Notes under the pieces: generated by a model
Told to the model about the DNA's origin: nothing
What the model saw: the letters and a program-made list of their open reading frames with translations, nothing else
Database searches by the model: none
Translations under genes and position numbers: made by a program
NCBI GenBank assembly: GCA_044070495.1
Contig: JBIPSI010000013.1
Location: 1 to 64,000, forward strand
DNA: 64,000 bases
Reading direction: 5' to 3'
From: Spirulina sp.
Lineage (GTDB): Bacteria > Cyanobacteriota > Cyanobacteriia > Phormidesmidales > Phormidesmidaceae
Shown here: one piece after another, positions 1 through 64,000 of the stretch
Layout: each line of letters opens with the position of its first letter
Numbering within the stretch: position 1 is the stretch's first letter

Positions 1-22
1 TGCAAAAACCGCACAAAATCCC

Positions 23-358
23 CTAGGGCTGTTTCGACTTCGGCACCGGGTTCGAGTAAATACCGTGCTTGAAGAACGATCCATCGATTTTGGATTCTAG
101 CTCGGCGAGCCGCTCGTTCTCTTTCCTCATCTCGCTCATTCGCTGCTCGTGCGTCTGCCGATTCTCTTCGTCGAGTTTCCTCCTCTCTTCGCGCTCTTTC
201 CTCAGCTCGTTCATTCGCAATGCGTGCTGCTTCTCGATTTCGACGGTCCCATTCAACGCAAAAACCAACCAGCGCCACCACGATGGCGGCCACGGTACCT
301 CGGTTAGCCCAGGTTCGGGTGTTGGCGACGTATCCGAGGAAGGTGAAATCGGTTTCAT
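23..358 (-). CDS. hypothetical protein (short hydrophobic stretch followed by a charged coiled coil)
   Basis: 111-aa ORF with WWRWLVFAL and an E/R/K-rich helix; no family recognised. Confidence 0.4.
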   Translation of the reverse strand: MKPISPSSDTSPTPEPGLTEVPWPPSWWRWLVFALNGTVEIEKQHALRMNELRKEREERRKLDEENRQTHEQRMSEMRKENERLAELESKIDGSFFKHGIYSNPVPKSKQP

Positions 359-544
359 CGTAGACCCTCAAAAAGGCGACACTGATAATCAGGATCGTTA
401 GGACGGTGCCCGGAAGCAGCGACAGAAAATTAACCCAGCGGTTCATACCCAGCAGGCAAACACCCAATACGTCCATTATACGGGCGCTCCCTATAGCCGC
501 TACCATAGATCCCATCGACCTAGAACCTGACGATAGCTAAGGCC

Positions 545-1162
545 ATGACCACCACCTCCGAAGAAGTCTGGCGTATTTTGGGCGAACTCGCCGAAGCCCA
601 AAAAGAAACCGAGCAACGGTTTCTCGAAACGGATCAACGTCTGGATCAGCGATTCCGGGAAACGGATCAACGCATGGATCAGCGATTCCGAGAAACGGAG
701 CGGCTGTTGCGACGACAAAACCAGCAGCTAAACGAGCAACTGGGCAAGTTGGGGAATCGTTTGGGCGAGTTTGTGGAATGGCAGGTGCGCCCTGCGGTTG
801 TGCGCCTGTTTCAAGCACGGGGCATTGCTGTCCACGAATTCCATGACGGGATTTCGGTGCAGCGTGGGGATGAAGGTATTGAAATTGATCTGCTAGTGGT
901 CAACACCACAGAAGCGATTTTAGTGGAAGTGAAAAGTAAACTCACCCAAACCGACGTGGATGAACACCTGGAACGATTGAGCAAATTTAAGCGACTGATG
1001 CCCCGTTATAACGATGTGCGCGCCATGGGAGCCGTGGCCGCCATGGTAGTACCCGATGAGGTAGCCCGCTATGCCTACCGTAAAGGGCTATTTGTAATGG
1101 TGCAATCGGGCGATAGTGTGGTCATTCTAAATGATGACTCGTTTAAACCGAAGACTTGGTAA
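545..1162 (+). CDS. DUF3782-like coiled-coil plus PD-(D/E)XK nuclease-fold protein
   Basis: N-terminal 11-aa repeats (ETDQRLDQRFR), then LGNRLGEFVE and EIDLLV...EVKSKL nuclease-like motifs. Confidence 0.75.
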   Translation: MTTTSEEVWRILGELAEAQKETEQRFLETDQRLDQRFRETDQRMDQRFRETERLLRRQNQQLNEQLGKLGNRLGEFVEWQVRPAVVRLFQARGIAVHEFHDGISVQRGDEGIEIDLLVVNTTEAILVEVKSKLTQTDVDEHLERLSKFKRLMPRYNDVRAMGAVAAMVVPDEVARYAYRKGLFVMVQSGDSVVILNDDSFKPKTW

Positions 1163-1171
1163 ATATGCCCT

Positions 1172-1732
1172 ATGGTTGCCTCTCCCCAGCCTTCCCTCAC
1201 CACCCAGGATTACCTTGCCCTAGAAGCCAAAAGCCCCATCAAACATGAGTATATTGATGGAGAAGCCTACGCCATGGCAGGGGCCAGCGATGCCCATGTC
1301 ACCATTGTCGTTAACCTAGCGGCCTTGTTGCGTAACCATGTGCGGGGTAGCGGCTGCCGGGTTTATATTGCCGATATGAAGGCCCGAATCGAAGCCCGAA
1401 ACTGTTTTTACTATCCCGATGTGATGGTAACGTGCGACGAACGGGATCAGGAAAATGATACCTATAAATGCTTTCCCAAATTAATCATTGAAGTACTCCC
1501 TGATTCCACCGAAGCCTTTGACCGAGGGGATAAGTTTGCCGATTATCAAACCTTGGAAACCTTAGAGGAATATGTGCTGATCAATACTCGCCATCAACGG
1601 GTGGAATGCTTTCAGCGCAATGGGGATGGACTATGGGTATTGCGATACCATACCGAAGACCAGTTTATCCTCGCTAGCCTCGATTTCTCGGCCCCCTTAT
1701 CTGTGCTCTATGAAGATGTAAACCTAGGCTGA
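1172..1732 (+). CDS. Uma2 family endonuclease
   Basis: KHEYIDGEAYAMAG, YYPDVMVTC, IIEVL and LEEYVLI motifs. Confidence 0.9.
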   Translation: MVASPQPSLTTQDYLALEAKSPIKHEYIDGEAYAMAGASDAHVTIVVNLAALLRNHVRGSGCRVYIADMKARIEARNCFYYPDVMVTCDERDQENDTYKCFPKLIIEVLPDSTEAFDRGDKFADYQTLETLEEYVLINTRHQRVECFQRNGDGLWVLRYHTEDQFILASLDFSAPLSVLYEDVNLG

Positions 1733-1739
1733 GAAACCC

Positions 1740-1855
1740 ATGACTGCGGTTCCTCTTTCGGCCTACGTTCACATTCCCTTTTGTCGGAGGCGGTGCTTTT
1801 ACTGCGACTTCCCTATTTCCGTATTAGGCAACCAGCGGCGGGGGGAAACTTCCCT
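1740..1855 (+). pseudogene. hemW: 5' fragment of the radical SAM heme chaperone HemW/HemN-like gene
   Basis: SAYVHIPFCRRRCFYCDFP (CxxxCxxC motif); similarity ends after about 38 codons, and the ORF continues as unrelated sequence antisense to the URC4-like gene. Confidence 0.75.
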
Positions 1856-1901
1856 GTCCGTAGCGCTAGTAGGTTGGGTAGCGCGAAAATGCCCAACCAC
1901 C

Positions 1902-3179
1902 CTAAAAAACCGTGCCATCACTCGCCAGGGTAATCGGTGGCCCACCGTGGGGGCGTTTTTCGGCGGCGAGGGCGCGGCCTGCGGCCCAGGTGCCGCCTTG
2001 CAGAATTTTCACTAGAGGCAATTCGGTGGCGGATTGGTGGAGTTGTTGACGCAGGAGATCCGCTAGATCATCCAGCAGGCAGAGGGTGAGGGCACGCCAT
2101 TCCACAATCAGGGGCGAGTTGGGGGGATGGGCAACCTCCAGGTCAGTAGGGTCTTTGAGGCTGAGGACGCCGCTGTCGAGGAAGAGGCCACCGTTGCGAT
2201 ATTCCGCCAGTCCGGTGAGCCGATCCAGGTCGGTGATGGTGAGGCCCAGGTCTTGCAGAGGTTCCAACAAAGAATAGGTGAGCCACTGGGAAAGCTTGTG
2301 GAACGGGACGAGTTGGCTCCCCAAGCCCGTATCCGGCAGTTGGGGATGGAGCCACACATCGCCCAGGTTGACACCGCCCAGGGTGGTGCGCCCCGGCCAG
2401 ATGGAGCCAAATCCTTGCAGGACAGTATGCAATACCGTGACCGCTGAGAGGGTTTGATCCTCGGACTGATTCAGCCAATGATCCACCAAATTTCCAGGGC
2501 GAGGATTTGTTTCACCGAACAGGTGGGGCTGCTGTTGCAGGGCATGACCCAAAGTTTGCAGCAGCGAAACCCGACCCGCTAGGCCCAACAGCGGGTTTTC
2601 GGGATTGACTTGAAAAGCGTCACCGAGTCGTTCCGGGGTGAGGTGACTGAGGCCGAGGGCGTCCGCCTGCCAGGGGTGATCGGGTTGGCTGGAAAAAAGC
2701 CCCTGCACAAAGCTGTGGAAGCTGGCGATAGCCAATCCTTCCGACCGTTGAAAGACTTGCCCCGTTCCTGGTTCAACATAGCGCCAGGTGGCCCCGGCCC
2801 CAGCATCTAACAGAACACTGGTTACCGCCAGATCCACCTTTAGCCGCGCTTGTTCGAGGGGATCGAGCTGGGATAAGCCCGGTTCTAGGGTCGCTAACCG
2901 AGAAACGCCATCCACCTCAAAGTGTCGCCAGCGGGAATGGAAGGGCACATCGCCCTGGGGATAGGCCCGATCCATCAGCCGCCGCACATAGTCTGCCGCT
3001 GTGGGTAGGGCTTCTGGGTGCAGCCGCAGATGGCGTAGCTGATCCGCCTCGGCCAGGGCATAGAGCATCCGGCAGCGCTCCCGGATGGCCTGGGGGCTTT
3101 GCAGATAGGCGACGACCTCGGCGGGTTGGGTTAGATCGGTCTTGGTTATTGGGGCGATGTTTTCGGTCGTGGCTTGCAT
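1902..3179 (-). CDS. URC4/urg3 family protein (DUF1688), putative uracil catabolism
   Basis: PFHSRWRHF, SVLLDAGAG, RSEGLA, PFHKLSQWLTYSL, LTGLAEYRNGGL and SDGTVF C-terminus. Confidence 0.9.
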   Translation of the reverse strand: MQATTENIAPITKTDLTQPAEVVAYLQSPQAIRERCRMLYALAEADQLRHLRLHPEALPTAADYVRRLMDRAYPQGDVPFHSRWRHFEVDGVSRLATLEPGLSQLDPLEQARLKVDLAVTSVLLDAGAGATWRYVEPGTGQVFQRSEGLAIASFHSFVQGLFSSQPDHPWQADALGLSHLTPERLGDAFQVNPENPLLGLAGRVSLLQTLGHALQQQPHLFGETNPRPGNLVDHWLNQSEDQTLSAVTVLHTVLQGFGSIWPGRTTLGGVNLGDVWLHPQLPDTGLGSQLVPFHKLSQWLTYSLLEPLQDLGLTITDLDRLTGLAEYRNGGLFLDSGVLSLKDPTDLEVAHPPNSPLIVEWRALTLCLLDDLADLLRQQLHQSATELPLVKILQGGTWAAGRALAAEKRPHGGPPITLASDGTVF

Positions 3180-3220
3180 CAATACCGTCCTTATCCTGTG
3201 GTGATTGGCCAAATTAAGGG

Positions 3221-3369
3221 AGATCCCCCTAAATCCCCCTACCCTGCGGGAAGCCGCAAGCGTCTATAAAAAGGGGGACTTTGAATCCGATTCCCTCCTT
3301 TTCAAGGGGGGCAGGGGGGGATCAACCCTAGGAACCCAGCGGAATAGAAACTTGTGTATAAGCAGTAGC
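3221..3369 (+). repeat. about 125-bp cyanobacterial dispersed repeat (copy 1) with a nested 26-bp insertion
   Basis: near-identical to the reverse complement of 11529-11650 except for the extra accctgcgggaagccgcaagcgtcta. Confidence 0.8.
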
Positions 3370-3416
3370 CCATAGGGAGAGTCGGCCAGAAGCGATCTTA
3401 ACCATGACGGGTTCGG

Positions 3417-3998
3417 CTACAGCAGGAGGTAGCGCAGATTTACCGTCACCTCTGGACACTGGAGGGGTGCCCGTTGGTCATCGGCCCCTAGAATTTGCTC
3501 CTGTTGGTAGGTTTCGCCCTGGGGATCATGTAGGACGATCATCTGTCGCTGGGGCAGGTCGATAATCCAGTATTCTGGGATGCCTGCTTTGGCGTAGATG
3601 GCGGCTTTGTGGGTGCGGTCGCGGGTGAGGGTGGCATCGGCCACTTCGATCAGCAGCAGGATGTCTTGGGGGCCGGGGTGCCGATCTCGGTAGCGGTTGG
3701 GGTCTGGGCGAACGATGGCGAAATCTGGCTCTGGCTCTGACCCTGGGGCCAGGGTAACGGGAAGCTGCACCCGTACCTTGGCCCGCTGGGCAAACAGCGC
3801 CTTGAGGTAGTCGCCGCCATCGTCAATGCGGGAGGCGTGGGGCGGGTTCTGCGGTACCCTCTCGACGATTTGCCCCTCCAGCAACTCCACCCGATCCTCC
3901 GACGACAAAATGCCCGCCCCCAACATCCGGTGATAGTCCTCCACCGTCCATTGTTTGAGGGTCAAATCCCTCACACTCTGGGGAAATACCTGCACCAT
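3417..3998 (-). CDS. Uma2 family endonuclease
   Basis: WTVEDYHRM, RVELLEGQI, EPEPDFAIV and GIPEYWIID motifs. Confidence 0.9.
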   Translation of the reverse strand: MVQVFPQSVRDLTLKQWTVEDYHRMLGAGILSSEDRVELLEGQIVERVPQNPPHASRIDDGGDYLKALFAQRAKVRVQLPVTLAPGSEPEPDFAIVRPDPNRYRDRHPGPQDILLLIEVADATLTRDRTHKAAIYAKAGIPEYWIIDLPQRQMIVLHDPQGETYQQEQILGADDQRAPLQCPEVTVNLRYLLL

Positions 3999-4027
3999 GG
4001 GGCATCCTCCTGCTTACGACTATCCTG

Positions 4028-5338
<1,311 letters not shown>

Positions 5339-6025
5339 AGACACCTCGTTCTAAACCAGCGGTTCAAAGACTGAAGCCAATTAATGTCGCACACCTCGCT
5401 CAAGGAAAAAAGCTCATAGGCAACAGACAGTCACAATGATCTTCAGCACCAGTGGAACAGAACGAGGATAGCGCTACAAAGACAAACCTATTCAGTAGGA
5501 CAGTGAAGCAATTTGGGTTGAGTTGAGCAACAAGGGCGATTGATTAGGTAGCAAGACCAGTCATATGACCTGTGAGGTCGCAGGTCATATGACTGTGGGG
5601 CAAAACATTCCCTGTGGATAACGAACCTGCCTATATCGACGGATCTAGGTCTGGGAGCTTAGTGGTGCAGAAAACTCATGGGAGTCTCAGAATGAGAACG
5701 TAACGACCTGATTGACTGACACATCTCCAAAGTAGGTTGGGGCAGCGAAGCAGAACTCAATACAATTGGTGATCGCGCTGACGCTTTAACAATGGCATAA
5801 GAGGGCGTTTGAAAAGGGATCCCCTGTAGCTTTAGTCACCCGCCGATCCCCCCTAAGTATGTAGTCCCAATCTGTGTCTATAATAGTGTCCTTCCTCAAG
5901 GATATTGTGGATTGTTACGCGGTTTTAATGGGTGTTTTCTTAATAAGTAGATGCCCCTAATTAAACGTTAAAGATTCAGAGGTATTCAATCGTCAGGTGG
6001 CCATCCATCGAGAACGACCAAGTAA

Positions 6026-6712
6026 TTATTCAACCGAACGGGCTGAATAAGAACGGGAGCGCACCCAGTCGAACCATTGGTCTAGCCCCTCTCCGGTTTT
6101 GGCGGAAACCGGAATGATGGTGACTTTGGGGTTCATCTGACGCACGTTGGCGGCAATTTGGTCAATGCTGATCTCTAAGTAGGGGGCGAGATCGACTTTG
6201 GTAATCAACAGGCAGTCCGCCTCTTGAAACATGATGGGATATTTGAGGGGTTTGTCTTCCCCTTCGGTGACGCTGAGTAGGGCGACTTTGGCATGTTCAC
6301 CTACTTCAAATTCGGCGGGGCAAACCAGGTTGCCGACGTTTTCTACCAATACTAAATCAAAGGTGGTGGGGTCGTAGTTGTGGGAGAGGGTGTGGATGCC
6401 CCCAGCCACCATTTTGGCATCCAGGTGGCAGGAACGCCCGGTGTTGATGGCGATGACGGGAACCCCGTACTGGCGCAGGCGGTCGGCATCTAGTTCGGTA
6501 GTCATGTCGCCTTCAATCACGGCCATATTGAGGTCGCTCTGGAGACCCGCTAGGGTACGTTCTAGCAGGGCGGTTTTTCCGGCACCAGGGCTGCTCATGA
6601 TGTTGAAGCAGGTGATGCCCCATTCGTCAAAGTGGGCACGGTTGTGGTCGGCCCCAGACTGGTTAACGTGGAGGAGGTCAATGCCGAGAGCGGCGTCAAA
6701 GGTTTGGTGCAT
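6026..6712 (-). CDS. ghaB: HypB/UreG-like Ni-insertion GTPase (guanidine hydrolase accessory protein)
   Basis: [25 protein letters not shown] and [10 protein letters not shown] motifs; same operon as gdmH. Confidence 0.9.
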
Positions 6713-6788
6713 GGGAGTGGTCTGAAAAGCGGTTTTGGGTCGTCATGGCGAGTAGCCTGTTGCTTCTGGATCTCAGTGTATCCCAGAC

Positions 6789-7163
6789 CTATCGGGGAGT
6801 TGTTGGGCTAGCCGCCTCTGCATATTCCACCCGGTCGATTTTAAGTTCTCGGCCAGAGCGGATGTCCTCCATGGGGGCGTGGCAGGTGGGGCAGGCGTAT
6901 TGCAGGCCAATGTCGGGCTGGTATTCCTGCTGGCAGGGATGGCAATAGGCAAGCAGCGGCGTTTCGCGAATCACCAATTCCGCCCCCTCCAAAAAGGTGC
7001 CCTTGGTCTGTACTTCAAAGGCAAATTGCAGACCCACAGGTTCCACGCAGGTAAATTTCCCCACCGTGAGATGTACTTTTTCGATGGCGGGCTGTCCGGG
7101 TTGAGATTCCCACCAATCGCGCACGGTGAGGATGAGCGCCTTAGTCATATCGGTTTCGTGCAT
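6789..7163 (-). CDS. ghaA: HypA-like nickel metallochaperone (guanidine hydrolase accessory protein)
   Basis: MHE N-terminus and two CxxC motifs (CHPC, CPTC). Confidence 0.9.
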   Translation of the reverse strand: MHETDMTKALILTVRDWWESQPGQPAIEKVHLTVGKFTCVEPVGLQFAFEVQTKGTFLEGAELVIRETPLLAYCHPCQQEYQPDIGLQYACPTCHAPMEDIRSGRELKIDRVEYAEAASPTTPR

Positions 7164-7240
7164 CGCAGGGAGCAAAGAAGGGCGGCATTGGGATAGTTAC
7201 GTCACTTTATTGTTATGGTGTAACAAGTTTCGGCAAGAAG

Positions 7241-7507
7241 CTACAGTACTTCTGCGGCGAAAAGTTGCCCCTGAACTCGCTCGTACTCGTCTTCTAAAAG
7301 CCACGCTTTTGCGGCCTCATAACTGGCATGAGTTACAAGTAATTTGTAGTCTGAGCTAGGGCTAAAAATTCTACACGTTCCGTCTTGATCTCCAATTAAC
7401 ATCAAAACCTTGGGTGGAAAAAGTACTGGATCGATCCATAGTTCTAAAAATTCCCAAGTCTCAGCTTGTTCTGCGAGGGCCAGTTCGTGGGATAGCATGG
7501 TACTCAC
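7241..7507 (-). CDS. small acidic hypothetical protein (candidate immunity/antitoxin)
   Basis: 88-aa acidic ORF overlapping the 3' end of the upstream ORF. Confidence 0.6.
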   Translation of the reverse strand: MSTMLSHELALAEQAETWEFLELWIDPVLFPPKVLMLIGDQDGTCRIFSPSSDYKLLVTHASYEAAKAWLLEDEYERVQGQLFAAEVL

Positions 7508-7826
7508 CTGTGGCTTTCACAATTTTAATTTCCCCATAGTAAAGGGGTTTTTGGCTTCCATCTGCGCTTAGTATGTAGCCGATTGCTTCGGAAAAGTAGA
7601 GGCCATATCGCTCATAGTCGTCATCGTCGTCCTTGGCATTTGTCCGTTCTCCGATCTCGATGATAGCGTCGGTAACTCGTTGCAAGGTTTCAAGGCTATT
7701 GAAAACATGTGCTCTACCCTCTTTTTTCAGTAAACGATCAACTTGAGGGGTTCCAGGTAGGTGACGATAGATCAAGCTGAGCCGAGAGTCCGGAATAATT
7801 TCCCTGGAAATTCCACTCATTGACAC
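7461..7826 (-). CDS. hypothetical protein (DUF6972-like; candidate small nuclease toxin)
   Basis: 121 aa with RHLPGTPQ...AHVFN and a C-terminal YHAIPR; family recalled from memory. Confidence 0.6.
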   Translation of the reverse strand: MSMSGISREIIPDSRLSLIYRHLPGTPQVDRLLKKEGRAHVFNSLETLQRVTDAIIEIGERTNAKDDDDDYERYGLYFSEAIGYILSADGSQKPLYYGEIKIVKATGEYHAIPRTGPRRTS

Positions 7827-7886
7827 TAAACATCACCTAGTTAATCTGGATCTTCCTTCTACTCGCAACCTCCTCTTAGCTTGGCT

Positions 7887-9083
7887 TTACAACCAAGCTT
7901 CATCCACATTCATATTGGCTTCTTCGTGAATGTAGCTGGGTTTTTCGCGGCGGGGCAACTGGCCAGACAGTACCAAGTGGGCCATGGCATCGCAAATCAC
8001 GCGGGTGGCCATTAGGGAGGTCATGTCGCTGATGTCGTAGGGGGGCGAGACTTCCACGATTTCGATGCCGCAGACGGGCACGTTCTGGACAATTTTGCCC
8101 AGCAGATAGAGGGCCTCGCGGGGCAGCAGACCACCCGGTTCTGGCCAGCCGGTGCCGGGGACAAAGCCCGCATCAATGCAATCAATATCAAAGCTAATCC
8201 AGACGCAGTCGGTGCCGTCGGTAGCGCGTTGGATGGCAAAGTCGGCGGCGGCATCTAGGCCCATTTCGGTAATGTCGGTAACGGTGAGGATGTTGGTGGC
8301 CCGTTCGCGGCAAACCTTCACCCCCTGGCGCGGCACCTGCCAACCGCCAATGCCCAGTTGCACCAGGTTTTTGGCCGGGGCGTTGGCCATGTTGGTGGCG
8401 TGGAACCAGGGGCAGGTGTGCATCCGTTCGTCTAGGTCGGTTTCCTGAGTATCGACATGGCGATCAAAGTGGATGATGCCAACTTTTTTGTCGCCCAAGT
8501 GGCGGCAGATACCCCGCACGGTGGGGAAGCCAATGGAGTGGTCGCCGCCGAGGAGAATCGGAAACGCCCCGGAGGCAAACACATGGGCCACGCCCTTGGA
8601 AATTTGGTCGAAGGATTTTTCGTTGTTGGCGGGAATGGTAAAAATATCGCCCACGTCGCAGAGGGTGATTTGTTCGCGCAGGTCAACGCCTAGCTCAAAG
8701 TTGTAGGGCGTGTATAGGGCCGAAATGCGGCGAATGCCCTGGGGGCCAAAGCGGGTGCCGGGGCGATAGGTGGTGCCAGAATCGTGGGGCACGCCAACAA
8801 TGGCCACGTCGTAGTTGCCCACCTTGCGCACGTCCTCTAGGTAGGGCGCTTTCATGAAGGTGTTGATGCCCGCGTAGTGGGGCAGTTCGCCACGGGAGAA
8901 GGTGGGAATGGTGCGATCTCGAATGCTGGCCGCCGCCTCTAGGCCGTACTCCAGCCCTTGGTCAACTTCTTGCTGCCAGCCGGTCAGCGGCAGCCGAGCT
9001 TCCATATTTAAAGCCCGCTGCGCCTCGGATAAATCACCACTAGGGCTTTGAAAAACCGGATCATTCGATGAATCGGTAGTCAT
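7887..9083 (-). CDS. gdmH: Ni-dependent guanidine hydrolase (arginase/agmatinase family)
   Basis: GGDHS, HFDRHVD, MHTCPW and SFDIDCIDAGFVPGTGWPEPGG; closely resembles Synechocystis Sll1077 as recalled; HypA/HypB genes and a guanidine riboswitch are adjacent. Confidence 0.95.
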   Translation of the reverse strand: MTTDSSNDPVFQSPSGDLSEAQRALNMEARLPLTGWQQEVDQGLEYGLEAAASIRDRTIPTFSRGELPHYAGINTFMKAPYLEDVRKVGNYDVAIVGVPHDSGTTYRPGTRFGPQGIRRISALYTPYNFELGVDLREQITLCDVGDIFTIPANNEKSFDQISKGVAHVFASGAFPILLGGDHSIGFPTVRGICRHLGDKKVGIIHFDRHVDTQETDLDERMHTCPWFHATNMANAPAKNLVQLGIGGWQVPRQGVKVCRERATNILTVTDITEMGLDAAADFAIQRATDGTDCVWISFDIDCIDAGFVPGTGWPEPGGLLPREALYLLGKIVQNVPVCGIEIVEVSPPYDISDMTSLMATRVICDAMAHLVLSGQLPRREKPSYIHEEANMNVDEAWL

Positions 9084-9142
9084 GGGAATGCCTCACAGTA
9101 TCGTGCTGAGCCAAGTCAATCGTCATCGCGGGGGAAGCTGCT

Positions 9143-9200
9143 AAGAAGCCCAGGAAACTAGGACGCTACTTTGCTTAGCTCCCCTAAATCTCCCGGGCTT
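9143..9200 (-). terminator. intrinsic terminator / expression platform of the gdmH riboswitch
   Basis: aptamer 3' end AAGCCCGGGAGA can pair with downstream TTTCCTGGGCTTCTT on the minus strand. Confidence 0.7.
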
Positions 9201-9326
9201 TTTTCCCGCCGTGTAACCAGTACGCAGGCAGGCCCGATCACCTACCCTACGTCCCTAGCCTGCTTCTCTTGGACCAGACATCCGCGTCTTGAGGCGAACC
9301 CAAACCCGAATCGGAACCCTAGAAAC
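9190..9326 (-). ncRNA. guanidine-I (ykkC-yxkD) riboswitch upstream of gdmH
   Basis: minus strand reads TTCTAGGGTTCCG...CTGGTCCAAGAGAA...CACGGCGGGAAAAAAGCCCGGGAGA, matching the conserved ykkC blocks. Confidence 0.93.
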
Positions 9327-9347
9327 ACTAATTTCCTATGCTCCCAG

Positions 9348-9377
9348 ATGATATAAGTCCACTGGGATCTCGGTCAA
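9348..9377 (-). promoter_or_regulatory. sigma70-type promoter for the gdmH riboswitch/operon
   Basis: TTGACC-N18-TATCAT on the minus strand, about 20 nt before the aptamer. Confidence 0.55.
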
Positions 9378-9603
9378 CCTATCATTAATTCCCCGATCAT
9401 CTGGGCATTTGTTAAAATTTCGTGACACAAGAAATCAACTAAAATACCCATTGTTTTAGCTAGGCTTGATGACCCTACGGTTACCGGATGTAGGGCAGGG
9501 CCTAGGATGGCGAGCCGATGGCCGGGGTGGTTTTGTGTCATCAAATTGACGTAAGGATGATGGTCATCTTGATCGCCTACCGTGACAGATTCCCTGGAAT
9601 AAC

Positions 9604-9617
9604 GTATCAAGAAATAC
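9604..9617. promoter_or_regulatory. NtcA-binding site
   Basis: perfect GTA-N8-TAC (GTATCAAGAAATAC) between the two divergent riboswitches; an AACAAT -10-like hexamer lies 23 nt downstream on +. Confidence 0.65.
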
Positions 9618-9755
9618 TTTCTGGGGGTTCCGTGACTGATAACAATAGCCTAACAAGGGCAAAGGCTAATCGTGATTTGGAACTTCAACTCTAGAGTACG
9701 TATTAAAGCTCCACGATTTTGTAAACCGATAGGTCCTTAGATAGGCTAAAAATTT

Positions 9756-9865
9756 GCTTCTAGGGTTCCGATCTAGGGCTTTGGTTCTAGATGCCTGGTC
9801 CAAGAGAAGCCCCCAGCAGACCAGATTGGTCTGTTGGGTTCACGGAGGGATAAAAGCCCGGGAGA
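9756..9865 (+). ncRNA. guanidine-I (ykkC-yxkD) riboswitch upstream of the SSS transporter
   Basis: GCTTCTAGGGTTCCG...CTGGTCCAAGAGAAGC...CACGGAGGGATAAAAGCCCGGGAGA. Confidence 0.93.
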
Positions 9866-9907
9866 GCTGGATTACCCGCAGGTAATCAGTTTTTCTCGGG
9901 CTTTCTT
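9853..9907 (+). terminator. intrinsic terminator / expression platform of the second riboswitch
   Basis: AAAGCCCGGGAGA pairs with TTTCTCGGGCTTT, followed by CTT; internal hairpin CTGGATTACC...GGTAATCAG. Confidence 0.75.
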
Positions 9908-9972
9908 ATATCTAAGAGTCGCCATAGCGGGATTTCTAAACAAGCGTTAACGGATTAACTGGAGATCAAACA

Positions 9973-11487
9973 GTGGAAACAGCACCTATCCACCACGGAA
10001 TTTTATTTTGGGGAATCATTTTATTTCTCCTCAGTACCCTGGGCATTGGGGTTTGGGCCTCAAAACAAATTAAAGGAGATAGCGTTAACTTTTTAGTGGC
10101 AGGTCGGGGGCTGGCTTTACCCCTTGCCGCCGCAACCCTGATGGCCCAGTCGGTAGACGCGAACGCCACCCTGGGCAACACCGACCTATCCGCAGAATTT
10201 GGCTTTTGGGCCGGTGCAGCTTTACCCGTAGGGCTAGCGCTTTGCCTGTTTCTAACGGGCACATTTTTGGCCAAGCCCATGAATCGTATGGGGCTAATCA
10301 CCATTCCAGATTTTTACCGAGTCAAGTATGGCCGTTTGGTTGAAGTGATTGCCGCTTGCATCATGACCGTGAGCTTTTCGTTTTTGCTGGCGGGCAACTT
10401 AGTAGCCGGGGGCTTTATGTTCCAGACGTTCTTAGGCACTAGCTACATGGGGGGGATCACCCTTTTAGCCAGCCTAGTACTGGTCTATACGGTGTCTGGT
10501 GGTCTGTTTGCCGTCGCCTACACCGACTTTATTCAGATGATCATTGCCGCCCTAGGGGCCGGGGCATTGGTCATCTATCTGATGGCCACCTTTGGGTTAG
10601 ATATTCCCGCTGGCACGGGGCCGATGGCTTTAGAACAACTGACCTCTGTGGAGGCTGGAGCGGCGATTAACTGGGCTAGCATCATTGCCCTAGGGTTTGG
10701 CAACATGGTGGCGATTGACTTTATGGCCCGGATTTTTGCCTCAGAAAGTCCTGAAACGGCACAAAAAGCCTGCTACATTGCCTCCGCTGGCACCCTCCTG
10801 ATTGGCATTCCCTTCTCGGTCATTGCGCTATCCGCCGGAAGAATTTTTGACCAAGTGGGTATCACCCCCGATGGCCCAGTCCTGTTTGCAATGTTGCAAA
10901 ACGTCGTCCCCGTTGTGGTCGGGCTGCTGGTACTAGCTGCGATTCTGTCGGCTTCGCTTTCGACGGCTGATGGAGCCATTTTGGGCACCTCTTCTGTCCT
11001 CGCCCACAATGTCTTTGGCATTCGCCACGGGGTCGAGCATGGTCACAGCGGAGACAAGCTCCTATTAATTACCCGTTGGATGGCGGTGGTCATTACTGGC
11101 CTCGGCGTGTTTTTAGGGCTGCGGGTACCCCAGACCGGTGTTTTACTGCTGCTAGCCTTTGACATGAGCTTCGCCGGATTGGTGGTGCCACTGCTGGGTG
11201 GCCTGTTTTGGCCCAAGGCCACCCGCCAAGGGGCTTTGGCCTGTATTGCCGTAGGATCCATTTCGCGCCTACTGATGTTTTCTCTCATGCCCACCATGTT
11301 CGGCGTAGATAACACCCTGTTGTATATCCCGAATAGCCTATTTTCCAGCAGCTTTGACGGCTTCCCGACGATGATCAGCCCCATCTTGGGACTCATCGCC
11401 TTTGTCCTGGTCTCCTACTTCACCTACCAGCCGCCCCAATCCGCGCTCCTAGAGCCCGACCTCGTCACCAGTCGCCAGGTTCTCTAG
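9973..11487 (+). CDS. sodium:solute symporter (SSS) family transporter, candidate guanidine importer
   Basis: about 13 hydrophobic segments; FLVAGRGL, ITIPDFYRVKYG, YTVSGGLFAVAYTDFIQ and AAILSASLSTADG are SSS motifs; GGAG RBS before GTG. Confidence 0.88.
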   Translation: METAPIHHGILFWGIILFLLSTLGIGVWASKQIKGDSVNFLVAGRGLALPLAAATLMAQSVDANATLGNTDLSAEFGFWAGAALPVGLALCLFLTGTFLAKPMNRMGLITIPDFYRVKYGRLVEVIAACIMTVSFSFLLAGNLVAGGFMFQTFLGTSYMGGITLLASLVLVYTVSGGLFAVAYTDFIQMIIAALGAGALVIYLMATFGLDIPAGTGPMALEQLTSVEAGAAINWASIIALGFGNMVAIDFMARIFASESPETAQKACYIASAGTLLIGIPFSVIALSAGRIFDQVGITPDGPVLFAMLQNVVPVVVGLLVLAAILSASLSTADGAILGTSSVLAHNVFGIRHGVEHGHSGDKLLLITRWMAVVITGLGVFLGLRVPQTGVLLLLAFDMSFAGLVVPLLGGLFWPKATRQGALACIAVGSISRLLMFSLMPTMFGVDNTLLYIPNSLFSSSFDGFPTMISPILGLIAFVLVSYFTYQPPQSALLEPDLVTSRQVL

Positions 11488-11528
11488 GGCAATTCGCCTC
11501 TCCCCAGGGCGGCCCTCCCTGCCTCTCT

Positions 11529-11650
11529 CTACCGCTTATACACAAGTCTCTATGCTGCTTGGTTCCTAGGTTTGATCCCCCCTAGCCTCCCTAAAAAAGG
11601 GGAGAACCGGATTCAAAGTCCCCCTTGCCAAGGGGGATTTAGGGGGATCT
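11529..11650 (-). repeat. about 125-bp cyanobacterial dispersed repeat (copy 2, inverted relative to 3221-3369)
   Basis: CTACCGCTTATACACAAGT...AAAGTCCCCCTTGCCAAGGGGGATTTAGGGGGATCT. Confidence 0.8.
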
Positions 11651-11986
11651 TTATGGAGCCACTTTGCCGAAGTGGTAGCTCGCGTGGGCACCGTTGGGGT
11701 ACAGAAAGGTGCAAACCACCGACACATCGGGGTTGTAGCGGATAATCATGTCCTGGAGCGGGGTTTGCTTCCAGTCCGAGAGGATGTCATCAATGCGGCT
11801 GATAGGGCGGTACTTTACCTGCCAGTCGTCCAATTCCAGATGGGGATTTTCCAGTTGGCGCAGTACAACGACGGTGCCCTTTTCCCCTAATTCCTGGTAG
11901 CCTCGGTCGCAAACCTGGCAAATTTTCAGGGCATTGGCCTCTAGCACGGCAATTTGCTGATCGGGGGATTCCAAAGGTTCAGGCAT
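11651..11986 (-). CDS. hypothetical protein
   Basis: 111-aa ORF with plausible composition and an ATG start. Confidence 0.6.
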   Translation of the reverse strand: MPEPLESPDQQIAVLEANALKICQVCDRGYQELGEKGTVVVLRQLENPHLELDDWQVKYRPISRIDDILSDWKQTPLQDMIIRYNPDVSVVCTFLYPNGAHASYHFGKVAP

Positions 11987-12178
11987 GGGTTCACTCGCTC
12001 GACTGACGTAGGGCCTAGGTTCTCAAGGGTATCAAATCCTAGGGGATGGGCGCTAAAGTCCAAGGGCAATCCCCACCACGCGGGATCCTGCGTGCCCCAT
12101 GGCCATGGGTGATGGAACCACGTCGAATCCATGGGTTCTAGGACCAATGGTGTAGGATCGCCCTCAGCAGGAAAGGTG

Positions 12179-12580
12179 ATGACCCCAATGGCATTCCTAG
12201 AGCATGGGCTAGAGCAGATCGTCGTGATGACGACCTTTGTGCTGGAAGCGATTTCAGTGCTCTGTATCGTCGCAGGGTTGGTCAAAACAGCGCAGTTGTG
12301 GGTGCGGTTACGGCGACAATCGCGGGGGCGAGAGTTTCCCTTTAACCAGGTGCGGTTATCCTTTGGCAGTTGGTTGGCCCTAGCTTTGGAATTCCAGCTA
12401 GGGGCGGATATTCTGGGCACCACCGTGGCTCCTACGGTTCAAGATCTGGCGCGGCTGAGCATTATTGCCGTCATTCGCACGTTTTTGAACTACTTTTTGG
12501 GCAAGGAAATGGAAATGGAGTTGGCCCTAGAGCGGGAACGCCTATCCCAGGAAAAACTGCGCCAGGGCGAGGGCGGATAA
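12179..12580 (+). CDS. DUF1622 domain membrane protein
   Basis: LALALEFQLGADIL and IAVIRTFLNYFL motifs. Confidence 0.85.
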   Translation: MTPMAFLEHGLEQIVVMTTFVLEAISVLCIVAGLVKTAQLWVRLRRQSRGREFPFNQVRLSFGSWLALALEFQLGADILGTTVAPTVQDLARLSIIAVIRTFLNYFLGKEMEMELALERERLSQEKLRQGEGG

Positions 12581-12782
12581 TGCCAAAACCGAGTTGAAAA
12601 ACCCCGGCTCCCAGCCCGAAAACCCTTAGGAGCAAGGTCTCTTCACCCGCTAATACCCGGGTAAACAAGCCGGATATTAGCGGGTTCAGCAAACCTTATA
12701 AAAATCCTCAAATTTCCCTGAATGGTCAGAATCTTCGCTAGCTTAGGTGGGCACGCCCTAGTCAAACCCGAAGGACTTTGCC

Positions 12783-13211
12783 ATGACCCAAGCTAAAACC
12801 GGCGACCTCGTTGCCATTCACTACACCGGCAAGCTCGAAGATGGCACCGTGTTCGACTCCTCCCGCAACCGTGATCCGCTGGAATTTTCCCTGGGTGGCG
12901 GCCAGGTGATTCCCGGCTTTGAGGCGGCGGTGATGGGGATGAGCCTTGGGGAATCGAAAACAGAGGTGATTCCCTCGGAGCAAGCCTATGGCCCCTACCG
13001 CGATGAAATGGTGATGGTGGTGGATCGCCAGCAGATTCCCGCCGAAATTCCCTTAGATGTGGGACTCCAACTCCAGCTTCAGGGGCCAGATGGTCAGGCC
13101 GTCCCCGTCCTAGTCACCGATTTATCCGAAAGTGACGTGACCCTCGATGCCAACCATCCCCTCGCCGGAGAAACCCTGATTTTTGATATCGAACTCATCG
13201 GTATCCAGTAG
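12783..13211 (+). CDS. FKBP-type peptidyl-prolyl isomerase (SlyD/SlpA-like)
   Basis: HYTGKLEDGTVFDSS, VIPGFE and DANHPLAGETLIFDIE. Confidence 0.92.
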   Translation: MTQAKTGDLVAIHYTGKLEDGTVFDSSRNRDPLEFSLGGGQVIPGFEAAVMGMSLGESKTEVIPSEQAYGPYRDEMVMVVDRQQIPAEIPLDVGLQLQLQGPDGQAVPVLVTDLSESDVTLDANHPLAGETLIFDIELIGIQ

Positions 13212-13372
13212 TCGGAAGTTGTAAGACTGGCTCGTCCGGTGCCAGACAAGGCTAGCGTCCTAACGTTAGCGATTGTTTCAGGGTTAGGCCCCAACTCAGA
13301 GTCCCTACAGCGACACACCCCTATTCGTGCCAGAAGACGCCACTTGCCTTGGCCGTCCTCTGGCTGTAAACC

Positions 13373-13861
13373 CTACCAAGCCTGAAACCGCGACCTAGCC
13401 TCCTGGATCGGAGGGGGGTCTTCTGCCGCCGCTGCTAGGGCCGTGACCACCTTTGCCGCATAGGGGCGCAGCAACGACCAAGCCAGGGGAGACAGCCAGC
13501 CCTGGAGCGTCACCGAATAGGAAATTTGGGTGCCCCGCATCGTAGATTTCAGCTCATAAATTACCCGTTCTTCTAATCCTGGAACGGGCAACACCCGAAT
13601 GCTAATCAACTCCTGGGGCAGCACCCGTTCCACAAAAATGGATACCGGAATGGGGCAAAAGCGGGTGAAGGCACGGTAGATCAAACCGGGTTTGGGCGAG
13701 AGCCCTTGGGGGGCATTGGTGCTGCTGAGCAAGGGGTGCCAGGAGACATCGGCCAAATTATTGATGGTTTGCCACAGGGTCTCCACCGATGCCGTACTGA
13801 CGATGCGGTAGGACTTTTCCAACCGCTGTTGTACCTGCACCCAGCGCTGAATAATTTGCAT
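13373..13861 (-). CDS. SRPBCC (polyketide cyclase-like) family protein
   Basis: LADVSWHPL...PKPGLIY; conserved cyanobacterial type; start uncertain. Confidence 0.65.
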   Translation of the reverse strand: MQIIQRWVQVQQRLEKSYRIVSTASVETLWQTINNLADVSWHPLLSSTNAPQGLSPKPGLIYRAFTRFCPIPVSIFVERVLPQELISIRVLPVPGLEERVIYELKSTMRGTQISYSVTLQGWLSPLAWSLLRPYAAKVVTALAAAAEDPPPIQEARSRFQAW

Positions 13862-14340
13862 CAACGACAAAAAGGGCCGAGGAAACGACCATTCCTGAGG
13901 TGACCAAGCCCTAAAGATGGCAGCAAACATAAGCGGTCTCCACAGACAGCAAAGGTCGGGTTGCAGTACCCGTATGGACAAGAGGCTACAGAGCCGTACC
14001 CCTTAACCTATTCTTATCAGGTTAACCTGCGACCTCAGTCTTCCTGATCATGGACTAACTCTAGGGGGCACAGCATCCCCCCGTAGTTCAAAATTAACCG
14101 TTTTCCGCAGGAGAATCGCTCTAGCCTTGAAAATCGACTGTTCTGAGCATTCTACCTACCCTGCCCCAGCTAGGATAGCCCTCGAACCACCTTTGATCTA
14201 AACCCCAGTTTGTAAAATGTTGAGTTTCGCAACATTATTCCTAGGGCTTTTAGCGCTGGGGGAGGGTTTCACGGTAGCGTGAAGAAACCACGGATAACAG
14301 ATATCGTTACTATCGGTTTAGCATTGCACGCTCAGTATTT

Positions 14341-15378
14341 ATGACCCTTTCCTCAGCACCCAACCCAACCGCCCCTAACAAGACCGCCCCTCCTCCCTCC
14401 GATTCACGGGAGCGAGCGAGCGCCATGCTTAAACAGCTTCAGGACAATATTTGCCAAGGGCTAGAAGCCCTAGATGGCGAGGCCAAGTTCCAGGAAGAAA
14501 GCTGGGAACGGCCCGAGGGCGGCGGCGGTCGTTCGCGGGTAATGAAACAGGGCGGCGTGTTCGAGCAGGGCGGCGTTAATTTCTCGGAAGTGTGGGGCGA
14601 TACCCTACCGCCCTCGGTGCTGGTGCAACGGCCCGAAGCCGTCGGCCATCGTTTCTACGCCACCGGCACCTCCATGGTGCTGCACCCCCGCAATCCCTAC
14701 ATCCCCACCGTCCACCTCAACTACCGCTACTTCGAGGCTGGCCCCGTGTGGTGGTTTGGCGGCGGCATCGACCTCACCCCCTACTACCCCTCCGAGGCCG
14801 ATGTGGTGCATTTCCACCGCACCATGAAGGAGGTGTGTGATCGCCACCATCCTGCCTACTACCAAGTCTTCAAGCCCTGGTGCGACGAGTATTTCTACCT
14901 CAAGCATCGCCAGGAAACCCGTGGCGTAGGCGGCATCTTCTTCGACTACCAAGATGGCCAAGGGTTGCTCTACCGTGGCCCCGACCAGGGCAAGGGTGCA
15001 GATCAGGTGAGCCAAGCCATTGGCGAACTGCCCCAGCGCTCCTGGGAAGAACTCTTTGCCTTCTCCCAAGCCTGCGGCAACGCCTTCCTGCCCGCCTACG
15101 TACCCATTGCCGAGCGCCACAAAAACGACGAATACGGCGACCGAGAACGCCAGTTCCAGCTCTATCGCCGGGGTCGCTACGTGGAATTTAACCTGGTCTA
15201 CGACCGAGGCACCATTTTTGGCCTGCAAACCAATGGCCGCACCGAGTCGATTTTGATGTCGTTACCGCCCCTGGTGCGCTGGGAATATGGCTATACTCCC
15301 GAACCGGGTAGCATCGAGGCCAAGCTCTACGACACCTTCCTAACGCCTCAGGACTGGGTGAACTGGCCCACCGCCTAG
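14341..15378 (+). CDS. hemF: oxygen-dependent coproporphyrinogen III oxidase
   Basis: [31 protein letters not shown] and [16 protein letters not shown]. Confidence 0.96.
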
Positions 15379-15468
15379 GCAGGGGCCGCCTACCCGAATT
15401 CCACTCGTCAATCCCACTTATCAAACCATAGGGGCGAGGAAATCTCGTCCCTACGGTGGTCTTTTTGC

Positions 15469-16635
15469 CTAGATGTGCTGTTCTAGGAGCTCCACGATGG
15501 CGCGGTGCTCTACGGGGGGATCGGCGGGGAGATCCTGGCGGGTATCGGTGATCAGCCAGTCGAGGGCGGCGGCCTTCATGTCAATGGAGGCCCCGGTTTT
15601 GTCTACGCAGTAGCGACCAAACACCAGCTTATCCACCAGGCGCACACCGGGGCCAAGGCGCGAGTATTCAAAAATCACGCTTTTATCTACGATGGAGCCG
15701 CTGCAAATTTCGCAGTTGTTGCCGATGGCGCTGGGGCCAATGATGGTAGCCCCGTCTTCAATGTGGGTCATGCCACCGATGTAGACGGGGCCTTCGACGT
15801 GGATTTTGTCCCAGTTGGCCTTTACGTTCAGGCCCGCATAGACTCCAGGGCGAATTTCCTGGCCCGGAATATCCACCAGGTTGACAACCCCCGTCAGCAC
15901 GTCTTGGATAGCGCGCCAGTAGTCGGGCACTTTCCCGATATCCACCCATTCAAAGTCCATGGGGATGCCGTAGAAGGGGGCGTTGTTGGCCACCAGACGA
16001 GGCATTAAATCTCCGCCAATGTCGAAGGGTACACCGGAGGGGATGTAGTCAAACACCGCTGGCTCGAAGATATAGATCCCGGTGTTAATTTCGGTGCTCA
16101 GGGCTTCTTCCACGGAGGGCTTTTCCTGGAAGGATTTCACCCGTCCGGTGTCATCCGTAACGACCACGCCATAGCTGGGCACCTGCTTGAGGGGAACGGT
16201 CTTGGTGATGATGGTGGCGATGGATCCTTTCTCCCGGTGGCGGCGCACGGCTTCCGTGAGATCCAAATCAATCAGGGCATCGCCGCAGAGCACCACAAAG
16301 GTGTCGTCAAAGAAGGGGGAGAAGTCTTGAATTTTGCGCATCCCGCCCGCCGAGCCAATGGCATCCCCCACCAGATGGCCATCCTCCTCGATGCGGCCCT
16401 CAAAGGAATAGGCGATCTCTACCCCAAAGCGTTGACCATCCCGGAAATAGCCTTCAATTTCGTTGGCTAGGTGGCTGACATTCACCATGATTTGGTTAAA
16501 GCCGTGCTGCCGCAGCAGTTCCAGCAGGAATTCCATCACCGGCTTTTGCATGATAGGAATCATGGGCTTGGGAATGGTGTAGGTAATGGGACGCACCCGA
16601 GTCCCTTTACCAGCCGCCAGAATCATCGCTTTCAT
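15469..16635 (-). CDS. cugP: NDP-sugar synthase (cyanobacterial UDP-glucose pyrophosphorylase type)
   Basis: MKAMILAAGKGTRVRPITYTIPKPMIPI plus a C-terminal beta-helix. Confidence 0.85.
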   Translation of the reverse strand: MKAMILAAGKGTRVRPITYTIPKPMIPIMQKPVMEFLLELLRQHGFNQIMVNVSHLANEIEGYFRDGQRFGVEIAYSFEGRIEEDGHLVGDAIGSAGGMRKIQDFSPFFDDTFVVLCGDALIDLDLTEAVRRHREKGSIATIITKTVPLKQVPSYGVVVTDDTGRVKSFQEKPSVEEALSTEINTGIYIFEPAVFDYIPSGVPFDIGGDLMPRLVANNAPFYGIPMDFEWVDIGKVPDYWRAIQDVLTGVVNLVDIPGQEIRPGVYAGLNVKANWDKIHVEGPVYIGGMTHIEDGATIIGPSAIGNNCEICSGSIVDKSVIFEYSRLGPGVRLVDKLVFGRYCVDKTGASIDMKAAALDWLITDTRQDLPADPPVEHRAIVELLEQHI

Positions 16636-16986
16636 AAAAATTACAGTCCTTAAACTTTACGGCGAAACAATTGGCAAGGACAGCGTCCTTAGAATCATGT
16701 GCTTTGGGGTAATTCAGTCTAGAGCGTTAGAATGCGGTGAGTAAATCCGAAGCTGTCCTCCCAAAACGTCAGAAAAATCACCTACCTATGTTATCAATGC
16801 CCAAAAATACACTCCTGAAGAACAGGGTCAGCTTCAGCAATTTCTCATAAAGCGATAAATAAGGCGCGTAATTCCCCATTAACTTCGGGAATAAAGCATG
16901 TTCGGACCTCACGCTGGCCGACCCTGCCATCAGGACGGATGGGTCTTCGGGGGGTCTCAGCGATGTGCCCTGAAAGCCCCTAGGGG

Positions 16987-17784
16987 TCAGGGGGCTGCCT
17001 CTACCGAGGGCAGGGGCAACAGGTGGAGGTGATAGCGATAGAGGGCTACGGGGTGCCCAAAGGTGGCTAGAAAATCCGGATCCTGGGGAGAGAGGTACAC
17101 AGCGGTGACCTGATCCGCTTCGATGTGGTCGCCTAGGTTCCAATAGTCCGTCGTCGTCTCCACTTCATTGAGGTAGGGGACAGCGGTGCCGCGAAATACC
17201 TGCTGGAACCGTTCTGCCGTGATGAACCGATCCTCCTGGGGGGACTCCGTCGTGCGACCTGTAACGGTGGATTCGATCTGTCGCCCTTGTTCTAACACGG
17301 TTAACTGGCGATTGGGATTGTTGGGATCTATCTTCACGGCCTTGACGACGGCTTCCCCCAGATAGGCTTGGGCCATATTCAGACCGTTAAAGGCACGGTC
17401 GGCCAAGATGTTCTGCTGGCGAATCATCCTAGGCAAAAATCCGCTGAGCAGATTGGGCGCTTCCACAAACCGCACCGCACAGGTGATGGGCTGATCCACC
17501 ATGGCTTGGTTGCTCTCAAAACCGGGGGTGACGATATCTGGAGCGAGCGGTGCTGCCAAATCGACCAGGGTGCTCGTTAGTTCCCAGGTACCTTCCAGCC
17601 AGTCGGGGTAGATGAGATCCCCCTTGGCAGCGGGAAGGGGGAGTTTTTCCCATTGCGGGAATTCCTGAAAACGCACCGCTAGGGGCATCGCTAGGGCCTC
17701 GCCACTGCACAACAGCCACACCGTCAGCAGCAACAGCAGCCAGGTTAGGCGGCGGCGGAGAAGGATACGCAGGGTTCGAGGCAT
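16987..17784 (-). CDS. conserved cyanobacterial exported protein (DUF6816-like)
   Basis: signal peptide, GDLIYPDWLEGTW and ADRAFNG. Confidence 0.65.
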   Translation of the reverse strand: MPRTLRILLRRRLTWLLLLLTVWLLCSGEALAMPLAVRFQEFPQWEKLPLPAAKGDLIYPDWLEGTWELTSTLVDLAAPLAPDIVTPGFESNQAMVDQPITCAVRFVEAPNLLSGFLPRMIRQQNILADRAFNGLNMAQAYLGEAVVKAVKIDPNNPNRQLTVLEQGRQIESTVTGRTTESPQEDRFITAERFQQVFRGTAVPYLNEVETTTDYWNLGDHIEADQVTAVYLSPQDPDFLATFGHPVALYRYHLHLLPLPSVEAAP

Positions 17785-17897
17785 AGTAAGGGCCAAGGAC
17801 AAGAGAGGGCAGGGCAGGCTCGAAAGCCATTCTACCCCGCCCCTTTTGTCCCTCGCCGGGATTTTCGTAGGTGGGCACTGCCCACCCTACATGACGT

Positions 17898-19583
17898 CTA
17901 GAACAGGTTTAGGTCGGTGACGGCCCCCAGGCTGCTGGAGGACACCAGTTTGGCGTACTTGGCCAACACCCCGCGCTTATACCGAGGCGTAGGGGGTACC
18001 CAGGCGGCGCGGCGCTGGGCCAGTTCCTCATCAGAGACGTTCAGTTGCAGCAGGTTGTGGTCGGCGTCGATGGTGATCGAATCGCCCTCCTGGACGAGGC
18101 CAATGGTGCCGCCCACCGCCGCTTCGGGGGCAACGTGGCCCACCACCATGCCGTAGGTGCCGCCAGAGAAGCGCCCGTCGGTGATTAACCCCACAGAATC
18201 GCCCAGTCCTGCGCCGATGATGGCGGAGGTGGGGGCCAGCATCTCCCGCATACCGGGGCCACCCTTGGGGCCTTCGTAGCGCACCACGACGATGTCACCC
18301 GCCACGATTTTCTTGTCCAGGATGGCCCGCAGGCATTCTTCTTCAGACTCGAACACCCGGGCGGGGCCAGTGATGTGGCGATTTTTGACGCCTGTGAGCT
18401 TGGCCACAGCGCCTTCGGTGGCCAGGTTGCCCTTGAGGATACCCAGGTGGCCGATGGGGTACATGGGGTTATTAAAGGGGCGAATCACGTCTTGGTCGGC
18501 GCGGGGCTCGGCGGGGATGTCGGCCAAGACTTCCTCGATGGTTTGTCCGGTGATGGTGAGGGCATCGCCGTGGAGCAAGCCGTTGACCAGCAGCATCTTC
18601 ATGACCTGGGGAATGCCCCCGGCCCGATGCAGATCGGTGGCTACGTAGCGACCAGAGGGCTTAAGGTCGCACAGCACGGGCACCCGCTGCCGGATAGCTT
18701 CAAAGTCGTCTAGGGTCAACTCCACGCCAATGGTATTGGCAATGGCCAACAGGTGCAGCACCGAGTTGGTGGAACCGCCCACCGCCATAATCACGGAAAT
18801 AGCGTTTTCAAAGGCCTTGCGGGTCAAAATTTGGCGGGGCAGAATTTGGTTGCGGATGGCGTTCACCAGCACCTCAGCGGATTTTTCGGTGCTGTCTGCC
18901 TTTTCGGCATCCTCAGCGGCCATGGTGGAGGAATAGATTAGGCTCATGCCCATGGCCTCGAAGGCGGAGGACATGGTGTTGGCGGTATACATGCCGCCGC
19001 AGGAACCCACCCCCGGACAGGCATTACGCTCCACCCCCAGCAGCCGTTCTTCGCTGATCTTGCCAGCGCTGTATTCGCCTACCGCCTCAAAGGCGCTGAC
19101 CACGGTCAGGTCTTCTCCGTCGTAGTGACCGGGTTTAATGGTGCCGCCGTAGACAAAAATGGCCGGAATGTTCATCCGGGCCATCGCAATCATGGCCCCT
19201 GGCATATTCTTGTCACAGCCGCCGATGGCCAGCACACCATCGAGACTTTGGCCGTTGCACACGGTTTCAATAGAGTCAGCAATCACATCGCGGGACACCA
19301 GGGAATACTTCATCCCCTCGGTGCCCATGGAGATACCATCGCTGATGGTAATGGTGCCAAACAGTTGGGGCATTCCGCCCGCCGCACGGACTCCGGTCTC
19401 GGCGCGACGAGCCAAGTCATCTAGCCCCATATTGCAGGGGGTGATGGTACTAAAGCCGTTAGCAATACCTACGATGGGCTTCGTGAAATCATCGTCGCCA
19501 AAGCCTACGGCCCGCAGCATGGCACGATTGGGGGTGCGTTGAACGCCTTGGGTCACCACCTGGCTTCTGCGATTCTCGGACAT
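17898..19583 (-). CDS. ilvD: dihydroxy-acid dehydratase
   Basis: [24 protein letters not shown] and TDGRFSGG. Confidence 0.97.
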
Positions 19584-19724
19584 AGTCAATCCTCTGGGTG
19601 CAATTCGTTATAATCTTTGTTCCACAGACCTAGATTTTCCCTCAAAATTAAGAGCATAGGGAAATCGAACCAAATTTATTTCGCTTCTCCTGAGTTCCGT
19701 CTATCGTCGCGTTAGAGATTTCTC

Positions 19725-20609
19725 TTGGACAATTTGCCCTCCGCCCTGCCGCCGCCGCCGCCACCCACGGAAATCACCACCGAAGCTTTGCTTGAGCGCT
19801 ATGCTCTGGGGGATCGGGACTTCCGTAATGTTCAACTCGTGGGGGCCAATCTGTCTCGTCAAGATCTGAGCGGGGCCAACTTTCGACAGGCGGTTTTGCG
19901 AGGCAGCAATTTTTCTGAGGCCAAACTGGTGGGGGTCAACTTCCGAGAGGCGAAGCTGGGCGAAACCAACTTCTACAAGGCCAACCTCACCCTCAGCAAT
20001 CTCATTGGGGCCGACCTCACCGAAGCGTCCCTGGTGGAGGCGAATCTCACCGAAGCCGGAATGCGCAGCGTCAACCTGATTCGCACCAACCTCAGTCGCG
20101 CCATTCTGCGGGAGGCCAACCTGAATGAAGCCACCTTTGACCACGCGGTGCTGCCCCACGCCGACCTGACGGAGGCCAGCCTCAGCCGCGCCAAAATGCT
20201 GGCGGTGGCCATGCCCCACGCCATCCTAGACCACGCCAATCTTACCAGTGCCCTCATGAACGGTATTGGTTTAGAGGAGGCTAGCCTTGTCGCGGCCCTG
20301 CTGGGCGGAGCCACCCTGGAAGGAGCTAATCTGCAAGGAGCCGACCTTAGCCGCGCCAAAATGACCGGCTCCCATTTGGTGAACGTGAACCTAGCCAAGG
20401 CCAATCTGCGCGGCACTAACCTAAGCTGGAGTACCCTGCGCGGATCCAACCTGCGGGGGGCTACTCTGTACCGCACCAAGCTCTGCTGGACGAACCTCAG
20501 CGGGGCCGACCTGACGGAAGCCGTGATGATTAACGCCAAGCTAGACTACGCCAACCTGCGCCACACCGATGTTCAGGGCACGGTGTTACCCGATGGCTTT
20601 ACCCGTTAG
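19725..20609 (+). CDS. pentapeptide repeat protein
   Basis: LLERYALGDRDF followed by A(N/D)Lxx repeats. Confidence 0.92.
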   Translation: MDNLPSALPPPPPPTEITTEALLERYALGDRDFRNVQLVGANLSRQDLSGANFRQAVLRGSNFSEAKLVGVNFREAKLGETNFYKANLTLSNLIGADLTEASLVEANLTEAGMRSVNLIRTNLSRAILREANLNEATFDHAVLPHADLTEASLSRAKMLAVAMPHAILDHANLTSALMNGIGLEEASLVAALLGGATLEGANLQGADLSRAKMTGSHLVNVNLAKANLRGTNLSWSTLRGSNLRGATLYRTKLCWTNLSGADLTEAVMINAKLDYANLRHTDVQGTVLPDGFTR

Positions 20610-20653
20610 CTGGGCCAAGGCGAGTCACCTAGCCAGGACGGATCACCTCACGG

Positions 20654-22624
20654 CTAGGGAGTAGGGGGCTTGCCATCAGGATAGTTGGCCTGCATGGGCC
20701 AGGGTTGAGCAGAATAGGGAAAAGCCGCTAGGGGCAAGGGTGCCCTCAAGTAGGTGATCATCTGACGATGGAGAAGATGAACCTGATCCTGCCACAGCAT
20801 CGACTGAAGCCGCAGCAAGGATTGTCCATAGCTCAGCCGACTCGCCTGCTGATAGTGGGTCTGGTGCTGAAGGCGTGGCCAACGGAGCAACTGAGGCGGC
20901 AAGGTTTGATTCAGCCCTAGGGCCAATTCCGGGGTGGAAAAGACCTCGGCATAGCGGGGAGACAGAAATCCGCCGTAGGACTCGGCCTGATCGGTCTGCT
21001 GCAAAATAAAACTGAGGCTGATGCCCTGCAAAAACACCCGTAAATTACTGGTTTTGGCATCGGGCAGGGCGGGCATAAAGGGAATCGCTTGCAGGTTGGG
21101 GTTGAGGTTATCGGGATCGCCTACGCTGAGGTGCGATCCCCCCAGGGCGGTAATCAAATATTTTGGCCCCGCCAGTTGGGTAAATGGCCCCAGTTGCTGG
21201 GCCGCCATGGGGGTGACGCCGTCTTGGGTGCTGGCCAACATCAGGGTCGGTACCTGTACCTGGCTGAGGCCCGCTTCTCCGAATAGTAAACCCGTTAAGG
21301 GATTCGTCAAAATCAACTGACGAATGCGAGGATCGCGCAGATTGGCATATTTGACCGGGAGATCCAGGGCGGCACACTGGAACCAATCCGAGGGCGACAG
21401 ACGCACCGGATTCATCTGCTGACAGGCTTGATCCAGGAGGCGCAAATCCAGCGGCGCTCCGGCCAAGGCTAGCCCCGTATACCCCCCCAAGGAATGGCCC
21501 ACCAGGGTGACTTGGTCGGTGTTGAGGCGACCCCGCAAACTATAGGAATAGCGATTGATGCGCTCCAAGCGATCAAGAACGTAGCTAATGTCCCGAGGGC
21601 GATCCAGGAACTCCGTAGCTGGTAGAACCCGGCTGCCTTGACTGGCGGATCGATCCCCGGCCTTGGGTAGCGATAGCAGGGCGGTTACATTGCTGCCGGG
21701 ATGTTCCACGGCCACCACCGTCAGCCCGTGGGAGGCCAAGTGCTCAGCCAGGTAGGCTAGAAAGCGACGGTCGGCCCCAAAGCCATGGGACAGCACCACC
21801 AACGGCCCGTGGGTAGACCGGCTCCAATAGATATCCACCGGAATGCTGCGATTGCGATGGCGATCTCGCAGCAGCATTTCCCAGCGTTCCACCTCCGCTG
21901 GCCCCGTGGAAAAGGGATTCACGCTGCTAGGGGGCCACACCTCCGCCGCCGAAGACACCATCTCACGGCGCAGGATTTGACCCAACAGAGTACTCTCTTG
22001 CTGGGCGAGCTGAAATTGGGAAGCCCAAGCTAGCCAGGCCCCCACGTCCACCTCCAGGGTTTCCTGGGGCAACTGCCGTAGCACCGCCATCAGGGTCGGG
22101 CGGCCTCCTTGGCTGGCCACCTGTTCTAGCGCCTGCTGTAGATCGGTGGGTTTGAGGTTGGGCACCAAGGCTTGGAGGGTAGCCAGCAGGGGCGTGCCCC
22201 CAGGGGTATGCAAAATTTCGTCCAGGATGACCTGCCCCACGGCGGGATCGACCACCAGTTCATTTTGCAGGGTCGCTTGCACGTTGGCATTCAGGAGAGG
22301 GCGATACAACCAGAGCCGATCAGGAATTTCCCCTGTGGTGGCAAAGGTCTCCAGATCGTCTACCCGAATGGTCTTAGATACCATCCCCCACCGCAGGGTA
22401 AGGAAATCGGCAGCCATGGCACCTTGGCCCCAGGTTAAACCCGCCATCACCAGAGCAAAGCCCAGTGCGGATTTCACCTGCCATCGGGCAGCGCTAGATC
22501 GATCAATAAAACGTAGGTGGAGGAAGGACAGCACAGTCACCACGCTAGCAGGATCAAGCATTACGGAGGAAAAGACGGCCAAGAATCGAAGGCTGTGCCC
22601 CATCCCAAATTTTCCCCATCCCAA
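20654..22624 (-). CDS. DUF1400 plus alpha/beta hydrolase
   Basis: VVLSHGFG, EHPGS, RPRDISYVLD and GHSLGG nucleophile elbow; start uncertain. Confidence 0.85.
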   Translation of the reverse strand: MGWGKFGMGHSLRFLAVFSSVMLDPASVVTVLSFLHLRFIDRSSAARWQVKSALGFALVMAGLTWGQGAMAADFLTLRWGMVSKTIRVDDLETFATTGEIPDRLWLYRPLLNANVQATLQNELVVDPAVGQVILDEILHTPGGTPLLATLQALVPNLKPTDLQQALEQVASQGGRPTLMAVLRQLPQETLEVDVGAWLAWASQFQLAQQESTLLGQILRREMVSSAAEVWPPSSVNPFSTGPAEVERWEMLLRDRHRNRSIPVDIYWSRSTHGPLVVLSHGFGADRRFLAYLAEHLASHGLTVVAVEHPGSNVTALLSLPKAGDRSASQGSRVLPATEFLDRPRDISYVLDRLERINRYSYSLRGRLNTDQVTLVGHSLGGYTGLALAGAPLDLRLLDQACQQMNPVRLSPSDWFQCAALDLPVKYANLRDPRIRQLILTNPLTGLLFGEAGLSQVQVPTLMLASTQDGVTPMAAQQLGPFTQLAGPKYLITALGGSHLSVGDPDNLNPNLQAIPFMPALPDAKTSNLRVFLQGISLSFILQQTDQAESYGGFLSPRYAEVFSTPELALGLNQTLPPQLLRWPRLQHQTHYQQASRLSYGQSLLRLQSMLWQDQVHLLHRQMITYLRAPLPLAAFPYSAQPWPMQANYPDGKPPTP

Positions 22625-23083
22625 ATTTTCTCTGAGGACTGGGTTAATGACTCTATGGCTTAGCTTAATCTAAACGACAGGGGAACGGTGGCATGGGGAG
22701 AGAATCGTCAAGTTTCGTTGCACGCTTGCCCAGCCAACGCCCAGCGGCTAGTTCTGTGGCACAACGCCGTCTCAAGGCTCCTAGAGTTGCCCACAAAAGC
22801 CCAGGCGACCCCATCCCCATCCCAGCGATTGCCGCTATGATCTAGGCAAGTTAGCCACGGGACTTGGCTGTTGTCTAGCCTGCTTTAAGGGGTGATGCCT
22901 TCAGCGCCAAGCCCCACGACTCAGTGCCACGACCCAGTGCTATAGATTTCCAGGGTCGTTCGCCGCCCCATTCCATGGCTCCTACGGGTCAAGGCTCAGC
23001 CTAACCCATGGGGTCAGATCGCTGATGCCTGTTTCCCTGTCCGTGCCACTGCCCAACCTTACTACCCCCAGGTGCCTTAGCCC

Positions 23084-23368
23084 ATGACTGAGCAGAAACC
23101 GCCATCCAAGGACGATTTTCTATTTCCGCGCAGCAAATACTGGGGCGAATTCAGTCCTCAACATTTGACCTTTAATGCCAACCTGCAAGAGTTTGCCCAG
23201 CGGGTCTCGTTTATTTGCAATTTAGAAACCGGGGGCAAAATTCCGCCCAAGCAGGCCTACGACGAAATTAAGCAGCTTTGGAAAACCCTGAAGCGATCCA
23301 AGGCCCACCTGATTGATCCAGAGACTCCCTCGGATCCGCCGCCGGATTCTCCCCAGGACAACCCCTAG
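23084..23368 (+). CDS. conserved cyanobacterial hypothetical protein
   Basis: FNANLQEFAQRVSFICNLETGGKI motif. Confidence 0.8.
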   Translation: MTEQKPPSKDDFLFPRSKYWGEFSPQHLTFNANLQEFAQRVSFICNLETGGKIPPKQAYDEIKQLWKTLKRSKAHLIDPETPSDPPPDSPQDNP

Positions 23369-23607
23369 CTGGCCGGAGCCTCAAGCCAGCCTGCGCTGAG
23401 GATAACGGTCAGCCCCATGAACAGAGCGGTGAGTGCCCAGGTCACTCGGTTAAGAGTGGTTTCGGCACTCTTGGTGCTGGTAAAGAGTTGGGCCTGCCCG
23501 CCTAGACCACCGAGGCCGTCGCCCTTGGGGCTATGGAGCATCACCAGGGCCGTCAGCCCTAGGGCAGAAACCAGCCACAGCACTTGCAGAATAGTTTTAA
23601 TGATCAT
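23365..23607 (-). CDS. secG: preprotein translocase subunit SecG
   Basis: LHSPKGDGLGGLGGQAQLFTSTKSAETTLNRVTW. Confidence 0.93.
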   Translation of the reverse strand: MIIKTILQVLWLVSALGLTALVMLHSPKGDGLGGLGGQAQLFTSTKSAETTLNRVTWALTALFMGLTVILSAGWLEAPAS

Positions 23608-23766
23608 GGGCGCGTTCCGTGTTCGATAAATTCGATGGTCAAGCGCTTGGCTAGAGGAATACAACCCTCCTGGAGTTGCCCCAGCGAAGCTTTACTATTC
23701 TAAGCTGATTTTCCCCGTCAATTCCGGTTCTGGGAGAACCCCTCCCCCGTAGCCTAGCGCCCTAGC

Positions 23767-24186
23767 CTAACCGCTTTGATGGGCTAAACAGGCTGACGAA
23801 TCGGGGGAATCGGGGGCGACTCGATCTATGCCCGGGTTGAGATGGGCGGCTTGGGTGTACCACCAGCGGCGGGTGGCTGGGTCTAGGGGAGTGGTGTATA
23901 GGGTGGTCACAAACGGCTGAGTATGGTAGCCCTGGCCGACAATTTCCACACAGTAGGAGGGAGCCTTGCGAGTGGCCATATCGGGCACCAAACGCTTACC
24001 GATGCGCCGCCAGCTGGGTTCCTTGCCCCGCCACTGAATGCGGCAACAGGGCCAGGGCAGTTGTTCCCGGTCAAACAGCCGACAGCAAGGCCCCACCACC
24101 CGATAGGTGAGATGCGCCCCCGGACTTTGGAAAAGATGGCCCGTGGGCCAGGGATGGTCAGCCTGGGTGGGTGAAGATGGTGCCAT
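23767..24186 (-). CDS. conserved hypothetical protein
   Basis: GPCCRLFDREQLPWPCCRIQWRGKEPSWRRIG, a cyanobacterial motif. Confidence 0.65.
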   Translation of the reverse strand: MAPSSPTQADHPWPTGHLFQSPGAHLTYRVVGPCCRLFDREQLPWPCCRIQWRGKEPSWRRIGKRLVPDMATRKAPSYCVEIVGQGYHTQPFVTTLYTTPLDPATRRWWYTQAAHLNPGIDRVAPDSPDSSACLAHQSG

Positions 24187-24393
24187 GGGAGGAATCGGGT
24201 GCGCTACATTAATGAACGACAGAAATAACCGTGGCTCAACCAAAACCTAAGGACACCCCCCACCACGGCCTAGGGCATTTCCTAGGGCTACCAATAGCCT
24301 TGAAGTCGGCACCTGTCGGGGATTTCCAGGACTGGCTTGCCTGCCACGACGGATTGATATCACACGATGTTGATGTAGTTTACGAGATTTTCC

Positions 24394-24675
24394 ATGGCCG
24401 AGCCAATCACGAGCGCTGTTAGCGACCGCATTTGTAAGCACATGAATAAAGATCACGCTGAGGCGGTTTTATTCTACGCCACCGCCTACGGCAATCTGCC
24501 CAGCGCCACCGCCGCCACCCTCAACGCCATTGACCCGGAAGGCATGGATCTTACCGCCACGGTGGACGGACAACCCCAGACGGTGCGCGTCACCTTCGAC
24601 CACACCCTTAGCGGAGCCGAAGACGCCCACCACACCCTGGTGGCCATGCTCAAGGCTCGGTCGGCCTCAGCGTAG
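24394..24675 (+). CDS. DUF2470 domain protein
   Basis: RICKHMNKDHAEAV and IDPEGMDL. Confidence 0.88.
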   Translation: MAEPITSAVSDRICKHMNKDHAEAVLFYATAYGNLPSATAATLNAIDPEGMDLTATVDGQPQTVRVTFDHTLSGAEDAHHTLVAMLKARSASA

Positions 24676-24688
24676 GTTGGGTTGAGCC

Positions 24689-24928
24689 ATGGTATCGGTT
24701 CAGTTTTTACCCGACGACATTACGGTAACCGCCGAGGTGGGCGAACCCCTGTTGCAGGTGGCGGATCGGGCGGGGGTTACCATTCCCACGGGTTGCCTGA
24801 TGGGTTCCTGCCATGCCTGCGAAGTGGAGCTAGACGGCGCGACCGATCCCATTTGCGCCTGCATTTCGGCGGTGCCCCCAGGGCTTGATCCCGTTATCGT
24901 CAATTTATACGTGGATCCAACCTGGTAA
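24689..24928 (+). CDS. 2Fe-2S ferredoxin-like protein
   Basis: CLMGSCHAC...CAC. Confidence 0.85.
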   Translation: MVSVQFLPDDITVTAEVGEPLLQVADRAGVTIPTGCLMGSCHACEVELDGATDPICACISAVPPGLDPVIVNLYVDPTW

Positions 24929-25177
24929 ACCCTGCTTCGATAGGCGGCCTAACTATTTCCCACGGTTGAGGCATGATCCACGTATCGCAACCCTGGTTGA
25001 CTAACAAACGATTCCGTACCGAGTGCGACAACCGTGCCTCTACAGCATCTGGATCCTACGCGATGGAAACGAAATCCCAAATGCCGTAGACCAAAATCTG
25101 TAGAAAAGCCTTAGGGTCGGGCGAGAACGGCAGAAACGGAGTAGGGTCGGGGAGTGAGATATAGGAGTCTCTGAACC

Positions 25178-26155
25178 ATGGAAACCTTGTTTGGATTTAT
25201 CGTAACGATGATGATATTGGGCGGTTCCATCGCCGCTAGTGGGTTGCGGATTGTTAATCAGAGCGATGAAGCCCTCGTGGAAACCTTGGGGAAATACAGT
25301 GGTAAAAAGCTGTCTCCAGGCCCAAACTTTGTAGTTCCTTTTTTGGATCGGGTGGTCTTTAAGCAAACCATTCGAGAGCGGGTGCTGGATATTCCGCCCC
25401 AGCAGTGCATCACCCGCGACAATGTTTCCATCAGCGTCGATGCGGTGGTCTATTGGCGGATTGTGGATTTGGAAAAAGCCTATTACAAAGTAGAAAACCT
25501 GCAATCGGCCATGGTGAACCTAGTGCTGACCCAGGTGCGGGCCGAGATGGGCAAACTGGAACTCGACGAAACCTTCACCGCCCGATCTGAAATTAATGAG
25601 ATCCTGCTGCGCGAACTCGACATTTCCACCGATCCCTGGGGGGTGAAGGTCACTCGCGTGGAACTGCGGGACATTGTGCCCTCCAAGGCGGTTCAGGATT
25701 CCATGGAACTGCAAATGGCCGCTGAACGCAAAAAACGCGCTGCCATTCTCACCTCCGAAGGGGAACGGGAATCGGCGGTGAACTCGGCCAAGGGGAAGGC
25801 CGAAGCAGCGGTGCTGGATGCGGAAGCCCGCAAAAAAGCCGCCATCCTCGATGCTGAAGCCGAGCAAAAATCTATCGTTCTGCGCGCCCAAGCCATCCAG
25901 CAGGAGCAAGTCCTCCACGCCCAGGCGACGGCCCAGGCCATCCAAATTATCGCCAAAACCCTGGCTTCAGATCCCGATGCTCGCGAGTCGATTCAGTACA
26001 TCCTGGCCCAGCAGTACCTCGATATGGGCCTCAAGATCGGCAGTAGCGACAGCAGCAAGGTAATGTTCATGGATCCCAAGAGCATTCCTGCCACCCTAGA
26101 GGGAATGCGAGCCATCGTCGGAGACGGGCAAACGAATCCACCGTCGATCTCCTAA
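25178..26155 (+). CDS. SPFH/band 7 (stomatin-like) protein
   Basis: [17 protein letters not shown] and [14 protein letters not shown]. Confidence 0.92.
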
Positions 26156-26227
26156 ATCCAGGTTATACCGAATCCGAAAAAACCGATTCCCAACCGGGCA
26201 AACCGTAGGGGTGAGGTCTCCTTGGCC

Positions 26228-26509
26228 CTAATCACTTCCCTCGCCGGGCCACAGCAGGCGCACCGCCAGCAGGCCAAACCCCACGGCGGCAACGGCTTTT
26301 ACTAAGCGCTCCGGTAGGATCTGGGCAGTGCCCTCGCCCACCAAAACCCCTAAAAAACTAGCCAGCAGCAGGGCCGCCGCCGTGCCGAGGAAAACCGCCT
26401 TAGGAGAGCTTGAGCTACCCCCCAGGGCAATGGCCGCCAACTGGCTCTTATCCCCCAGTTCGGAGATAAACACGGCGGTGAAGCTGAGGGCAAGTAGGTT
26501 CCAGTCCAT
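26228..26509 (-). CDS. single-repeat TMEM165/GDT1 (UPF0016) protein, Hmx-type
   Basis: ELGDKSQ motif, about 93 aa. Confidence 0.88.
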   Translation of the reverse strand: MDWNLLALSFTAVFISELGDKSQLAAIALGGSSSSPKAVFLGTAAALLLASFLGVLVGEGTAQILPERLVKAVAAVGFGLLAVRLLWPGEGSD

Positions 26510-26559
26510 GGCGTTGAGGAGAGAATGGGGCGTTGAGATCAGGACAACGGAGAGACAGG

Positions 26560-26901
26560 CTACAGATGAGTAATATCCCAGAGCAGCCACACCGTAATGC
26601 CCAGGAGAACCGCTCCAGCGGCGGTGTCTAGGGTTTGGGGGGCTAGGCGACGAGCTAACCACTGCCCCAGCAAAACCCCAATCAAGCTAGTGGCAATCAA
26701 CGCCGACCCCGCCCCCAAAAAGACAATCCAGGGAGCGTCCGATTGGGCGCTCATCAACAGGGTGGTAACCTGGGTTTTATCCCCCAATTCCGCTAGAAAG
26801 ATGGTGATAAAGGTGGACAAAAATATCCGCCGAAAAGGACTGGCGGCGGGCGCAGGGTTGGCTTGATCCGTAGTAGCAGGGGTCGGCGGCGAGGAGGACA
26901 C
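26560..26901 (-). CDS. single-repeat TMEM165/GDT1 (UPF0016) protein, Hmx-type
   Basis: ELGDKTQ motif. Confidence 0.88.
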   Translation of the reverse strand: MSSSPPTPATTDQANPAPAASPFRRIFLSTFITIFLAELGDKTQVTTLLMSAQSDAPWIVFLGAGSALIATSLIGVLLGQWLARRLAPQTLDTAAGAVLLGITVWLLWDITHL

Positions 26902-27029
26902 AGGGCTAGGCCATAGGGAAGGACAGGGACGGCGAGCTTAGCTAGGGCATCTTGGCCCCCGGACTCGCCGATTTGTTTCATTATTTTTTCATTATCTGTA
27001 ACGATCCGCCCATCGGCAATGGACTATCT

Positions 27030-27086
27030 GGCTTTGTAGCCACGGGCTTTATCGTCACGGGCTTTATCGTCACGGGCTTTGTCGTT
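27030..27086. repeat. 15-bp tandem repeat (GGCTTTATCGTCACG-type, about 4 degenerate copies)
   Basis: ggctttgtagccacg ggctttatcgtcacg ggctttatcgtcacg ggctttgtcgtt. Confidence 0.8.
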
Positions 27087-27155
27087 ATAGACGAGCGACC
27101 CGTCCCCAGCATTCACCCTAGAACCGTTACCCCAAGATAGGACAAGGGCTTAGGA

Positions 27156-27539
27156 CTATTCCACGGGGGACTCAGAATCCTCTAGGGGCACCCAGCCAAC
27201 GGCTTGGTTAAAGCGCTGCATCTCTAGGCTGTCGTCGCCGTAGCGGTCTTCGATGTGCTGTTGGCAGCAATCGATAGCGAAGTCGTTGAGGTCGCTTGGA
27301 TCAATCCCAAACATCGCCTGGAAGGTGTGGGGCGTTACCCGGCAGAATTCAGGCCGCGTCTCATAAATGGCGCAGTTTCGATCCGCCGCATTGTAGTGGA
27401 TGCACCAGCCATCCTCTCCCACCAGGCCCAGATATTGCTCCAGTTGGGCGGGGGTGAGGTAATCCTCTAGATCGGGCCGTTCGCTGGGGTCAAGAAAACA
27501 GCAGGCTCCACAGCCAGTCACGCATTGCCAGTTGGTCAT
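27156..27539 (-). CDS. YkgJ family cysteine cluster protein
   Basis: CVTGCGACC and WCIHY...CAIYETRPEFCR. Confidence 0.88.
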   Translation of the reverse strand: MTNWQCVTGCGACCFLDPSERPDLEDYLTPAQLEQYLGLVGEDGWCIHYNAADRNCAIYETRPEFCRVTPHTFQAMFGIDPSDLNDFAIDCCQQHIEDRYGDDSLEMQRFNQAVGWVPLEDSESPVE

Positions 27540-27709
27540 AGATGTGCTCTGGAAACTCCTTGGGCAAAGGGGCCTGGGACAGAAACTAAACGACGGAGCC
27601 GCCTTAGAATTTTGTTAAGTTATCTAAAATAGACGGGGCGTAAGCAGGTAGAATAAGCCACAAGCAACTTGCCAGCTTTCATTTTAATAGGTCTGTGTTG
27701 GGAGGATCC

Positions 27710-27829
27710 ATGAGCTTTTTGAGCAGCATCAACTTTGAACTTATTGCCCAGTTAGCCATGCTGGCCATGATTGTCATCGCTGGCCCTACCATTGTCTTTT
27801 TGTTGTTCCTCCGGGGCGGCGACCTCTAG
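27710..27829 (+). CDS. psb30: photosystem II reaction centre protein Psb30/Ycf12 (not in the ORF track)
   Basis: translates MSFLSSINFELIAQLAMLAMIVIAGPTIVFLLFLRGGDL; GGAGG RBS. Confidence 0.93.
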   Translation: MSFLSSINFELIAQLAMLAMIVIAGPTIVFLLFLRGGDL

Positions 27830-28019
27830 GTCTGAGGCCAACCCAGTGGAGATGGCCTCCATACCACTCCACCGAGACAACGAAATGGCAGAGTAGGCCG
27901 CTGTGGCCTCGTTTGAGCAATCCTCGGCAGGGAGCAAGAGCCGCTTATTCCAGTAGCTCTCCCCAATCATTGAGTCACGATAGGGCCATGGGGTTTTTAA
28001 TGTCCCAAGGCCCTATTTT

Positions 28020-28319
28020 TTAGTCGTAATAGCGACCCTCTAGCCAGACCCGTAGATCCTGTTCTGTGATGAAAACATGTCTTTGCTGGGTGATGGGATC
28101 GTAGGCGACCCACTGGATCTGCCCCTGAACCATGCGCTGCCGAATGCGAGGGCCATTGTGAGCCGTTAAGGCACTAAGCACCCTCTGTCCCCAAGTTTGT
28201 AGACGATGGAACCGACTACCTGGGGCTTGCACCAGCGCCTCAAGCCGCTGCCGCTGCCGTTCTAGGTTGTCCTGGGAATGCCGGTCGAGATTGGACTGAG
28301 AATACGGGGTGCTGTTCAT
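28020..28319 (-). CDS. conserved small cyanobacterial hypothetical protein
   Basis: C-terminal WVAYDPITQQRHVFITEQDLRVWLEGRYY motif. Confidence 0.7.
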   Translation of the reverse strand: MNSTPYSQSNLDRHSQDNLERQRQRLEALVQAPGSRFHRLQTWGQRVLSALTAHNGPRIRQRMVQGQIQWVAYDPITQQRHVFITEQDLRVWLEGRYYD

Positions 28320-28568
28320 CGTTCCTTTGGCTCCGTGATAGTAGATGGGAATGGGCAGGCAAAATCGGCACAGACCCTTTACCCTGCCGCCTAGCAGGGG
28401 TGGGGCATTTTCCCGCAAAGGGAAATAGGGGATAAACGAGGTAGGAAAAACTAAGATGGCTAGCCGCAGCCGGTTGTGCCTGGTGGATAGGCGGCTACCC
28501 GTTGTTTCAGACTGTCGTAACCGATGACTCCAATCTACTCGGCGGCTCAACCTCTGCCAAAGCATGAA

Positions 28569-28583
28569 ATAGATACGTTCTAT
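28569..28583. promoter_or_regulatory. LysR-type T-N11-A dyad operator candidate
   Basis: ATAGATACGTTCTAT (ATAGA-N5-TCTAT) upstream of the 28020-28319 gene. Confidence 0.4.
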
Positions 28584-28604
28584 GCAAAAAATCGATACGT
28601 GACC

Positions 28605-28805
28605 CTAAGCTCGACTTTATCCAATCAGGCGGCATGGCAGAGTAACTCGGTCCAGGTGTCGAAGATAGGGCGAGGGACTTTAACGTACTCAACATCATCT
28701 GGTGATGTCTGAAAAAGCCGAGAGGCCCATAGATAGCGCCGGACAAAGGCTAAGGCATCCGCGAAGGTAGGTGTTGCTTCATGTACCAAGCGGTATGAGG
28801 CAGGG
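28605..28805 (-). mobile_element. 3' remnant of an IS701-like transposase with its right end
   Basis: AWYMKQ/(frameshift)PTFADALAFVRRYLW...LLCHAA* followed by TTGGATAAAGTCGAGCTTAG. Confidence 0.65.
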
Positions 28806-28814
28806 GGAAGGTAA

Positions 28815-28982
28815 AGTCCAGGACTTCTAGTCCTGGGCTGGCCACAACCACCAGGGAATAAATTCCCTGGCTGATCGCCCATGTCTGCTGAAGCAGACGA
28901 AACGCCTCCTGCATAGAGACGGATGCAGGAGGCGTTTAACCTGAACTCAGCATGGGTTACGCTCCGCTAGCTCATCCTACAG
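28815..28982. repeat. cluster of REP-like hairpins
   Basis: CCAGGACTTCTAGTCCTGG, CCAGGGAATAAATTCCCTGG, GTCTGCTGAAGCAGAC and AACGCCTCCTGCAT...ATGCAGGAGGCGTT. Confidence 0.7.
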
Positions 28983-29031
28983 GTGGTCTTACTGACCTCC
29001 CTAGGCGCGGCTTGACCGGTCGAGCCTTGCC

Positions 29032-29874
29032 CTAAAGATCATCGGGGTTGATGCCCAAGGCGCGGAGTCGGGCCGTGAGGGCTTCGGCCCGTTGTTGGGC
29101 GGCATCCCGTTCCTGCTGGGCAGCGTCTCGTTCCTGTTGGGCGGCGTCCCGTTCCTGTTGGGCGGCGTCCCGTTCCTGCTGGGCGGCGTCTCGTTCCTGT
29201 TGAATCAGGGTGTTTTCCTCCTGGAGAGCCTCGCGCAGTCGTTCCAGTTCGTAGCGGGTGAGCAGCTTTGCCCCGGTTTGGGGGTCATAGAGCCGGAGTG
29301 CCTGGGCCGCTGGGGCCAAGCCAAGTTCGGGATAGGGAGGGTGCAACTGCAAGTCTAGGCCGAGAACGGCACTATGGATGAAGGGGAGCCCTACGGGGTT
29401 GGTAGCCAGGGGCAACGGTTGATAGGTGCCCTCCACCAGCCGCAATCCTTGCAGTTGGGGCTTGAGGTAGTCGGCGGTGGGGTCGTACTGAAAGTATTCC
29501 TCAATGCCTAGGCTGGCGTAGAGGCGGGGTTTTTCCTCCTGATCCTGGCGTTTGGTGCTGCGGGAGGTAATTTCTAGGACAAAATTGGGCAGTTTGTTGC
29601 CCTCTTGCCAAGCTTTGTAGCTGCGGCGTTTGCGGTTGCTCGCGCCAAAAATCACAAACACATCCGGCGAAATCGAGGCCTTGGGGTTGCCCTCTTCGTA
29701 ATACACAAACAGGTTGCCGGAAACATAAACATTGGGACGCCCCTTGAAATACAGTTGCAGCACCTCAACGCAGTACAGCAAGTAATCACGGGTGGCGTCG
29801 CTTTCGGTCATGGGTTGGCCATCGCAATCTGGGTAGAGGATGGGCGCGGCGGTGAGTCCGGTAGTGTCGGCCAT
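29032..29874 (-). CDS. Uma2 family endonuclease with C-terminal heptad repeats
   Basis: YPDCDGQPMTES, SPDVFVIFG, LEITSRST and EEYFQYDP; (QQERDAA)x5. Confidence 0.9.
   Translation of the reverse strand: MADTTGLTAAPILYPDCDGQPMTESDATRDYLLYCVEVLQLYFKGRPNVYVSGNLFVYYEEGNPKASISPDVFVIFGASNRKRRSYKAWQEGNKLPNFVLEITSRSTKRQDQEEKPRLYASLGIEEYFQYDPTADYLKPQLQGLRLVEGTYQPLPLATNPVGLPFIHSAVLGLDLQLHPPYPELGLAPAAQALRLYDPQTGAKLLTRYELERLREALQEENTLIQQERDAAQQERDAAQQERDAAQQERDAAQQERDAAQQRAEALTARLRALGINPDDL
29092..29202 (-). repeat. 21-bp tandem repeat encoding QQERDAA
   Basis: about 5 copies of ggcggcgtcccgttcctgttg with synonymous variation. Confidence 0.85.
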
Positions 29875-30055
29875 GGGACGGCATCCTTAGCGGGACGGCG
29901 TGGCTTCTATTATGCCATTGCCACTCTGGGAAGATCCGCTCCACGCCCAGCGGCGAGACGCGCCATCCATGCCAACCTTCGACCCTGCCTATGACAATTG
30001 GCCCCAAAGCCGCTAGAATGCCCATCAATACAGGCGTTCTGTAGGATCATGGGGT

Positions 30056-31264
30056 ATGCCAGTGAGTCCGGCCCACATCAAAGCCCTGCTCGACCAGAAG
30101 CGGGAGGCTTTCAGTTCTTTCAATAAGGCCAAGTTTGAATTGCTGACCGCCTATCACCAGGCTTGGGCAGAATTTGCGGCCCTGCCCCTCATCCAGCAGC
30201 GGGATCGTCTCGGCGGTTTCTCGCCAGCGGGGGCGTTGCCGTTGGAAGCGTCGAAACTGGCTCAAAAGGGCATCATTCCCTTCTTCTTTGCCGAATCTTC
30301 CCCAGCCACAGAGCGCTGGTCAAACCGAGAATCGAGCGCCCAGTGGGTACAGGCGGTGCTGTCGGACATCACCACCTTTGCGGTGGATGGCTCGCAGATT
30401 GCGCCGGGGAAGGATTTATCGATTCCCATTGCCCTGATTCAGATCGGCTGGTTTGAGAACCATCACAGCAAAACCCGCCCCTACCAAAAGGATGTGCGGG
30501 TAGACCTGCTGACGCCGAAGGATCTGGGGCCAAATCCGGCCCAACCCGTAGAGCGACGGGTGAATATTCGCCGATTTCAAATGGAAGCCGAACGGCTGGT
30601 GGAGTACATCGACGCCTGCCAGGAACCAGATCGCACCCTGGTCTTTTTTGATGGGGCCTTAGTCGTTACCTTCGCCGAAGCCTTTGACCCCGACAGCCAA
30701 AAAGCCTACGTGCAGGCCATGCTGGAATTGCTACGGGCCAGCGAACGGCGGCGGGTGCCCCTAGTGGGCTATGTGGATACCTCCTACGCCCACGATCTCA
30801 CCACCATGCTGCACCACGCCTGCGGCCTAGAAGCCACCGAGGGCATCCACGACGCCCAGCTTTTGGCGCGACTGATGGAATCTGGCAATTACGTCATGGA
30901 CTGGGGAGATCGCACCCCTCTGTTCCGCTGCGACCGAGGGGGCATTCTCGAACACTATGAGGAGCAGCGTAACCAAGTCGCCTTCACCTACCTCAAAACC
31001 ACACGGGACGGCTACCCCGTGCGCCTAGAAATGCCCCTGTGGATGTGGGAAAGCGGTCAGATTCCCCGCTACCTGAACTGGGTGCGCGGCGAAGTGATCA
31101 TCGGCGGCGGCTACCCCTACGGCATTGAAACCGCCGACCAAACCGCCGTTCTACAAGGCCCAGATAAGCACATCTTCTTCCGCGTCTTGCAAGACTGGGC
31201 CGACAAGGAGGAGATCAACCTGCGCCTCTCCCGCAAAATGGTCAGCAAACAGCGCCGCCGGTAA
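30056..31264 (+). CDS. NurA domain nuclease
   Basis: FAVDGSQI, FFDGALV, VGYVDTS and GYPYGIETADQTAV. Confidence 0.85.
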   Translation: MPVSPAHIKALLDQKREAFSSFNKAKFELLTAYHQAWAEFAALPLIQQRDRLGGFSPAGALPLEASKLAQKGIIPFFFAESSPATERWSNRESSAQWVQAVLSDITTFAVDGSQIAPGKDLSIPIALIQIGWFENHHSKTRPYQKDVRVDLLTPKDLGPNPAQPVERRVNIRRFQMEAERLVEYIDACQEPDRTLVFFDGALVVTFAEAFDPDSQKAYVQAMLELLRASERRRVPLVGYVDTSYAHDLTTMLHHACGLEATEGIHDAQLLARLMESGNYVMDWGDRTPLFRCDRGGILEHYEEQRNQVAFTYLKTTRDGYPVRLEMPLWMWESGQIPRYLNWVRGEVIIGGGYPYGIETADQTAVLQGPDKHIFFRVLQDWADKEEINLRLSRKMVSKQRRR

Positions 31265-31347
31265 TTCCTGAACATCCATAATCTGTTAACACTATCCCCT
31301 TGGGGGGGATGTTAGCCTGTAGGAAATCTCCCAGTAGAGCAAAGCGT

Positions 31348-32544
31348 ATGGTTGCAACCCCCGACATCATCCAAAGTGTAGATACCTCAGTGGCGGCCTC
31401 CGGCAAGAACCGGGTGGCGGTGTTGCTGATGGGCTACGGCGAAGTGGAAAGCTACGACGACTTCGCCAACTACAACGAGCAAGCCCTCAACTTGCTGACG
31501 GCCAAGTTTGCTCCGGTGCCCACCTGGGTGTATCCTCCCCTGGCCAAGCTGTTGGCGGCCTTTGATCTGCACGAGTGGAGCCACCAGCACGGCAATTTTA
31601 TTTCCCCCCACAATGCCATTTTTGAAGCCCAGCGGGCGGGCATCGAAGCCCATCTTAAAGACCGCTGGGGAGATCGGGTGAAGGTGTTCAAGGCCTTCAA
31701 CTTCTGTAAGCCCTTCCTGCCGGAACAGGTGCTCGAACAGGTCAAACAAGAGGGCTACGACAAGCTGCTGATCTATCCCCTCCTGGTGGTGGATTCTATT
31801 TTCACCAGCGGCATTGCCGTGGAGCAGGTGAACGCCGCCCTAACCCAGCTTTCAGACGGCACCGACCACTGGGTGAAGGGGATGCGCTATATCCCATCGT
31901 TCTTTGACGAAGCCGCCTACATCGATCTGCTGGCCAACATTGTCGAAGAAAAAATTCGCAAAGACCTAGCCGTCGCTCACTTGCCCTCCCAAACAGGCAT
32001 TGTGCTGATGAACCACGGTTGCCCCCACGAGGCTAAGGGCTTCACCTCCGGCATCGACGAAAGCCAAAAGCTCTACGACCGGGTGCGGGATAGGCTGATT
32101 CAAAAATACCCCCTGATTTCCGTAGGCTGGCTGAATCACGATACGCCCCTGATTAAATGGACGCAGCCCAACGCCGATCTGGCGGCTCGCAATTTGATCG
32201 ACCTGGGGGCCACCGCCCTAGTGTTTATGCCCATCGGCTTTGCCACCGAAAACCACGAAACCCTGCTGGATGTAGAGCACATCATCAGCGGGTTGCGTCG
32301 CCGTCGCCCGGATGTCACCTACGTACAAATGCCCTGCGTCAACGACCATCCCGAATTTTTGGCCATGGCCGCCACCTGGGCCGATAAACCCATCGCCGAC
32401 CTACTAGAGGCCGAAGCCCTGGCGGTGAACCCCAGCCTTGCCGCCGCGCAAGCCGCCGTTGTCCAAGGTCATCACCATGGGCACGATCATGGGCACCACC
32501 ACGATCACGGCCATCACCACGACCACGGGCACCATCACCACTAA
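31348..32544 (+). CDS. ferrochelatase-family chelatase paralog with a His-rich C-terminal tail
   Basis: VAVLLMGYG, YPLLVVDS, MNHGCP and PIGFATENHETLLD; tail of HHHGHDHG repeats; no CAB helix. Confidence 0.8.
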   Translation: MVATPDIIQSVDTSVAASGKNRVAVLLMGYGEVESYDDFANYNEQALNLLTAKFAPVPTWVYPPLAKLLAAFDLHEWSHQHGNFISPHNAIFEAQRAGIEAHLKDRWGDRVKVFKAFNFCKPFLPEQVLEQVKQEGYDKLLIYPLLVVDSIFTSGIAVEQVNAALTQLSDGTDHWVKGMRYIPSFFDEAAYIDLLANIVEEKIRKDLAVAHLPSQTGIVLMNHGCPHEAKGFTSGIDESQKLYDRVRDRLIQKYPLISVGWLNHDTPLIKWTQPNADLAARNLIDLGATALVFMPIGFATENHETLLDVEHIISGLRRRRPDVTYVQMPCVNDHPEFLAMAATWADKPIADLLEAEALAVNPSLAAAQAAVVQGHHHGHDHGHHHDHGHHHDHGHHHH

Positions 32545-33056
32545 GGTGATTATCGGGGTTTAGGCGATCCCAACGTCGCGGATCACCGATCCTGCGGGAA
32601 TTAAGCTACGCCCTAAGTCCCTCTCTCATATTGGGAGAGGGACTTTGAGGGTATAGTTGCTTCTCGTAAGAATGAGACAAGCTAGATGATGAGAACCTCA
32701 ATATTAGTAGGCTTTTCAGGGGTTTAAGCTTAGCTGGAATGACTATACTTCAGATCCTCTCTCCATCCTAGGCGATGCGCTTCTCCCTAGGGCTGTAGGC
32801 TTAGACTGGAGCAAGACTCACAAATCTTAACTACTCAATAGCCCCGGAGTTGGGTAACTGAGTGTGCCGAAATTTTGGCCATGGAGTAAGCTTAACGGCA
32901 AATGCGCTAGCTATCCTCTGATCCATGAAAGCACCTCAGGTGAATGGCCTTAGTGGGGCCTTGGCTGCCGGTAAGGCGGTGTCTGGGGGAATCAATCGGA
33001 GATGGTTGGCAATAGCCTTGGGATACTGGGATAGTTCAACGGTGAGGAGAAAACAC

Positions 33057-33596
33057 ATGAACAGCGTACAGCGTTGGATGGGGCGGGCAGCATGCGCCTC
33101 GCTGCTGGCCACGGCGGTGGTAGGGAGTGGGTTTGTTCTGCGCCCAGAGGCGGCCCAAGCCCAAGTGGCCTACGGTAGCTACGTGGGTCTAGGGGCTGGC
33201 TTCGGCCTCACCAGCGATGCCGCCACCAGTCGGGGGACTGGGGTACAGGGCGTGATCGCCGGACGCTATCGTTTTTTGACCATGCCCGTATCGGCCCGTG
33301 CCCAGGCCTTTGTGTTTGGCGATGGGTTCGCCGTAGTGCCCACTATTTCCTACGATTTCCCTCTCAGTTGGAACGCCGACGCCTACATTGGGGCTGGGGT
33401 TTCTATTCCCAGCGGCGGCGACGACCCCAGCCTTGTGGGCAACAAAACCGCCTTTGTGTTGCAGCCAGGGATTGACTACATGTTCCCCAATAGCAACCTA
33501 GTGGCCTTTGGCAACGCCATTTTCGCCTTCGATGCCTACCGCGATGGCGGCAATACGGCTATTTCCGTCCAGGGCGGCGTGGGGATTCAGTTTTAG
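33057..33596 (+). CDS. small outer-membrane beta-barrel-like protein
   Basis: signal peptide, alternating beta strands and C-terminal GGVGIQF. Confidence 0.7.
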   Translation: MNSVQRWMGRAACASLLATAVVGSGFVLRPEAAQAQVAYGSYVGLGAGFGLTSDAATSRGTGVQGVIAGRYRFLTMPVSARAQAFVFGDGFAVVPTISYDFPLSWNADAYIGAGVSIPSGGDDPSLVGNKTAFVLQPGIDYMFPNSNLVAFGNAIFAFDAYRDGGNTAISVQGGVGIQF

Positions 33597-33709
33597 GTCG
33601 GTCTAGGCGGGGGCCGTTTCCACTTCCCCACCGGAGACACCCCCCCGCCGGAGAAACCCATTAGACTAATTGCTATGGTATTGCCCCAGGCGAGGGCGAG
33701 GGTTAAACT

Positions 33710-34573
33710 GTGCCGTCAGTTATTGGGATTCTCTCGTTTATTATCATCGGCTACTTAATTAGCTCGGTGCGAATCATCAACCAGGGCGAAGAGGCACTGG
33801 TGGAACGCCTTGGCCGCTACCACCGCAAGCTGAAGCCCGGTTTGAATTTCATTGTGCCAACCCTAGACTACATTCGACTGAAGGACAGTGTGCGAGAACG
33901 CATCCTCGACGTGGCCAAACAGGGGGCGATCACCAAGGACAACGTATCCCTAGAGGTGGATGCGGTGGTCTATTGGCGCATCCTGGAGCTAGAACTCACC
34001 TACTACGCCATCGAAGATGTAGAAAAGGCGATTCAGGAATTGGTGATCACCACCCTGCGCTCGGAAATCGGGAAAATGGAGTTTGAAAACACCTTTTCCT
34101 CCCGCGACGAACTGAACCGGGCGCTGCTGTCTCAACTGGACGAAGCCACCGAACCCTGGGGCGTAAAGGTGACGCGGGTGGAGGTGCAGGAAATTGTGCC
34201 CCCCGAAGAAGTACGCCGCTCCATGCAGAAGCAGCAAGCCGCCGAACTAGAACGACGGGCCACCGTGCTCAAAGCCCAGGGGGATCAAGAGGCCGCCATC
34301 AAACGGGCCGAGGCCACCGTGCGATCCATCCAAATGCTCTCCGATGCCCTACAACAGCGAGAAAACGGCCCCAGTATCCTGCAATTCCTAATCGCCCAAG
34401 ATTACGTCGAAGCCAACCAAAAGCTCGGAGCCAGCGAGAATTCCAAAGTCGTCTTCATGGATCCCAAAAACCTCACCGAAGGCCTCGCCCGCCTAATCGA
34501 ACCCGATGTCCCCAACAAACCCAAGGCCGACGACGACGATTTCCCCAGCCGCCGCCATCGCGCTGGCTCCTAA
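33710..34573 (+). CDS. SPFH/band 7 (stomatin-like) protein, second paralog
   Basis: ITKDNVSLEVDAVVYW and [14 protein letters not shown]. Confidence 0.9.
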   Translation: MPSVIGILSFIIIGYLISSVRIINQGEEALVERLGRYHRKLKPGLNFIVPTLDYIRLKDSVRERILDVAKQGAITKDNVSLEVDAVVYWRILELELTYYAIEDVEKAIQELVITTLRSEIGKMEFENTFSSRDELNRALLSQLDEATEPWGVKVTRVEVQEIVPPEEVRRSMQKQQAAELERRATVLKAQGDQEAAIKRAEATVRSIQMLSDALQQRENGPSILQFLIAQDYVEANQKLGASENSKVVFMDPKNLTEGLARLIEPDVPNKPKADDDDFPSRRHRAGS

Positions 34574-34664
34574 AAGATTGGGTCTAGGAGCCGCTTAGCT
34601 TGCTCAGAAATCCTAGAGATTGCCCACGGATCGGCCTCATCGTGCCCACGATTGAGCGTTTTGC

Positions 34665-35165
34665 TTAAGGAATCTCAGCCGCTAAGGCCCTGAGCCAGTC
34701 TACAAAAGCCCTGACATCCTTTTGCACATTAGACCAAACCTCAGGATAGCTTTCGACTAAGACGGCGACTCGATTGGGGTCAAGTTCAAATCCGTACAAG
34801 TTCCTGACAATGTGCCGAAACCCCAAGAATTCCCGCAAACTCGCAGCAGTTTCTCGCGTTAGGATGGCGGGTCTGCCGTCCCGCTCTTGGCTCATGCGAT
34901 CCAAAAGTCGTTTATGCCCATCGGATCCCGAAGGTAGCCCCCCATTTAGCTCGACAGCCACCAGTTGTAAAATCTTCTCGCAGCCTGTGTAGAAATTATG
35001 GAGCTTAAGGGCCAGATTTTCGTAAAACAAGTCTTGCCTGGATGAATCCCCCGCAATTTCACCCTGTACCCGGTAGATTTCTTGCTCTAACTGGCTTAAA
35101 CGGGTTAAATCCATTTCAATGTCGGCGGCAAGTTCGCCCACCGCATCGGCACTAATCACTTTCAT
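34665..35165 (-). CDS. HEPN/HepT-like ribonuclease toxin
   Basis: LHNFYTGCEKI and FLGFRHIVRNLYGFEL; overlaps the MNT gene. Confidence 0.85.
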   Translation of the reverse strand: MKVISADAVGELAADIEMDLTRLSQLEQEIYRVQGEIAGDSSRQDLFYENLALKLHNFYTGCEKILQLVAVELNGGLPSGSDGHKRLLDRMSQERDGRPAILTRETAASLREFLGFRHIVRNLYGFELDPNRVAVLVESYPEVWSNVQKDVRAFVDWLRALAAEIP

Positions 35166-35565
35166 CTACCTCTACTCCTGTTGCCAAAACGCGATCTCGA
35201 AAATGGGGGGTGAGCGCGTCTAGGGGCTTGAGATCAACCCAACGTTGGCTAAAGTCATTAGCCCTGGCAACCGCCTCAAAATATCGTTCAGGGGGGATGT
35301 GCTCTGCGGCTAAGTCAATGTCAGAATCGGGCGTAAAACGACCTCGGACGAGCGATCCAAACACTAAAATGCGCTGTGCACCAAACTCCTGACGCAAACA
35401 TTGGGCCATCTGCCGCACCTCCCGCCACGCCTGATCCATCGCTTGGGTTTGTTGCTCGGCTTGGTTTGCCGTGCGTTGCCGCCAGTAGTCGATATATTTA
35501 GGATCAACCTTCACTGACCGGGACGAATTGGGCGGGGATACATCTGGCTGAGGTAAATCCATCAT
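35152..35565 (-). CDS. minimal nucleotidyltransferase (MNT) antitoxin
   Basis: LVFGSLVRGRFTPDSDIDLA (GS...DxD motif). Confidence 0.88.
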   Translation of the reverse strand: MMDLPQPDVSPPNSSRSVKVDPKYIDYWRQRTANQAEQQTQAMDQAWREVRQMAQCLRQEFGAQRILVFGSLVRGRFTPDSDIDLAAEHIPPERYFEAVARANDFSQRWVDLKPLDALTPHFRDRVLATGVEVDESD

Positions 35566-35587
35566 CCGCACCTCCCTTACAAGCTTT

Positions 35588-35617
35588 GTTCTAAGGTTAC
35601 AAGTTCTAAGGTTACAA
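35588..35617. repeat. perfect 15-bp direct repeat upstream of the MNT gene
   Basis: GTTCTAAGGTTACAA x2. Confidence 0.8.
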
Positions 35618-35642
35618 ACTGGTGTGCCATGGTCGTGGATAT

Positions 35643-36224
35643 TCAGGGTTCCTGACGGTTCGCGGGCCGCAAAAAATCCCCCACAGCCAGGGCGCAATCG
35701 GGAAACGCCAGGGGAATGATCGTGTCTTGGTCGTAGAGCTTCTGCTCTATACCGTAGCCCTCGGCCCCTGGTTGCCGAAACAGGTAAAGACAGCGATCCT
35801 GCACATCCAAAATCCAGTATTCGGCAATACCCGAACGTCCGTATAACGGCACCTTGAGGTCACGGTCTCGTCGCAGAGTGCTATCGGCCACCTCAATCAG
35901 CCAAAAGATTTCTGCGGGGGTAGGGTGGTGATCTTCGTAGTCCAGCGGGTCGATGCGTACCACGGCTACATCGGGTTCGGGTTCAGAAAAATCGCTGAGC
36001 TGCACCAGATCTTGAAATCGCAGCAAGGCCCGACCCCTCAGCCGTTGCGACAGGACTCGATCCAACCGCGTTACGGCGGCACTGTGGGCCGTTCCCTTAG
36101 CTAACCTGGTATAAAGTTGTCCTTCGATCAGTTCTACCCGCTCATCCGCCGCCAAAATTCCCGCCTCTGCCATGCGGTGATAGTCCTGTACATTCAGCGC
36201 TCGTAGATCGGTGGCCGCTGTCAT
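35643..36224 (-). CDS. Uma2 family endonuclease
   Basis: DYHRMAEAGIL, ERVELIEG, EPEPDVAVV and GIAEYWILD. Confidence 0.9.
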   Translation of the reverse strand: MTAATDLRALNVQDYHRMAEAGILAADERVELIEGQLYTRLAKGTAHSAAVTRLDRVLSQRLRGRALLRFQDLVQLSDFSEPEPDVAVVRIDPLDYEDHHPTPAEIFWLIEVADSTLRRDRDLKVPLYGRSGIAEYWILDVQDRCLYLFRQPGAEGYGIEQKLYDQDTIIPLAFPDCALAVGDFLRPANRQEP

Positions 36225-36341
36225 GGAGATAAGGGGGTATAGGGCTGCTTCCTAATTATGAACGATGCTGATGCAGGGGAATCGCCCAGGACACTCCAAC
36301 CTCTCGCTATCATAGAAGACCATCTCTTTCTTCTTCCTGTC

Positions 36342-37490
36342 ATGGCCGCTTCTTCCCTACCAACCGCCACTTCCCTAACCCCAACCGTCAGCGGGGAGAA
36401 TCCTGAGGCTGTCCAGCAGGCGGAATCAGCGGTTACAGAGAATGCGGAGCGTTCAACCATGTCAGGAACTCAGGTCAGCCAACCCCTTCTTGGCCAATCC
36501 CTGGAAGCGCTGACGGCTTGGATGGTGGCCCAAGGGCAACCCGCCTATCGGGGTAAGCAGTTGCACCAGTGGCTCTATCAGCAGGGGGCGCGGTCGCTGC
36601 AAGATATCACCGTTTTTCCCAAGGCGTGGCGGCAGCAGGTGGAAGGGGTTTCGGTGGGTCGCTCGGAAATCTACCACCGCACCGAGGCCAGGGATGGCAC
36701 CGTCAAGTATCTGCTGAAGCTGGCCGATGGGCAGATTATCGAAGCGGTAGGGATGCCCTCGGCCAAGCGGCTGACGGTGTGTGTGTCGTCTCAGGTGGGG
36801 TGCCCCATGGCCTGCGACTTTTGCGCCACGGGCAAGGGCGGCTTTTTGCGCAACCTGGCCACCCACGAAATCGTCGATCAGGTGCTAACCGTACAGGAAG
36901 ACTTTGGCCAGCGGGTCAGCAACATCGTCTTTATGGGCATGGGCGAACCGCTGCTGAACACTGACAACGTGGTTGCCGCCATCCGCTGCCTGAATCAGGA
37001 TGTGGGCATCAGCCAGCGATCCATGACCCTCTCCACCGTGGGCATTCCAGGCCGCATTCGCAAACTGGCGGACGAGCAACTTCAGGTCACCCTGGCGGTC
37101 AGCCTCCACGCCTCCAACCAAGCCCAGCGCAAAGACCTCATCCCCAGCGCCAAGGCCTATCCCCTGACGGAACTGCTGGAGGAATGCCGCGACTATGTCA
37201 AACTGACTGGGCGGCGCGTCACCTTTGAGTACATTCTGCTGGCGGGCTTAAATGATCAGCCCAAAAACGCCGTGGAACTGGCCCAACATCTGCGCGGCTT
37301 CCAAAGCCACGTCAACCTCATCCCCTACAACCCCATCAACGAGGTGGACTACCAGCGCCCCACCGAAGCCAGCATCCGCGAGTTTGTGGCCCAGCTCGAA
37401 TCTCGCCACATTGCCGTCAGTGTCCGCTATTCCAGAGGGCTAGAGGAAAACGCCGCCTGCGGCCAACTTCGCGCCTCTAAGGTGGCCTAG
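36342..37490 (+). CDS. rlmN: 23S rRNA m2A2503 methyltransferase RlmN
   Basis: [23 protein letters not shown] and AACGQL; start may be 36459. Confidence 0.95.
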
Positions 37491-37781
37491 GGAATGAGTT
37501 TCTTGTGGAAGTTGATCTACACAGAAGGGCGGTCAGAGTAAGTTTTTACCCTGCTGGACGGACAAAACTTGCTAGAACTCAACTCCATCGAAGGGTCAGG
37601 AAACCTGACCCCCACCTTATTCCAACGCTGTAGGGGCGCGGTTTCCGCGCCCAATGCAGAATCTTTTGTCAGTCAACCAGGTTGTTACCATTGGGTGGGC
37701 CACAACTCGACCATAGTCTAAGGGCAATTCCGCACAATTCCCAGACAATAGAATGGCCCTCTCCATCCCCGGAGGTTTACT

Positions 37782-40235
37782 ATGGCGCGCCATCGTTCAT
37801 CCATTCGCAAAAAAGACGATTTCGCTGCATCCCCTAAACCCTCTTCCGACCCATTCCAACCTCGTCCCTTTGCGGATCCAGCGGTGGATGAGATTACCCA
37901 CTCCCCAGCCAATAGCGCCCCTCCAATTCTCGATAAACTCGTAACACCGCCGCCTCGGTCTGTCCCCATCCAGCCCAAACTCACCATCGGCGCACCGGGC
38001 GATAGGTATGAACAAGAGGCGGATCGCTTGGCTAGCCAAGTGGTGCAGCAAATTCATGGGCCACAAACCAACCATTCCGTTCAGCGAGAAGCGATTGAAG
38101 ACGAAGAACTGCAAATGAAACCCAATTTCCTGCAAAGGGAATCCATCGAAGACGACGAGGAACTGCAAATGCGCCCCGCCACGGAAGCTGTTGAGGGTGG
38201 ACCAGCCTCCAAAGATTTAGAATCCGCCATTCACCAAGCCAGGGGCAGCGGCCAAGCCCTAGACCCCAACCTACAACGGCAAATGGGCCAAGCCCTAGGA
38301 GCCGATTTCAGCGGCATTACCATTCACACCGATAGTCAATCCGACCAGCTCAATCGCTCCATTCAAGCCAAGGCGTTTACTACTGGGCAGGATATTTTCT
38401 TCCGCCAAGGAGCCTATCAGCCGAGTAGCCAGAATGGGCAAGAACTCATTGCCCATGAGTTAACCCATGTGGTGCAGCAGGGCAAAGAAACGACGTTGCG
38501 CCGCTCACCCAACGCTGTCCAGCGAGATATGGATGAGGACTTACGTAAAGCTATCCTGTCGCGACGAGGATTAGCGACCGGACAAGACAGTGAAACAACT
38601 CGCCGAGAACAAGCCCAAGAACGTCATACTGCCATGACGACTAGCAACGAACGGCAGCAGCAATCTGGAGAATTGCACAGTTTTTTGAAGAGTAACCTGC
38701 GGAAACGTCGGGGTATGGTTACGGGCCAAAGTAGTGAAGAGGTCAGTCAAGAATTTGGCCTAGAAGACTTTACTACCTCTGCCGGGAAACGAGCCACTGA
38801 GGAGGCCCAAGGGGTGAGTGGTGATCCGATGATGGATCGGATAGCCCTACAGGAAAAAATTGCAACTCGCGGTGCATTAGGTAGTCAAGGTTTGGCTACT
38901 TTAATGAATCAGAATCGGCAGCGAGAAGTGGATAAAGCTTCATCTTTTAAGGACTTGTCAGACACCCATAACGAACAACTCGATAGCCATCGTCAAGGAC
39001 GGCAAGCTATTGATAAAGCTGTTTGGGACTATGGTGAACCAGCTCGACTCAAAGCGGTTATTGAGCATGAATCGAAAGCCCAACAGGCTAATTTTTCAGC
39101 CATGCTTAAGGATGCCTTATCCCTAGCTAATAACGCAAAACTAGCTGCCAGTTGGGATACAACAGAATTAGAGAAACTTAGCCAAACGGCCCAAGACTCG
39201 TTTAATGCCATTGCTGCACCGCTGGCTGATACCATCGATGCCATCGCTCCCCGTGTTCAAATAGCGCAGACTGCCATTGTAGCCGTCAACCTCAGGGCTA
39301 ATCAGGATCTTGATTGGATGAACCAACTCCAGCCTCGTACTGAGGCCGATATTATATCCGGTGTTGAAAGATTTAAGCAGGGTGATACTACAATCATCAA
39401 TACTAATATGTCGCAGGCTTGGGCATCCATTCTCTCGAACGGTGGGCAATCAACTCGCGACACCACTCTTCTTGATGAAAAATTTAAGGAGCTAGCCAAA
39501 GAAATTGATCGAAAGACACCAATAGATGAGAATAGTATCAAACAAAGCTTGACTGGAAATCCTAGTCAAAAAAATACTGCTCTCGATTTACTAAAACAGA
39601 AAATCACTAGCAACAAAAAAAGTACCATCAGCAAAATTATCGCTTCTGAATCTAATGCTAAAACTCTAACTGGATATGCTAATCAACTGGATGAATTGGA
39701 CGGCTTTAATGTTGTTTTGGAGAATACGACTGATCGAGGTAAGTTGGCTCAAATTCTTCAAAAGTCTAAGCGTAATTTGCCTGCCCTGCTTCGCATATAT
39801 AAAGCCTATAATAATGATGCCAACAAGGTTCATTTTCTACTCTGTGGTAATGGTGGCCAGGAGATTATTAATTTAGAGGACTGGCTGAAGAAGAATGGTA
39901 AGGTGTGGACAGGAGACACGACAAATCCCCCAGCCTTTCAGCCTACGGGTACAACGAGAGATCAGATTGAAAATGTGGCTGTTCCTAAGACTGGTTCTTC
40001 CTCTCCTGCGGCGGGGGGCTATGCAGGTAATCGTGCCTATGGAACAAATACCCAACCTCCCGATATGCTGCTCCCTCAACAGACAACGACTAAACAGGCG
40101 ATTACCTACACAGAATATGACATTAAGCCCTACCACCCAGGACAAAACCGTGGCGGAGAACGCTTTGTGAAAGGGAGTGATGGTCGCTATTACTACACTA
40201 GCGATCACTACAAGACGTTTAAGCAATTTACTTAG
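37782..40235 (+). CDS. DUF4157 (eCIS-associated) protein with a C-terminal barnase/RNase Sa-type ribonuclease domain
   Basis: QPKLTIGAPGDRYEQEAD, EELQM repeats, ADFSGITIHTD...AFTTGQDIFF...AHELTHVVQQ; C-terminal YTEYDI...NRGGERFV...YYTSDHYKTF. Confidence 0.88.
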   Translation: MARHRSSIRKKDDFAASPKPSSDPFQPRPFADPAVDEITHSPANSAPPILDKLVTPPPRSVPIQPKLTIGAPGDRYEQEADRLASQVVQQIHGPQTNHSVQREAIEDEELQMKPNFLQRESIEDDEELQMRPATEAVEGGPASKDLESAIHQARGSGQALDPNLQRQMGQALGADFSGITIHTDSQSDQLNRSIQAKAFTTGQDIFFRQGAYQPSSQNGQELIAHELTHVVQQGKETTLRRSPNAVQRDMDEDLRKAILSRRGLATGQDSETTRREQAQERHTAMTTSNERQQQSGELHSFLKSNLRKRRGMVTGQSSEEVSQEFGLEDFTTSAGKRATEEAQGVSGDPMMDRIALQEKIATRGALGSQGLATLMNQNRQREVDKASSFKDLSDTHNEQLDSHRQGRQAIDKAVWDYGEPARLKAVIEHESKAQQANFSAMLKDALSLANNAKLAASWDTTELEKLSQTAQDSFNAIAAPLADTIDAIAPRVQIAQTAIVAVNLRANQDLDWMNQLQPRTEADIISGVERFKQGDTTIINTNMSQAWASILSNGGQSTRDTTLLDEKFKELAKEIDRKTPIDENSIKQSLTGNPSQKNTALDLLKQKITSNKKSTISKIIASESNAKTLTGYANQLDELDGFNVVLENTTDRGKLAQILQKSKRNLPALLRIYKAYNNDANKVHFLLCGNGGQEIINLEDWLKKNGKVWTGDTTNPPAFQPTGTTRDQIENVAVPKTGSSSPAAGGYAGNRAYGTNTQPPDMLLPQQTTTKQAITYTEYDIKPYHPGQNRGGERFVKGSDGRYYYTSDHYKTFKQFT

Positions 40236-40265
40236 TACCAACCTTCGTTCAATGGTTCATAGACT

Positions 40266-40754
40266 ATGGCTAGCCCCCTATCGCTGACTCACCCTGAAAT
40301 ATTCTATGTTCTAGCTGAAGACGAGTCGGACTTTGCTACTCGCTATATGACCCTTCAGGCTGACTATCCTAATGCCCGTATCGTTCGAGTGCGCGGGAGC
40401 AAAATGCGCTCTCTTTCAGCCCTATTCGATGAGATTTCCGCAGCTTTTCAATTTCCCTACTACTTTGGCGAAAATTGGGTCGCCCTCTACGATTGTTTGA
40501 CCGATTTAGACTGGGCCAAGGCTCAGGACTATCTCCTGCTAGTTAGCGACGCTCACCTTGTTTTAGGCGATGAGCCTACCACCATGCTGAAGAAATTTTT
40601 AGACCTCCTCGTTGAAGTACATCGGGCCTGGAGTAGCACATCAGACCAGGGCGAGACAACTTCTTTTCGGATGATTTTTCAAACTTCTCCCGATTCAGAA
40701 GCTATCTGGTGGGAAAAACTCTACCTTGCTGGTTATGCCCATCCACCGACTTAG
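40266..40754 (+). CDS. barstar-family ribonuclease inhibitor (immunity protein)
   Basis: RGSKMRSLSALFDEISAAFQFPYYFGENWVALYDCLTDLDW. Confidence 0.88.
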   Translation: MASPLSLTHPEIFYVLAEDESDFATRYMTLQADYPNARIVRVRGSKMRSLSALFDEISAAFQFPYYFGENWVALYDCLTDLDWAKAQDYLLLVSDAHLVLGDEPTTMLKKFLDLLVEVHRAWSSTSDQGETTSFRMIFQTSPDSEAIWWEKLYLAGYAHPPT

Positions 40755-40884
40755 AGGGCGTTTGAAAAGGGTTGCCTCAGGTGCGATTGGTCGCTAGATC
40801 GGCGCAAATCTACGGGATTTTTGACGACTGAGGCTGACCTCATCGGTATAACTTGGGACAAGCTTCGGCTTTTCAAACGTCCTC
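40754..40884. mobile_element. 131-bp MITE with 16-bp terminal inverted repeats and a TTA target-site duplication
   Basis: TTA-GAGGGCGTTTGAAAAG...CTTTTCAAACGTCCTC-TTA (one mismatch between the arms). Confidence 0.8.
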
Positions 40885-40902
40885 TTATTCCCTAGCTCAG
40901 AT

Positions 40903-42099
40903 CTACTCCGGCAGCCTATACTGTCCAACAATTTTCTTGGCAAAGTCGGGTACGTGGGCCGCTAGTTTTTCGGGATGGTTGCGTTTTAGATAGAGATAAT
41001 TTCGGGTGAAGTGGGAATCGATGGAGAAGCGGGCGTATTCCAGACCCTTGGGGCCAACTCGTTCGATGACCAGGCCCATCAGTTTGGCGGCCCACATGGG
41101 TAGGGTCACGCCTTTGTCGTAGGCGGGGATGCTTTGCTGCACGGCCTGGTGGCGATCCCCCTGGGACATGACGGGTTGGGTATCGAGCTGATCCATCACC
41201 AAATCCAGCATTTCTTGCCCAGTTTGGTTGCGAACCACAATCCACTGCCAGCCGAAGGGGGCACCCATGTAGCCCACCACCAGGTCGGCAAGGCCGTTGA
41301 CGTAGTCGAAACAACTCATGCAGGAGGGGGCAAAAACGTCCTTGAGCTGGTTGGTTTTGAGGCCGAAGAAGGGCACGGTTTCGGTGGAGCCGTCTTCGTG
41401 CTTGAAATGCACCCGGAAATCCTGCATGAACTCGTAGTGCACAACGGTTTCGGGGGAGCGGCTGGTGGTTTCTAGGAATTTTTGCAGCCCAGCCCGGCTG
41501 ACGTTATCCACGCAGGGGGTGCCCAGGACGTAGAGTTTCTCTAGGCCAAGTTTGTCTTCTATCGCACGCAGGGCTTGGATTTGACAGCCAACCCCAATCA
41601 CCAGCAAGCGCTTCATGCCCGACTGTTCCACCTGTTCTAGCACCGATAGATTGGGTGACAGGGTGGGCTTGTTGACACGGGCAGCGAGGATTTCCTCCGG
41701 CGTGGTGGCGATCACGGGCTTGGGTTGGAAGCGGTCTTCCTCGGTGTTTTGTACACAGACAACGCCCTCTACCTTGCCCTGGGTGAGCATTTCAATGGCG
41801 ATGGAACTGACGATGCCCGTCCACTGTGCCCCTTCGATGGGTTGCTGCTTGCGGGCCGCCATCATGTCTTGGTGGACGCCAAAATAGACCTCGTTATCCT
41901 GATCCAGATCCCGCTGGCGACCGTGGCTTTGTTCTTCTAGGGTAGGAAACTGTTGGTTGAGGAAAGCGCAGGCTTCCTTGACGTAGTGAATGTAGTAGGT
42001 ATCGCAGAAGCCACATTCGCTACACAGTTCCTTGGCCGGACGGGGGGCACCGGGACGCAGGGCTTTAGCTTTGTGATGGGGCGGCTGGGCCAGGGTCAT
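40903..42099 (-). CDS. bciB: ferredoxin-dependent 8-vinyl reductase (FrhB-like)
   Basis: RPAKELCSECGFCDT, GAQWTGIVS, GTPCVDN and SCMSCFDY; Slr1923/CvrA type. Confidence 0.88.
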   Translation of the reverse strand: MTLAQPPHHKAKALRPGAPRPAKELCSECGFCDTYYIHYVKEACAFLNQQFPTLEEQSHGRQRDLDQDNEVYFGVHQDMMAARKQQPIEGAQWTGIVSSIAIEMLTQGKVEGVVCVQNTEEDRFQPKPVIATTPEEILAARVNKPTLSPNLSVLEQVEQSGMKRLLVIGVGCQIQALRAIEDKLGLEKLYVLGTPCVDNVSRAGLQKFLETTSRSPETVVHYEFMQDFRVHFKHEDGSTETVPFFGLKTNQLKDVFAPSCMSCFDYVNGLADLVVGYMGAPFGWQWIVVRNQTGQEMLDLVMDQLDTQPVMSQGDRHQAVQQSIPAYDKGVTLPMWAAKLMGLVIERVGPKGLEYARFSIDSHFTRNYLYLKRNHPEKLAAHVPDFAKKIVGQYRLPE

Positions 42100-42471
42100 A
42101 GCAGTGAAGGAACGTTAAGGGGTGGTCTGTTCTTCACCATACCGCAAGGCTTTCCCTCCCACAGCCCTTTCTTTTCAATTGTTGCGAAAGATTAGGCTCT
42201 AGCGATTTTGTTAAGGGTTGTTTGCCAATGCGATTCTATAGGATGGGGGTGGGCACTCTGTAGACTACACCAAACGTTATTGTCCATAGGGGCAGGTGAT
42301 CCTAGAACCATCGGTGAGGCGATCCCCTTGCTTAGCAAAGACCTATTGGCGCGGCAAGTCAACACCCATGATTTGGAGAATCGTGTACATGGCGTAGTTT
42401 TGATTTATCGTCAAGGACTTACCCCCATAATCCCATCCGGGTTTGCCCGGTGGTGCTATGGATCATCTGAT

Positions 42472-44451
42472 ATGGCCTCAGCAAGGTCACTCTCCGTGAC
42501 AAATGAACCTGTGATATCCCCTGATCCCGCTGCGACAAAAGGCCCGCCAACGCCGTCTCCTCTGGCCAACGCCCTTGACCAGCCCCTTGTTGTTGACCAT
42601 GCTCCCCTAGAGATGAAGGCCCATCTCTCCCTGGGGCAAGGGCTGATGGCGATGGCGGCATCGACTAAGACCTATGCCCTGGTTGTGCAGGAGAGTGGCC
42701 ATCTGCTGGGAGTGCTGACCTATGCCAATGTGGCCGCCGCCGCCGCCCACAACACCGCCTTTAACCACACGCCCCTCAAGGACTGGATGACCCCCCTGGC
42801 CAGTCTCGTTCCTAGTCCGGCGTTACAGTCTGCCCTCAGTTCTCCGCTGTCTTTAGCCTGCGCCCCACCCTACCGAGTGGTGGTGAACGGGGGAGGGCAC
42901 TGGGTAGGGCTGATTACGCCTACAGGCTCCTATGTTTTGCCAGAGACCTCCCTTAATTCGGCATGTTCTCTAGACTTAAATGCCTGTCAGCAGCAGACGT
43001 TCTCACTCCATGAGCAGCAGGAACGCCTTACCCTAGCCCTGAAGGGAGCCCAGATGGGCACCTTAGACTGGGATATTAGCACCGATATTCTGGTGGTATC
43101 TGAGGAATTACAGCAGCTCTTGGCCCTGGCCCCCGGCGAGTTCGACGGCCATTCCAAGAGTCTCTTTGAGCATGTTCACCCAGAGGATCGAGCCAAGGTG
43201 AACGAGGCGCTTCAGTACGCTATTCAACATCAAAAACGATACGACGTTGAGTTTCGTATTCTGCTGCCCGATGGCTTGGTGCGGTGGCTGCTGTCCCAGG
43301 GGCAGGTGTTTTGCCTCCCTAACCTAGCTCCGCGCCTAGTGGGGGTAACAATGGACATTTCGGCCCAGAAACAGGCAGAGGCCGAACTAAAGCTCCAAGC
43401 CCAGCGAGAGCGCCTGGTAACCGAAATGGCCCAGCGCATCCGCAACCTGCTAGATCTAGACAATATCCTAGAGCAGACGGTCATCGCCGTACGCGAGTTC
43501 ATTGAGGCGGATCGGGTGATCATCCTGCAATGTTCGCCAGACATGAGCGGCGAGGTCATCCAAGAATCCTGTTCTCCGGCCTACCCGGCCATGATGGGCT
43601 GGGCCGTGCGCGATCCCTGGAGCGTGGACGAAAAATTTCTGGCCCACTATCGCCAAGGTCGGGGCATGGCCGTGGCCAATGTCTACGAACAGGGGCTTTC
43701 AGAGAACCAGCTCATGTTCTTGGAATACTTTAAAATCCAGGCAGAGGTGGTGGTTCCCCTACTCCATGAACAAACCCTTTGGGGCCTGTTGATTGCCCAC
43801 CAATGCAGCGCTCCCCGCCCGTGGGGCACCGCCGATGTACGACTGCTGCAAAGCCTAGCCACCCAGGTGGGAATTGCCATTCAGCAGGCTAAACTTCATC
43901 GTCAGCTTACCCTGGCTAACCAAGGGTTGCGCCGGATGGCCTACCTGGATGGCCTCACCCAGGTGGCCAATCGTCGTCGCTTTGAACAGCATCTAGACGG
44001 CGAATGGCGGCGGATGGCCCGTCAGCGGGAGCCACTTTCTATCATCCTGGCCGATATTGATTATTTCAAAGGCTTTAACGACCTCTACGGTCACCAAGCT
44101 GGCGATAACTGCCTCCGCCTGGTGGCCCGCACCCTCAGCCACGCGGCCAAACGCCCAGGAGACCTAGTCGCTCGCTATGGTGGTGAAGAATTTGCGGTCA
44201 TTCTGCCCAACACCCATCTCAAGGGGGCAGAGACCGTCGCCGAAGATATCCGTCGGGCGATTCGGGATCGACGCATCAACCACCGTAGTTCCGCCATTGA
44301 TACTATTGTCACCATGAGCCTAGGGGTGGCGAGCTGTATCCCCTCCACAGACAGTTCGGCAGCCAACCTCCTCAAACGGGCCGATGAAGCGCTCTATGCC
44401 GCTAAAGCTGGGGGGCGAGACCAAGTACAACTTGCTCCGGCCATCACCTAG
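42472..44451 (+). CDS. diguanylate cyclase (CBS-like, PAS, GAF and GGDEF domains)
   Basis: HVHPEDR PAS, WGLLIAHQC GAF, RPGDLVARYGGEEF (RxxD I-site plus GGEEF); start uncertain. Confidence 0.9.
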   Translation: MASARSLSVTNEPVISPDPAATKGPPTPSPLANALDQPLVVDHAPLEMKAHLSLGQGLMAMAASTKTYALVVQESGHLLGVLTYANVAAAAAHNTAFNHTPLKDWMTPLASLVPSPALQSALSSPLSLACAPPYRVVVNGGGHWVGLITPTGSYVLPETSLNSACSLDLNACQQQTFSLHEQQERLTLALKGAQMGTLDWDISTDILVVSEELQQLLALAPGEFDGHSKSLFEHVHPEDRAKVNEALQYAIQHQKRYDVEFRILLPDGLVRWLLSQGQVFCLPNLAPRLVGVTMDISAQKQAEAELKLQAQRERLVTEMAQRIRNLLDLDNILEQTVIAVREFIEADRVIILQCSPDMSGEVIQESCSPAYPAMMGWAVRDPWSVDEKFLAHYRQGRGMAVANVYEQGLSENQLMFLEYFKIQAEVVVPLLHEQTLWGLLIAHQCSAPRPWGTADVRLLQSLATQVGIAIQQAKLHRQLTLANQGLRRMAYLDGLTQVANRRRFEQHLDGEWRRMARQREPLSIILADIDYFKGFNDLYGHQAGDNCLRLVARTLSHAAKRPGDLVARYGGEEFAVILPNTHLKGAETVAEDIRRAIRDRRINHRSSAIDTIVTMSLGVASCIPSTDSSAANLLKRADEALYAAKAGGRDQVQLAPAIT

Positions 44452-44626
44452 GCCACCACCCTACACAGGTTCAATCTCCCTAAGATTTTATCTTCGTGAG
44501 GCTCTGTCTTCCTAGGTCTACAGCATATCCTAGGCTCCCAACACAACCAGCGTGAAGCATTATCCAGGGAAGATTCTGAGGAGAAAGCGGCGGCCAGTCT
44601 AGGGCTGATTCGGCCTGCCCTAGGAA

Positions 44627-44827
44627 CTATAGACCCTGGCGAGAGACCATCTTTTCGATATTGGCCTGGGTTTGGTGGAGCAGGCTATGACGGCTATCAC
44701 CAGCGCTATGAAGAGAGGGCACCAGATTACGCGCTTGGAGCGCCATGTGGAGTTGTAGATGGGCAACGTACTCGGAAAAATCTTCGCGGGTTTCGGTCAG
44801 GACGGGAGCTTTTTCTGACAATGCCAC
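44627..44827 (-). CDS. small conserved cyanobacterial hypothetical protein
   Basis: YVAHLQLHMALQARNLVP; GAGG RBS before GTG. Confidence 0.65.
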   Translation of the reverse strand: MALSEKAPVLTETREDFSEYVAHLQLHMALQARNLVPSLHSAGDSRHSLLHQTQANIEKMVSRQGL

Positions 44828-45156
44828 GGGAAAACCTCGGTATTACTGAAGATCGGGAAATACGCAACGATAACGAAGTTAACATAACCCCTGACCCCGC
44901 CCCAGGTTGTGCAACGAAGCTTAACGGTAATTATGGAGGCTGAGATTACATCCCTGATGGCTTCCCGGTTATGGGTGGAGGAGGAAACCTCACCCCCTAC
45001 CATGGCTGGGGTTTGGGCATCGAGTGTTGGCCATGCGGATGGGGTGTCACCCGAACCAGGACGGTCACAGAACGGCGCAAAAGCGCGAGGATACAGACAA
45101 GCTGTATCCTCGCGGCGAGATGACCACGCTAGATCGCCCTAGCGTAGCGGGATGGA

Positions 45157-46464
45157 CTAGATCTCGAACTTCTCACCTTTGGCGGGGTCAGACCAGTCGC
45201 AGGCAAAACCCTTGGTATCGGGCACGAACTGGTTCCAGGGCTGGGGATCGATGGGGCCATCGGTAGACCACAGGATCTCGAACATGCCGTCTTCCTTCAC
45301 TTCCCCAATCCGTACGGTCTTGGAGAGGTGGTGGTTGGCATTCATGGTCACAGGGCCTTCTGGGGCGGCCATGCTTTGGCCATAGGCTGCCGTACGCACG
45401 GCAGCAATGTCAAAGCTGCCAGCGGCCTCCACGGCCTGTTTCCAGAGGTAAACCATGATGTAGGCGGCTTCCATAGGGTCGTTGGTGACCCGATCTTCGC
45501 CGTACTCAGCCTTGAAGTCGGCTACCCACTTGGTGTTCTCGGGGGTGTCCACGGTTTGGAAGTAGTTCCAGGAGGCCAGGTGACCCACCAGGAACTCAGG
45601 CCCGATCTGGCGCACTTCTTCCTCCGCCACACTGACGGACATCACGGGGTACAGATCTGGCCCCATGCCAGCCCCTTGCAACTGCTTAAAGAAAGCCACG
45701 TTGCTGTCGCCGTTGAGGCTGTTGAAAATGACCCCACCGTTGGGCAGAGCGGCCCGAATTTTGGTGATGATCGGCGTGACCTCGGTGTTGCCCAGGGGCA
45801 GGTAGTCTTCCCCAACGGTGTTGCCACCCTTGGCCGCCAGTTGCTCTTTGATAATGGTGTTGGCGGTGCGGGGGAACACGTAGTCCGACCCCACCAGGAA
45901 GAAGTCCTTGCTCTTGTTTTCCAACAGCCAATCCACAGCGGGCTCGATTTGCTGGTTGGGTGCCGCCCCGGTGTAGAAGATGTTCTTGGAACATTCCTGT
46001 CCCTCGTACTGCACCGGATACCACAGCATGTGATCCTTCGACTCGAAGACGGGCAGCACAGCCTTACGGCTAGCCGAAGTCCAGCAGCCGAACACCACCG
46101 ACACCTGGTCTTGATCAATCAGCTTCTCAGCCTTCTCCGCAAAGGTAGGCCAATCCGAAGCGCCGTCTTCCACCACCGCTTCAATCTGCTGGCCGAGGAC
46201 ACCCCCCGCCGCATTGATTTCCTTGATGGCGAGTTTCTCCGCGTCTACCACGGTGGTTTCGCTAATCGCCATGGTGCCGCTGAGGGAGTGGAGGATCCCC
46301 ACCTTAACCGTTTCGCCGCCGCCCGCTGCGGCATCGCCACCCTCAGGAGTGGTTCCCGCGTCGGGGGTTGTCGTGGCATTGCCACAGGCTTTCAACAACA
46401 TTGAGGTGCCCAGGGTAGCAGACCCGTACACCAAAAACTTCCGTCGATTAAATCGTGCGACCAT
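45157..46464 (-). CDS. urtA: urea ABC transporter substrate-binding protein
   Basis: RRKFL Tat motif plus lipobox (LKAC); [26 protein letters not shown] and [11 protein letters not shown]. Confidence 0.95.
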
Positions 46465-46536
46465 TCAACCTCACTCCTGACTCAAATAAATAGGGGCAAT
46501 TGGGCTATGGCATCACCCACCAAACCTCCAGAGTGG

Positions 46537-46578
46537 ATATTAGGCGGAGTGATTGGTAGTAAATGTAGCGCAGAACAC
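46537..46578 (-). promoter_or_regulatory. NtcA-activated class II promoter of urtA
   Basis: minus strand GTG-N8-TAC, then 22 nt, then TAATAT. Confidence 0.75.
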
Positions 46579-46783
46579 AAAAAATCTTTAACTTTGTTGG
46601 CAAAGAAACGCTGACCTGGGTAAAACTCTTTGAATCGTTCTAAAAGTTTTAAAAGTTTGTTCTAGAAGGATCTTCCCTAGCCACTTCCCAGGACGGCACA
46701 GCGCAGGGGGAGAAATCAGCAAAGCCGTCCTATGATGGAATGGATTTGGGGAGAAATGCCTTGGGATCTCGAACCCTGGGCCG

Positions 46784-47002
46784 ATGGCCTACCCCATGGA
46801 TATTAGCAGTTGGGAAACGCGCATGAGAGATTACGTGGAGTGGCTAGGGTTAATGGCCGTATCGGGTGGCTTGGCAGTGCTGCTAAACAGCGTATTCTTG
46901 AACGGTGCCGCCCAGGCCCAGGTGTCTGCCCACAACTTGACTATGCCCTCCACCCCCCCGGCTGAACTGTGCCTTTGGGTATCGGCCCCCTCCCAACCCT
47001 AA
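46784..47002 (+). CDS. small hypothetical membrane protein
   Basis: 72-aa ORF with one hydrophobic helix. Confidence 0.35.
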   Translation: MAYPMDISSWETRMRDYVEWLGLMAVSGGLAVLLNSVFLNGAAQAQVSAHNLTMPSTPPAELCLWVSAPSQP

Positions 47003-47080
47003 TCTCGCCATCGTTGCGTCGGTTCCCTAACCTTGCCACAATGAAGGGCAGGATTGTTAAGTATTGGAAACATTTCTAGC

Positions 47081-48016
47081 ATGGGATTTCTGTCGATTCT
47101 GGGGCTTCTCGTGGGGCTACTAGGGCTGGGCTTGGCGATCTATTTCTTGACGGCCCGCCGCTACCAGTCCGCTAATTCCGTGGCCAACGCCTACGACCAA
47201 TGGACCCAGGACGGCATCCTCGAATTTTACTGGGGCGAACATATTCACCTAGGGCACTATGGGTCGCCGCCGCGCCGCAAGCCGTTTTTGGCCGCCAAGG
47301 CGGATTTTGTCCACGAAATGGTGCGCTGGGGCGGGTTGGATCGCTTGCCCTCTGGAACCACCGTCCTGGATGTGGGTTGCGGCATTGGCGGCAGCGCCCG
47401 AATTCTGGCGCGAGACTATGGCTTTGCGGTCACAGGGGTGACCATCAGCCCCCAGCAGGTGCAGCGGGCCACGGAACTCACCCCCGCCGGAATCACCGCC
47501 CAGTTCCAGGTGGATGACGCCATGAATCTTTCCTTACCCGACGCCAGCTTCGATGTGGTGTGGTCGGTGGAGGCTGGCCCCCACATGCCCGATAAGGCCA
47601 TCTTTGCCAAGGAACTCATGCGGGTGCTGAAACCCGGTGGCCTTCTCGTCGTGGCCGATTGGAACCAGCGGGACGACCGTAAAAAGCCCCTGAATTTCTG
47701 GGAAAAACCCGTCATGCAGCAACTGCTGGATCAGTGGGCGCACCCTCAGTTCGCCAGCATCGAAGGCTTTGCCGAACACCTCGAAGCCACGGGCCTCGTT
47801 GATGGCACCGTCACCACCGCCGACTGGTCGCAGGAAACCCTGCCCTCCTGGCTCGATTCCATCTGGCAGGGCATCGTGCGGCCCAAGGGCTTGATTAAGT
47901 TCGGCTTCTCAGGCTTCATCAAATCCCTGCGCGAAGTGCCCACCATTCTGCTGATGCGCCTTGCCTTTGGGACGGGACTCTGTCGGTTTGGCATGTTTCG
48001 GGCCATCCGGGGTTAG
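47081..48016 (+). CDS. MPBQ/MSBQ methyltransferase (tocopherol/plastoquinone pathway)
   Basis: WGEHIHLGHY, LDVGCGIGG and WSVEAGPHMPDK; Sll0418 type. Confidence 0.88.
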   Translation: MGFLSILGLLVGLLGLGLAIYFLTARRYQSANSVANAYDQWTQDGILEFYWGEHIHLGHYGSPPRRKPFLAAKADFVHEMVRWGGLDRLPSGTTVLDVGCGIGGSARILARDYGFAVTGVTISPQQVQRATELTPAGITAQFQVDDAMNLSLPDASFDVVWSVEAGPHMPDKAIFAKELMRVLKPGGLLVVADWNQRDDRKKPLNFWEKPVMQQLLDQWAHPQFASIEGFAEHLEATGLVDGTVTTADWSQETLPSWLDSIWQGIVRPKGLIKFGFSGFIKSLREVPTILLMRLAFGTGLCRFGMFRAIRG

Positions 48017-48033
48017 GGATTAGGCAGTGGATT

Positions 48034-48161
48034 GGGGCGCACGGCGGTGCGCCCGTACGAGGCCGTTGCCATGGATTTGTTGCCATGGATCAGGTTGCCC
48101 TTGAAATAGGGCTTAGGAGCAATTGGTGATTGGGTTGGGGCGCACCGCAGTGCGCCCGTAC
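48034..48161. repeat. two REP-like palindromes GGGGCGCAC...GTGCGCCCGTAC
   Basis: copies at 48034-48058 and 48137-48161. Confidence 0.75.
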
Positions 48162-48198
48162 AATGGAGTCGTCCAGGATGTATCCCTAACGCTTTGCT

Positions 48199-49581
48199 AT
48201 GCCTACGCCCCGCCTGATCATTATTGGCCTCGACTGCATGGAGCCGTCCCTGGTATTCGAGCGTTGGCGGGAGGACTTGCCCAACCTCAGCCGATTGATG
48301 GCCCAGGGCATGTATGGCCGTATGGAGAGCAGCATTCCCGCCATTACTGTGCCTGCCTGGAGTTGCATGATGACCGGGCGCGATCCCGGAGAACTGGGCA
48401 TCTATGGGTTTCGCAATCGGCGGGATCGCGACTATCACTCCATGGCGATTTCTGATGGACGGGCCGTAAAATTTCCCCGCCTGTGGGACATTTTGGGAGA
48501 GGCGGGCTGGTCGGTGGCGGTGCTGAGTGTGCCAGGAACCTCGCCCCCCTACGCCGTCAACGGTTCCCTGGTGTCCTGCTTCCTCACCCCCAGCACTGAA
48601 GTCCCCTTCACCCATCCGCCGGAACTGGGCGACCAAATCAAAGCCTGGATGCCAGATTTCATGATGGATGTGCCCAACTTTCGCTCCGACGAAAAAGACC
48701 GCATCCTAGCCAACCTTTACAGCCTGTGCGATCAGCGCTTTACGCTGGCTGAAAAGCTAATTGATCGGGATCAGCCGGACTTCTTGATGCTGGTGGATAT
48801 GGGGGTAGACCGTCTGCACCACGCCTTTTGGAAACCGATGGATCCCCGCCATCCCCAATACGAGGCCGATTCCCCCTTTGCCACTGCCATCCACGACTAC
48901 TACGTCCATGTGGACAAACGGGTGGGCGAGTTGCTGACCCATTGCGACGATGAGACTGCGGTATTGGTAGTCTCGGATCACGGGGCACAACCCTTGATGG
49001 GCGGCATTTGCATCAATGAATGGTTAATCGCTCAAGGCTATCTGACGCTTAAGGAAGACCTCGATCAGGTGATCCCCCTCGACCAGGCGGCGGTGGATTG
49101 GGGCCAAACCCAGGTGTGGGGTGCCGGGGGCTACTATGCCCGCATTTTCTTCAACGTTAAGGGCCGCGAACCCCAGGGCACCGTAGCCATGGCCGACTAC
49201 GATGCCCTGCGCCAGGAACTCACCGACAAGCTCAAAACCCTGACCGACCCCAGCGGCAATCCCCTGCCCATCAAGGTCTTCAAACCCCAGGACATCTACC
49301 AAAAGGTACGCGGACGGGCACCCGACTTGATTGTGTACTTCGACGATCTCGCTTGGCGTTCCGTCGGTAGCGTTGGCCTCAACAGCTTCTACACCGTGGA
49401 CAACGACACTGGCCCCGACGATGCCAACCACGCCCCCTTCGGCCTGATGATTTTCCACGACCCCGCCCAGCCCCAAAACGGTCGGGAACTAGAGGGCGCA
49501 CAACTTTATGATGTGCTGCCGACCCTGCTGCACCGCTACGGTATTACCCCTCCCGATGGACTACGGGGCAAAATCTGGTAG
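48199..49581 (+). CDS. alkaline phosphatase / nucleotide pyrophosphatase family protein
   Basis: IIGLDC, PAITVPAW, DRLHHAFW, VSDHG and DDANH. Confidence 0.88.
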   Translation: MPTPRLIIIGLDCMEPSLVFERWREDLPNLSRLMAQGMYGRMESSIPAITVPAWSCMMTGRDPGELGIYGFRNRRDRDYHSMAISDGRAVKFPRLWDILGEAGWSVAVLSVPGTSPPYAVNGSLVSCFLTPSTEVPFTHPPELGDQIKAWMPDFMMDVPNFRSDEKDRILANLYSLCDQRFTLAEKLIDRDQPDFLMLVDMGVDRLHHAFWKPMDPRHPQYEADSPFATAIHDYYVHVDKRVGELLTHCDDETAVLVVSDHGAQPLMGGICINEWLIAQGYLTLKEDLDQVIPLDQAAVDWGQTQVWGAGGYYARIFFNVKGREPQGTVAMADYDALRQELTDKLKTLTDPSGNPLPIKVFKPQDIYQKVRGRAPDLIVYFDDLAWRSVGSVGLNSFYTVDNDTGPDDANHAPFGLMIFHDPAQPQNGRELEGAQLYDVLPTLLHRYGITPPDGLRGKIW

Positions 49582-49619
49582 TTAACCCACACAAATAAAC
49601 AAGCTGATCAGGACAACCC

Positions 49620-50168
49620 CTAGGAACGTTCGTCCTCTAGAGAGGTTTTTCCTGAATCAAGCTGGCTTTGCAACTGGGCCAGGGCCGCCCAGCGGTGATC
49701 TACTGCCAGGTTACCTTGACGTTCTGGTGCTTCAGTGGGGATGGCAATGCCGGGACAATCCACATCACACAACTGACGCTGAGGCAGAGCCAAGCAAATT
49801 TGTTCATGGATCCAAGCCATTGGATCAAAATATCCGTTGGGGGGCAGGGTTTCCATCAGATCTTCCATACCTACCTCCCGCTCTAGGGGCAGGGTAGCAG
49901 GGTCAGGGGCGTCCTCTAGCCAAATAAGTTCCTGGGGGGCAATGGAAACTCGGTGGTTATAGCTCTGTAGGCAACGGTGGCAGGTTAGGGTCACGATAGT
50001 TTCCGCAAAGCCTTTCACCGCCAGGTAGGTCGCCTGGTGGGTCACCTGCACTTCGCCACGCACCGGAGTTAAGGTTTCCAGCTCAGGAAAGTGACCATCA
50101 ATCTCGATGCTGAGAGTCTTCTCTGGCTGCTGAAGTAGCTGAGGGATGTACACCCGATCCCAATCCAT
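49620..50168 (-). CDS. YceD/DUF177 family protein
   Basis: CHRCL, LCDVDCPG and DHRWAAL. Confidence 0.88.
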   Translation of the reverse strand: MDWDRVYIPQLLQQPEKTLSIEIDGHFPELETLTPVRGEVQVTHQATYLAVKGFAETIVTLTCHRCLQSYNHRVSIAPQELIWLEDAPDPATLPLEREVGMEDLMETLPPNGYFDPMAWIHEQICLALPQRQLCDVDCPGIAIPTEAPERQGNLAVDHRWAALAQLQSQLDSGKTSLEDERS

Positions 50169-50177
50169 GGCTGTACC

Positions 50178-50684
50178 CTATTCCTCGTCATGGGCCTGAT
50201 GTTCTAGGCATATCACCAACCGTCGATCCGGCTCTTTGCCTCGGCTGAAGGTCGATAGCCTTTCCTGAGCCTTCAGAAAATGATGAAGTTGGCGGCGTTC
50301 AGCGGAGGAAAGCCCCTTGATTTCGTGTTCTTCATGGCTAGCCAAAACCTGTTCCGCCGCCGCCATGGCCATGGCTTTAAGCTCCTCCAGACGCTTGGCC
50401 CGGTAGCCCGCCAACTCCAGAGTAAAGGCTTGCTGCTGATCGGCCTCTTTACCTAGGTTCAGGGTGGTATTGGCAAGATACTGAATCGAGTCCAGCACGG
50501 AACCCCGATCCCCGATCAGGGTCTGCACCTGTTCTGGGGTGAGCTTTGAGTCATCAATAGTGAGCCAGCAGCTATGCCCTGTCTCATCCTCAACGAGGTG
50601 GGCGGACACCGTCGTTTGTAGCCCCTGCATGGCCAGCAGTGACGTGAGCCACTCAACCCCAGCTTGGTATACCGCTTCCTCCAT
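50178..50684 (-). CDS. jag: Jag/R3H RNA-binding protein
   Basis: LIGDRGSVLDSIQYL, ERRQLH and SRGKEPDRRLV. Confidence 0.88.
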   Translation of the reverse strand: MEEAVYQAGVEWLTSLLAMQGLQTTVSAHLVEDETGHSCWLTIDDSKLTPEQVQTLIGDRGSVLDSIQYLANTTLNLGKEADQQQAFTLELAGYRAKRLEELKAMAMAAAEQVLASHEEHEIKGLSSAERRQLHHFLKAQERLSTFSRGKEPDRRLVICLEHQAHDEE

Positions 50685-50691
50685 GGTGCCC

Positions 50692-51843
50692 CTATGCCTT
50701 TTTCTTCTTGGCCCGACCCGGTTCAAAGGGTAGGGTTTTGCGATCATCAACGTCCGCCTTACGGGTTTCAGAGTCCACGATTTTCTGCAAATTTTCCGGC
50801 AGTGGTTCGCGGGACAGAATGAAGGTCTGTAAGGTTTGGAAAATGTTAGCAATCACCATGTACATCAGCACCCCAGCGGGCAGGGGGAAGAACAGGAACA
50901 TCCCAGAGAAGATCACCGGCGTAAACTTGTTGACAGCGTTTTGCTGCGGGTTGTCCGATGTAGATCCCTGCCCCGACAACACCTGGTTGAGGTAGAGGCT
51001 AGCCCCAAAGGCCAAAATCATAGCCAGGATATCCCAGTGGATTGCGCCGTTGTCGCCTGTCACCCCTACTCGACCCAGCGCTTCAATAAATAGGAAGCCC
51101 TTGTTGGAGGCTAGGCCGGGTACGTAGACCTTAATTGACGCTTCCCCAGGGGCCACAGCGGTAATGTGACCATCTTGATCAACCTCAATCACGCCCTCGC
51201 CCTTGGCAATTTCCCAGCGGGGCTGAACCTCGTCCGCCGCTTCCTGGTTGTACTCGGCGACCAGATCCCCAATGGGTTGGCCCTCAGGGGTTTGCAGACG
51301 CACATCGGTCTTTTCGCCCACCACCAGCTTGTTGCCGCCAGGCACTACCGCCGCAATGGGAAAGTGAGAGCCATCGGACACATAGATGGCCTTGGGAGAA
51401 GTACTAAAGATTTGGGGCTGAATTTGCTCAACCTTCTCCTGGGGGAAAACCTGAAAATTGACGTCGTAGGCAATATCGGAGAACGGCGATCCCCGCAGGG
51501 TGGCAAACAGGGCAAAGAGGACAGGCATTTGCACCAGCACTGGGAAGCAGCCCGCCAGGGGATTCCCAAACTCTTTGTAGACCTTGCCCATTTCCTCCTG
51601 GAGCTTGGCGGGGTCGTCTTTATAGCGGTCTTGAATCTCCTTCACTCGCTTTTGCATCAGCGGCTGAGCCACCCGCATCCGGCGCATGTTGCGAATAGAC
51701 CCAGCGTTGAGGGGGTATAGAGCAAAGCGAATGACCAGGGTAAGGGCCACAATCGCCAAGCCGTAGCTGGGCACGATCCCGTAGAAAAAATCCAGGATCG
51801 GCAACATGATGTTGTTTGACAGAAATCCAATACCAAAATCCAT
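50692..51843 (-). CDS. yidC: membrane protein insertase YidC
   Basis: [25 protein letters not shown] and LPAGVLMY. Confidence 0.96.
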
Positions 51844-51965
51844 GGGCACCTAACCCCGCCAGGGGAATTACGACGTCAATTTGCTCAGTTACCTAATCTA
51901 CCCTACTTATTTGCCCCCAACCCCACCAAAACGGTGCGGGGTACCGTAGGGTAGGGAGCGACAAT

Positions 51966-52361
51966 CTAGTTGCTGCCAACAGCTCCGCTAACGGCCTGGG
52001 CCTGGGGAGAAATTTTCTCGTTGATGTAATCATAAACCTCGCGGAACCGGGGCATGGCGCGCAATTCCAAGCGACTACCATCTTTGAGGGTGATCACCAT
52101 ATCGCCCCAAAGCCCAATGCCCCGGGGCACGGTGACAATCTTGCGAATTTCCGAGTAGATAATATCGGTGCGGTCCTGGCCCTTCCAGCCCCCCGTAATG
52201 GAAATGCGGCGGTTGGTGATGCGGTAGCGCAGCCATAGGGCACGGGTGATAGCCCCTACCGTTAGAGGAATGCAAATGATAGTAAAGGCCAGCAGCCCAT
52301 TGATAATCAAGTCGCCAATGTGGGGGCCGCCCTCGTAGAATACGTCTTCACGAATGCCCAT
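51966..52361 (-). CDS. bacterial PH domain protein
   Basis: conserved gene between rnpA and yidC in cyanobacteria; MGIREDVFYEGGPHIGDL. Confidence 0.88.
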   Translation of the reverse strand: MGIREDVFYEGGPHIGDLIINGLLAFTIICIPLTVGAITRALWLRYRITNRRISITGGWKGQDRTDIIYSEIRKIVTVPRGIGLWGDMVITLKDGSRLELRAMPRFREVYDYINEKISPQAQAVSGAVGSN

Positions 52362-52764
52362 GGAAAACCTCTAACTGTGTAAAGAGCTGTTTTAATTCTT
52401 GCAAAAAATCGCCATATTCGCACTGCTCTGCCCCAGGCCGTAGGTTCACCACTATCCACAGGTGGGGGCGCAACCGGGGGAGAAACTGCCCCATGATGGC
52501 GCGTACCTGGCGCTTGAGGCGATTTCGCACCACCGCCCGCTTACTGACTTTTTGACTGACCACAATGCCCACCCGACCGAGGACAGCACGATTTTCAGCA
52601 TGGTTTTGGGACGATAAACCCTCCGTTTGGGAGGTCGGCTGCGACCCAGGATTCACCGTATCGAGCACCCTGACCACCAGGTGAGTAGACACGGCTTTAT
52701 TCCCCAGGCGATACACCTTGGAAAAGTCACGGGAACGTCTTAGTCGCTGGGATTTCGGCAGCAC
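52348..52764 (-). CDS. rnpA: RNase P protein component
   Basis: LPKSQRLRR and VSKRAVVRNRLKR (RNR motif). Confidence 0.93.
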   Translation of the reverse strand: MLPKSQRLRRSRDFSKVYRLGNKAVSTHLVVRVLDTVNPGSQPTSQTEGLSSQNHAENRAVLGRVGIVVSQKVSKRAVVRNRLKRQVRAIMGQFLPRLRPHLWIVVNLRPGAEQCEYGDFLQELKQLFTQLEVFHGHS

Positions 52765-52858
52765 GATGGCCAGAAGAACGGAAAAAGTATAGATAAACCA
52801 AAGCCCACCCCTCATCCTAGGATAGGGGCAGGCCAATGGTCACAAGCTTGAACTTGAC

Positions 52859-52996
52859 CTAAACGGCCAACTTAGCCCGACCTTTACGCCGCCGCGCCTT
52901 AATCACGTTTTGGCCAGTGTGGGAGCGCATCCGAGCCCGGAAGCCGGAGGTTCTCTTTTGTTTGCGGTTGGTTCCTTCTAGGGTGCGCTTACTCAT
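52859..52996 (-). CDS. rpmH: 50S ribosomal protein L34 (not in the ORF track)
   Basis: translates [45 protein letters not shown]. Confidence 0.97.
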
Positions 52997-53344
52997 CGGG
53001 CTACCTCAGTACGCTGATCTAAATCTTTAAAAGTCACAGGTTTTCTATCATAACATCAATTGCTCAGCCCACACAGACCATCTATTGAGGCTTGCTGCGA
53101 TACAAGGTTGCTGGGATTTCTGAGATCAGCAGCTTTAGGTCGGTAGGACAGATTAAATGTAAGACCTCTTGCATGGGTTAGCGCAGGGTAACCCATGCTG
53201 GCCGAGACTTTGATGCGTCACGGCTACGCTTACTTAAGATTCCGCCGACCTAGTTAATGTTGACGCTTAGGCTTGGACAGAACCGCAGACCAGCCAGTCT
53301 TCCAGTACAAGAAGCGCTGGTCTGGGTTGATTAGGATGCTGTCC

Positions 53345-53905
53345 TTAGTCGGCTCCCAATTCTAGGGGCCAGGTGCCGACGTACTGATCCATAACATCGC
53401 CCTGGTAGGTCATGCTGAGGTTGAAATAGTGGTAGCCGTAGCGGTTGGGGTTGAGCACATTGTTCATGACCACTACGAAGTTCGTATTCGCTGGAATCGG
53501 TGATTCGGGGATAATCTCAATCACGCCTTCTTCCTCAAGCCACTCGATGCTTTGCAGGGGGATGGTTTCGCCTCCTCGCCATTCACCTTGGCGCAGCTCA
53601 ATGGCGTCCATATTCAGACGACCTCGCCGCTGGGTGAAGGACTCAGGATATTCAATTTTGAGGGACACCACTTCGCGGGGCAGTTTGATGCGGTTCACTT
53701 GCAGGTAGTAGCGGGCATTGCGGCTACGGGGTGTGTTGAAGTCGATGAAGTAGCGCAGGCGATATTCGGCTTCAACACCACCGAAAATAGTCAGGCCTGA
53801 CTGGGCGGGAGCGGGTTGCGGTAAAGCCACGCCAACACTCGTCGCCACGGTAGCGGCAGCGAGGAAAATCGCGGCTAGCCGCAGGGGTCGCTTGAGGGAT
53901 GTCAT
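53345..53905 (-). CDS. DUF2808 domain exported protein
   Basis: signal peptide, NVLNP...G.HYFN and YVGTW; usual neighbour of rpmH. Confidence 0.8.
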   Translation of the reverse strand: MTSLKRPLRLAAIFLAAATVATSVGVALPQPAPAQSGLTIFGGVEAEYRLRYFIDFNTPRSRNARYYLQVNRIKLPREVVSLKIEYPESFTQRRGRLNMDAIELRQGEWRGGETIPLQSIEWLEEEGVIEIIPESPIPANTNFVVVMNNVLNPNRYGYHYFNLSMTYQGDVMDQYVGTWPLELGAD

Positions 53906-54219
53906 GGAGTACCTCCGGGAAAAACCGTCTAGATGGATACAAATTTTGATGGATCAGTCAAGACTTTAACGCTTGCGATCCTAGGCCATTGGGCCACCTG
54001 TGCCAGTGACGTAACCGGATGCCCAAAGGTGCCCTGATGATAGCGATGACTCTAGGTGAGCCAAGCCTAGCCGCCAGGTTGATTTCATTCCGGCTTCTTA
54101 TCCTATCACCGCCCTTTGAGGTTGTGTTGAGGATATGACTTCCCCCCTAACTTCCCCTACGCCGTTTGAATCATGTCAGGGTCAGGTCTCCTGACCCTGT
54201 GCAGAATCTGGGTTTAGCC

Positions 54220-55431
54220 CTAGGCTGGCCCAATGGCGGCCACAGCGGCCTCCACGGCTAGGGCCACATGGGTCCAGTGGGTGCCGCCCTGGCAGTAGAC
54301 CACGTAGGGTTTGCGCAGGGGGCCATCGGCGGAAAGCTCCGAGGTGCTGCCGTCGATGAAGGTGCCCCCAGCCATCACCAGTGGGGTGTCGTAACCGGGG
54401 GTGACAGCGGGGACGGGTTCCACGTAGGCATCGATGGGGGAATGCTGCTGAATGGCTTTGCAAAAGGCGATCATTTTTTCCGGCGACCCTAGCTTAATCG
54501 CTTGGATTACGTCCCGTTGGGCCGCGTTGGGGCTGGGCTTGACCGGATAGCCCAGGGCATCGAAAGTGGCGGCTAACAGATAATTGCCCTTCATAGCTTC
54601 CCCCACCATCTGCGGAGCGAGGAACAACCCCTGGAACATCAGACGATTTTGATTGAGGCTCGACCCACCGCTGGAGCCAATCCCCGGTGCGGTCAAGCGA
54701 CAGGCCGCCGCTTCCACCAAATCCGCCCGTCCAGCCACGTAGCCCCCGGTGGTGGCAATGGTGCCGCCTGGATTTTTGATCAGCGACCCGGCGATCAGAT
54801 CCGCCCCCACGGCGGTGGGTTCGCGGTCTTCCAAAAACTCGCCATAGCAGTTATCCACAAAACAGACCACGTCGGATTTCTGCCGTTTCACAATTGTTAC
54901 AATCCGCTCAATTTCGGCTATGGTTAGGGTTGAACGCCAACTGTAGCCACAGGAACGCTGGATGTGCACGAGCCGAGTATTCGGTTGGATAGCTGTTTCT
55001 AGTGCCTCCCAGTCGATGGCGGCTGCGGCGGTCAACGGTAGTTCTCGATAGGTGACCCCAAACTCTGCCAGCGAACCCTGGCCCGATGATCGCAAGCCAA
55101 TCACCTCTTCCAGGGTGTCGTAGGGGGTGCCCGCTACCGCCAGACATTCATCCCCAGGCCGCAGCACGCCATACAGGGCGCAAGCGATGGCATGGGTACC
55201 AGAGACAAATTGGGCTCGAACCAGAGCCGCCTCCGCTTGTACAATCTCCGCAAAGACTTGATCTAAGGTGTCTCGGCCCAGGTCATCGTGGCCATAACCC
55301 GAAACACTGCTGAAATGGTGGCTTCCCACCCGATGCTGCCGAAAGGCCCTCAGCACCCGCCCTAAATTTTGCTTGACCTGGGCGTCAATTCCGTAAAAAA
55401 TCGGAAACATTGAGGACTCTGATAGCATCAT
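54220..55431 (-). CDS. methionine gamma-lyase-like / aluminium-resistance (YnbB) PLP enzyme
   Basis: SGYGHDDLGRD, FVSGTHAI, VDNCYGEF and GSLIKNPGG. Confidence 0.9.
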   Translation of the reverse strand: MMLSESSMFPIFYGIDAQVKQNLGRVLRAFRQHRVGSHHFSSVSGYGHDDLGRDTLDQVFAEIVQAEAALVRAQFVSGTHAIACALYGVLRPGDECLAVAGTPYDTLEEVIGLRSSGQGSLAEFGVTYRELPLTAAAAIDWEALETAIQPNTRLVHIQRSCGYSWRSTLTIAEIERIVTIVKRQKSDVVCFVDNCYGEFLEDREPTAVGADLIAGSLIKNPGGTIATTGGYVAGRADLVEAAACRLTAPGIGSSGGSSLNQNRLMFQGLFLAPQMVGEAMKGNYLLAATFDALGYPVKPSPNAAQRDVIQAIKLGSPEKMIAFCKAIQQHSPIDAYVEPVPAVTPGYDTPLVMAGGTFIDGSTSELSADGPLRKPYVVYCQGGTHWTHVALAVEAAVAAIGPA

Positions 55432-55535
55432 CGTGTTTGATCGTTGCGAAGGTTAATTTTTTTCGTTAAGAAACGAGGGAGTCCCATTGTCCCTCAAATT
55501 TAATCTGACCGTCCCAAAGTTCTGAGATTTAGTAC

Positions 55536-56360
55536 ATGACTGCAGCAACCACTCCCTCTACTCGTCTTTCCCGCGACTGGGTCACCCTGTTGTTCATGGT
55601 CGCGATGCACGCCATGGCCCTGTTAGCTTTTCTGCCCGGAAACTTCTCCTGGGCTGCGGTAGGGGTGGCCCTGCTGCTGCACTGGGTGACGGGTTGTTTG
55701 GGCATTACCCTCGGCTGGCACCGACTGATTTCCCACCGCAGTTTCCAGGTGCCCAAGTGGCTGGAATACTTCTTTGTCTTCTGCGGCACCCTGGCCTGCC
55801 AGCATGGCCCCATCACCTGGGTGGGCCTGCATCGTCACCACCACGCCTACTCTGACCAAAGCAACGACCACCACGACTCCAACAAAGGATTCTGGTGGAG
55901 CCACATGGGCTGGATGCTGCGCGACGTGCCTGCCAAAAAAGAAATGGGCCGCTTCACCCGCGATATTTCCGAAGATCCCGTTTATTTGTTCTTTGAAAAA
56001 TATTTCCTCGCCACGCAAATTGTCCTAGGTGTGGTTCTATACTTCCTGGGCGGCTGGCCCTTTGTGATGTGGGGTATCTTCGTCCGCTTGGTCGCTGTAT
56101 ACCACTGCACCTGGCTGGTGAACAGCGCCACCCACAAATTCGGCTACCGCACCTATGAAACCGAAGACAAATCCACCAACTGCTGGTGGGTGGCTGTCGT
56201 CACCTACGGCGAAGGCTGGCACAACAACCACCACGCCTTCCAATACTCCGCTCGTCATGGCCTCCGGTGGTGGGAAATTGACATCACTTGGATGACCATC
56301 CGCCTGCTGGAAATCGTGGGTCTGGCCAAGAAAGTGAAGCTGGTCAACTCAGCTGAGTAA
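55536..56360 (+). CDS. desC: acyl-lipid delta-9 desaturase
   Basis: His boxes HRLISH, HRHHH and HNNHH. Confidence 0.92.
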   Translation: MTAATTPSTRLSRDWVTLLFMVAMHAMALLAFLPGNFSWAAVGVALLLHWVTGCLGITLGWHRLISHRSFQVPKWLEYFFVFCGTLACQHGPITWVGLHRHHHAYSDQSNDHHDSNKGFWWSHMGWMLRDVPAKKEMGRFTRDISEDPVYLFFEKYFLATQIVLGVVLYFLGGWPFVMWGIFVRLVAVYHCTWLVNSATHKFGYRTYETEDKSTNCWWVAVVTYGEGWHNNHHAFQYSARHGLRWWEIDITWMTIRLLEIVGLAKKVKLVNSAE

Positions 56361-56419
56361 ATGCAAGCCCTCGGTAGGTGATGGGATCTCCCGTTACCTC
56401 AGAGGTTCACCCTAGTCCC

Positions 56420-56454
56420 AATGCCGTCCACCATGGGTTGGGCGGCATTTTTTT
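56420..56454 (+). terminator. intrinsic terminator after desC
   Basis: AATGCCGTCCA...TGGGCGGCATT followed by a T run. Confidence 0.75.
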
Positions 56455-56511
56455 CGAGCAGGGTTCCCATCACCAAGGCGAATCTGACTGTGGTACGCTA
56501 GGAAGACAAAA

Positions 56512-56585
56512 CGGGATGTAGCGCAGCTTGGTAGCGCACTTCGTTCGGGACGAAGGGGCCGTGGGTTCGAATCCCGCCATCCCGA
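56512..56585 (+). tRNA. tRNA-Pro(CGG)
   Basis: CGGGATGTAGCGCAGCTTGGTAGCGCA CTTCG-TTCGGGA-CGAAG...GGTTCGAATCC...CATCCCGA cloverleaf. Confidence 0.97.
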
Positions 56586-56710
56586 TTTTATGAGTCACTT
56601 AATCGTTATGCTCGGTGTTCCTGGCTACCGCAAGGAAGGTCAGGGGTTTTGCTTTTCCCATGGGGCCTTGTCAGCCAACGCTTTGGTGCAATGTTGCCTA
56701 GGAACTGGGT

Positions 56711-57709
56711 TTAGCCCAGTCCGAGCTTGCGCCGTAGTTTGGTGCCCATCGTTTGCAGGTACAGTCGGGCGAGGCGAGGCGGGTTGAGACCAGGAATATC
56801 GCCCCGATGTTTGGAACGGTGATCGAAGAATTGGTTGAGTTCTGTCAAAATTACTTGCAGCCTGGGCACTAGGGCGTCTTCGCGGTAGGGCTGTAGGGCT
56901 TCTGGAGTCATATATTTCGGATTTGGGGTGTTGAGGGCGGCTAGGATGCGTTCAACATCGTAGGCGGTGGAATAGACGCCGATTTTTTGGCAGTTAAAGC
57001 CCGGATCGAGGTAGTCGGCTAGGGCACCGTTGACGCTAGAAAACACCTCACAGCCGCAGGCCATGGCCTCCATGGGGGGAAGCCCGAAGCCTTCGCTAAC
57101 CCGGCTGATCGCCCAATATTCTGCTGAATCGTAGAGATACACCTTACTGCGGTTGAAGAGTTCACTGAGATCGTCTACAAAGCCCTCCAGGCAGACGACA
57201 TTACAGTGCGCCTGTAGGGCGGGCACTAGGGTTTTCATCAGGTATTCCGAAGATTTGCGCCCCTGCACCAGCACATCGATGTCGCGGGGTAGCTGGCGGT
57301 TGGTGAAGGTGGCGTCAATGTGGTTGGGCAGATAAAACAGTAGCCCGTTGGGCTGGCGCTGGCCCCAATAGCCGAGGGAGTTGCGGCTGACGGTGATAAT
57401 AGGCACATCGCTGGGCAGAGAAAATCCGTAGCCGCTGCTGTGGGCGTGGTAGACCAGGTGATGGCCTCGTAGGCGTTTGGCCAACTTGGGCACATGGAAG
57501 CCCCAACTGATCACAAAAATGCTGTTGTCCAGGTCGGGACGTTGCAGCAGATCGTCCAAAAACAGGGAGTCTGGCTGCCGCTGTTCGTAGGTGACGACCT
57601 CAGCAGAACAGATTTGCTGGGCTAGCTTCAGGGTTTTGAGTTCGGCAAACAAGCCGCCACAGGCGTAGCGTTTGCTGGTACCAGGCAGGAGGAAGTAGAG
57701 ATGTCGCAT
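56711..57709 (-). CDS. glycosyltransferase (GT-B, family 4-like)
   Basis: EGFGLPPMEAMACGC. Confidence 0.88.
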   Translation of the reverse strand: MRHLYFLLPGTSKRYACGGLFAELKTLKLAQQICSAEVVTYEQRQPDSLFLDDLLQRPDLDNSIFVISWGFHVPKLAKRLRGHHLVYHAHSSGYGFSLPSDVPIITVSRNSLGYWGQRQPNGLLFYLPNHIDATFTNRQLPRDIDVLVQGRKSSEYLMKTLVPALQAHCNVVCLEGFVDDLSELFNRSKVYLYDSAEYWAISRVSEGFGLPPMEAMACGCEVFSSVNGALADYLDPGFNCQKIGVYSTAYDVERILAALNTPNPKYMTPEALQPYREDALVPRLQVILTELNQFFDHRSKHRGDIPGLNPPRLARLYLQTMGTKLRRKLGLG

Positions 57710-57718
57710 GGGGGCATT

Positions 57719-58624
57719 TTAAACGGCTTGGGCGCGGCTAAATTCTCCCGTTTCCCGCAGGGCATCTAAAAAGGCGTAGAGGGCGGGGGTGTGGAGGGCG
57801 TTTTTGAGCATGGTGGCCCCAATGGGGCGGGAAATGCGGAAAGGTAGGGAACAAATTCGCACCTCCGGCGGCACAGGCTCAGCGGCTAGGCGTGGCAGGA
57901 TAGCGATGCCCAAGCCCTGCTGCACCATCGCCACCATGGATGAATCGTGGCGGATGCAGTAGGCGAGGGCGAGGGGATCATCCTGGGCTCCTAGTTCACG
58001 CCGCACCCGCAGGCCACAACTGCTGTGGGATGACCCAATCAACGGCGTAGAGCGAAGATCTTCCAGGCTTAGTTGGCCCTGTTTGAGTTGGTACCCAGGG
58101 GGGAGCAGCGCCACATAATCATCATCGAAAATGTGTAGGCTTTCAAACTCGTCGCCTTCAACGGTTTCCGCCACGCAAAGGTCTGCGTCTCCCTTCGTCA
58201 GGGCTTCTTTCAACTCATGGACTTCGTCCATTTCGATGAGACTAATCGAGATGGACGGGTAGCGACGATGGAGACGGGCAATGGCCCCCGGTAGCACATG
58301 GGTGGCGCAACTGCGAAAGGTACCAATCCGCAGCCGTCCCCCTTGCAATCCCTTGGCGTGGTCGGCTTCCTCGGCGATCTGGCCCAATAGGCCCAACATG
58401 CCCCTGGCGTGGTCGGTAATGCGTTCGCCTACGGGGGTTAGCCGTGCTCCATGGCGACCCCGCTGTAACAGCATCACCCCCAGTTCTTCCTCCAGGGTGG
58501 CAATGGCGTGGCTAATGGTGGATTGGGACAAATCGAGTTCTAGGGCCGCTTCGCTAAAGTTGCCACAGTCGGCAATGGTCACCAACGCCCGCAGTTGAGA
58601 CAACTTAATCTTGCTAGGGTTCAT
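57719..58624 (-). CDS. LysR family transcriptional regulator
   Basis: NFSEAALELDLSQSTISHAIATLEEELG HTH. Confidence 0.93.
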   Translation of the reverse strand: MNPSKIKLSQLRALVTIADCGNFSEAALELDLSQSTISHAIATLEEELGVMLLQRGRHGARLTPVGERITDHARGMLGLLGQIAEEADHAKGLQGGRLRIGTFRSCATHVLPGAIARLHRRYPSISISLIEMDEVHELKEALTKGDADLCVAETVEGDEFESLHIFDDDYVALLPPGYQLKQGQLSLEDLRSTPLIGSSHSSCGLRVRRELGAQDDPLALAYCIRHDSSMVAMVQQGLGIAILPRLAAEPVPPEVRICSLPFRISRPIGATMLKNALHTPALYAFLDALRETGEFSRAQAV

Positions 58625-58661
58625 CGCATTCTCCAGGGTGGAGGTGTCCCGTCGTTCAGGA

Positions 58662-59900
58662 TTAGCGCAGTTCCTCAGGTAGGGCCGCCGGTTTGACGGT
58701 GAGGGTTTGGTCAGCGCCATCGCGATGGAATTCGACGGTGAGGTCCTGGCCGATTCGGCTGGCTTCCACCTGGGCCTGTACCTCGGTGGGGGTGGTGACC
58801 GCTGTGCTGTTGATCCGCTGGATGATGTCTCCGGGAACCAGTCCGGCGGCCTGGGCAGGGCTACCCTCCAACACGCGCACAATCAACACCCCAGCCTGGT
58901 CGGGGGCAATGTTGAGTTGATCCTGGGCGTTGATTTCCGCAATCGTTTCGGGAGTGAGTTCCACCATTTGAATGCCCAGGAAGGGATGCTGTACCTCTCC
59001 GGTGGCAAAGAGTTCGTCGGCAATGCGTTTGGCGGTTTCGATGGGGATGGCAAAACCGAGGCCCTGGGCATTGGCGCGAATGGCGGTGTTCATGCCGATC
59101 ACTTCGCCCTGGTCGTTGAGCAGGGGGCCACCGGAATTGCCCGGATTGATGGCGGCATCGGTTTGGATGAACTGCACCCGCTTGTCGGGGATGCCGACTT
59201 GGTTGCTGGTGCGGCCAATGGCGCTGATGATGCCAGCGGTGACGGTGTTGTCTAGGCCCAGGGGGTTGCCAATGGCGATGGCCCATTGACCGGGCGAGAG
59301 GTTGGCGGTGCTGCCGAGACGAACGGTGGGCAGGGGATCGGTGGCTTCAATTTTGACCACCGCCACATCGGTGACCGAGTCGATGCCCAGTACTTCCCCG
59401 TCAAAGGTGCGACCATCGCGCAGGGTGACTTTTACCGTGCGGGTGCCGTCTACCACGTGGGCATTGGTGAGAATGCGACCATCGGCGCTGAGAATAAACC
59501 CAGATCCGGTGCCCTGTTCTAAACGGTCGGGCACCATATCTGGAGGCAATTCTTCGCCAAAAAAGCGGCGAAAGAGGGGGTTGTTAAAGGTTTCTGGGTT
59601 GAGTTGGGAGACCGCCCGTTCCGAGTCGATGCGCACCACCGCAGGCCCCACCTGCTCCACCGCAGCGGCAATGAAGTTGGAGGCGGCAATAGCCAGGGGG
59701 GCCGAAGCCACCGCTGTCTCAAGGTCTGGTTCCGCAGGGGCCGCCAGGGTGGCTAGGGAAGACTCCGCTGGATTGAGATCCACGCCTGGGGCCGTTGTGG
59801 TAATAAGATGATCGACATAATAATGGCCCGCCCAACCGACTCCACCGCCCAAGGCTAAGGCGGCGGCAATCCAGACCCCCTGCGATCCTATTCCGCCCAT
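58662..59900 (-). CDS. HtrA/HhoA-family serine protease with a PDZ domain
   Basis: TNAHVV, DVAVVKI and AINPGNSGGPL; C-terminal PDZ. Confidence 0.93.
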   Translation of the reverse strand: MGGIGSQGVWIAAALALGGGVGWAGHYYVDHLITTTAPGVDLNPAESSLATLAAPAEPDLETAVASAPLAIAASNFIAAAVEQVGPAVVRIDSERAVSQLNPETFNNPLFRRFFGEELPPDMVPDRLEQGTGSGFILSADGRILTNAHVVDGTRTVKVTLRDGRTFDGEVLGIDSVTDVAVVKIEATDPLPTVRLGSTANLSPGQWAIAIGNPLGLDNTVTAGIISAIGRTSNQVGIPDKRVQFIQTDAAINPGNSGGPLLNDQGEVIGMNTAIRANAQGLGFAIPIETAKRIADELFATGEVQHPFLGIQMVELTPETIAEINAQDQLNIAPDQAGVLIVRVLEGSPAQAAGLVPGDIIQRINSTAVTTPTEVQAQVEASRIGQDLTVEFHRDGADQTLTVKPAALPEELR

Positions 59901-60175
59901 ACGACCTCCTTCCGGCAGCATCGCCTATTTCCGACAGCATCCTCTGTCCACAGCGGGTTGCACACAAACGCACCCCGACAACAGTTTGTGCCTTTACTGT
60001 AGCGAATATCCCCCCATTTATGACGCCCGATGACGACGGATTCAACCCGTTTTGATGGCGTTTGGGGGAGGAAAACCCATCCCCAGAGGGGGCATATTTC
60101 TACCGAAGTAAATGGCCCTGTCCCTGGCATTCCGGGTTACATTGGGCATTGATCCCATGCAGCCCCAAGAACGCC

Positions 60176-60871
60176 ATGTCTGACTACACTGGAAACATTT
60201 TGCTGGTTGACGACGAGCCCGGTCTACGGGAGGCCGTACAGGCCTACCTAGAGGACAGTGGCTTTACCGTGCGCACCGCCAGCAATGCCCAGGAAGGGTG
60301 GGCGCTGCTTCAAGAGGGCACCCCAGACGTGCTGATTTCCGACATCATGATGCCCCAGGTGGATGGCCATGCCTTTTTGGCCCAGGTGCGAGAGGACGTG
60401 CGCTTTAAGGGGTTGCCCGTGGTCTTCCTCACCGCACGCGGCATGACCAAAGACCGCATTCAGGGTTACAACTCCGGCTGCGATGCCTACCTCTCCAAAC
60501 CCTTCGACCCGGAGGAACTAGTGGCCGTGGTGGGCAACTTAATCGAACGCCGCGCCGCCCAAAGCCCCGACACCGGAGACCTACCCGACATTGCGGTGAT
60601 GGCCCGCCAAATTGAGGAAATTAAAGCCATGCTCACCCAAAAGGGCGGTGTGGTCAAAATGGCCTCCGATGTCCGCATCGACCTTACCCCCCGCGAACAA
60701 AGCGTGCTGGATTTGGTGGCCGAAGGGCTGATGAACAAAGAAATCGCCAGCCGCCTCGATACCAGCGTTCGCAATGTAGAAAAGTATGTCAGCCGCCTAT
60801 TCAGCAAAACCGGCACCAACAGCCGCACCGAACTGGTTCGCTTTGCCCTAGAACATGGTCTGGTCAGCTAG
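60176..60871 (+). CDS. ycf29: NarL/LuxR-type response regulator (Ycf29/Rre1-like)
   Basis: LLVDDEPGLREAVQAYLED receiver; GLMNKEIA...VRNVEKYVSRLFSKTGTNSRTELVR. Confidence 0.85.
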   Translation: MSDYTGNILLVDDEPGLREAVQAYLEDSGFTVRTASNAQEGWALLQEGTPDVLISDIMMPQVDGHAFLAQVREDVRFKGLPVVFLTARGMTKDRIQGYNSGCDAYLSKPFDPEELVAVVGNLIERRAAQSPDTGDLPDIAVMARQIEEIKAMLTQKGGVVKMASDVRIDLTPREQSVLDLVAEGLMNKEIASRLDTSVRNVEKYVSRLFSKTGTNSRTELVRFALEHGLVS

Positions 60872-60924
60872 GGGACACCCAAATCCTAGCCCCCAGGTGC
60901 GGACACAGGAATTTAGAATTTAGC

Positions 60925-61590
60925 CTAGGTGGCCAGGGCCGTAAATAGTTCGGAAATCGCCTGGGGGGTGGCCTCTTCCTGGGCCACAATTTCTACGATG
61001 CGGTTGCGGGCAGCGGGTTCAAACAGTGCCTCTACACAAACCTCCGCCACCTTCATGCGGGGCAGGCTACCCTCAAACAGCGTATCCGCTGGGGCCATCA
61101 CCAGAGGGCGCGGATCCTCGTCTTCGTTTTTGAGGCCACCAGGGCGCACGATGGTGTAGGTTAGGCCGCTGCGTTGCAGGTAGGCTTCCGCCTGTTTCTT
61201 CCAGTAGAGCACCAGCCAAAACAGGTTCAGCGGGTGAAAGAATTGGGAGACACAGAGGGAAGATACCATCACAAAGTGCTCAATTCCGGCGGCTTTGGCG
61301 GCATCAACCAGGTTTTTGGTGCCTTCGTAATCCACCTGGTACGGCCCCGTGGGGTCGAGGCTGGGGCGGGCACCCGTGGCGCAAATCAGCACCGTACAGC
61401 CCCCTAGGGCGGCTTGTAGACTGGCTTTGTTGCCTACCTCCCCCTGCACCAGTTCTACCTCTGGGGGCAGTTTGGCCTGGGCGGTGTCCACATCTCGCAC
61501 CAGGGCTTTGACCGGAATGCCGCGCTGCACCAATTGCGCCACAATCCGCGATCCCGTTGCTCCGGTGGCCCCGGCTACCAATACTTTCAT
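60925..61590 (-). CDS. atypical SDR NAD(P)H-binding protein
   Basis: VAGATGATG, VDYEGTKNL and YTIVRPGGL. Confidence 0.88.
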   Translation of the reverse strand: MKVLVAGATGATGSRIVAQLVQRGIPVKALVRDVDTAQAKLPPEVELVQGEVGNKASLQAALGGCTVLICATGARPSLDPTGPYQVDYEGTKNLVDAAKAAGIEHFVMVSSLCVSQFFHPLNLFWLVLYWKKQAEAYLQRSGLTYTIVRPGGLKNEDEDPRPLVMAPADTLFEGSLPRMKVAEVCVEALFEPAARNRIVEIVAQEEATPQAISELFTALAT

Positions 61591-62228
61591 CGTTCTATCC
61601 CTGCCAACGCTAAAGGCTCCTAGGTAAACACTCTATACCGCTCTCACGATCAGGAGCCGCCCTAGGGTCGGAAACCTCCTTCAAGATTGCGCAGGATCGC
61701 TACCTTCAGCGGCGAAGCCATTTCCAGCAGCGGTAACGGTTCTTAATCTTTCTGCAATCTGGGATAGAAGCCTAGAAACCCTCCTTCTACAAGCGGTTTG
61801 CCCCCAGGTCTAAGGACGCTAAAATTTGGGGTTCATTACAAATTGCGTCTGCCGTATACAGGGTTAGTTATAGTGGTTTTGTATCAATGGTAACCATTAA
61901 ATGACCTCATCTTCTCGTAAGCAAGACCGCCGTGGCGGTTCCTTTATTCAGTGGTCGGCGGTGTCCTCCTCTGGGCAACCTCCCAGCCGACGGCCCGATC
62001 CCGGCTTTGTGGTTGATCGGCAGCGGCTCTATCATTATTTATCCTCCCTAGAAAGCTTATCTGGGGAGTAGAATCTGCCGCCGTCCGAGAAGGAAGTGGA
62101 TGGGAACAAGGTTGGGTAAGATCCGTGGACGACTAAGCTAACACGAAAGGTCGATTGGGTGTATTCTGTTTTCGTAATTTTTCGGTTCGCCCCTCCTCCC
62201 CGTCGTTCGTTATGGAAGCCCCAGGATT

Positions 62229-62654
62229 ATGAGCACAGATTTTCAGTCGGATACCTCCTTCTCGGAACCGGAAAAGCCCATGGTAGATATCAAAGAATCC
62301 GAATCCACCGCCGAAACCCTAGGCGACGAAGCCACCCGGCAAATTAAGCAAGTGTGGGAAAAGGTCTCTAGCCTGCTGGGCGACCTACCCGATTATGTGT
62401 CTGAGTTTTTTAAGCAATACCGTCGGCCCATCGTCACCATTGGCCTGATTGTGGCGGCGATCATTGCCGTGAAGATCGTCCTAGCGCTGCTGGACGCCAT
62501 CAACGATCTGCCCCTGCTGGCCCCCACCTTTGAACTTATCGGCCTGTTCTATACCGGCTGGTTCCTCTATCGCTACCTGCTGAAGGCCTCCAACCGTCAA
62601 GAACTCCTCGACGACATTGCCTCCATTCGGGATCAGGTGCTCGGCAAAAACTAG
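62229..62654 (+). CDS. curT: thylakoid curvature protein (CAAD domain)
   Basis: LDAINDLPLLAPTFELIGLFYTGWFLYRYLL. Confidence 0.88.
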   Translation: MSTDFQSDTSFSEPEKPMVDIKESESTAETLGDEATRQIKQVWEKVSSLLGDLPDYVSEFFKQYRRPIVTIGLIVAAIIAVKIVLALLDAINDLPLLAPTFELIGLFYTGWFLYRYLLKASNRQELLDDIASIRDQVLGKN

Positions 62655-62766
62655 CGCCCCACTCCCCCAATCAAGTACGGTTACTGTCCCCTGCGGTCTT
62701 GAGGTCGAATTTCTATACTGTGAGTAACGCCCACCGTTAGACCTCCCACCCAGGGGATTTCCATCT

Positions 62767-64000
62767 ATGGCCGATTCCAAAGTCCTCATCAAAGCCATCG
62801 AACGCCTCGACCATCGCGTCACCATCGGCGATGTGGCCGCCGAGGCAGGCTTACCCCTCCACGAAGCCCAGCAGGGCGTCTTGGCCCTCGCCAGCGACGT
62901 TCAGGCCCACCTGCAAGTGTCTGAAGCGGGGGAAATCGCCTACGTCTTTCCTAAAAATATCCAGGCCATCCTGCTCAACAAATCCTGGAAACTACGCTGG
63001 CAAGCCACCTGGGAAAAAGTGTGGCGAATTTTGTTTTACCTAATCCGCATCTCCTTTGGGATTGTGTTGATCCTCTCCCTAGTGCTGATTGTGTTAGCCA
63101 TTATTGCGCTGGCCATCGCGGCCACAGCGGCCTCCCAACAGGGCAATGATCGACGGGACAATCGTTCCGGTGGGGGCATGATTTTTATCCCCAGAATGTG
63201 GTTTGGGCCAGATTTGTTTCGGATGTTCGACTATCGCTACTCCCGTCGTCCTGCCAAACCCGTTGCCGCCGACAGCAAGATGAATTTTCTGGAAGCGATT
63301 TTCTCCTTCCTCTTTGGCGATGGTGATCCTAATGCCGATTTAGAAGAACGTCGCTGGCAGGCCATTGCGTCAGTCGTGAAGGCTAACGGTGGTGTCGTTG
63401 TAGCCGAACAGGTCGCCCCTTTTCTGAGCGATCTGGGTCAAGGCTGGAGTAAGGAATTTGAGGACTTTATGATTCCGGTGCTGAGCCGCTTTAATGGTGT
63501 GCCGGAAGTCAGCCCAGAGGGAGGCATTGTCTACCAATTTCCTGAGCTACAGGTGACAGCCCAGGAGCGTCGGAAAATTTCGCCGCCTCAATTTTTACAA
63601 GAACTTCCCCGCAAGTTTAGCCACGCCAGTTCTGGGCAAATTATGGGAGCCATCGCCCTGGGCAGTGCCAACTTTATCGGTGCTTTAGTTCTGGGTTCTA
63701 TGTTGCAGGATCAATCCCTAGTAGCCAGTGCCGGAGAGTTGGTAATTTTCGTTAACTCTATCTACGTGCTGCTGTTGGGCTATGGCTCTGCCTTTTTGGG
63801 TATTCCCCTAATTCGCTATTTTTGGGTGCAACGGCAGAACGGCAAAATCGCTCGTCGCAACCAAGACCGTGAACAACGGGCCGAAACTCTGGCTCAACTC
63901 GATGATCCGGTGCGGGAAAAGCTGTCCTTTGCTAAAACCTTGGCTAGCCAAACCATCGTTACCGCCGAAAACTTGGCCTACAGCACCGAAACGGATTTAG
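62767..64000 (+). CDS. conserved cyanobacterial/plastid membrane protein, truncated by the window end
   Basis: open frame MADSKVLIKAIERLDHRVTIGDVAAEAG...FLEAIFSFLFGDGDPN... Confidence 0.8.
   Translation, partial: MADSKVLIKAIERLDHRVTIGDVAAEAGLPLHEAQQGVLALASDVQAHLQVSEAGEIAYVFPKNIQAILLNKSWKLRWQATWEKVWRILFYLIRISFGIVLILSLVLIVLAIIALAIAATAASQQGNDRRDNRSGGGMIFIPRMWFGPDLFRMFDYRYSRRPAKPVAADSKMNFLEAIFSFLFGDGDPNADLEERRWQAIASVVKANGGVVVAEQVAPFLSDLGQGWSKEFEDFMIPVLSRFNGVPEVSPEGGIVYQFPELQVTAQERRKISPPQFLQELPRKFSHASSGQIMGAIALGSANFIGALVLGSMLQDQSLVASAGELVIFVNSIYVLLLGYGSAFLGIPLIRYFWVQRQNGKIARRNQDREQRAETLAQLDDPVREKLSFAKTLASQTIVTAENLAYSTETDL

Follow-up and report, generated by a model that had tools for sequence, protein, structure and literature searches.

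The window analysed here is a stretch of 64,000 nucleotides of the cyanobacterium Spirulina sp. (contig JBIPSI010000013.1, positions 1 to 64,000), in which two divergent transcription units are each preceded by a guanidine-I riboswitch aptamer. On the forward strand, positions 9973-11487 encode a 504-aa carrier of the sodium:solute symporter (SSS) family (SLC5-type, LeuT-fold; PF00474), a candidate guanidine importer, whose GTG start codon has a GGAG motif 10 nt upstream. On the reverse strand lies an operon of the gdmH-ghaA-ghaB type, headed by an arginase-family gene at 7887-9083.

The leader of the SSS gene contains a complete ykkC-type aptamer at 9749-9866 (+), which scored 81.6 bits against RF00442 (E 5.4e-13, model positions 1-107 of 107) in a cmscan search of Rfam 15; membership was taken as a score of at least the curated gathering score of 63 over the full model, and no second Rfam family passed its threshold over this interval in the same search. 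The Infernal result over 9750-9870 thus bears out the aptamer that the initial annotation had read from the sequence at this place. An intrinsic terminator occupies 9853-9912 (+), with a hairpin core at 9853-9904 followed by UUUCUUAU, and contains an inner hairpin at 9870-9887 that is succeeded by the T run. Folding of region 9840-9915 gives a hairpin with an energy of -33.5 kcal/mol (z -5.16), which none of 200 shuffles equalled; the aptamer's P3 loop, P3 3' arm and tail make up its 5' arm (core about 9853-9866). A terminator sharing the 3' side of P3 in this manner is the expression platform of an ON switch that competes with closure of the aptamer, and guanidine binding and guanidine-dependent read-through by the 9749-9912 leader are predicted, with backing from the gene context (gdmH opposite). 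The original observation, a riboswitch with an overlapping terminator directly upstream of a 504-aa symporter gene divergent from gdmH, is confirmed. It had named one aptamer and not the other: a second RF00442 match (71.9 bits) lies at 9188-9333 (-) before gdmH, and these two are the only matches in the 5.31-Mb genome (97% complete). At 9188-9333, too, the aptamer's 3' part is drawn into a hairpin, whereas the whole gdmH leader folds no better than its shuffles (z -1.78; 11 of 200 as good). RF00442 precedes gdmH at 51 of the 65 gdmH places found in the 71 cyanobacterial genomes that carry an orthologue of the SSS gene (carrier genomes hereafter).

The gene at 7887-9083 (-) encodes a Ni-dependent guanidine hydrolase of the GdmH type (PF00491, 258.1 bits), 84-98% identical to the products of other cyanobacterial gdmH-type genes in gdmH-ghaA-ghaB(-gimABC) operons. 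The Methods of PMC11410670 define guanidinases by the arginase fold together with T105, H222 and W313, and the aligned gene product has all three; the assignment to GdmH follows from fold and signature residues. Further along the same strand lie ghaA, for a HypA-type nickel chaperone (6789-7175; TIGR00100, 121.2 bits, cut-off 88.1), and ghaB, for a HypB-type nickel GTPase (6026-6712; TIGR00073, 310.8 bits, cut-off 121.2). The gene past ghaB (4028-5344) encodes a GTP cyclohydrolase II-type protein, and Pfam and NCBIfam profile annotation of the window genes places no ABC transporter gene in the operon, as the initial annotation had also stated. Between gdmH and ghaA stands a DUF6972 gene (7461-7826, -; PF22319, 137.6 bits), for which tblastn gave no match across the 71 orthologue loci; the closest relative has ghaA directly after gdmH. 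The DUF6972 gene is an insertion and lies outside the guanidine system in other genomes. A second DUF6972 copy, 79% identical, occurs elsewhere in the same genome.

Upstream of the aptamer, at 9604-9617, lies a palindromic NtcA-type motif, GTATCAAGAAATAC (GTA-N8-TAC). Its distance is 369 nt to the SSS start and about 130 nt to the aptamer. Within the window alone this pattern is no more frequent than chance (4 seen, 4.5 expected), so what counts is its conserved position across loci: of the 53 riboswitch-SSS loci, 37 carry it 320-490 nt ahead of the SSS start, compared with 49 (5.3%) of 918 control segments of 700 nt drawn at random from these loci. Control of gdmH and gimABC by NtcA has been reported for Synechocystis (PMC12704784), and the conserved motif position would match the combined NtcA and riboswitch control described there.

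Family, fold and site residues of the carrier

Membership of the SSS/SLC5 family (PF00474; TC 2.A.21) is indicated by the sequence profile, by a LeuT fold with broken TM1 and TM6 in the predicted structure, and by a recognizable Na2 site. PF00474 is the sole Pfam match (107.2 bits, cut-off 22.8, residues 40-428), and the NCBIfam superfamily model TIGR00813 scores 111.4, under its cut-off of 184. The AF2 model (pLDDT 92.1, pTM 0.91) has helix breaks at residues 61-62 and 247, and Foldseek ranked the choline transporter CHT1 first (8j74, TM 0.79), the first 30 ranks being taken up by CHT1, SGLT1/2, SiaT, NIS and vSGLT with TM scores of up to 0.80.

Site residues were placed by sequence alignment and by the secondary structure of the AF2 model. 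With Na2 defined by two TM8 hydroxyl side chains and backbone carbonyls of TM1 and TM8, CHT1 residues A60, V63, A343, S346 and S347 align with A58, V61, A327, S330 and T331, and among the orthologues S330 is kept in 123 of 123 and T331 in 122 of 123. The Na2 site therefore appears conserved, and coupling to Na+ would be expected from it. The Na3 site is incomplete, with G334 in place of Ser and D333 exchanged for N or S in other subclades, which leaves sodium rather than proton coupling as the presumption. D62 sits exactly at the TM1 helix break of the model, is invariant in all 123 orthologues, and is specific to the subfamily, the next clade having T-W-x-G at that place.

Three equivalog assignments were rejected on score, namely PutP (TIGR02121, 102 against a cut-off of 515.5), PanF (TIGR02119, 74.5 against 328) and ActP (20.8 against 1099), and a choline carrier was rejected because none of the six aromatic cage positions is kept and the VGGGY chloride loop reads VDANA. 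These results bear on the view that the link to guanidine is regulatory and nothing more, the carrier moving an unrelated solute, such as an osmolyte or an amino acid needed during guanidine metabolism, and having no contact with guanidine itself. Database names of the relatives, which are generic or 'sodium/proline symporter', would agree with that view, as would the weak matches to PutP and PanF; however, those matches fall far under the cut-offs, and the pocket differs from that of the choline carrier at every cage position. Moreover, an unrelated carrier would hardly keep a guanidine switch or a slot in gdmH operons across cyanobacteria and soil lineages and with two riboswitch classes, as described below, and we regard this view as highly improbable.

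Association with guanidine riboswitches and gdmH in other genomes

The initial annotation had suggested a survey of homologues, and the pairing of switch and carrier recurs widely. Among 71 cyanobacterial orthologue loci, whose carriers are 68-90% identical, 53 have an RF00442 match of at least 63 bits just upstream of the carrier on the same strand, at a distance of 69-209 nt. Four further loci have sub-threshold Infernal matches to RF00442 at the same place and one has an aptamer-like sequence detected solely by a custom nhmmer profile; five loci have no upstream DNA, in three the gene start was not located, and in the remaining five (L007, L012, L056, L058 and L066), which do have upstream DNA, neither Infernal nor nhmmer found an aptamer. 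According to tblastn, gdmH is adjacent in just 4 of these 71 loci, so it is the carrier itself that the switch accompanies.

The association extends to the wider subfamily, sampled as 80 metagenome loci with carriers of 44-75% identity. RF00442 stands before the carrier, or before an operon running from a gdmH-like gene to the carrier, in 23 of them, and in 10 of those 23 a guanidine-III riboswitch (RF01763) precedes a divergent gdmH-like gene; in L161, the one such locus aligned, the gdmH-like product keeps T105, H222 and W313. Four loci (L090-L093) have the order guanidine-I P1 motif, gdmH, ghaA, ghaB, carrier, where the P1 motif is a custom pattern and falls short of a full Rfam match. In four others (L086-L089), gimABC (NMT1_2 binding protein, permease and ATPase) follows ghaB in the slot that the carrier takes in L090-L093. 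The carrier thus stands recurrently under a guanidine riboswitch, in a gdmH operon, or both, like the uptake systems linked to GdmH.

A sister clade (17 tree rows, 21 loci by the labelling used here) has no riboswitch and is probably haloarchaeal, judging by one neighbour gene in L098 (NF041391); the arginase-family gene near the carrier in L098, the one locus aligned, is agmatinase-like and lacks H222 and W313. A soil subclade of 10 loci showed no guanidine link in the available flanking DNA. Both clades have the same site residues as the cyanobacterial carriers, so the family may have a broader substrate range than free guanidine, or another substrate. The tree was built with FastTree and has long branches and an arbitrary root, and no donor or direction of transfer is drawn from it. 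An LmeA-like gene was seen near one distant locus, and no actinobacterial assignment is drawn from it.

These clades speak for an alternative in which the carrier imports a related compound (methylguanidine, agmatine, a guanidino acid or urea), guanidine serving solely as a co-regulating signal because the compounds occur or are metabolised together. The SSS family also includes the DUR3 urea carriers, which match the model weakly (rank 31 and below, TM 0.62-0.68), and most carrier genomes already hold GimABC for guanidine. Against it stand the guanidine class of the upstream switch in both locus sets, the guanidinase signature of the partner enzymes in the riboswitch-linked clades, the restriction of the carrier to gdmH-positive genomes in the even sample described below, and the four operons in which the carrier takes the position of gimABC. 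To our knowledge guanidine-I riboswitches are not to be expected in archaea, so that their absence from the haloarchaeal clade says little. We therefore consider a related substrate unlikely, and guanidine itself remains the favoured candidate substrate of the cyanobacterial carriers.

Co-occurrence across whole genomes agrees with this view. An even sampling of 401 cyanobacterial genomes yielded the carrier in 9, each of which is one of the 54 gdmH-positive genomes, and in none of the 347 gdmH-negative ones; in the carrier genomes as a whole, gdmH is present in 62 of 71. GimA, the carrier or both occur in 51 of the 54 gdmH-positive genomes (7 with the carrier only, 42 with GimA only, 2 with both, 3 with neither), a near-complementary pattern whose basis is 9 non-independent carrier genomes of 5 families. 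Strict complementarity with GimABC as a general rule is rejected, for a GimA orthologue is also present in 53 of the 71 carrier genomes, and the argument from non-orthologous displacement is weakened accordingly. The initial annotation had proposed that the SSS protein works in place of the ABC system; this holds for the window genome, where no GimA orthologue was found (best match 29% identity, E 1e-10), and for a minority of others, but not generally. More commonly, the carrier accompanies the ABC transporter as a second system instead of replacing it.

Nelson and colleagues are said to have observed in 2017 that guanidine-I riboswitches most often control exporters. The carrier might likewise export or equilibrate guanidine for detoxification, as the riboswitch-controlled Gdx/SugE proteins do: guanidine is reported to be toxic above 5 mM in Synechocystis, where PrqA efflux matters (PMC12704784), many guanidine riboswitches control exporters according to a review (PMC12186494), and a GimABC importer alongside the carrier in most of its genomes would fit an opposing valve. 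However, the SSS/SLC5 proteins characterised so far import their substrates by cation coupling, and the Na2 site appears intact; with sodium flowing inward down its gradient, a cationic substrate would be driven into the cell. The carrier is also tied to the assimilatory gdmH, being absent from every gdmH-negative genome of the even sample. Guanidine exporters, by comparison, occur widely without catabolic genes. The NtcA-type motif of nitrogen starvation upstream of most riboswitch-SSS loci also speaks against export, and if the carrier exported guanidine, the GdmH of the window genome would be left without a dedicated uptake route. Export is in our view very unlikely, and uptake the preferred direction.

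A candidate route for guanidine uptake

Taken together, the evidence supports the interpretation of the initial annotation, and the gene at 9973-11487 is a strong candidate for a guanidine importer; we think it likely that its product is a secondary, most probably Na+-coupled, carrier that feeds guanidine to GdmH. The promoter would lie upstream of the aptamer and would probably be activated by NtcA in response to nitrogen shortage. With no guanidine bound, downstream sequence would pair with the aptamer's P3 loop, P3 3' arm and 3' tail to form the terminator, and transcription would stop before the gene; with guanidine bound, P3 would be held closed, the terminator blocked and the carrier made. 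Imported guanidine would be split by GdmH, a nickel enzyme, into urea and ammonium for nitrogen assimilation, and uptake and induction would form a positive loop such as has been described for GimABC and for the APC permease of comammox Nitrospira. Within the protein, the conserved Na2 site (S330, T331) may couple uptake to the sodium gradient, and the guanidinium cation may be held at the TM1 and TM6 breaks by a subfamily-specific set of carboxylates and amides (D62, N64, N142, D249 and D397), in place of the aromatic cage found in the related choline carrier.

In the window genome the carrier would be the sole candidate guanidine importer, and in most other carrier genomes it would work beside GimABC, plausibly as an ATP-free alternative with a lower affinity or a higher capacity. 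In Synechocystis, gimA and gimB mutants are reported still to take up guanidine above 1 mM, so that further uptake routes are to be expected (PMC12704784). On a broader scale, the carrier could represent an unrecognised guanidinium-uptake subfamily of SSS/SLC5 proteins in cyanobacteria, in soil bacteria with guanidine-III riboswitches and probably in haloarchaea, in which a carboxylate/amide pocket replaces the cage; we would put the chances of this wider proposal at about even.

Recognition of guanidine as a natural nitrogen source and riboswitch ligand is recent, and for the entry of guanidine into cells there are one known system (GimABC) and one predicted system (the comammox APC permease). 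If the proposal is correct, a sodium-coupled SSS carrier would be a third and energetically cheaper kind of importer, a candidate for an ATP-free route like the one that Synechocystis gimA and gimB mutants use at millimolar guanidine, and an explanation of the guanidine supply of gdmH-positive cyanobacteria without GimABC, including the window genome. It would also add a substrate class with a recognizable residue signature to SLC5, and offer a compact single-gene uptake part for cyanobacterial guanidine-riboswitch tools and guanidine-nitrogen schemes (PMC12704784; PMC12930504). An assay of one member would allow the renaming of several hundred database entries that now read 'sodium:solute symporter' or 'sodium/proline symporter'. 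No link between an SSS carrier and guanidine was found in the searchable literature, within which the riboswitch gene-association lists of early papers do not fall. A metagenome study with many mentions of ykkC ties it to ABC and potE genes only, and there is no mention of a symporter, solute, SSS or PF00474 in the supplements of PMC12704784 and PMC11410670 (12 of the 15 files in the latter case).

Comparison with known transport systems

The closest solved structure, by both sequence (E 7e-21) and fold, is CHT1 (SLC5A7), like the proposed importer an SLC5/SSS carrier of a small organic cation with conserved Na2 residues; CHT1 and bacterial CHT are described as Na+-dependent choline carriers (PMC11589582; bioRxiv 10.1101/2025.09.30.678764). 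Overall identity is, however, about 20-23%, the cage residues W62, Y67, Y91, W141, W254 and W406 correspond to S60, A65, L88, L138, A247 and L392, and the chloride-binding loop is altered. The DUR3 urea/H+ symporters (9x5u, 9j7c) belong to the same superfamily, and their substrate, urea, is the nearest neutral counterpart of guanidine, but they are distant structural matches with 15-16% identity, and a search of solved structures at E values up to 0.001 gave no sequence match to DUR3. The Gdx/SugE exporters are not known to be tied to gdmH. According to a review (PMC12186494), they share with the proposed importer the membrane transport of guanidinium under guanidine-riboswitch control, and differ in transporting in the opposite direction, by proton antiport, and in having an unrelated SMR fold of four helices.

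Two uptake systems come closer in proposed role. The APC permease of comammox Nitrospira is a predicted importer that is likewise controlled by a guanidine-I riboswitch, independent of ATP and encoded beside a GdmH-type guanidinase, and it is reported to be induced by guanidine in metatranscriptomes; by its description it is set apart as a member of the amino acid/polyamine/organocation family with presumed proton symport (PMC11410670), whereas the window protein matches PF00474 and has a sodium site. GimABC, the ABC importer for guanidine in Synechocystis sp. PCC 6803 (Sll1080-1082), is described as a three-component, ATP-driven system whose periplasmic binding protein has a KD of 97 nM (PMC12704784), in contrast to a single LeuT-fold secondary carrier; the two have no sequence relation, and GimABC has been characterised experimentally while the SSS carrier is known from sequence and model. 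They nevertheless share the proposed job of supplying GdmH with guanidine and the same partners, gdmH-ghaA-ghaB. The control logic published for Synechocystis would also be shared, with NtcA acting on the gdmH and gimABC gene sets and riboswitch control demonstrated for the gdmH transcript (PMC12704784). In four genomes the SSS gene occupies the very slot of gimABC.

Two outward-facing guanidine-I riboswitches

Two guanidine-I riboswitch aptamers, pointing away from each other, lie between the carrier gene and gdmH, and they are the only RF00442 matches in the whole genome (5.31 Mb, 97% complete). The first precedes the carrier as a full-length match at 9749-9866 on the plus strand (81.6 bits, E 5.4e-13; gathering score 63, Rfam 15) and confirms the complete ykkC-type aptamer that the initial annotation had described and proposed to check over 9750-9870; the second, a full-length match before gdmH at 9188-9333 on the minus strand (71.9 bits), is an addition to that observation. 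The carrier ORF begins 107 nt after the plus-strand aptamer (9973-11487, +; GTG start with GGAG upstream) and encodes a sodium:solute symporter of 504 aa (PF00474, 107.2 bits), divergent from gdmH as had been described. The RNA between aptamer and carrier is predicted to fold into a hairpin (-33.5 kcal/mol, z -5.16) whose 5' arm is aptamer sequence, namely the P3 loop, the 3' arm of P3 and the tail; the hairpin is followed by UUUCUUAU. A terminator hairpin that shares the P3 side of the aptamer and is followed by such a tail is the customary layout of a transcriptional ON switch, and the overlapping terminator read earlier from the sequence is borne out by this fold. The gdmH leader has a similar predicted hairpin that includes the 3' part of its aptamer, with a whole-leader fold no better than shuffles (z -1.78).

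Downstream of the minus-strand aptamer follow, on the same strand, gdmH (7887-9083; arginase family, PF00491, 258.1 bits), a DUF6972 gene (7461-7826), the HypA-type ghaA (6789-7175; TIGR00100, 121.2 versus a cut-off of 88.1) and the HypB-type ghaB (6026-6712; TIGR00073, 310.8 versus 121.2). Because the arginase-family protein has T105, H222 and W313 in alignment, the residues given for calling guanidinases in the Methods of PMC11410670, the unit is gdmH-ghaA-ghaB. The claim that this operon carries no ABC transporter genes also held: none follows ghaB, and the neighbour is a co-directional GTP cyclohydrolase II-type gene about 680 nt 3' of it (4028-5344, -; GTP_CH_N domain, NF005536 757 bits).

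The DUF6972 gene belongs to an insert spanning 7241-7826 (-), in which an 88-aa ORF without a family match overlaps it. None of the 71 loci with carrier orthologues matches it in tblastn, and ghaA directly follows gdmH in the closest relative (L014). As a second copy (79% identity) occurs in the same genome on another contig (C46:26398-26751), the insert may represent a small module, either mobile or of the addiction type. A tRNA gene lies at 56512-56585 (+; RF00005, 65.1 bits).

Association of the carrier with guanidine riboswitches and gdmH

When prokaryotes were scanned with one genome per species, carrier orthologues (68-90% identity) were found at 71 loci, with source records of cyanobacteria or uncultured bacteria. 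Cultured strains with an orthologue include Acaryochloris marina MBIC11017 (L049, on a plasmid) and Leptolyngbya sp. PCC 7376 (P0094). All 71 genomes were searched with RF00442 and the matches were placed by coordinates; the Rfam search was repeated on 14 of the 19 loci without an above-cut-off match, the remaining five having no upstream DNA. An aptamer at or above cut-off stands on the same strand 69-209 nt upstream of the carrier in 53 loci, four more (L031, L045, L047, L069) have a sub-threshold Infernal match in the same place, and one (L039) has an aptamer-like sequence by a custom nhmmer profile only. The contig ends at the carrier gene in five loci, the match in three covers just the 3' part of the carrier, whose start was not located, and five (L007, L012, L056, L058, L066) have no aptamer despite upstream DNA. 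Since gdmH adjoins the carrier in only 4 of the 71 loci (tblastn), the switch belongs to the carrier gene itself and is not borrowed from gdmH. The genomes hold 133 RF00442 matches altogether, 57 before the carrier, 51 before gdmH and 25 elsewhere. In a Prochloron didemni scaffold (L066) the carrier is divergent from gdmH-ghaA-ghaB as in the window, and RF00442 matches are absent from both the locus and the whole genome, so that the pair persists in this genome with no switch.

Of the 71 carrier genomes, a set that includes many incomplete MAGs, 62 also encode a gdmH orthologue (86-98% identity). Three queries, the carrier, gdmH and GimA (the binding protein of the Synechocystis ABC importer GimABC), were run against an even sample of 401 genomes, made up of 400 from cyanobacteria and that of the window. 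The carrier occurred in 9 genomes of five families, with all matches at 64% identity or above and none between E 1e-40 and 1e-208; gdmH occurred in 54. All nine carrier genomes were gdmH-positive, versus no carrier in the 347 gdmH-negative genomes. The survey of homologues for co-occurrence with gdmH and ykkC riboswitches that the initial annotation had proposed was thus positive on both counts.

More distant relatives were sought among 1.84 billion cluster representatives, where the carrier subfamily is discrete at 31-50% identity. From a metagenome scan with an alignment of 14 distant members, 80 loci were kept, 44-75% identical to the window protein, and Rfam was run over all of them (519 kb in total). 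RF00442 is present in 23: before the carrier in 16, before a gdmH-like gene with the carrier behind it in six, and in an unclear arrangement in one (L121). In ten loci from soil or compost (L148, L149, L152, L155, L158, L160, L161, L162, L165, L172), the RF00442-preceded carrier is divergent from a gdmH-like gene (55-62% identity) that is itself preceded, on the other strand, by an aptamer of the guanidine-III riboswitch RF01763. One gene pair, in a lineage far from the cyanobacteria, is thus flanked by riboswitches of two unrelated classes that sense one ligand, and this is the strongest single argument for a guanidine role of the carrier. The gdmH-like gene of L161, the sole locus of this type aligned, retains T105, H222 and W313; a nitrilase/amidase-family gene follows it. 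Five marine cyanobacterial metagenome contigs (L112, L126, L131, L132, L151) have a glutamine riboswitch (RF01739, glnA RNA) on the opposite strand just 3' of the carrier, a further nitrogen-status element nearby.

A clade with 17 rows in the tree and, by label, 21 loci (L098-L103, L106, L107, L111, L113, L114, L118, L119, L123, L125, L127, L129, L130, L136, L137, L143), is sister to the cyanobacterial carriers (FastTree, SH-like support 97) and 53-56% identical to the window carrier. A haloarchaeal origin is probable on the strength of a single gene beside the L098 carrier, the haloarchaeal marker NF041391 (407.5 versus a cut-off of 375). Rfam detected no riboswitch over the loci of this clade, and 12 of the 21 have an arginase-family gene nearby whose identity to GdmH is only 36-37%. 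In L098 this gene keeps T105, with H222 replaced by T and W313 by E, so its product may hydrolyse a different guanidino compound. A soil subclade of 10 loci showed no guanidine link within the DNA examined. Both groups share the pocket residues of the window protein; they may therefore be guanidine carriers as well, or the pocket may admit a wider range of guanidino compounds.

A predicted pocket distinct from the choline cage

Matches of the carrier to the NCBIfam equivalogs PutP, PanF and ActP all fall far under the cut-offs, and the nearest solved structures by sequence are the choline carrier CHT1 (E 7e-21) and vSGLT. The AlphaFold2 model (pLDDT 92.1, pTM 0.91; 35 sequences) likewise matches CHT1 best (TM 0.79-0.80), followed by SGLT2, SiaT and NIS, whereas the DUR3 urea carriers appear only at rank 31 and below. 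The CHT1 site residues listed in the available text of PMC11589582 were mapped through a phmmer alignment. The Na2 site is kept (CHT1 A60, V63, A343, S346, S347; window A58, V61, A327, S330, T331), as are two of the three Na3 residues (D188, D349, S350; window D185, D333, G334). In contrast, the aromatic choline cage that characterizes CHT1 (W62, Y67, Y91, W141, W254, W406) has no aromatic counterpart at any of its six positions (S60, A65, L88, L138, A247, L392).

The TM1/TM6 break region is the substrate-binding position in LeuT-fold carriers. The model breaks TM1 at residues 61-62 and TM6 at 247, which would put D62, N64 and D249 at that position. All 123 orthologues have D62, N64, N69, D249, R253 and D397, and all but one have N142; D62, N64 and N142 are subfamily-specific. 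Residues conserved across the subfamily are Q59, D62, N64, L138, N142, A247, D249, F396 and D397. T-W-x-G in TM1 and W138/Q142, as in choline carriers, mark the next clade (at most 30% identity). We infer that such a carboxylate/amide pocket would suit a small planar hydrogen-bond-donating cation better than an aromatic cage would.

Possible nitrogen control and known guanidine importers

A palindromic NtcA-type pattern, GTA-N8-TAC, lies at 9604-9617; its count within the window is not above chance. Among the 53 riboswitch-carrier loci, 37 have the pattern at a distance of 320-490 nt upstream of the carrier start, versus 49 of 918 control segments. According to the available text of PMC12704784, the nitrogen-control regulator NtcA controls gdmH and gimABC in Synechocystis, and a working guanidine-I switch precedes gdmH. 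The carrier seems to be under the same two-signal control, by nitrogen shortage and the presence of guanidine, which would be expected of an importer that serves assimilation and not of an exporter for detoxification.

The proposal that the carrier acts in place of the ABC system holds for the window genome, where GimA has no match at E 1e-25 or better (a second query reached 29% identity at best, E 1e-10), for its closest relative (G012) and for a minority of others. The GimA query was the gene after ghaB in L086 (Pfam NMT1_2, followed by a permease and an ATPase), and the threshold that we chose (E of 1e-90 or lower, with identity of 47% or more) lies where the ranked scores show a gap. GimA-type proteins occurred in 68 of the 401 even-sample genomes, and the 54 gdmH-positive genomes divided into 42 with GimA only, seven with the carrier only, two with both and three with neither. 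A clean replacement of GimABC as a rule, suggested by these figures, is refuted by the 53 of 71 carrier genomes that also have a GimA orthologue (55-73% identity), often directly after gdmH-ghaAB. Together with GimA-type operons under other riboswitches, this indicates that carrier and ABC system usually coexist. In L090-L093 a guanidine-I P1 motif (from a custom pattern, not the full Rfam model), gdmH, ghaA, ghaB and the carrier follow on one strand, and the carrier takes the place that GimABC occupies in the operons of L086-L089.

Some of the 25 RF00442 matches found elsewhere stand before an operon whose genes encode a glutamine-synthetase-like enzyme, a binding protein of GimA type and an ABC permease. 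This operon, under a third guanidine-I riboswitch, was seen in L178 and L181 and, by ORF sizes, in L179, L180, L182 and L183; its first gene (Gln-synt_C, 453 aa) neighbours a binding protein 64% identical to GimA of L086, and the enzyme could be an additional guanidine-handling step. In the even sample, 24 cyanobacterial genomes without gdmH (17 of 19 in one genus) have a GimA-type binding protein (~52% identity) that may serve a different guanidine pathway or a different substrate.

No paper reached by full-text search links an SSS carrier to guanidine, and the available texts of PMC12704784, PMC12186494 and PMC11410670 and the supplements searched do not mention one. Independent comparative lines make the reading as an SSS-family guanidine importer well supported; guanidine uptake is likely the carrier's main function, and we hold its sodium coupling with somewhat less confidence. 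Guanidine import itself is already known: GimABC is a guanidine importer beside which an additional low-affinity uptake route must exist, according to the available text of the 2025 PNAS study (PMC12704784), and an APC-superfamily permease is described for comammox Nitrospira in those of a 2024 Nature paper (PMC11410670) and a 2025 review (PMC12186494). GimA has a KD of 97 nM, and the published Synechocystis gimA and gimB mutants fail at 0.1 mM guanidine; next to GimABC, the SSS carrier may be a system with lower affinity and higher capacity. The carrier would be a candidate different protein family for this known kind of system.

Follow-up and report, generated by a model that had tools for sequence, protein, structure and literature searches.

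The gene described here lies in a 64,000-nucleotide stretch of DNA (the window), and its product is probably a polymorphic cargo toxin of the contractile injection system (eCIS type) of the same genome, accompanied by its own immunity gene. The protein would be built from two exchangeable pieces, residues 1-233 being the constant head of the system and residues from about 236 to 817 an imported toxin cassette. In the mechanism proposed here, the disordered N-terminal stretch most likely directs loading and is recognised with assistance from the AAA+ ATPase of the system, while the zincin-like DUF4157 module would be accessory and serve in processing, refolding or stabilising. The cassette would comprise a poorly ordered start, a helical domain of about 310 residues and a barnase/RNase Sa-type endoribonuclease able to degrade RNA inside a recipient cell, and the barstar encoded next to it would cover the RNase active site and guard the cytoplasm of the producer until the toxin is packed.

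An earlier note on this DNA had described an 817-residue protein with a DUF4157 module, a barnase-type tip and a barstar gene 30 nt downstream of the toxin ORF, and all three assignments are confirmed by Pfam; the motifs it had named (HELTH, at H225-H229, YTEYD, NRGGER and SDHY) are all present. The eCIS_core family PF13699 matches residues 160-235 of the toxin (E 1e-31, 109.4 bits, cut-off 22) and the Ribonuclease family PF00545 matches residues 763-816 (E 1.2e-6, 29.4 bits, cut-off 24), the latter match spanning profile positions 45-97 of 98, that is the C-terminal half only; in a six-frame search of the genome with PF00545 the toxin tip scored 32.9 bits. A Sec-type hydrophobic stretch or signal is absent from the toxin sequence. 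The parts of the gene and its surroundings are listed in Table 1.

Table 1. Coordinates of the toxin gene, its parts, the immunity gene and the flanking repeats within the window.
Feature	Coordinates	Strand	Remarks
Whole toxin gene, shared N-terminal module and toxin cassette	37782..40235	+	817 aa, ATG start; ORF listing, PF13699 and PF00545
Residues 1-60, predicted disordered, candidate system-specific loading signal	37782..37961	+	AF2 pLDDT
Residues 62-95, conserved strand and helix (KLTIG...YEQEAD), invariant Glu77	37965..38066	+	
Residues 96-138, acidic repeat region predicted to be disordered (VQRE / ELQMKP, two copies)	38067..38195	+	
Residues 139-235, DUF4157 / eCIS_core zincin-like core, H225-E226-x-x-H229-x-x-Q232	38196..38486	+	
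Gln233 codon, apparent recombination junction	38478..38480	+	Similarity to paralogs and to the closest relative stops here
Residues 236-396, cassette start, low-confidence helical/disordered, two copies of an RRGxxTGxxxE-type motif	38487..38969	+	
Residues 397-705, all-helical domain, conserved together with the RNase	38970..39896	+	
Residues 708-817, RNase domain of barnase / RNase Sa type (E778, R790, R794, H809, Y810)	39903..40232	+	
Barstar-family immunity gene	40266..40754	+	162 aa, ATG start, N- and C-terminal extensions
Short high-copy MITE-like repeat, upstream copy	37549..37684	.	blastn
Second MITE-like repeat, downstream copy, terminal inverted repeats of about 17 nt	40749..40890	.	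blastn

The division into head and tip is evident from the other members of the family. Five genes of the genome match PF13699, namely the toxin gene and four more, which bears out the expectation that DUF4157 genes with different tips would be found; the five paralogs are similar up to Q233 and unrelated beyond it, both in alignment and by blastn, their heads sharing 70-80% nucleotide identity across five genes with five tips. The blastn matches of the toxin gene to its paralogs stop at gene-relative positions 1089-1101, with the last Q codon at 1099. In the closest relative (genome G005) the ortholog is identical at 207 of the 233 head residues and carries an unrelated tip without PF00545, the DNA match stopping at query position 2880. 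Base composition follows the same division, GC being 0.546-0.581 in the heads, 0.420-0.510 in the tips and 0.567 in the genome. On these comparisons the protein is a polymorphic toxin with a constant head, a variable tip, a sharp junction between them and replacement of the tip among relatives.

At the level of sequence the tip resembles RNases of known structure weakly, the best PDB match having E 0.019, and identities in structural alignments are about 22-26%. In alignments with PDB sequences, which extend over positions 66-108 of the barnase chain and 51-90 of RNase Sa, E778 of the YTEYD motif, R790 and R794 of NRGGER, and H809 and Y810 of SDHY align with barnase E73, R83, R87, H102 and Y103, of which we take E73 and H102 to be the catalytic Glu acting as general base and the His acting as general acid, the two Arg completing the catalytic set. 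Across 51 aligned domains there is no variation at R790, R794, H809 or Y810, and E778 reaches at least 90% conservation. The AF2 model, in which pLDDT over the tip is mostly 83-94, indicates that the alpha+beta barnase fold extends across the whole domain: it matches RNase Sa 1ay7_A with Z 6.4 and an rmsd of 3.3 over 87 of 96 residues, a barnase fusion chain (2c4b_B) with Z 6.5 and barnase 1bnf_A with Z 6.4, and Foldseek relates it to barnase and binase with a probability of 1.00, but with E of only about 1e-2. In the Asn-Arg-Glu loop, which in barnase is presumably responsible for guanine binding and recognition, N750 and R751 are kept (the Asn invariant and the Arg at least 90% conserved in an alignment of the cassette with its relatives), while the Glu position is occupied by Ala752 in the toxin and varies among relatives, so that the specificity of the RNase domain may differ from that of barnase.

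In the product of the immunity gene, PF01337 (Barstar) matches residues 38-128 of the 162-residue protein with E 2.9e-22 (78.9 bits, cut-off 23.4). A barstar of the PDB is matched with E 1.1e-4, residues 42-83 aligning with chain positions 6-45, and in this alignment the inhibitory Asp is kept as D76, which aligns with the DCL-motif Asp (presumably Asp39 in the usual barstar numbering), Y66 falls on Tyr29 and Val72 occupies the position of Asp35; in the inspected rows of a 19-sequence barstar alignment the column of D76 holds D or E. A predicted complex of RNase domain and barstar passes its controls, with ipSAE values of 0.86, 0.86 and 0.82 (best control 0.01; of 157 solved complexes 116 attained the mark applied, as did 2 of 215 mismatched pairs), a result that may reflect likeness and perhaps memory, barnase-barstar being a solved textbook pair. 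The runs share at least 94% of contacts, the pLDDT of the partner is 91, and H809 and Y810 are predicted to contact barstar residues 66-76, D76 included. PF01337 and PF00545 each have a single match in the genome, so the only barstar gene is the neighbour of the toxin, and a downstream array of spare tip/immunity cassettes was not found by these two genome searches; 3' of the barstar gene there is a MITE-like repeat, followed by an FrhB-family gene. Barstar follows the toxin in three of three examined loci with this tip, that is in the window, in locus L021 (with a 7-nt gap) and in G062. The earlier note had taken the immunity gene as a sign of interbacterial use, a view that we would revise: any barnase-type RNase made in the cytoplasm would need an inhibitor, so the cognate gene points to self-protection of the producer and is no proof of a bacterial target.

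The machine that the toxin would use is encoded elsewhere in the genome. Contig C7 carries a sheath gene, four gp19-type tube genes, a CIS_tube gene and a Pvc16_N cap gene, contig C30 carries gp25, Baseplate_J and Tail_P2_I, and contig C14 carries a VgrG-like spike, a PAAR-like DUF4280 protein and an AAA+ ATPase, followed directly by one of the DUF4157 paralogs (C14b). Together they form an eCIS parts list that looks complete although it is split over three contigs (genome completeness 97%), with sheath, gp19 tube, spike, gp25, Baseplate_J, DUF4255 cap and AAA ATPase all represented; a T6SS sheath (VipB) and PAAR PF05488 were not found genome-wide, the PAAR-like DUF4280 being present. As had been claimed for the window, injection-system genes are absent near the toxin: Pfam found none among the 24 ORFs from 25178 to 55431, and the genome-wide family searches returned no sheath, gp19 tube, gp25, GPD, PAAR or VipB match on contig C13, the contig of the window. 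It has been reported that 88% of known eCIS toxins lie within about ten genes of an eCIS operon (PMC11297309), a feature (Geller 2021; Danov 2024) that is seen in C14b, the one paralog of the five that adjoins injection-system genes, and not in the toxin gene, which supports the earlier description of an orphan polymorphic toxin-immunity module.

In known systems, eCIS toxins are typically described as having an N-terminal DUF4157, a C-terminal toxin and long linkers (PMC8213781), and the DUF4157 proteins Cgo1 and Cgo2 have been reported to fill the tube of AlgoCIS (PMC8894135). On the other hand, the one cyanobacterial CIS studied so far, according to the account of it in PMC8894136, is anchored to thylakoids and not released, so that extracellular injection is unsafe to assume. 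Delivery by the same toxin and machine could instead be cell-bound, as in the thylakoid-anchored CIS of Anabaena, with the RNase exposed or fired only once the producer has lysed under stress ("ghost cells") and acting on grazers, predators or neighbours at cell death rather than via free particles; we hold this to be a less probable, though appreciable, possibility. It is in keeping with the cyanobacterial character of the genome, as judged from gene content (CobN/Mg-chelatase, DUF2808, DUF3086), and of all named relatives of the head, and with two putative DUF4157 effectors of the Anabaena CIS that were detected by mass spectrometry of the CIS preparation and, in the published account, are not visible in its structure (PMC8894136). 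Thylakoid anchoring has been tied to a transmembrane domain of Cis13, an extension of Cis12 and a Cis19 crown (PMC8894136), but the Cis13 transmembrane domain is reported there solely for filamentous cyanobacteria. The two modes of delivery do not differ in the expectation of a barstar gene.

It is much harder to see the module as independent of any injection system, a self-contained RNase/inhibitor pair serving as a released nuclease or as an intracellular toxin-antitoxin or defence unit, in which the DUF4157 head would either be a relic or act as a propeptide for autoprocessing. The distance of the toxin gene from all CIS genes would fit this, as would the type II TA pairs that are common nearby (HepT/NTase at 34665-35697; RelB/ParE beside C14b) and the occurrence of cassette and barstar without DUF4157 in actinobacterial-type proteins (P0003-P0006 and locus L021, from an Ilumatobacteraceae MAG), which means that the toxin can do without that head. 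However, the retention of the head in five genes and in G005, at the identities given above, argues for selection on it, the sibling C14b directly follows the CIS AAA+ ATPase, the protein has no Sec-type signal, and a length of 817 residues with toxin-then-immunity order fits polymorphic toxins as characterised in PMC3482391 and not TA modules. We consequently regard an independent role as improbable.

Within the preferred reading, cargo of the injection system, there is the question of which part of the head would be recognised. The earlier note had assigned delivery or loading to DUF4157 itself, and its standing as the best single indicator of an eCIS toxin (present in 36% of eCIS toxins versus 0.06% of other genes; PMC11297309), together with speculation on a loading or chaperone role (PMC8213781, PMC11297309), speaks for that assignment, yet it seems improbable because AlgoCIS cargo is reported to lose loading without its disordered N-terminal region and still to be found in particles without DUF4157, PVC and MAC system cargo is described in the same report as lacking DUF4157 (10.64898/2026.05.27.728243), and the toxicity of Cgo1, as reported, did not depend on HExxH motifs (PMC8894135). 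The shared disordered residues 1-60, rather than DUF4157, are the likely loading signal: in the toxin residues 1-50 have AF2 pLDDT of 45-53, and within residues 1-60 the five paralogs show partial conservation, with an RPFA motif. Residues 96-138 are equally disordered in prediction (pLDDT 46-50), and their acidic-repeat motifs were censused across all five paralogs.

The ordered part of the head resembles a zincin. H225, E226, H229 and Q232 (HExxHxxQ) are invariant in 43 sequences, as is E77, which in the AF2 model sits on an N-terminal helix ordered together with the DUF4157 core; this helix (residues 75-92, pLDDT 90-94) lies outside the Pfam model, yet it is ordered in the predicted fold. 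The core itself (residues 139-235, pLDDT 92-97) has the effector domain of VgrG2b (6h56_B) as its top structural match (Z 7.3, rmsd 2.8, 92 residues, 21% identity), clear of the next row at Z 4.4, and the lower rows, at Z 3-4.4, are minigluzincins, M1 aminopeptidases and HtpX; Foldseek alone gave no match to the core at E <=0.001. VgrG2b of the P. aeruginosa T6SS (PDB 6H56; PMC6899460) has the HExxH helix in common with the toxin, but there the domain is itself the toxin and is C-terminal on a spike protein, whereas DUF4157 is N-terminal here. The third zinc ligand of VgrG2b is E983, 44 residues beyond HExxH (PMC6899460); in the toxin family conservation ends four residues past H229, with no conserved residue past Q233 among the five paralogs or the 43 sequences and no counterpart of E983, so the zincin may not be a working peptidase. 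With the recombination junction four residues past HExxH, its catalytic site may be incomplete.

The earlier note had mentioned a long unrecognised helical middle; this is not a spacer or linker but part of a conserved cassette of helical middle, RNase and long barstar. Residues 236-396 are modelled with pLDDT mostly of 44-71 (over cassette residues 1-152), helices occupy cassette residues 153-460, where pLDDT starts in the 50s to 70s and is at least 85 beyond about residue 180 of the cassette, and the helical domain is conserved in an alignment of nine relatives. It has no Pfam or PHROGs match and only generic helical-bundle matches in structure (Z <=8). A bolder joint reading, which we consider unlikely, would make the C-terminal 580 or so residues (the poorly ordered start with its RRGxxTG motif, the helical domain and the barnase domain) and a barstar of 160-180 residues an undescribed self-contained toxin-immunity cassette that moves between platforms and phyla, with the helical domain of about 310 residues as a working part of the toxin (in entry, tube packing or refolding) and not a spacer; jointly, the DUF4157 head would be a split or permuted zincin that takes its third metal ligand from Glu77 on the YEQEAD helix and cuts short flanking hydrophobic-Gln/Arg-Arg motifs (VQR at 100 and 246), freeing the cassette after delivery.

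The architecture had already been catalogued in 2012, and in principle this toxin adds little that is new. In Table 1 of Zhang, de Souza, Anantharaman, Iyer and Aravind, Tox-Barnase has PVC as one of its secretion routes, PVC-Metallopeptidase as its protease, Imm-Barstar as its immunity protein and cyanobacteria as one of its taxa (PMC3482391). The PVC-type toxins described there have the same constant N-terminal PVC-metallopeptidase (equivalent to DUF4157, with HExxHxxQ, and proposed to be autoproteolytic), a variable toxin domain and toxin-then-immunity order, but many of them are stated to lack an immunity gene, which is present here, and that catalogue is not known to describe the helical domain accompanying this RNase (PMC3482391). 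AlgoCIS Cgo1 and Cgo2 are likewise described as having a disordered N-terminus, DUF4157 and differing C-terminal domains, the N-terminal part being common to several cargoes, but they are encoded within the CIS cluster, unlike the scattered toxin gene, their C-terminal domains are not RNases, and they are not known to come with an immunity gene. With barnase-barstar of Bacillus and RNase Sa-barstar (PDB 1brs family, 1ay7) the toxin shares the RNase fold and the catalytic Glu/Arg/Arg/His, and in the model the same helix and acidic residue of the inhibitor would lie over the active site; in contrast, the RNase here forms the last 110 or so residues of 817 without a Sec signal, the barstar has 162 residues versus about 90 (89-90 in PDB chains), and Ala752 stands where the base-recognition loop would have its Glu. 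The value of the gene lies in being a clean natural example, with five cargo genes in one genome that have a common head and different tips, a junction that can be placed within a few nucleotides and a close relative in which the tip is swapped; moreover, its predictable toxin-antidote biochemistry makes loading signals testable through RNase toxicity rescued by barstar.

Both flanks of the module carry repeats. The upstream repeat has about 80 blastn matches genome-wide and copies in relatives too, and is not specific to the module. The downstream repeat forms a long hairpin and has about 58 blastn matches, many of them at 95-99% identity, which suggests a MITE-like family that has been recently active; this copy abuts the stop codon of the barstar gene.

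Both open reading frames of the module were recovered, 30 nt apart, where the earlier note had placed them. Every motif it listed is present in the sequence and the three families it named (eCIS_core/DUF4157, PF00545 and Barstar) all gave Pfam matches, and its observation is confirmed, far beyond chance. Its interpretation is partly supported: the reading as a polymorphic toxin-immunity module lying apart from genes of a contractile injection system (CIS) stands, while DUF4157 as a loading domain, the middle as a mere unrecognised stretch and the immunity gene as a sign of interbacterial use are unsupported or put too strongly. In the 817-aa protein, eCIS_core/DUF4157 covers residues 160-235 (E 1e-31) and Ribonuclease PF00545 residues 763-816 (E 1.2e-6, 29.4 bits against a cut-off of 24), the latter taking in profile positions 45-97 of 98 only; no NCBIfam model matches this protein or the 162-aa protein, and the whole 817-aa protein is without a PHROGs match. 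For residues 245-817, an AlphaFold2 model built on a 10-sequence alignment (mean pLDDT 80.1, pTM 0.50) aligns at its tip to RNase Sa (1ay7_A, Z 6.4, rmsd 3.3) over 87 of 96 residues, which is nearly the whole of RNase Sa, and to barnase (2c4b_B, Z 6.5; 1bnf_A, Z 6.4), with Foldseek giving barnase/binase a probability of 1.00, yet an E value of about 1e-2. On these alignments the RNase domain spans about residues 708-817, and the tip is, as modelled, a complete barnase-type fold, though Pfam detects its second half alone.

A phmmer search of PDB sequences with the RNase tip, run to E <=1, gave 44 distinct sequences, every one a chain of barnase, binase or RNase Sa, Sa2 or Sa3 (lowest E 0.019), with E778, R790, R794, H809 and Y810 aligned to barnase chain positions 73, 83, 87, 102 and 103. 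By equivalence with barnase, E778 is presumably the general base, R790 and R794 the phosphate-binding pair and H809 the general acid. An exhaustive phmmer search of 1.84 billion representatives with the last 177 residues returned 1222 proteins at E <=0.001, 162 at E <=1e-10 and 11 at E <=1e-30, and among the best 150 of the 1222 the match is the C-terminal end of the protein. In an alignment of our domain with 50 shorter matches picked from those 150, R790, R794, H809 and Y810 do not vary, and conservation of E778 is 90% or higher. The barnase-type catalytic set is intact, and Ala752 stands at the Glu position of the Asn-Arg-Glu base-recognition loop, suggesting that base specificity may differ from that of barnase. 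This is the only PF00545 match in the genome.

The 162-aa protein carries a Barstar domain at residues 38-128 (Pfam, E 2.9e-22), is the only barstar of the genome, and aligns through residues 42-83 to positions 6-45 of a solved barstar chain (E 1.1e-4). D76 corresponds to Asp in the DCL motif and Y66 to Tyr29, both conserved, and the Asp35 position holds Val72; all three positions have functional roles in barstar. It is a long form, compared with 89-90 aa in solved chains, and belongs to a family of 160-180-aa barstars with 20 members, itself included (E <=0.001; 44 candidates). Complex predictions using a 51-row alignment of the RNase domain and a 19-row alignment of the barstar scored 0.86, 0.86 and 0.82, against 0.01 for the best control; of 157 solved complexes 116 came up to that mark, and of 215 mismatched pairs 2 did. 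Contacts agree between runs to at least 94%, partner pLDDT is 91, and H809 and Y810 contact barstar residues 66-76, D76 among them. Since barnase-barstar and RNase Sa-barstar complexes have already been solved, this result indicates likeness to known pairs and may reflect the model's memory, so that binding by this copy would go beyond it. Judged by sequence and model, the 162-aa protein is a cognate-looking inhibitor of the RNase tip, and the reading of the two as an RNase-inhibitor pair is very probable.

Profile searches of the genome (5.31 Mb in 74 contigs, 97% complete) found five PF13699 genes, encoding proteins of 817, 626, 656, 918 and about 700-727 aa; the further DUF4157 genes with different tips for which the earlier note had suggested searching are thus four in number, and their tips are unrelated. 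All five proteins are alike up to ...HELTHVVQQ (Q233 of the 817-aa protein) and beyond it do not align at all. The heads are 70-80% identical in DNA, and blastn matches of our gene to its paralogs end at gene-relative 1089-1101, the last Q codon ending at 1099. GC content of the five heads (0.546-0.581) is near that of the genome (0.567) and that of the five tips is lower (0.420-0.510, GC3 0.32-0.51), with 0.457 in the tip of the 817-aa protein and 0.487 in the barstar gene. Pfam gave no named domain in the tips of the other four paralogs; that of the 918-aa paralog on contig C8 looks membrane-active from sequence, and the YbjN-family protein encoded after it is a possible chaperone or immunity partner. 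When a 6.6-kb query around the toxin gene was searched by DNA against 30 relatives, head DNA was matched in several of them, and cassette plus barstar (query 2881-5150) in none of the 30. In the closest relative (G005), whose flanks are 87-89% identical to those here, the counterpart gene shares 64 nt of upstream DNA and encodes 482 aa, with 207 of its first 233 residues identical to the head of the 817-aa protein and its last 249 residues unrelated to our tip and without PF00545. This comparison of close relatives is direct evidence that the tip was replaced at Q233, with a constant head and exchangeable tips. PF13699 genes are present, in 1-6 copies each, in 17 of the 41 sampled genus genomes, this one included.

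The middle region, previously called unrecognised and helical, indeed lacks a family match: Pfam at E <=0.1 found nothing in residues 245-689, PHROGs nothing in the middle region, ESM Atlas no usable feature match for residues 390-705 (all structure rows at TM <=0.32), and Foldseek against the PDB, run with the 245-817 model, nothing for the helical domain (397-705). VIA-align wide, with the same model, returned for that domain only designed proteins and helical bundles of a generic kind, none above Z 8.0, which is under the noise level that the tool states for helical proteins. A tape-measure relation, considered by analogy with accounts of Streptomyces CIS effectors, was dropped as neither Pfam nor PHROGs supported it. 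The helical domain is confidently modelled from about residue 424 on, and the middle is not a mere spacer, belonging instead to a cassette aligned with relatives as far as the C-terminus. Among proteins of similar length, a search with residues 690-817 found four others only (P0003-P0006, 563-668 aa), all without PF13699, which align with the 817-aa protein from about residue 300 to the C-terminus at 38-41% identity (alignment A2), and exhaustive phmmer added five further members (P0011-P0014, P0019). One cassette relative lies on a 6.7-kb contig of an uncultured Ilumatobacteraceae MAG (Actinobacteriota; locus L021), with a glycosyltransferase gene ahead of it and, 7 nt behind it, a barstar gene encoding 176 aa (PF01337, E 6e-20); DUF4157 was not seen on that contig. 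Across 401 sampled phylum genomes, the cassette was matched at E <=1e-5 in this genome and one other (G062) only, the latter at the RNase end only, in a gene of 1138 aa (PF13699 110 bits; barnase tip 23.1 bits, just below the cut-off of 24) that is followed by a 173-aa barstar. On sequence comparison, the helical-domain and RNase cassette is rare and occurs in different phyla without the DUF4157 head. The RNase tip is a widely shared toxin module, with recurrent DUF4157-barnase fusions: among 40 longer proteins with this tip, 4 have PF13699, 9 have RHS and/or PT-HINT and most others the RNase alone, and PF13699 and PF00545 are combined in 2 others of the 120 best head relatives.

Within the head, residues 1-60 are modelled as disordered, 62-95 as an ordered strand and helix, 96-138 as disordered acidic repeats and 139-239 as an ordered zincin-like core, residues 1-159 being without a Pfam match at E <=0.1. 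Among structural matches of the core, the VgrG2b effector domain ranks first (6h56_B, Z 7.3 and rmsd 2.8 over 92 residues, 21% identity), followed by a row at Z 4.4 and, lower down, zincins; Foldseek found no match for the N-module at E <=0.001 (Selecase E 6.4, jannalysin E 9.8). The zinc ligands reported for VgrG2b are H935, H939 and E983, the last lying 44 residues beyond the HExxH motif (PMC6899460). Here neither the five paralogs nor 43 diverse relatives are conserved further than 4 residues past H229. All 43 keep Glu77, on the N-terminal YEQEAD helix, which in the model is ordered together with the core; either the third ligand would come from this helix, or the DUF4157 module would not be a working peptidase. 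Short hydrophobic-Gln/Arg-Arg motifs flank the core on both sides in most paralogs, and their use as cleavage sites is speculation.

The genome search for an eCIS locus, also suggested earlier, found eCIS-type genes in three separate places (contigs C7, C30 and C14), which together make up a full set of parts in agreement with the eCIS core list in the text of Geller et al. (PMC8213781). Available published descriptions present eCIS as a single operon; here, the C7 and C30 clusters are each bordered left and right by unrelated non-CIS genes, so the three-way split is real in the assembly, beyond contig-end effects. The 2391-aa ORF of C7 may be a length-determining, tape-measure-like protein or a giant cargo. 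One sibling of the toxin (C14b) lies directly after the C14 AAA+ ATPase gene, the classical position, and is followed by a RelB/ParE pair; the other four paralogs, ours included, are scattered. A BrnT toxin adjoins the C30 baseplate cluster. The sheath loci of C3 and C40 look, by their sequence, like ordinary myophage tails, with the C3 set split by a WD40 gene (1179 aa) and some 25 kb of further DNA. Delivery by a T6SS was rejected as far as tested, a search of this 97%-complete genome having found no VipB sheath.

It has been reported that the lumen of the AlgoCIS tube is filled by two DUF4157 proteins, Cgo1 and Cgo2 (PMC8894135), that cargo loading there needs a disordered N-terminal region while DUF4157 and the C-terminal domain are dispensable, and that an AAA+ protein is proposed to unfold the cargo (10.64898/2026.05.27.728243). 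Loading there proceeds without DUF4157, which speaks against the loading or delivery role given to this domain in the earlier note. Our head shares the AlgoCIS cargo plan of a disordered N-terminus followed by DUF4157, and on that likeness residues 1-60 may be read as a loading signal common to all five cargoes, with DUF4157 as an accessory module; the barstar would guard the producer while folded RNase is present in the cytoplasm. This scheme is drawn from published systems. The target of the toxin cannot be read from the sequence, and an immunity gene is required whatever the target. The sole cyanobacterial CIS studied so far is reported to be thylakoid-anchored and tied to stress-induced lysis (PMC8894136). 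Delivery of the toxin by a CIS is likely, and an RNase cargo of a CIS with barstar immunity is, taken as a whole, the best explanation and a reasonably probable one.

Parts of this picture were already known. Zhang et al. (2012) listed Tox-Barnase, in cyanobacteria among other taxa, together with PVC secretion, PVC-Metallopeptidase and Imm-Barstar, an architecture that is that of the 817-aa protein and its barstar, and described recombination of a constant peptidase with variable tips (PMC3482391). Toxins that are headed by DUF4157 and contain long linkers have also been described, as have cyanobacteria rich in genes of this type (Geller 2021, PMC8213781; Danov 2024, PMC11297309). The words barnase, barstar and RNase have 0 occurrences in the main text of Geller 2021 (PMC8213781), whose supplementary tables may list such proteins, and by title and abstract opening none of the papers found on barnase and contractile injection deals with a barnase-type eCIS cargo, though supplements may list some. 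New here are the exact point at which head and tip join, the finding that the closest relative carries a swapped tip, a cassette common to proteins of another phylum that lack DUF4157, the distribution of the eCIS genes over three places and the question of the third zinc ligand of DUF4157.

Location of the toxin-barstar module, its surroundings and related loci (C-numbers, other contigs of the same genome; L-numbers, extracted loci)
Feature	Location	Strand	Remarks
Toxin gene, 817 aa	window 37782-40235	+	
Barstar gene, 162 aa	window 40266-40754	+	
MITE-like element, ~137 nt	window 40749-40890		~17-nt terminal inverted repeats; begins at barstar stop codon
Older short repeat	window 37549-37684		two GC-rich hairpins; ~100 nt upstream of toxin gene
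RlmN-like radical SAM gene	window 36258-37490		flanking gene
FrhB-family gene	window 40903-42099		flanking gene
HepT-like / nucleotidyltransferase (MNT) toxin-antitoxin pair	window 34665-35697	-	just upstream of module
YbjN-family protein gene	C8:65562-66095 (L019:4563-5096)	-	E 7.9e-7; after 918-aa DUF4157 paralog
C7 CIS cluster	C7:40396-58861 (L015/L016)		sheath, four gp19-type tube genes, 2391-aa ORF, CIS_tube gene, histidine kinase, LuxR-type regulator, Pvc16_N (DUF4255) cap
2391-aa ORF, Pfam-less	C7:40853-48028 (L015:10854-18029)	-	between tube genes of CIS cluster
C30 cluster	C30:47943-55630 (L022)		baseplate wedge: gp25, Baseplate_J, Tail_P2_I, WD40 protein
C14 cluster, contig start	C14:1133-9187 (L018)		VgrG-like spike (Phage_base_V + weak GPD match), PAAR-like DUF4280, Cache/HAMP protein, AAA+ ATPase with winged-helix domain, effector (DUF4157 paralog C14b)
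Phage-type contractile-tail set	C3:74566-79600 + 105475-115010		P2-like sheath, FII tube, tape measure, GpU, baseplate V/J/I
Phage-type contractile-tail set	C40:13673-21794		P2-like sheath, FII tube, tape measure, GpU, baseplate V/J/I

The MITE-like element has about 58 blastn matches in the genome, many of them 95-99% identical, and thus looks recently active. The older repeat has about 80 (67-93% identity), with copies upstream of the C8 paralog (C8:69257-69389), near the C7 tube cluster and in several relatives. Both are high-copy genome-wide and therefore not specific to the toxin-barstar module, and the idea that they mark a mobile unit was dropped. Rfam at E <=1 found nothing within 37400-41000, short repeats included, and a promoter/terminator scan gave fewer sites than shuffled sequence does on average: 1 promoter-like site against 3.3, and 2 terminator-like sites against 4.2. 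No RNA sequencing runs containing the stretch are listed; four DNA sequencing runs contain part of it (shares 0.49, 0.49, 0.15 and 0.06). The RlmN-like and FrhB-family genes are 3.4 kb apart in the window and 25-29 kb apart, in opposite relative orientation, in all five genus relatives that have both on one contig (G007, G012, G016, G017 and G018), and this altered spacing and orientation indicates that the module sits at a rearrangement breakpoint. Two Uma2-family genes (Pfam) also lie just upstream of the module.
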